Assembly: GCA_016840465.1 (NCBI GenBank)
Contig: JAEOSH010000060.1
Location: 1 to 11,921, forward strand
From: Candidatus Baldrarchaeum yapensis
Lineage (GTDB): Archaea; Asgardarchaeota; Baldrarchaeia; Baldrarchaeales; Baldrarchaeaceae
Direction: 5' to 3'
DNA length: 11,921 bases
Positions 1 to 11,921 of this stretch are shown here, piece after piece. Below the pieces are notes generated by a model. The model saw only the letters and a list, made by a program, of their open reading frames with translations. It was not told the origin of the DNA and ran no database searches. How positions within the stretch are numbered: the stretch's first letter is position 1; each line of letters starts with the position of its first letter. The translations under genes were made by a program, and so were the position numbers.

Positions 1-46
1 TGTAGGGATTTTAAGGGGCGGTCACGTCTCGGGATCTCTTAAGGAC

Positions 47-325
47 ATGGCGAAGGTGGTTGTCGAGGTATTTTTGGGGTCAATGATAGTCGGTATACTT
101 TTGAAGGTGTCTGAGAGGTGTGGGGGAGTAATTATGCCGGATGATGTCATTCCTTGGGTTGCAAGGAGGATTTTCAGCGGGAACGCTTGGGTATTTGAAA
201 GAATCGTATGGCCGCTACTTAATACTGCGATACAGGTACTTGCGAACGGAGGCCCCATAGTATACCTTATGGGCACTCTCGTGGGCGAGATGATCACAAG
301 GGTGCTGGAGGCGGTGATTGCATGA
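47..325 (+). CDS. Small hydrophobic/amphipathic protein of unknown function (92 aa; may be 5'-partial)
   Basis: ATG47-TGA325. Gly-rich hydrophobic helices (VVVEVFLGSMIVGILLKV; PIVYLMGTLVGEMITRVLEAVIA). The frame has no stop back to position 2, so the true start could lie outside the window. A TTTTAAG TATA-like element near 9-15 would fit a start at 47. Confidence 0.55.
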   Translation: MAKVVVEVFLGSMIVGILLKVSERCGGVIMPDDVIPWVARRIFSGNAWVFERIVWPLLNTAIQVLANGGPIVYLMGTLVGEMITRVLEAVIA

Positions 326-336
326 CCTCTTACTTC

Positions 337-346
337 TTATATTTTT
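337..346 (+). promoter_or_regulatory. AT-rich TATA-like/T-tract element before ORF 378
   Basis: TTATATTTTT lies about 30-40 nt upstream of ATG378, with GAGGGAGCGGTG just before the ATG. It could also act as the terminator of the upstream ORF. Confidence 0.35.
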
Positions 347-377
347 CTGCATAACGTATTTTTGAGGGAGCGGTGCG

Positions 378-3215
378 ATGTTGCAGGAGGAGGTTTTGAG
401 GTGCGCGGTTAAGAGACTCATGTACGGTAAGGATATTGAGGTGGTTGAGAAGTTTGACGGGTTTATGGAGAGCCTTTTGAGCGTTAGGATGGAGTGGGCT
501 CTAAAATTCATGGAGTATGTACTTAGAGAACTATCGTCACTTGAAGGTCGTGTATCTACGAGGAATTACTTATTACGTAGCTTAAGGGTCGTGGAGCGGG
601 CGTTTTACTGGCTTATAAGGATGGGGTTTGTCGAGGATGCGGCGACAGTTTTTAGGAGGATGTTCCTCTCGTTATTGAGGGAGAAGGTCTTCGAAATCTT
701 TAATGCGCTTATGGAGGTTTACGTTAATACATTTGTGGAGATGGGGGTAGACGGCGTCTTATCACCGATTGATGTTGCAAATGAGGTGAGCAATGCGCTA
801 GATGAGTGTAAGCGGTGCGAATATGATCTGGAAGTAGCGTTGAGGGAACTTTTTTCTGTTAAGTATCATCCATTTAGGTGGACTGAGCGCCTATCGCGTG
901 TGTGGTCCAGTGCTATTGGGAGGGCGGTCATGAAGAAGGTTTTGGCGGTGATACAGGAGTGCGGCGGTATTTTAGGGTGGATTCGGAGAATGGGGAGAAA
1001 GTTTAGGTTCAATTTTCTAAGAGCGTTAAAGGAGGTGGATTTGGATCTTGCAATTAAGGTTATCGACGAGTTATGCGTTAAAACCGGTGTGGAGGATGAC
1101 GTTCTTCGGGAATTGGTCTCTAAGGGAAGGCTTGATGAGGCAATTGTCTTTGTTCGGAGGCATTCTGATGATATTTCTCCCGTAGCGTTGCTTGAGTTTG
1201 CGTTCAACATGGTGAAGGCGGGAGTTATGGATGAGGGGTTAAGAGTTCTGGGAGATGTAGTGGAGCGTGGATGGTGTTGCGATGAGGCCTCTCAGGTTTT
1301 AGTGATGAGGATCGCGGATGCTTTGGCCTCAACAGGTAAATTTGAGAACCTAATAGCCATTGCGGAAAAGGGAGAGTTTTTGCATCTTATTCTCATAGGG
1401 CTACTTGCGGGCGGTCATTTTGACAGGGCATTGAAGGTTCTCAAGCGTCTATATGTTCGCGAGCGCTGGTGTGATGAGGAGGGTTTGAGGGCGTGCGAGG
1501 AGGCGCTACGCACCAGAGATATTAAGGAGCTACTCATTTTGATATCTGACGTTTTCAGGAAGTATCATCATATGGACAAAAGTGGTAAGAGTTGGCATAG
1601 TTGGTTTTCAGGCGTTGTTATTCCGGTGTTTTTGGATCTAGGGAACTTTGAGGGCGCGGTTGAGGCGATAAGGTTTTTGTTGGAGTCCATGATGAGGAGA
1701 ATTCCAGACGATGTCCATGAGGTTTGTTGCAGTATTATTCGTTCCGTGAGGAGGCTTATGGAGGAGGGATGGGTGGAAGTTGGATATGCGATGCTTATGG
1801 AAATTTTAAAGATAGCAATTAAGGGGCGTTTTCTCGGATCCCGTGGCAAGTACGTGTCGGATGTTCTTTTGGGAGTAGCAGAGACGTTCTTTTATCATGG
1901 TTTTAAGAGGGAGGCGGTGAAGATGTTAGAAGTTTTCATAAATCTGATAGATGAGCGGATGAGTGAGTGTTGTTCACAGCATCGTGCCTGTATTAGGAAG
2001 TACGGCTCATGTTTGTTGAAGGAATATGTGACATGCTTATTAGAGCTTGTTAAGATGATTAAGGGGCATTTGGATGATGTTTGCAAAGAGAAGTGCTATA
2101 TGAGGGCAATAGACGCGTTGGGCTGCATGGATCATGTCATGAGGGGATTTTTGTTGAGAGACATAGTCGAACACGCCCTATTATGCGATATAAGTCCTAA
2201 GGCCTTGAGGAATATTATGATCCGGGCTCTTCGGACGGTGGGAGTTGTACGAGGGGGAAAGGACAATGACGTTGCGACGAAGTTGGATTATTACCTTGCG
2301 ATTGGCGAGCTGTTGGAAATTTTAAGTGTTGATGTTTTTCGGAGGGCAATTGAACTCGGGAGGTACGATTTCTTCGACGAATATGTTTGTAGGAAGCTTG
2401 TTGAAATTGCGGATAGGATTTTAGAGAACGTTGGCGACGTCCTTCTCGCCTGGTACTTAAAGATTGCTGCTGGTGCGTACTTTATGCTAACGCATGTGAT
2501 TGGAAGGGTGCGAGAAGTCATTAATGCGGTTCGAGGCGTCATCCGAGATATGGAATCGTCAAGTGTGTTAAACGTCTTTGAAGCGTCATCGCTTATGAGC
2601 ATTCTTTTGTGCAAAGGTCTGCTAAGGGAGTCATGCGAGGACGTAATACTAGCAGAGCTTGTAAGGACGATATTATCGGGGAACATATATGTATTTGGTC
2701 GTGAGAGAGGGTTCATTGAGAATGTAATGACTTCAGTGAAGAAAGCGGTTCTTTCAAGGGTTCCATGCGGCAAAAGATCGTTTATAGAGAAAGCTATTAA
2801 CAACATATTATGCGATGACATACTTCGTGTAATAATCGCGTTAGAAATCTACGACATGGCCGTAAAGGACAAAGATAATCTTATGGAGGACGTATCTCGG
2901 GAGATTCTCGAGGCTATTAAGAGGCTCGAGATAAAATTGGGAGAAAGGCGGTGCAATTTATTAACAGAGGGCGTTAGGACGATTTTGTGCAGGAGGGGAG
3001 CAATTTATACCGAAAAATGCGTATCTATAGATATTGCCAAAGAATACATGAAATTGCTACCGCGTGCGTTGCTTAAGGGTTATGATGAGCATTCACTGAT
3101 ACCAATAGGTATCGTGTATGATTTTGAGGAAATTGAGGAGTTCACGAGGTTCGCGACAAAACTTGTGTTGATATGTTTATTTGATCACCTTAGATTGTTG
3201 CAATCGGGTGGTTAA
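378..3215 (+). CDS. Large alpha-helical repeat (TPR/PPR-like solenoid) protein, paralog A, 945 aa, Cys-rich
   Basis: Uninterrupted 2838-bp ORF. About 10 degenerate helix-G-xxx-[EA]-helix units (LVSKGRLDEAIVFV, MVKAGVMDEGLRVL, LLAGGHFDRALKVL, FLDLGNFEGAVEAI, FFYHGFKREAVKML). Collinear with the downstream ORF. No P-loop or catalytic motif recognised. Confidence 0.85.
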   Translation: MLQEEVLRCAVKRLMYGKDIEVVEKFDGFMESLLSVRMEWALKFMEYVLRELSSLEGRVSTRNYLLRSLRVVERAFYWLIRMGFVEDAATVFRRMFLSLLREKVFEIFNALMEVYVNTFVEMGVDGVLSPIDVANEVSNALDECKRCEYDLEVALRELFSVKYHPFRWTERLSRVWSSAIGRAVMKKVLAVIQECGGILGWIRRMGRKFRFNFLRALKEVDLDLAIKVIDELCVKTGVEDDVLRELVSKGRLDEAIVFVRRHSDDISPVALLEFAFNMVKAGVMDEGLRVLGDVVERGWCCDEASQVLVMRIADALASTGKFENLIAIAEKGEFLHLILIGLLAGGHFDRALKVLKRLYVRERWCDEEGLRACEEALRTRDIKELLILISDVFRKYHHMDKSGKSWHSWFSGVVIPVFLDLGNFEGAVEAIRFLLESMMRRIPDDVHEVCCSIIRSVRRLMEEGWVEVGYAMLMEILKIAIKGRFLGSRGKYVSDVLLGVAETFFYHGFKREAVKMLEVFINLIDERMSECCSQHRACIRKYGSCLLKEYVTCLLELVKMIKGHLDDVCKEKCYMRAIDALGCMDHVMRGFLLRDIVEHALLCDISPKALRNIMIRALRTVGVVRGGKDNDVATKLDYYLAIGELLEILSVDVFRRAIELGRYDFFDEYVCRKLVEIADRILENVGDVLLAWYLKIAAGAYFMLTHVIGRVREVINAVRGVIRDMESSSVLNVFEASSLMSILLCKGLLRESCEDVILAELVRTILSGNIYVFGRERGFIENVMTSVKKAVLSRVPCGKRSFIEKAINNILCDDILRVIIALEIYDMAVKDKDNLMEDVSREILEAIKRLEIKLGERRCNLLTEGVRTILCRRGAIYTEKCVSIDIAKEYMKLLPRALLKGYDEHSLIPIGIVYDFEEIEEFTRFATKLVLICLFDHLRLLQSGG

Positions 3216-3237
3216 TGTTTTAATCGTTCTTGAAAAC

Positions 3238-3243
3238 GAGGTG
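3238..3243 (+). promoter_or_regulatory. Shine-Dalgarno site of paralog B
   Basis: GAGGTG ends 6 nt before ATG3250. It supports 3250 over the TTG3181 start given in the track. Confidence 0.7.
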
Positions 3244-3249
3244 GAATTC

Positions 3250-6081
3250 ATGGAGCATCTTCTCAGGCGAGTGATTTGTGCGATTTCCCGGGAAAAAGAT
3301 CCCGAATTGTTCGGGGAACTTATGGAGTTTTTAAGAGTACGGGGAGTGAAGAGTGTTTTGACGGCGTTAAATAGCACATATAATTATTTACTTTCGCGAG
3401 TTGACACGGTGGAGCCGAATGATTTGGGTCTCCTTGAAGTGGTACTCTCTTGGCTTATGAGAATGAATATGACGAATGAAGCCGCATCGCTCTTTAGGAG
3501 TGTCTTTTCATCTCTAATAAGGCGTGGGAGACTTGAGGCGTTTTCTCCACTCATGAAGATCTACGGTCGGGTATTTGCATGTAGAGAGTCGGATGATGTT
3601 ATATCGGTAATCGAGAAAGTCGCAGATGATGTGCATAAAGCGTTGATTGCATGTAGAGATGAAAAAAGGAAATTTAAGAAATGTTTGGATAAACTCTTCA
3701 GGCCGGGAGCCATAGAATCTTTCGTTACATACGAGTCTCAGTATTGTGAATCTTCGCGTGTGTGGTCCAGCATTTTTGGCGCGCGGGTCATGGAGCGGAT
3801 TCTGGCAACAATGGAGGAGAGCGGGGGAGTCATTGAATGGATACGCGTAATGGAACAGAAGTCGAGAGACGACTTTCTGGAAGCATTAAAGGAGTACGAC
3901 CTCGACCTTGCAATAAAAGTAATTAACGAGTCGGGACTCGGCAGAGCAGTAAAGTACGATCTTGTATGCGATCTTATTTCGAATGGAAGAATGAGGGAGG
4001 CATTATCCTTTATTTGGCGGCATATTGAGAGTTTCTGTTATGAGGAGTTATTTGATTTTGCACTGAGTTTTGCAAAGGGCGGATTTATCGATGAAGCTAT
4101 CGATCTAGTAAGGTATACGATTGAGTCGCAATGGGGTGATGTTTTTGACTTCTTCGATACATCTGATAGTCAGATCACATTCATGGAAGTGTTAAAAGTC
4201 CTCCTGCCGGCAAGAAGAACCCTCTACTTGATCAATTTGGCAGATAAGTTATGCATATTGGAACATGTGGTAATGGCGGCAATTGCGGGGGGTTACTTTG
4301 ATCTAGCATGGGAAATCCTAAGGCGTGATTATATAATTTCTGGTTACACAAAGGAAGAGTTGGAAGCGTGTAGGAGGGCATTGCGCGCCGGGGATCTGAA
4401 AAGTGCATTGTTATCCGTATCTAAAGTGTTCCTGAAGAGGTTTGAAGGAGCGTACACAGATATCTATTACGATTATGAGGAGGAAGAGACGGCTCTCAAG
4501 TGGTTTTCGGAGTACGTGATTCCAGCGTTTATAAACATCGGGAACATTGAGGGTGCTGTTCAGATAGTTGAATTCATGCTCGATGCAATAAAATCAGGTA
4601 ACGTCGATAAGTACATAGACGCCTGCAGGAAGCTCGCTGATGCGGCATGTAAAGTTATGAGTGCAGGTCGTCCGGATTTTGGTCGTCGTGTGTTGATGGA
4701 TCTTTTAGCGCATCTCCTTACACACGAACACGAAGATGATATATGCGAAGTAACGTTTGCGTGGATAATAGAAACCGTTCTTAAAGCTATAGAAGGACTT
4801 TACACAAATGGGTTCCACGAAGATGCATTTAGAGTTCTGAATGGAGCCATAATGCTGCTCATGTCTCGCAAATATGAATACTGGAAGGAGCTCGCAACAC
4901 AAGTCTTTATTGAAGAAGTAACGCGAAATGTCATTAATCGCATGTATATGCGCGGACACCTAGATGATAAACGGTACGTGGAATATTATAGCTACTTATT
5001 GAGTATGGCGACCACTCTCTTATCGGGAAATGAGAGAAGCAATTGTCTTAAGCATATAATCTCATCGATGTTGGAAGTCGATCCGCCTAAAGGAGTATTT
5101 AAGGAGATTGTAATGAGATTACTCGAAGTTGTCGGGAATAAAGGGGGAGAGGAGGAAAGCATCTTTTGGGATGTAGACCTTGCCATTAGTGACATTTTAA
5201 GCGTGTTCAACTCTCATATTTATCTTAAGGCCCTAGAAAATAGAAGACTTGAGTACTTTGACCGTGATATTGCACGAAGGCTTGTAGAAATCGTTCACGT
5301 AATATCTCGTGAAACGAGAGGGTCGATTGATTGGAATTTGGTCGTGACGGTATGTGCGTACGGGCTAATAACCGAGATTAATGAAATAGGACACGAGATT
5401 TTAAGAACAATATGGCATAACGTATCATATGAGAAAAAATGGAGAATATTTGAAGTTCTTGACGAGTTATCGCTTTTGAGAGTTATGGCAGGGAGAATAC
5501 TTTCTTACGAGCGTGCTTTAAAAGAATTGTTGGATGCTCTATTTGAACGGTTGCTGAAAGTACCTATATTGGCCACTCAGAGAGATTCTCTATCTATCGA
5601 TGACCTGCTGGGCGCTATCGAAAGAGCACTACATGACGGTTTATTAAACGAGGAAAGAGAAGTCATAAAATGGGCCATCTCTCGGTTACTGGGCAATGAA
5701 TTTTTGCGTTTATTAATAGCGCTTGAAATCAGCAGGTACATTGCGAGTAAAGGGTCAAAGAAAGTAGCAATGAAACTCTTTGATGAAGTACTTGAACTCA
5801 TAAGTAGAACAAACTTTTCGTTGTATGGGATCGTTAATAACTGGGTTGTAGAGGGCATCAGAACGTTTCTGAACAAAACAGGGTCTAAATACACACAAGC
5901 ATTCGGCATTCATAACGTTCATGAGAAGTACTTAAAATCTCTTCCCTCACCGCTAATCTCCGATAATGAAGTTGGCCTATGTGAAAGGAATGTACGTCCT
6001 CATCATCTAATATCTCTAACAGTGCTGATGGCAAAACTTATGCTGATAAGCGTACTCTCCGTTATTATTCCCGTAAAATGA
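3250..6081 (+). CDS. Large alpha-helical repeat (TPR/PPR-like solenoid) protein, paralog B, 943 aa
   Basis: ATG3250-TGA6081. Same repeat units as paralog A (LISNGRMREALSFI, FAKGGFIDEAIDLV, AIAGGYFDLAWEIL, FINIGNIEGAVQIV, LYTNGFHEDAFRVL). The N-terminus aligns with paralog A when started at 3250. Confidence 0.85.
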   Translation: MEHLLRRVICAISREKDPELFGELMEFLRVRGVKSVLTALNSTYNYLLSRVDTVEPNDLGLLEVVLSWLMRMNMTNEAASLFRSVFSSLIRRGRLEAFSPLMKIYGRVFACRESDDVISVIEKVADDVHKALIACRDEKRKFKKCLDKLFRPGAIESFVTYESQYCESSRVWSSIFGARVMERILATMEESGGVIEWIRVMEQKSRDDFLEALKEYDLDLAIKVINESGLGRAVKYDLVCDLISNGRMREALSFIWRHIESFCYEELFDFALSFAKGGFIDEAIDLVRYTIESQWGDVFDFFDTSDSQITFMEVLKVLLPARRTLYLINLADKLCILEHVVMAAIAGGYFDLAWEILRRDYIISGYTKEELEACRRALRAGDLKSALLSVSKVFLKRFEGAYTDIYYDYEEEETALKWFSEYVIPAFINIGNIEGAVQIVEFMLDAIKSGNVDKYIDACRKLADAACKVMSAGRPDFGRRVLMDLLAHLLTHEHEDDICEVTFAWIIETVLKAIEGLYTNGFHEDAFRVLNGAIMLLMSRKYEYWKELATQVFIEEVTRNVINRMYMRGHLDDKRYVEYYSYLLSMATTLLSGNERSNCLKHIISSMLEVDPPKGVFKEIVMRLLEVVGNKGGEEESIFWDVDLAISDILSVFNSHIYLKALENRRLEYFDRDIARRLVEIVHVISRETRGSIDWNLVVTVCAYGLITEINEIGHEILRTIWHNVSYEKKWRIFEVLDELSLLRVMAGRILSYERALKELLDALFERLLKVPILATQRDSLSIDDLLGAIERALHDGLLNEEREVIKWAISRLLGNEFLRLLIALEISRYIASKGSKKVAMKLFDEVLELISRTNFSLYGIVNNWVVEGIRTFLNKTGSKYTQAFGIHNVHEKYLKSLPSPLISDNEVGLCERNVRPHHLISLTVLMAKLMLISVLSVIIPVK

Positions 6082-6298
6082 GACAAAGCCTCTAGGTCAG
6101 AGGTAGATCCTGTTAGTGATGTATCCATTAAGTACCCACTGCGATATCTCGTGTAATGTATTTGGTGATTTAAGCAAATATTGGAATATGTAAATATTTG
6201 CCACGAACGGGTGGGAGATGTCGTGTTAGTGCGATTATTTGTCATGTTATGGGTACAGTCGGTCGAGATTGTTAACATCATTTATTCACGCGCATTAG

Positions 6299-6624
6299 AA
6301 ACATGATGGGGCTTTTATCACCATAGACGGTGGGATATCGGATGGGAGGCTTATGATGGAGAAGAATGCTGGCATTGGGGTCAGGCGGACGGATAGGCCT
6401 CTATACTGATGTATTTAATGACGTACGTGGCGAAGGAAGGGTAACTGACACAAGTACGGTTGATTTTTTATGATCCTGGAAAATACGGAAGAAAGGATGT
6501 GGTTTTTGATTTTCATGCACCTGATCTTGGCAAATTATTAGTGGGAGTATCGACTTACGTCGGTAATGTGTTCTGGGGAGTTTTTAAGGGAACTATGGGA
6601 TTGGTTAGTGTAAGCATCTCGTAA
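6299..6624 (+). pseudogene. Possible frameshifted remnant of a beta-rich protein gene
   Basis: Protein-like segments in three successive + frames: 6299-6409 (HDGAFITIDGGISDGRLMM), 6366-6473 (MLALGSGGRIGLYTDV) and 6445-6624 (VRLIFYDPGKYGRKDVVFDF...). Pattern impression only. Confidence 0.2.
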
Positions 6625-6638
6625 TTGCTCACACAATC

Positions 6639-6654
6639 AGAAAAGTACTTAAGT
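6639..6654 (+). promoter_or_regulatory. Putative BRE-TATA promoter of tRNA-Glu
   Basis: AGAAAAGTA followed by CTTAAGT (6648-6654). A similar AAAAAC-CTTAAGT element precedes rps17e on the minus strand. Confidence 0.5.
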
Positions 6655-6716
6655 TGAAAGGACAAGGTAAGGCAGAGGTATTGCACTGGTAGTTGTGTGG
6701 CGTGGTAGGGGCGGTT

Positions 6717-6807
6717 GCCCCGGTGGTGTAGCCCGGTCAAGCATGCGGGCCTTTCGAGCGCTGGGTGGAGATAGCCCGCGACCCGGGTTCAAATCCCGGC
6801 CGGGGCA
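6717..6807 (+). tRNA. tRNA-Glu(UUC) with a 16-nt intron; CCA not encoded
   Basis: Acceptor GCCCCGG/CCGGGGC, D stem GTGT/GCAT, anticodon stem CGGGC/GCCCG, anticodon TTC at 6753-6755, T arm CCGGG-TTCAAAT-CCCGG, discriminator A6807 followed by CTA. Confidence 0.96.
6757..6772 (+). other. tRNA intron at canonical position 37/38 with a bulge-helix-bulge motif
   Basis: Intron AGCGCTGGGTGGAGAT. Central helix CTTT/GGAG (two G-U pairs), 3-nt bulges CG^A and AT^A. Removing it restores the 7-nt anticodon loop CTTTCGA. Confidence 0.9.
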
Positions 6808-6810
6808 CTA

Positions 6811-6820
6811 TTTCTCTTTT
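6811..6820 (+). terminator. Pyrimidine/T-tract terminator after the tRNA
   Basis: TTTCTCTTTT starts 4 nt after the discriminator base. Oligo-T tracts are the known archaeal intrinsic terminator signal. Confidence 0.55.
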
Positions 6821-6913
6821 CATGTGGATATGCGGGGTTCACCATTCTATGGGATTAAATATTATCGGGAGGACAGTATAAGGGGATTTTGTAGGGTTCA
6901 GGGTGTGGCCACC

Positions 6914-7342
6914 ATGATAAGGGAGAAGATTCTGGAGGCGCTTAGGGAGCCGTCGACGGTGACGGAGTTGGTCAAGAAGCTGGGTAGGTCGAGTGAGCAC
7001 ATCAAGCGTGTGCTCAGGGAATTGGAAAGGGAAGGACTTGTGAGGTCGAAAAGCATAGGGAGGATGAAGATCTACTGGGTGGAGCAGGCCGTGGGAGGAG
7101 TGGAGGAGCTGGAGAGGAGGGTAAAAGAGCTGGAGGAGGAGTTAGAAAGGCTGCGTGAGGAGAATCGGAAGTTGAGGGAGGAGGCAGCGCGACCGGGCGA
7201 GATGGACAGGTTATGGGAGAAGTTGGAGGAATGGAAGGAGTATGCTTTCAAGCTTGCTGACATCATTGCATATCAGCGGGGAATGACGGTCAAGGAGGTA
7301 CTGAAAGAGACGGGCGCGCCGCTCGAGGAAGAGGAGGAATGA
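6914..7342 (+). CDS. Winged-helix + leucine-zipper + small C-terminal helical domain protein (142 aa); candidate Hop2/Mnd1/Swi5-like
   Basis: ATG6914 has an SD-like GGGTG at 6901-6905; the track's 6695 start runs through the tRNA. aa1-58 form a wHTH ending GLVRSKSIGRMKIYW. aa63-91 are heptads (L66 V70 L73 L77 L80 N84 L87). The C-terminus is KEYAFKLADIIAYQRGMTVKEVLKETG. The CDS is secure; the family call is inference. Confidence 0.85.
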   Translation: MIREKILEALREPSTVTELVKKLGRSSEHIKRVLRELEREGLVRSKSIGRMKIYWVEQAVGGVEELERRVKELEEELERLREENRKLREEAARPGEMDRLWEKLEEWKEYAFKLADIIAYQRGMTVKEVLKETGAPLEEEEE

Positions 7343-7356
7343 CGTGGTGCTTTGAG

Positions 7357-7370
7357 GGAAGAGTTAATAA
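7357..7370 (+). promoter_or_regulatory. Putative BRE-TATA promoter of rpl13e
   Basis: GGAAGAG-TTAATAA about 48 nt upstream of GTG7418; SD GGAGG at 7405-7409. Confidence 0.5.
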
Positions 7371-7417
7371 GAGGAAGGGTGTGAGAGTGATCCAAGTAGT
7401 GCTAGGAGGAAGCGGAC

Positions 7418-7873
7418 GTGGAGCCTCCACTTCCCATTGTCAGATCGCCGACACATAGAAGGAAAATGAGGTTTGGGAAGGGCTTTAGCATTGGGGAATT
7501 GAAGGCTGTGGGGCTAACGGCGGGTGAGGCTCAAAATTTAGGTATTTACGTTGACAAGCGTAGGAAGAGCGTGAGAGAGGAGAACATTGAGAGATTAAAG
7601 AAGTACCTGGAGGAGATAGGATGGGAGCCCGGAAAGTCAAAGTACCCGAAGGTCAGCAAGGAGGTCGTGGAGGAGCTGATGAAGGTTGAAGGCGTCAACA
7701 TCCATGTAGCAAGGATACTCGCGAAGAAGGGAGGGATCTCATCGATAAAGGAACTTGCGGAGAGCGATATTGACGAACTTGCGAAGAAGACGGGATATTC
7801 TAAAAGTAGGATCAATAGATGGGTGGAATACGCGAAGAAATTATTAGAATCCATCGCTACCGCAGCACAATAA
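7418..7873 (+). CDS. rpl13e: 50S ribosomal protein L13e (eL13) with a C-terminal helix-hairpin-helix domain
   Basis: The L13e signature RFGKGFSIGELKAVGL...LGIYVDKRRKS..EENIERLK fills aa1-68. aa87-142 read as a tandem HhH (LMKVEGV...ARILAKKGGISSIKELAESDIDELAKKTGYS...INRWVEYAK). GTG start with GGAGG SD. Confidence 0.92.
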   Translation: MEPPLPIVRSPTHRRKMRFGKGFSIGELKAVGLTAGEAQNLGIYVDKRRKSVREENIERLKKYLEEIGWEPGKSKYPKVSKEVVEELMKVEGVNIHVARILAKKGGISSIKELAESDIDELAKKTGYSKSRINRWVEYAKKLLESIATAAQ

Positions 7874-7884
7874 TTTTATCCGGC

Positions 7885-7958
7885 TTATGTGGCCCGCCCG
7901 GGAGACCTAGCATCATCGGGCGCCATCGGCCTCTCAGCTAGGCACTATGGGGCGGGCC
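7885..7958 (-). ncRNA. Box H/ACA guide RNA (single hairpin with K-turn); predicted target 23S rRNA U1911 (E. coli numbering)
   Basis: Minus strand reads GGCCCGCCC-CAUAGU-GCCUAGC-UGA-GAGGCCGAUGGCGCCC-GAUGAU-GCUAGGU-CUCCC-GGGCGGGCC-ACA-UAA. This gives a 9-bp lower stem, a bipartite pocket, an upper stem, box D CUGA with box C AUGAUG forming a K-turn, and ACA directly after the stem, 14 nt from the pocket top. A TTTTTAT TATA-like element lies about 25 nt upstream (7983-7989). Confidence 0.85.
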
Positions 7959-8068
7959 TTACAATAAAATGGACACATTAGGATAAAAAGCCTCATTATT
8001 TCGGTAGAATCGAATCCGATCAGATAGAACAGGATCAAAAAATAAGATGGAATTGGTTTAAGAATAAA

Positions 8069-8116
8069 AATTGTAAAAATTGTAGAAGTTGTAATTGTAA
8101 AAATTGTAGAAGTTGT
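8069..8116. repeat. Perfect tandem duplication, 2 x 24 bp (AATTGTAAAAATTGTAGAAGTTGT), in the INO1 terminator region
   Basis: Copies at 8069-8092 and 8093-8116. On the minus strand each copy contains a TTTTT tract downstream of the INO1 stop. Confidence 0.9.
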
Positions 8117-8136
8117 CTAACGTTGGGCGTTTTGTT

Positions 8137-9219
8137 TTATCTTTCGCGCTTACCTGCGATGAACTCCTCGACCCACTGTCGAGCGACGTAGTCTGGGACT
8201 TGGACAGGTGGGTGCTTGAACGCATATGCGGAGATGCTTATCAGGGGTCCGGCGACACCCCTGTCGAGTGCGAGTTTCACAGCTCTGATGACGTCAATCA
8301 TCACGCCACCGCTGTTGGGTCCGTCCTGTACTGTGAGTTTGGCCTCTATGGTTATTGGCATGTCGCCGAACTTTCTACCCTTGATCCAGATATAGCAGAT
8401 CTTTGTGTTTCCGAGGAACGGTATGTAGTCGCTGGGCCCTATCTTTGTTGGCACCTCGTAGGGGATCAGGCTGGTTACGGCCTCGGTTTTGCTGATGCGC
8501 TTTGTCTTTAGTCTTTCCTCGACGGTCATGTTGAGGAAGTCGGTATCACCACCTATGTTGAGCTGGTATGTTTCCTCTACCTTCACACCTCTCTCCACCA
8601 GTAGGTTCACGAGGGTCCTGTGGAGGATGGTCGCACCGACTTGGCTCTTTATGTCATCACCCGCCACTGGGAGGCCGCGCTTTTCGAATTTGAGCGCCCA
8701 CTCCTTGTCGCTCGCAATGAACTCTGGGATAGCGTTTATGAATGCGCATCCCGCCTCTAATGCCGCCTCTGCGTAGTATCTTGATGCGTGATAGCTTCCA
8801 ACAGGGCAGTAGTTTATGAGTACATCTGCATTAACGTCCTTGAGTACGTCTGCGACGTTCACCGGCTCCATTTCCTCGGGGTCATAGACGTTAAACGGCT
8901 CTCTCATGTGTGGCGCAACGCCATCGAGTATGGGCCCTGGAAGCACCTTGACTCCAAGCTTTGGCACGTCTGCGAACTTGGGGACGCAGTTTCTACCGGC
9001 AAATATTGCCTCACTGAGGTCTTTTCCTATTTTTGTCTTGTCGACATCGAACGCCGCGACGAACTCTATGTCTCTGATGTGGTAGCCGCCGAAGTTCACG
9101 TGCATGAGTCCGGGCACGAACTCGTCCTCTTTTGCGTTTTGGTAGTAGTATACACCTTGGATTAGGGCGGAGGCACAGTTACCGACTCCGGCAATAGCTA
9201 CTCTGATCTTACCACCCAT
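8137..9219 (-). CDS. ino1: Myo-inositol-1-phosphate synthase (short archaeal/actinobacterial type, 360 aa)
   Basis: Rossmann motif [14 protein letters not shown] plus [19 protein letters not shown] and DGPNSGG. ATG9219 is preceded by SD GAGGTGA, which favours it over the TTG9237 start. Confidence 0.96.
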
Positions 9220-9267
9220 ACCATCACCTCTCTCCAATTAGTGTGGGTATTTTATCGCGATCGTATT

Positions 9268-9281
9268 ATTGAAATTTCAAT
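9268..9281. promoter_or_regulatory. 14-bp perfect palindrome ATTGAAATTTCAAT upstream of ino1 (candidate operator)
   Basis: Self-complementary sequence about 50 nt upstream of the ino1 start. Function is inferred. Confidence 0.4.
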
Positions 9282-9544
9282 TTGGAGGCGGGAGCCCCAC
9301 GGGCTTTTCTCGTCTCTCGTTATTTTATATAGGTAAAACCTGACTGTCGCCATATTCTGTTAACGCTAAGGTTATTTAAATCATTTCTTGATTGAAAAGT
9401 GAGCGGCAGGCTCCTACATGCAATATATTGAAAGAATATGGATATTGCTCATAAAGTGATCGGGATGTTCGAGAAATCGTCAAAATAGCGCAAAATATTG
9501 CTCAGAACTGCCAATAGCATCTAAATGTGCTGATGATTTTAAAA

Positions 9545-9820
9545 TTATCCTGATGGTGTGCTCTGGGCTTGGGACTGCTGGTTTGTGCTTTCTTGGCGCG
9601 TCTGTGTAGCTTGCGGTGTGATTCCCTCCATGCGGAGTCTCTGTTTGACAAGCCTGACTATGTATCCAGCGACCCTGTTTCTGACCTTCTTAGATGGAAC
9701 ATTGGCGTACTTCTCAACGAGGCGTTTATTTGTTTCGAAATCCGTGGTGAAGACGTCAGGGTACCGCCGAACGAGTTCCCGCGCGAGCCTCTTTATGTAG
9801 GCTGGTCTTATTTTCCCCAT
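9545..9820 (-). CDS. rps17e: 30S ribosomal protein S17e (eS17), 91 aa, with a Q/S/T-rich tail
   Basis: Family signature [29 protein letters not shown]...[17 protein letters not shown]9820 is preceded by GGGTGGTG. Confidence 0.97.
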
Positions 9821-9852
9821 GGCACCACCCAAGCAGTGGTATTCTTGTCTGA

Positions 9853-9865
9853 ACTTAAGGTTTTT
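9853..9865 (-). promoter_or_regulatory. Putative BRE-TATA promoter of rps17e
   Basis: Minus strand AAAAAC-CTTAAGT about 33-45 nt upstream of ATG9820. Confidence 0.45.
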
Positions 9866-9971
9866 GATGCGACATCATGAATCATGAACAAACTTGATGC
9901 ATGATGTTACTACAATTGCCACAAAATAAAGGTAAAAACTCCGAGGGTCTTATAACTCTCAGGGGAGACTC

Positions 9972-10247
9972 ATGGAGAAAAGAGTAGTGACCCCGGACAT
10001 GCTGGAGTTCCGGTTATCGAAAGTAAGGGAGTGGATAAAATTCGAGATTTCCGCGGGAGGTCAGGATTTATACGTTGGCTATATAAATCCGATCGTCTTT
10101 AAAGACGAAAAGGAGTTAAGGAGCATTTCGCGGGATATTGCAAAACTGCTAATCGAAGGTAAGGGTTTGCAATTAAATGTCGTTGTAGATGCAAGTTTGG
10201 AGGATCTGGAGGATATAATTCTCGAAAAATTGAAGGAGGGCAGATGA
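9972..10247 (+). CDS. Hypothetical protein, 91 aa, directly upstream of cdc48
   Basis: ATG9972 with SD GGGGAG (9962-9967). Globular-looking charged/hydrophobic composition. The stop TGA10245-10247 is 1 nt before the cdc48 GTG. Confidence 0.8.
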
Positions 10248-10248
10248 G

Positions 10249-11902
10249 GTGGCGAAAGAAGTCCGTCTGAGGGTAGCGGAGGCAGCAAAAAGAGATGTCG
10301 GTAAGGGCATTGCTAGAATAGACAGAAGAACCGCCAGGGAACTCGATGTAACCTCGGGAGACGTCATAGAAATAATAGGTAAGAAAAACACCGCGGCGAT
10401 CGTGTGGCCAGCCCGTCCCGAAGATGAAGGCGCAGGTATAATTCGTATTGACGCGATAATCAGAAAGAATGCCGAGGTTGGTCTCGGAGAATATGTTATT
10501 GTGAGAAAGGCTAGCGTCAAAGAGGCAATAAGGGTGAGCCTTGCACCCTCGAGCCGTCTCAGGTTCCGCTTGCCTGAAGATTACGTCAAAAACGTTTTGC
10601 TGAATAGACCGGTCACGAAAGGCGACCTTGTCCAGATACCCACCGTTTATGAACCCATTCCCCTCTTCGTGACTGCAGTGAGCCCACCCGGTATAGTGAT
10701 GGTTACAAACAGGACTGAGATCTTCATAAGCATGGAGCCCGTAGAAGAAGCGATGCTAAGAGTGCCAGAAGTTACATACGATGACATAGGTGACCTCAAA
10801 GAAGAGCTTAGAAAGATACGTGAGATGATAGAACTCCCACTCAAGTACCCCGAACTGTTCAGGCATCTCGGAATAGAGCCTCCCAAGGGAGTCTTATTAT
10901 ACGGTCCACCCGGTTGCGGAAAGACCCTGATTGCCAAAGCAGTTGCAAATGAGGCAGGTGCGCACTTTATCGCGATAAATGGCCCCGAAATTATGAGCAA
11001 GTATTATGGAGAGTCGGAGCAGAGGCTCAGAGAGGTCTTTGAGGAGGCAGAGAAGAAAGCGCCAAGCATAATATTCATAGACGAAATAGATGCAATTGCC
11101 CCCAAGAGAGAGGAGGTTACGGGTGAGGTTGAGCGCAGAGTTGTGGCGCAATTGCTCACGCTCATGGATGGATTGAAGTCAAGGGGCCAGGTTATAGTCA
11201 TCGGGGCGACCAACAGGATAGATGCCGTGGATCCCGCACTTAGGAGACCCGGTAGGTTCGATAGAGAAATCGAGATCGGCGTGCCTGATAAAGAGGGCAG
11301 GAAGGAAATACTGCAGGTCCACACAAGAAATATGCCACTTGCAGATGACGTGAACTTAGACGAACTTGCTGAGATGACACATGGATTTGTTGGTGCAGAC
11401 CTAGCTGCACTTTGTAGAGAGGCGGCCATGAACGCGTTACGAAGAGTGTTACCGGAGATTGACCTAGAGAAGGGAGAACTTCCACCGGAAATATTCCAAA
11501 AACTGAAGGTGACAAGGCAGGACTTCATGGAGGCGTTCAAGTCGATAACCCCAACGGCAATGCGTGAGGTCTTCGTGCAGGTCCCAAACGTGCGATGGGA
11601 CGATATAGGAGATCTGCATGAGGCAAAGAGGCAACTCAGGGAAATGGTAGAGTGGCCTTTAAAGCATCCCGAAGCATTTTCAAGGATGGGAATAGAGCCG
11701 CCTAGGGGAATACTTCTGTTCGGGCCTCCGGGATGTGGAAAGACACTTCTTGCAAAGGCAGCGGCTACTGAGAGCGGGGCGAATTTTATAGCCGTGAGGG
11801 GTCCGGAAATTCTCAGTAAATGGGTCGGGGAGTCTGAAAAGGCCATTAGAAGAATATTCCAGAAGGCGAGACAGGCAGCACCGTGTATAATATTCTTCGA
11901 TG
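10249..11902 (+). CDS. cdc48: CDC48/VCP (VAT) family AAA+ ATPase, 3'-truncated; absent from the ORF track
   Basis: GTG10249 opens a frame ([25 protein letters not shown]...) with no stop to the window end. N-domain, D1 Walker A GPPGCGKT (10903-10926), Walker B IIFIDE (11068-11085), [22 protein letters not shown], and D2 Walker A GPPGCGKT (11722-11745). It breaks inside the D2 Walker B (PCIIFFD). Confidence 0.97.
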
Positions 11903-11921
11903 CTGTCTCTTATACACATCT
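11903..11921 (+). other. Nextera/Tn5 mosaic-end adapter read-through (artefact)
   Basis: Exact 19-mer CTGTCTCTTATACACATCT at the contig end, replacing the expected Walker B Glu codon. Confidence 0.97.

Follow-up and report, generated by a model that had tools for sequence, protein, structure and literature searches.

A small Asgard archaeal protein family resembling the recombinase accessory factors Hop2, Mnd1 and Swi5

Hop2–Mnd1 and Swi5–Sfr1 (also known as Mei5–Sae3) are regarded as eukaryote-specific helpers of the recombinases Rad51 and Dmc1. Hop2 and Mnd1 also serve as standard markers of the "meiotic toolkit". The two complexes are structurally akin, and both dock in the groove of the Rad51/Dmc1 filament (PMC4402518). 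On the archaeal side, the RadA proteins of the lineages that carry the family described below have been reported as the nearest archaeal relatives of Rad51 and Dmc1 (bioRxiv 10.1101/2025.02.19.639135), and a recent preprint places the Heimdall group (here Hodarchaeales) as sister to eukaryotes. An October 2026 preprint briefly lists a structural cluster of Asgard Swi5/Sae3 proteins, which may correspond to the present family (PMC13734099).

Here, we describe a protein of 142 amino acids encoded by Candidatus Baldrarchaeum yapensis, within a window of 11,921 nucleotides that constitutes the whole stretch of DNA analysed. The protein resembles Hop2, Mnd1 and Swi5 in both sequence and fold, and it belongs to a family with members in several Asgard lineages. 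Our preferred reading, to which we assign a probability of roughly 55%, is that the gene product is a small DNA-binding homodimer, homologous to the Hop2/Mnd1/Swi5 recombinase accessory factors of eukaryotes.

The coding frame lies on the forward strand, with its ATG at 6914 and its stop codon at 7340–7342. A longer upstream frame opening with GTG at 6695 crosses the tRNA-Glu gene at 6717–6808, and we therefore take 6914 as the true start; this position is also common to the homologues in the alignment. The gene is present as a single copy in a genome estimated at 96% completeness that also encodes RadA, and its neighbours in the window are the tRNA-Glu and L13e genes. The features of the locus are as follows:

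6855..6865, forward strand: putative archaeal TATA-like box TTAAATATTAT, about 50 nt 5' of the ATG, read by eye.
6914..7342, forward strand: whole gene for an Asgard Mnd1/Hop2/Swi5-like protein (P0001), from the translation, the Pfam Swi5 match, homologues and the AF2 model.
6914..7087, forward strand: winged helix-turn-helix, aa 1–58, from AF2, Pfam, the family profile and charge.
7100..7189, forward strand: leucine zipper 1, aa 63–92, with Asn84 in its core, from the AF2 helix and dimer-model contacts.
7190..7198, forward strand: kink R93-P94-G95, where the helix is interrupted in both AF2 models.
7199..7279, forward strand: leucine zipper 2, aa 96–122, with the family-invariant Trp107, from the AF2 helix and dimer-model contacts.
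7280..7321, forward strand: Swi5-like signature comprising a G-x-T turn, a capping helix (aa 126–133) and G-A-P, from Pfam Swi5, dimer packing and conservation.
7322..7339, forward strand: acidic tail LEEEEE, read from the sequence, following G134-A-P.

The initial annotation had proposed an order of winged helix, zipper, RPG kink, second helix, RG turn, short helix and acidic tail, and all of these elements are present in the AF2 monomer model (mean pLDDT 85.7). The winged helix is built from helices 2–9, 16–23 and 27–40 and strands 43–48 and 51–56, and its basic character (net charge +5, pI 10.1) makes it a probable DNA-binding domain. The second zipper ends in a turn at R122-G123, and the acidic tail is modelled at a low pLDDT of 41. 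A proline at the kink is kept across the Baldrarchaeial subfamily (as RPG, KPD or KPH), and members outside it carry a gap or non-helical residues at this site. An acidic or aromatic C-terminal end recurs in the family, and all 20 members examined share the same split of charge, with a pI of 9.1–10.8 for the winged helix and of 4.1–5.7 for the tail. Conservation is highest in the tail and not in the DNA-binding helix: W107 is invariant in family alignments A1 and A2, L130 is likewise invariant, and P136 is nearly so.

A likeness of the C-terminal half to Swi5, put forward in the initial annotation, is borne out by profile comparison. The whole protein scores 28.5 bits against Pfam Swi5 (PF07061) over aa 66–135, above the curated gathering cut-off of 22.1 bits, and the isolated segment aa 60–142 scores 31.6 bits (E 1.7e-7) and covers profile positions 1–77 of 80. 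When aa 96–142 were searched alone, Swi5 was the sole real Pfam match (21.0 bits, E 3.6e-4, positions 48–77 of 80), while the zipper aa 60–95 alone matched generic coiled-coil families in Pfam and not Swi5. The Swi5 signal therefore resides in the last 47 residues and is not that of a generic coiled coil. Coiled-coil proteins of the same genome reached at most 14.9 bits against PF07061, over profile positions 1–51 only. Within the family, 9 of 20 members match Swi5 in Pfam; with tails searched alone, Swi5 is the top match for four members besides this protein (E 3.6e-5 to 0.018) and comes second for the tail of member P0004 (E 0.11).

We extended this comparison to 400 Asgard genomes, scanned in all six frames with PF07061. 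The scan returned five matches above the cut-off, four of them on this family, and gave the gene at 6914–7342 the best Swi5 score of all. None of 14 control genomes passed the same cut-off. A Swi5 match in genome G102, at profile positions 12–56 in a 459-residue frame, covered coiled coil only and was rejected.

We also searched known structures with the C-terminal half. When VIA-align compared its model with 48,161 chains, S. pombe Swi5 (3viq_B) came first with a Z of 6.2, a value in the range that the program calls common for helical models, with 80 residues aligned at an rmsd of 9.5 and the second rank within 1 Z unit. Foldseek with the same model found nothing in the PDB at E < 3; the Swi5 chains in its list occupied ranks 2 and 18. 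Among PDB sequences, a profile of the C-terminal half of the family (A3) retrieved GCN4-type zippers and not Swi5 3viq_B among the 60 matches listed; a tail-only profile (A4) gave nothing meaningful and did not retrieve 3viq_B, and neither did phmmer with the tail of member P0007.

One residue weakens the Swi5 analogy. Most family members carry a C-terminal F-G-[A/V]-P motif, whose Phe would correspond, in the alignment proposed by the initial annotation, to the RAD51-binding Phe of SWI5; here and in the Baldrarchaeial relatives the position is occupied by Thr133 (T133-G-A-P). In SWI5 the C-terminus is required for RAD51 binding, as are its conserved Phe and Leu, F83 and L85 in the mouse protein (PMC5291256).

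The N-terminal half and the overall fold point to Mnd1 and Hop2, a second resemblance suggested in the initial annotation. Giardia Mnd1 (4y66_A) is matched in phmmer by aa 13–96. The family profile also ranks it highest in the PDB (E 1e-6), with the winged helix of mouse Hop2 (2mh2) next (E 0.0015). In Foldseek against Swiss-Prot models, Mnd1 or Hop2 fills every one of ranks 1–15, with alignments spanning residues 2–139 of the query (E 9e-5 to 1.4e-3); the AFDB clusters again give Mnd1/Hop2 together with a Swi5-domain protein, and the best PDB matches are 2mh2 (E 7.6e-4) and Hop2–Mnd1 4y66. The proposed resemblance of this protein to Hop2, Mnd1 and Swi5 is detectable by profile and by fold alike. 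For this protein itself, the individual Pfam scores fall just below their cut-offs for the Mnd1 HTH (PF03962, 23.3 bits versus 23.5) and further below for TBPIP (PF07106, 20.1 versus 22.8). LZ3wCH (PF18517), the C-terminal domain of Hop2 and Mnd1, is not matched by this protein or found in the scan of its own genome, and in the family it appears only in the distant member P0012, below its cut-off (19.2 versus 26.1 bits, E 0.0012). A feature search of the ESM Atlas returned unnamed bacterial clusters at 0.86 or less and was uninformative.

A winged helix on a coiled-coil stalk is also the plan of ordinary dimeric archaeal transcription factors or chromatin proteins such as Phr, TrmB and ArsR-type regulators, and a Swi5-like end might then be a short helical motif devoid of functional meaning. 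TrmB does exceed its Pfam cut-off on aa 11–54 (26.8 versus 25.6 bits), NCBIfam, which holds no model for the family, yields weak ArsR/SmtB, MsvR, Sul12a and Sso10a-type matches far under their cut-offs, and Phr (2p4w) follows close behind Hop2–Mnd1 in both the family-profile and the Foldseek PDB lists. The winged helix is structurally generic: VIA on the whole model aligns this domain only, with a Z of about 11 to ArsR, MarR and Zalpha folds, and has no power to separate these from Hop2/Mnd1. Genomic context offers this reading some further room, as no conserved linkage to radA or repair genes was seen in the window or at the family loci of other genomes, where the neighbours are TGT, GNAT acetyltransferases, a Cdc48 N-domain protein and unknowns. 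At the level of the family, however, the balance shifts, with the Mnd1 HTH matched in 14 of 20 members and TrmB in 2 of 20. The initial annotation had named clustering with ArsR/TrmB-type regulators and a C-terminal domain lacking any Swi5, Hop2 or Mnd1 match as the outcome that would speak against it; instead, the C-terminal domain exceeds the Swi5 cut-off and Mnd1-type heads prevail. The conservation peak at W107, L130 and P136, the independent Swi5 matches of several members' tails, the unbroken run of Mnd1/Hop2 at the head of the whole-length Foldseek list, the absence of a ligand-sensing domain from the 142 residues and the lack of any regulator-family match outside the winged helix all sit poorly with a plain regulator, which we judge rather unlikely. 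Were it correct, the finding would be of lesser value, serving as a caution against reading short helical motifs as homology.

To return to the recombinase-cofactor reading, a homodimeric state is supported by controlled complex prediction. A parallel, in-register homodimer was modelled with an ipSAE of 0.57 against 0.00 for the best control; of proteins with solved structures, 20 of 30 pairs of one chain attain this ipSAE mark, as does 1 of 23 single chains. Agreement among the three runs is 94% of contacts or more, with a partner pLDDT of 80 or higher. Core contacts of the first zipper involve residues 66, 70, 73, 77, 80, 84 and 87, with in-register self contacts at 66:66, 70:70, 73:73, 77:77, 84:84 and 87:87, and those of the second zipper are predicted at 100, 104, 107, 111, 114 and 118. 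Because residue 84 is among these core contacts, Asn84 is assigned to a core 'a' position, as had been claimed for an Asn of this zipper. Beyond the second zipper, residues 133–136 are modelled packing against residues 110, 114 and 117 of the partner chain. The model's success may partly reflect its memory of leucine zippers and of Hop2–Mnd1. Consistent with the homodimer originally suggested, the single-copy gene comes from a genome in which neither Mei5/Sfr1 (PF10376, no match at E ≤ 0.1) nor a second copy of the C-terminal module was found.

Among the genomes searched, the family is confined to Asgard archaea (Baldrarchaeia, Hodarchaeales and other Heimdall-group genomes), which bears on the question of Asgard versus TACK distribution that accompanied the first reading of this locus. 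Full-length matches occur in about 14 of 400 Asgard genomes, and none were found in the large Asgard families f9 (135 genomes), f7 (86) and f5 (31), or in 953 genomes of Thermoproteota, Halobacteriota and Methanobacteriota. Matches in the latter three phyla cover the winged helix only and were not counted as members. Likewise set aside was P0069, a 288-residue protein of genome G037 that matched the C-terminal part of the family profile and consists of a repetitive coiled coil with a separate globular C-terminal region. One Heimdall-group genome, G027, is alone among those searched in carrying two paralogues. As far as seen, all public names for family members are "hypothetical protein". The architecture is kept in homologues at 50–65% identity and in distant ones at about 30%, so the resemblance is not a matter of chance.

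The patchiness of this distribution would fit a true Swi5/Mnd1/Hop2 homologue acquired from eukaryotes by horizontal transfer and kept as a derived, shortened copy in few lineages. We hold this to be improbable. Identity to eukaryotic proteins is very low (15–24% in Foldseek alignments), and a phmmer scan of 1.84 billion representatives included no eukaryotic protein among its matches. The two-zipper plan, moreover, fits neither Swi5, which has no winged helix, nor Mnd1 and Hop2, which have three zippers. Its members also come from two Asgard classes and are about 30% identical across them, which points to an old family.

We propose a mechanism in which the Asgard protein, as a homologue of the eukaryotic cofactors, would work as a rod with two unlike ends. 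Two chains would pair in parallel and in register through the two leucine zippers, which are split by the Pro-Gly kink. This pairing would juxtapose two basic winged helices at one end, able to hold double-stranded DNA in the manner of Hop2–Mnd1. The opposite end would form a small helical bundle, in which the C-terminal helix from one chain caps the second zipper of the other, similar to the Swi5–Sfr1C bundle and the LZ3wCH end of Hop2–Mnd1. Bundle and acidic tail might then dock on the host RadA–ssDNA filament, and docking would either stabilise this filament or pass duplex DNA to it for strand invasion. DNA binding by the Asgard protein, contact with RadA and an effect on recombination are what we infer from these likenesses.

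The architecture by itself dictates only two DNA-binding heads and a protein-docking end, and the same rod could serve a partner other than RadA, as a tethering or bridging adaptor in chromosome organisation, segregation or replication restart. In sequence, the docking end specifically matches Swi5, a protein known to act only with Rad51/Dmc1 (PMC4402518, PMC5291256), and we accordingly give such an adaptor a low probability.

If the recombinase-cofactor reading holds, it suggests that some of the machinery for recombination (and meiosis) is older than eukaryotes. More tentatively, and with rather less confidence than an even chance, the Asgard family could be the direct descendant of a single-gene, homodimeric ancestor of Hop2, Mnd1 and Swi5, and could already work with the Asgard RadA filament. 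Hop2, Mnd1 and Swi5 would then have arisen by duplication and extension of the stalk, with Swi5 also losing its winged helix; the recombinase-cofactor machinery of both meiosis and mitotic repair would be older than eukaryogenesis; and the two-paralogue state of G027 would represent either an independent step or a first step toward a heterodimer. A prokaryotic relative would offer a concrete, testable model for the origin of recombinase cofactors, and a minimal, presumably thermostable system in which to dissect the action of such rods on recombinase filaments.

Set against the known systems, the Asgard protein combines an Mnd1/Hop2 head and a Swi5-type end within a single short chain that is probably homodimeric. 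With Mnd1 it shares an N-terminal winged helix bearing an I-G-x-x-x-Y-W wing, directly followed by a parallel coiled coil whose far end is a capped bundle, but Mnd1 is about 205 residues long with three zippers and two kinks, compared with 142 residues, two zippers and one kink here, and Mnd1 pairs with its paralogue Hop2 whereas the Asgard gene has no second copy in this genome. Hop2 (TBPIP/PSMC3IP) shows the same succession of winged helix, kinked coiled coil and capping helix, and differs in length, zipper number and its heterodimeric state. Phr of Pyrococcus furiosus, a sequence-specific ArsR-type repressor and heat-shock regulator, is likewise archaeal and dimeric, with a winged helix followed by long helices that form a coiled-coil stalk, and its alignment is limited to the winged helix and part of this stalk. 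In its AF2 models the Asgard protein runs, like Swi5/Sae3, from one zipper through a kink to another and then through a turn to a short capping helix with a G-x-P-type motif, and it is predicted to form a parallel coiled-coil dimer as Swi5 does (PMC4402518). Swi5 has no winged helix and forms a heterodimer with Sfr1/Mei5, whereas the Asgard protein carries a winged helix fused at its N-terminus and is a predicted homodimer encoded by a single-copy gene.

The protein under study (P0001, 142 residues by translation) is encoded downstream of a tRNA gene:

window:6717-6808 (+), tRNA-Glu(UUC), 92 nt, about 17 nt above a standard tRNA
window:6914-7342 (+), P0001

A longer frame containing P0001 opens at GTG 6695 and reads through the tRNA gene, and homologues of P0001 share its initiator Met position; we therefore take 6914 as the start. 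In the P0001 cluster, the public gene calls (199, 215 and 170 aa) are over-extensions that wrongly run through the upstream tRNA-Glu(UUC) gene, which, given its excess length, probably contains an intron.

An AF2 model of P0001 built with a 20-sequence alignment (mean pLDDT 85.7) contains every architectural element proposed in the initial annotation:

aa 1-58, winged helix made up of three helices plus a wing of two strands
aa 63-92 and 96-122, helices separated by a break at R93-P94-G95
aa 122 onward, turn R122-G123, helix 126-133, G134-A-P and a disordered acidic tail

A basic winged helix and an acidic tail are present in all 20 family members, and in the Baldrarchaeial subfamily Thr takes the place of the Phe conserved in the C-terminal F-G-[A/V]-P motif.

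The Swi5-like C-terminus that had been claimed was borne out by profile searches. Pfam Swi5 (PF07061) was the top match to whole P0001 (28.5 bits, cut-off 22.1), and the C-terminal half alone scored 31.6 bits (E 1.7e-7) over 77 of 80 profile positions. Because coiled coils draw spurious matches, we searched this region in pieces: the first zipper (aa 60-95) returned generic coiled-coil families only and no Swi5 match, and the last 47 residues on their own matched Swi5 at profile positions 48-77 (E 3.6e-4), with no other match worth noting. Swi5 also ranked first for the tails of four other members (E 3.6e-5 to 0.018) and second for that of P0004 (E 0.11); three other family tails did not match it. 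Other coiled-coil proteins of the host genome reached at most 14.9 bits, covering only about the first 50 profile positions. Five matches exceeded the cut-off in a six-frame PF07061 scan of 400 Asgard genomes, four of them in the P0001 family with P0001 the best; the fifth, which we rejected, did not extend beyond the profile's coiled-coil part. The same scan of 14 control genomes gave none above cut-off. One distant family member also matches, below the model's cut-off, the LZ3wCH domain in which Hop2 and Mnd1 end. When PDB sequences were searched with family profiles of the C-terminal region, S. pombe Swi5 was not retrieved, so the Pfam profile carries the link and no single pairwise match does. 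When the C-terminal half was folded alone (pLDDT 87.8) and compared, without Foldseek, with 48,161 representative chains, S. pombe Swi5 (3viq_B) ranked first with 80 of 85 residues aligned; with a Z of only 6.2, tied statistically with rank 2, this predicted fold is consistent with Swi5 likeness without being decisive.

The winged helix of P0001 alone is ambiguous in Pfam (TrmB 26.8, MarR 23.4, Mnd1 23.3, TBPIP 20.1 bits), and, given its generic nature, P0001 may instead be a transcription factor. Across the family, 14 of 20 members match the Mnd1 HTH versus two that match TrmB, and the family profile finds Giardia Mnd1 as its best PDB match (4y66, E 1e-6), ahead of the winged helix of mouse Hop2 (E 0.0015) and then of Phr, an archaeal regulator (E 0.0023). 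By these profile matches the proposed Mnd1/Hop2 likeness of the winged helix is not ambiguous for the family; for P0001 by itself it is. Foldseek with the whole model placed Mnd1 or Hop2 of animals, plants, fungi and Dictyostelium at ranks 1-15 in Swiss-Prot, in alignments spanning nearly the whole query; AFDB clusters gave the same picture plus a Swi5-domain protein. The best PDB structural matches were Hop2 (2mh2) and Hop2-Mnd1 (4y66), with Phr close behind. TM-scores in the fold searches are low (~0.35), since the rods differ in how they bend, and rigid alignment matched the winged helix only and did not discriminate. Homology of P0001 to the Hop2/Mnd1/Swi5 group is well supported, and the original observation (gene, architecture, Swi5 and Mnd1/Hop2 matches) is confirmed overall.

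Scanning 1.84 billion representative proteins in full with HMMER gave only 19 matches at E ≤ 1e-3, of which about nine are full-length relatives. Named members, all publicly annotated as hypothetical protein, come from Baldrarchaeota/Baldrarchaeia, Hodarchaeales (including Candidatus Hodarchaeum mangrovi and B3_Heim), "Heimdallarchaeota" and one "Odinarchaeota" MAG. A profile search of the 400 Asgard genomes found full-length matches in P0001's own order (family f1 and two of the four genomes of f2), in 8 of 22 genomes of Hodarchaeales family f21, in one member of f22 (G106; a second, G107, has a C-terminal fragment located where a contig ends) and in a single genome of the Heimdall group (G027), and none in the three largest Asgard families. 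As for the range outside Asgard, a question raised with the initial annotation, 401 Thermoproteota, 301 Halobacteriota and 251 Methanobacteriota genomes yielded at most a winged-helix match. The family is therefore Asgard-restricted among the searched genomes and patchy within Asgard.

G027 (Candidatus Heimdallarchaeota archaeon) carries two paralogues:

L020:1498-1950 (+), 151 aa
L044:928-1761 (+), 278 aa, extended at the N-terminus by low-complexity sequence and with a longer coiled coil

The two share 25% identity, both terminate in A-P-x-Y, and could be a Hop2/Mnd1-like pair. The long form also occurs in other MAGs (P0028, P0070-P0073), once with precomputed Pfam PF27605. A 288-aa protein of genome G037 (L043:191-1054 (+)) matched the family profile spuriously; in it a coiled-coil unit of 17 residues (…IREEMKQQNEEIKS…) is repeated in tandem almost perfectly, and a separate, non-repetitive C-terminal region follows.

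Co-folding two copies of P0001 scored 0.57 versus 0.00 for the best of three controls. Among proteins of solved structure, 20 of 30 same-chain pairs and 1 of 23 single chains reached the 0.57 mark. Contacts agree between runs to at least 94%, with partner pLDDT of at least 80. Contacts are in register along zipper 1 (66, 70, 73, 77, 80, 84, 87) and zipper 2 (100, 104, 107, 111, 114, 118), and residues 133-136 pack against 110, 114 and 117 of the partner chain; the two chains of the model therefore run parallel and form a capped bundle. This pass may be partly owed to the predictor's memory of such structures. The host genome (2.27 Mb, 100 contigs, 96% complete) holds a single copy of the C-terminal module; searches of it gave no match to Mei5/Sfr1 and no Mnd1-like winged helix that outscores that of P0001. 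Model and copy number together support the suggested homodimer.

Other genes of the window include:

window:378-3215 and window:3181-6081 (+), tandem paralogues of 945 and 966 aa, overlapping by 35 nt
window:7418-7873 (+), ribosomal L13e (aa 1-70; NCBIfam 82.6, below the cut-off of 96) fused to a C-terminal helix-hairpin-helix (HHH_5), 76 nt downstream of P0001
more distant, myo-inositol-1-phosphate synthase and a Cdc48 ATPase, the latter sharing 79% identity with the Cdc48 of a same-order "Candidatus Baldrarchaeota" MAG (G002), which marks the host as a Baldrarchaeia-like Asgard archaeon

The tandem paralogues share 29% identity over ~890 residues (E 4e-97), with no significant Pfam match (best E 0.07) and no NCBIfam hit; GC in their region (0.39-0.48) is lower than in adjoining housekeeping genes (0.50-0.54). 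The only neighbour of the family gene conserved past a single genus is P0068 (300-320 aa, no Pfam or NCBIfam match), tail-to-tail beside it in Hodarchaeales and the related family f22:

L025:1932-2849 (-) and L021:460-1431 (+), P0068-type genes, with counterparts in L026-L032

In the family neighbourhoods examined, neither radA nor any repair gene is a conserved neighbour.

From homology, together with published work on Hop2-Mnd1 and Swi5-Sfr1, we infer that the paired winged helices of a P0001 dimer would hold duplex DNA and that its capped end would dock on the RadA filament. A RadA-cofactor role is plausible, and we put the whole explanation at roughly 0.55; the missing repair-gene linkage, the generic winged helix and the Phe-to-Thr change in the Baldrarchaeial motif counsel caution. 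The only paper we found connecting Asgard and Swi5, an October 2026 preprint (PMC13734099), places "Swi5/Sae3" among Asgard-eukaryote structural clusters that had not been counted as eukaryotic signature proteins before; it gives the entry weak direct connectivity and does not describe it. We found none connecting Asgard archaea with Mnd1 or Hop2 homologues. A recombinase-evolution preprint (bioRxiv 10.1101/2025.02.19.639135) places Heimdall-group RadA nearest to Rad51/Dmc1, with cofactors unmentioned. What is new is a single short chain, in a prokaryote, that joins a Mnd1/Hop2 head to a Swi5-type end, and its predicted dimer has the capped parallel arrangement known from Swi5-Sfr1C and from the LZ3wCH end of Hop2-Mnd1 (PMC4402518).

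What the first reader, a model, noticed from the sequence alone, without database searches (positions are those of the whole stretch)
7885..7958. Unannotated box H/ACA guide RNA predicted to pseudouridylate 23S rRNA helix 69
Seen on the minus strand: all canonical archaeal H/ACA elements (lower stem, pocket, upper stem, CUGA/AUGAUG K-turn for L7Ae, ACA plus 3 nt). The pocket strands CUCCC(G) and CAUAGU are perfectly complementary to 5'-(C)GGGAG-[UA]-ACUAUG-3'. That is the helix 69 sequence with U1911 unpaired in the pocket, and the target-to-ACA distance of 14 nt fits the 14-16 nt rule. Established: bacteria make this modification with the stand-alone enzyme RluD, whereas archaea and eukaryotes can use Cbf5-guided RNPs. 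Standard annotation usually misses such RNAs.
Basis: partly seen in the sequence, partly recalled or inferred. Interest (0 to 1): 0.72.

Follow-up and report, generated by a model that had tools for sequence, protein, structure and literature searches.

The report
H/ACA guide RNA for helix 69
The minus strand between the rpl13e and ino1 genes of this uncultured Asgard (Baldrarchaeia-type) archaeon encodes a textbook-shaped small guide RNA that should direct the enzyme Cbf5 to turn one uridine of ribosomal helix 69 (E. coli U1911) into pseudouridine, so it is a solid new member of a well-known RNA class.

Summary
Window 7958-7885 (minus strand) folds into a canonical single-hairpin archaeal box H/ACA sRNA. 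It has a 9-bp lower stem, a 6/5-nt pocket and a 10-layer "GA stem" ending in a K-turn. ACA lies 14 nt from the pocket-closing pair, followed by a 3-nt tail.

The pocket is perfectly complementary (5+6 bp, UA unpaired) to one site in the whole 2.27-Mb assembly. That site is 23S helix 69, and the target U is the sixth base of the 19-nt helix, which is E. coli U1911.

Cbf5, Nop10, Gar1 and L7Ae are all encoded. No RluA/RluD-family synthase was found.

Orthologues sit at the same place, convergent with rpl13e, in three of four other same-order genomes. One more was found in a second family. Stems show compensatory changes. In the sister genus the guide reads CACAGU, where the one 23S available from that genus reads ACUGUG.

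A related strain has about 12% changes in neighbouring rpl13e but changes only in the apical loop of the RNA.

No RNA run was available, so expression and the modification itself are untested.

Rfam has no family for it. It is a new member of a known kind. In the papers I read, no archaeal guide or pseudouridine is reported at the 1911-equivalent. [quoted passage not shown]

The parts
7885..7958 (-). Whole predicted box H/ACA sRNA (74 nt, 68% G+C in a 46% G+C genome)
   Evidence: CM R1/R2 hits in relatives
7950..7958 (-). Lower stem, 5' strand (nt 1-9)
   Evidence: 9 Watson-Crick pairs with 7891-7899. 5 of 9 pairs show compensatory change in orthologues.
7944..7949 (-). 5' guide CAUAGU, pairs with 23S ACUAUG (E. 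coli 1913-1918)
   Evidence: It is CACAGU in the sister genus, whose one available 23S reads ACUGUG.
7934..7943 (-). GA stem, 5' strand (nt 16-25): 7 pairs, a U.U, then the G and A of the tandem sheared pairs
   Evidence: 10 stacked layers, as required by PMC4652768. 5 of 7 pairs covary and 100% of cells are paired.
7918..7933 (-). Apical C-stem and loop above the K-turn (nt 26-41)
   Evidence: Variable in length and sequence among orthologues. It is the only part that differs in the near-identical metagenome variant. G26-C41 is kept in all copies.
7915..7917 (-). K-turn 3-nt bulge GAU (AAU in one orthologue)
7905..7914 (-). GA stem, 3' strand (nt 45-54), beginning with GAU of the GAUGAU box
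7900..7904 (-). 3' guide CUCCC, pairs with 23S GGGAG (E. coli 1906-1910)
   Evidence: The duplex is -7.0 kcal/mol.
7891..7899 (-). Lower stem, 3' strand (nt 60-68)
7888..7890 (-). ACA box, 14 nt downstream of the upper-stem closing pair
   Evidence: ACA is present in all orthologues.
7885..7887 (-). 3-nt tail after ACA
   Evidence: The 3' end is inferred, not mapped.
7983..7989 (-). TATA-like box UUUUUAU, 25-31 nt upstream of G7958 (inferred promoter)
   Evidence: Read directly from the sequence. Sister-genus copies carry an A/T-rich TATA-like box about 35-43 nt upstream of their hairpins.
8069..8116 (-). Two copies of a 24-nt repeat carrying U5 tracts between the ino1 stop and the sRNA promoter. 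Likely the ino1 terminator region, which would insulate the sRNA gene.
   Evidence: One unit is missing in a metagenome contig. The terminator role is inferred.

Best explanation
This is an independently transcribed, single-hairpin box H/ACA guide sRNA.

Proposed mechanism (inferred from the family):
- L7Ae binds the K-turn at the top of the 10-layer GA stem.
- The two pocket strands pair with nascent 23S rRNA on either side of the first loop uridine of helix 69. CUCCC pairs with GGGAG (1906-1910) and CAUAGU pairs with ACUAUG (1913-1918).
- U1911 and A1912 are left unpaired, which places U1911 in the Cbf5 active site for isomerisation to pseudouridine.

Shown here: the structure, the unique complementarity, the RNP genes, the conservation and the covariation.

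Inferred only: transcription, RNP assembly and the modification itself.
For: - Anatomy and fold: it meets the rules in PMC2377435 (ACA to pocket 14-15 nt, H2 5-6 bp plus K-turn) and PMC4652768 (GA stem of 10 layers, lower stem 7-9 bp). The fold is type 10/5/9.
- Target: it is unique in the genome and the best rRNA site by a wide margin. The chance of a perfect match is about 1e-4 to 5e-4.
- Machinery: Cbf5 at 470 bits, plus Nop10, Gar1 and L7Ae. No PF00849 (RluA/RluD family) hit was found in a 96%-complete genome.
- Orthologues: found in G002, G003 and G004 (same order; record titles read Candidatus Baldrarchaeota) and in G111. All three same-order copies are convergent with rpl13e, as in this window.
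- Covariation: 92% of cells are paired, 10 of 16 pairs have compensatory changes, and 0 of 500 shuffles reach this. The slid controls drop to 30-49% paired.
- Guide-target covariation: the sister genus has the guide GUCACAGU, and the one 23S assembled in that genus reads ACUGUGAC, a perfect 8 bp. That A-to-G variant occurs in only 5 of 400 genomes of the phylum.
- Strain variants: the near-identical metagenome variant L069 keeps stems, guides, K-turn and ACA identical and changes only the apical loop. A contig in run X6 shows the same pattern, with only two apical differences listed against about 12% divergence in adjacent rpl13e.
- Promoter: a TATA-like box lies at -31 to -25.
Against: - No Rfam family reaches threshold. 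The best is HgcE at 17 bits against a gathering score of 50, E = 0.22.
- The 3' guide, which PMC2377435 calls the more important one, is not well kept. It forms 5 bp here, only 4 bp (CUCC) in the sister genus, and 3 bp plus a wobble in G111. In G111 the ACA distance is 13 nt.
- The guide-target covariation compares guides from G002-G004 with the 23S of G001. No single genome of that genus has both assembled.
- In the papers I read, no archaeal pseudouridine is reported at the 1911-equivalent. Those papers covered P. abyssi, H. volcanii, S. islandicus and S. acidocaldarius.
- The 5' half of the 16S rRNA is not assembled, so it could not be scanned for a competing target.
Confidence: 0.8

Rival explanations
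1. It is a real H/ACA sRNP RNA, but U1911 of helix 69 is not its main or only job. It could guide another uridine, for example in the unassembled 5' half of 16S, in a tRNA or in an mRNA. It could also act as a folding chaperone on helix 69 without modifying it.
For: Archaeal H/ACA motifs can serve several targets with 8-11 bp (PMC2377435, PMC11077068). The 16S 5' half is missing. Several near-perfect sites with G.U pairs exist in coding regions, such as C47 and C89. The 3' guide drifts among orthologues.
Against: The helix 69 site is the only perfect one in 4.5 Mb of both strands, at 28 against 15 for the next rRNA site. The 5' guide tracks the helix 69 loop sequence across genera. The geometry places U1911 exactly in the UN position, 14 nt from ACA.
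Confidence: 0.1
2. It is not a guide RNA but a structured 3'-end element shared by the convergent genes ino1 and rpl13e. It could be a terminator or stabiliser hairpin, or an L7Ae-binding K-turn that regulates a ribosomal-protein mRNA.
For: It lies 11 nt beyond the rpl13e stop, between convergent genes. K-turn operators for L7Ae exist in archaea, and an earlier scan note (e1-5422391) describes one in Asgard archaea. The linkage to rpl13e is conserved.
Against: A terminator or operator does not need a conserved ACA box at a fixed 14 nt, a 10-layer GA stem, or an open pocket whose two strands match one rRNA site. [quoted passage not shown] U-tracts and a TATA-like box separate it from ino1. The G111 copy is not next to rpl13e.
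Confidence: 0.05
3. It is a chance G+C-rich hairpin with fortuitous complementarity.
For: Hairpins are common, and 11-nt matches do occur by chance in large genomes.
Against: The probability of a perfect rRNA match is about 1e-4 to 5e-4. There is also conservation with 10 compensatory pairs, synteny, and invariance in diverged strains.
Confidence: 0.01

Closest known systems
Canonical single-hairpin archaeal box H/ACA sRNAs of Pyrococcus (Pab91, Pab160/Pf9, Pab19; PMC2377435, PMC4652768)
   Same: One hairpin with a 9-bp lower stem, a 5-6-nt pocket on each side, a K-turn 10 layers above the pocket, ACA 14 nt from the pocket and an rRNA target in UN configuration. It uses the same four proteins.
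   Different: There is no detectable sequence homology, the target site is different and the phylum is different. The Pyrococcus RNAs are experimentally validated and this one is not.
HgcE / Pab105 / Pf3 (Rfam RF00060), motif 1
   Same: It is the best Rfam alignment. The lower stem, the K-turn boxes (UGAG ... AUGA) and the overall hairpin shape align.
   Different: The score is 17 bits against a gathering score of 50. The guide strands are unrelated, since Pab105 motif 1 makes 23S Psi2554. Pab105 has two motifs and this RNA has one. It is not a member.
Archaeal helix 69 guides: Pab40/Pf7/Af4 motif 3 (P. abyssi Psi2016), H. volcanii sR-h45 SL2 (Psi1940/1942 = E. coli 1915/1917), S. islandicus sR148 (U2060/U2066 = yeast Psi2260/2266; E. 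coli 1917 given for U2060, ~1923 for U2066 by arithmetic)
   Same: These are Cbf5 guide RNAs aimed at the same 19-nt helix at the subunit interface.
   Different: They modify the 1915/1917 loop uridines or the 3' stem (PMC2377435, PMC7075261, PMC11077068). This RNA is aimed at the first loop uridine, 1911, for which I found no archaeal guide or mapped pseudouridine in those papers. sR148 is atypical, with no lower stem or ACA, whereas this one is classic.
Bacterial RluD (stand-alone synthase for Psi1911/1915/1917)
   Same: It produces the same product at the same rRNA position. Human 28S also carries pseudouridine at the equivalent position (3727 in PMC2875026).
   Different: It is a protein-only enzyme of the RluA family. 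No member of that family was found in this genome. Here recognition would be by RNA base pairing.

Membership tests
Archaeal box H/ACA guide sRNA (canonical type) | Lower stem of 7-9 bp directly followed by an ANA (usually ACA) box | tested here: met
   9 Watson-Crick bp, then ACA at 7890-7888. The criterion is from PMC4652768.
Archaeal box H/ACA guide sRNA (canonical type) | Internal loop (pocket) of about 5-11 nt on each strand | tested here: met
   6 nt and 5 nt. This is subfamily '65' in the terms of PMC4652768.
Archaeal box H/ACA guide sRNA (canonical type) | K-turn or K-loop in the upper stem, with 10 stacked layers from the pocket-closing pair to the second G.A pair | tested here: met
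   The layers run from G16.U54 to C22-G48, then U.U, G.A and A.G, which makes 10. The 3-nt bulge and the flanking G-C pair are kept in all orthologues. L7Ae binding was not tested.
Archaeal box H/ACA guide sRNA (canonical type) | 14-15 (up to 16) nt from the pocket-closing pair to ACA | tested here: met
   5 + 9 = 14 nt. It is 14 in the sister genus and 13 in G111.
Archaeal box H/ACA guide sRNA (canonical type) | Bipartite complementarity to a stable RNA, leaving 5'-UN-3' unpaired | tested here: met
   5 + 6 Watson-Crick bp flank the unpaired UA in 23S helix 69. The site is unique in the genome.
Archaeal box H/ACA guide sRNA (canonical type) | Host encodes Cbf5, Nop10, Gar1 and L7Ae | tested here: met
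   all above the curated cut-offs
Archaeal box H/ACA guide sRNA (canonical type) | Stable small transcript that associates with Cbf5/L7Ae and directs pseudouridine formation | not testable with these tools
   No RNA run holds the locus. This needs small-RNA-seq, RIP and pseudouridine mapping or reconstitution.
HgcE / Pab105 (Rfam RF00060) | Score at or above the family gathering threshold (50 bits) | tested here: not met
   17.1 bits, E = 0.22, one motif only

The most novel reading that the evidence does not exclude
This would be the first archaeal guide RNA, and the first prediction of an archaeal pseudouridine, at the 1911-equivalent of helix 69. That position is the third of the near-universal RluD sites and is also modified in human 28S.

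A second H/ACA RNA lies elsewhere in the genome (G000:C56:100589-100857). One of its pockets is complementary to both flanks of the 1915/1917 loop bases. Together the two RNAs would mean this Asgard lineage builds the whole 1911/1915/1917 triad by RNA guidance.

The guide appears to be a lineage-specific invention that has co-evolved with a rare A1916G change in its target.
Probability: 0.5. Interest if true: 0.5.

Novelty: new member of a known kind. Interest (0 to 1): 0.38.

Why it matters
Helix 69 forms the central bridge between the ribosomal subunits and touches A- and P-site tRNAs. Its pseudouridines are among the most conserved RNA modifications.

Bacteria make Psi1911 with a protein enzyme, and human 28S also carries pseudouridine at that position. 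The archaea mapped so far, in the papers I read, show no pseudouridine there.

A clean, testable guide for this position in an Asgard archaeon adds a data point on how the eukaryote-like, RNA-guided modification pattern of helix 69 was assembled. It also fills an annotation gap, because no Rfam family finds this RNA. The apparent co-variation of guide and target is a small natural experiment on guide-target co-evolution.

It does not reveal a new mechanism.

Tried and rejected
- Rfam at gathering thresholds found only a tRNA in the window.
- BLAST of the 86-nt region found nothing in 60 relatives, so covariance models were needed.
- The search for related loci with L13e in genome contigs found no relative.
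- No RNA holder is listed among the public runs. Only DNA contigs could be laid, so nothing can be said on expression.
- blastn of the helix 69 region against E. coli genomes gave no match. The E. coli numbering therefore rests on the 19-nt helix 69 register given in PMC2875026.
- I first equated S. islandicus U2060/U2066 with E. coli 1911/1917. Reading PMC11077068 Table 1 and the snR191 preprint (10.1101/2024.02.02.578723) showed that yeast 2258/2260 are the adjacent UAU pair (1915/1917), so U2060 = 1917 and U2066 = about 1923. I withdrew the claim that Sulfolobus has a 1911 guide.
- The 23S helix 69 region is not assembled in G002-G004, so the guide and target could not be compared within one genome of the sister genus.
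- A crude regex for 1915/1917 guides in the own genome gave only unconvincing hits.
- A descriptor pattern for a same-pocket guide in 98 high-quality genomes of the phylum gave 5 hits against 3 for the reversed control. None of the 5 has paired stems.
- The Odinarchaeia-sized genomes (g3) hit model R1 only through a similar K-turn and upper stem. Their guide strands differ, so they are not orthologues.
- The near-perfect site in contig C47 lies inside an open reading frame and is a chance match.

Full report
**What is there.** Read on the minus strand, window 7958-7885 is a 74-nt, 68% G+C stretch in a 46% G+C genome. Its parts, numbered 5' to 3' along the RNA, are:
- nt 1-9 pair perfectly with nt 60-68 to form the lower stem.
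- nt 10-15 (CAUAGU) and nt 55-59 (CUCCC) face each other as an open internal loop.
- nt 16-22 pair with nt 48-54. This is seven pairs, and the one at the pocket is G.U.
- Above these come U23.U47 and the tandem G24.A46 and A25.G45.
- A 3-nt bulge (GAU, nt 42-44) lies on the 3' strand.
- A short G-C-closed stem-loop caps the hairpin.

RNAfold gives -39.1 kcal/mol, z = -3.4 against dinucleotide shuffles. No ORF overlaps the hairpin. rpl13e (7418-7873, plus strand) stops 11 nt away and ino1 (9237-8137, minus strand) ends 178 nt upstream.

**Fit to the published rules.** Muller et al. (PMC2377435) found that active Pyrococcus motifs have 14-15 nt between ACA and the target position, and an H2 helix of 5-6 bp below the K-turn. 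Toffano-Nioche et al. (PMC4652768) restated the second rule as 10 stacked layers from the pocket-closing pair to the second G.A pair, with a lower stem of 7-9 bp. Here the counts are 14 nt (5 + 9), 10 layers and 9 bp. That makes a '10/5/9' fold with a 6/5 pocket.

A strict descriptor of my own required perfect lower stems, a 10-layer GA stem and ANA at 14-16 nt. It found only eight places in both strands of the 2.27-Mb assembly. This is the only one of the eight with an ACA box and high G+C (0.68, next highest 0.57).

**Target.**
- The assembly's 23S rRNA (G000:C59:1031-4195) reads ...CGCCGGGAGUAACUAUGACUCUCUUAAGG....
- GGGAG pairs with the 3' pocket strand and ACUAUG with the 5' strand, leaving UA unpaired.
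- This is the only perfect bipartite site in the whole genome.
- It scores 28 of 28 in a weighted scan, against 15 for the next rRNA site.
- Randomly drawn or shuffled pockets find a perfect U-centred site in the assembled rRNA with probability 1.4e-4 to 4.7e-4.
- Helix 69 is the 19-nt hairpin 1906-1924 in E. coli, with pseudouridines at 1911, 1915 and 1917 (PMC2875026). The archaeal helix aligns base for base, so the target is its sixth base, U1911. In this organism's own numbering it is U2139.

One caveat applies. Only the 3' half of the 16S rRNA is assembled, so a competing site in the missing half cannot be excluded.

**Machinery.** The genome encodes Cbf5 (470 bits against a cut-off of 238), Nop10, Gar1 and two L7Ae-family proteins. 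No RluA/RluD-family domain was found in this 96%-complete assembly.

**Conservation.**
- Plain BLAST found nothing in relatives.
- A covariance model built from the single sequence (R1) found a full-length match in G111 (another family of the phylum) and a weak one in G004 (same order).
- A model built from those three sequences (R2) then found clear copies in G002, G003 and G004.
- It found none in the other roughly 145 genomes of the phylum that were searched.
- An exact-pattern scan of 185,579 species genomes returned the same four archaeal genomes plus seven bacterial chance hits. It also supplied record titles: two of the same-order genomes are labelled Candidatus Baldrarchaeota (matched). 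This agrees with earlier notes of this scan that call the genome an Asgard (Baldrarchaeia) archaeon.
- A descriptor pattern for a same-pocket guide in 98 high-quality genomes of the phylum gave only chance-level hits without stems.

The RNA is therefore lineage-restricted, not phylum-wide.

**Synteny and covariation.** In all three same-order genomes the hairpin lies convergent with rpl13e, exactly as in this window. Their L13e proteins are only 55-62% identical to ours.

On the five-sequence alignment:
- 92% of cells form standard pairs.
- 10 of 16 pairs carry compensatory double changes.
- No shuffle of 500 reaches the observed values.
- Sliding the partners by 1-3 columns drops pairing to 30-49%.

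The alignment was fitted to the model, which favours the structure, but the size of the effect is large. The K-turn signature UGAG...C-(R)AU-GAU, the pocket-closing G.U pair and ACA are invariant.

**Guide-target co-variation.** The sister genus carries GUCACAGU as its 5' guide. The only 23S assembled in that genus (G001) reads ACUGUGAC in the helix 69 loop, which is A1916 replaced by G. That gives a perfect 8-bp match. The G variant is rare, found in 5 of 400 genomes of the phylum.

The weakness is that guide and target come from different genomes of one genus. G002-G004 lack the region and G001 lacks the guide at 84% completeness.

The 3' guide is less well kept. It forms 5 bp here, 4 bp in the sister genus, and 3 bp plus a wobble in G111, where ACA is 13 nt away. 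Because PMC2377435 rates the 3' guide as the more important, the G111 copy may be a weaker or drifting guide.

**Population evidence.** Metagenome contigs from hydrothermal sediments hold the locus. One variant contig has about 12% differences across the adjacent rpl13e end, but the differences listed inside the RNA are only two, both in the apical loop. A metagenome contig (L069) shows the same pattern: stems, guides, K-turn and ACA are identical and only the loop has changed.

**Transcription (inferred).** UUUUUAU lies 25-31 nt upstream of G7958, the usual place of an archaeal TATA box. Two 24-nt repeats carrying U5 tracts lie between ino1 and that box. They probably terminate ino1. No RNA sequencing run holds the locus, so expression is untested.

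**Comparison with what is known.** Rfam has no family for this RNA. The best alignment is to one motif of HgcE/Pab105 at 17 bits against a threshold of 50, and the guide strands are unrelated.

Known archaeal helix 69 guides aim elsewhere:
- Pab40 motif 3 and its relatives: P. abyssi Psi2016, one of the two highly conserved pseudouridines of helix 69.
- H. volcanii sR-h45 SL2: Psi1940/1942, which are 1915/1917.
- S. islandicus sR148: U2060/U2066. The paper's table equates these with yeast 2260 and 2266 and gives E. coli 1917 for U2060. U2066 is about 1923 by arithmetic.

I had first mis-assigned U2060 to 1911. The snR191 preprint corrected this, because yeast 2258/2260 are the adjacent UAU pair.

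In the papers I read, no archaeal pseudouridine or guide at the 1911-equivalent is reported. Bacteria (RluD) and human 28S (position 3727 in PMC2875026) do modify it. This is the one modestly new aspect.

**Verdict.** This is a real, conserved, canonical box H/ACA guide RNA gene, with about 90% confidence. The most likely target is the U1911-equivalent of 23S helix 69, giving about 80% confidence overall. It is a new member of a well-known class, missed by standard annotation. Its interest is moderate, for its target position and for the apparent guide-target co-evolution.

Noticed in passing
G000:C56:100589-100857 (locus L054 1501-1769): A second, longer H/ACA-type RNA. It matches Rfam HgcG (Pab40-like) at 28 bits, E = 5e-6, below threshold. 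It folds into two K-turn hairpins, each wrapped in a long outer helix. The 3' hairpin has ACA. Its pocket strands begin with GUUA and end with AAGAGA, complementary to UAAC (1911-1914) and UCUCUU (1921-1926) of helix 69. It may therefore be the 1915/1917 guide in a UNUN-like arrangement.
   Followed up: partly
L048/L050 (G001:C116) and L049/L051 (G111:C23): The 23S rRNA genes of two relatives are interrupted by roughly 580-800-bp insertions (probable rRNA introns) immediately after helix 69. The insertion follows CUCUC in G111 and CUCUCUUAA in G001. The window's own genome has no insertion there.
   Followed up: partly
L081-L086 (G001, G104, G071, G006, G017): The normally conserved A1916 of the helix 69 loop is G (ACUGUG) in 5 of 400 genomes of the phylum, spread over three families.
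   Followed up: partly
L041:1465-1610 (G111:C20): The G111 orthologue is enclosed by a perfect 12-bp helix (UGCGUGCCACUU with AAGUGGCACGCA) that starts 3 nt after its ACA. This may be a processing stem. It is absent from the window's copy.
   Followed up: no
window 8069-8116: An exact tandem duplication of a 24-nt unit lies between ino1 and the sRNA promoter. One unit is missing in a metagenome contig, so copy number varies in the population.
   Followed up: partly
window 7418-7873 (+): Ribosomal protein L13e carries a C-terminal helix-hairpin-helix domain (Pfam HHH_5, E = 7e-11). The alignment to the sister-genus proteins covers residues 5-143, so the fusion appears conserved in the order.
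   Followed up: partly
window 6717-6807 (+): A tRNA gene (70% G+C) has an insertion of about 19 nt at the anticodon loop (a tRNA intron). It overlaps the start of a mechanical ORF at 6695-7342.
   Followed up: no
window 378-3215 and 3181-6081 (+): Two large adjacent ORFs (945 and 966 aa) have no Pfam match at E <= 0.001.
   Followed up: no
L042-L045 (G005, G016, G026, G036; 1.3-1.4-Mb genomes): A different single-hairpin H/ACA candidate has a very similar upper stem and K-turn (CUUAGCUGAG...AUGAUGCUAAG) but unrelated pocket strands (AUAGAGAA and CGUUAAU). Its target was not determined.
   Followed up: no
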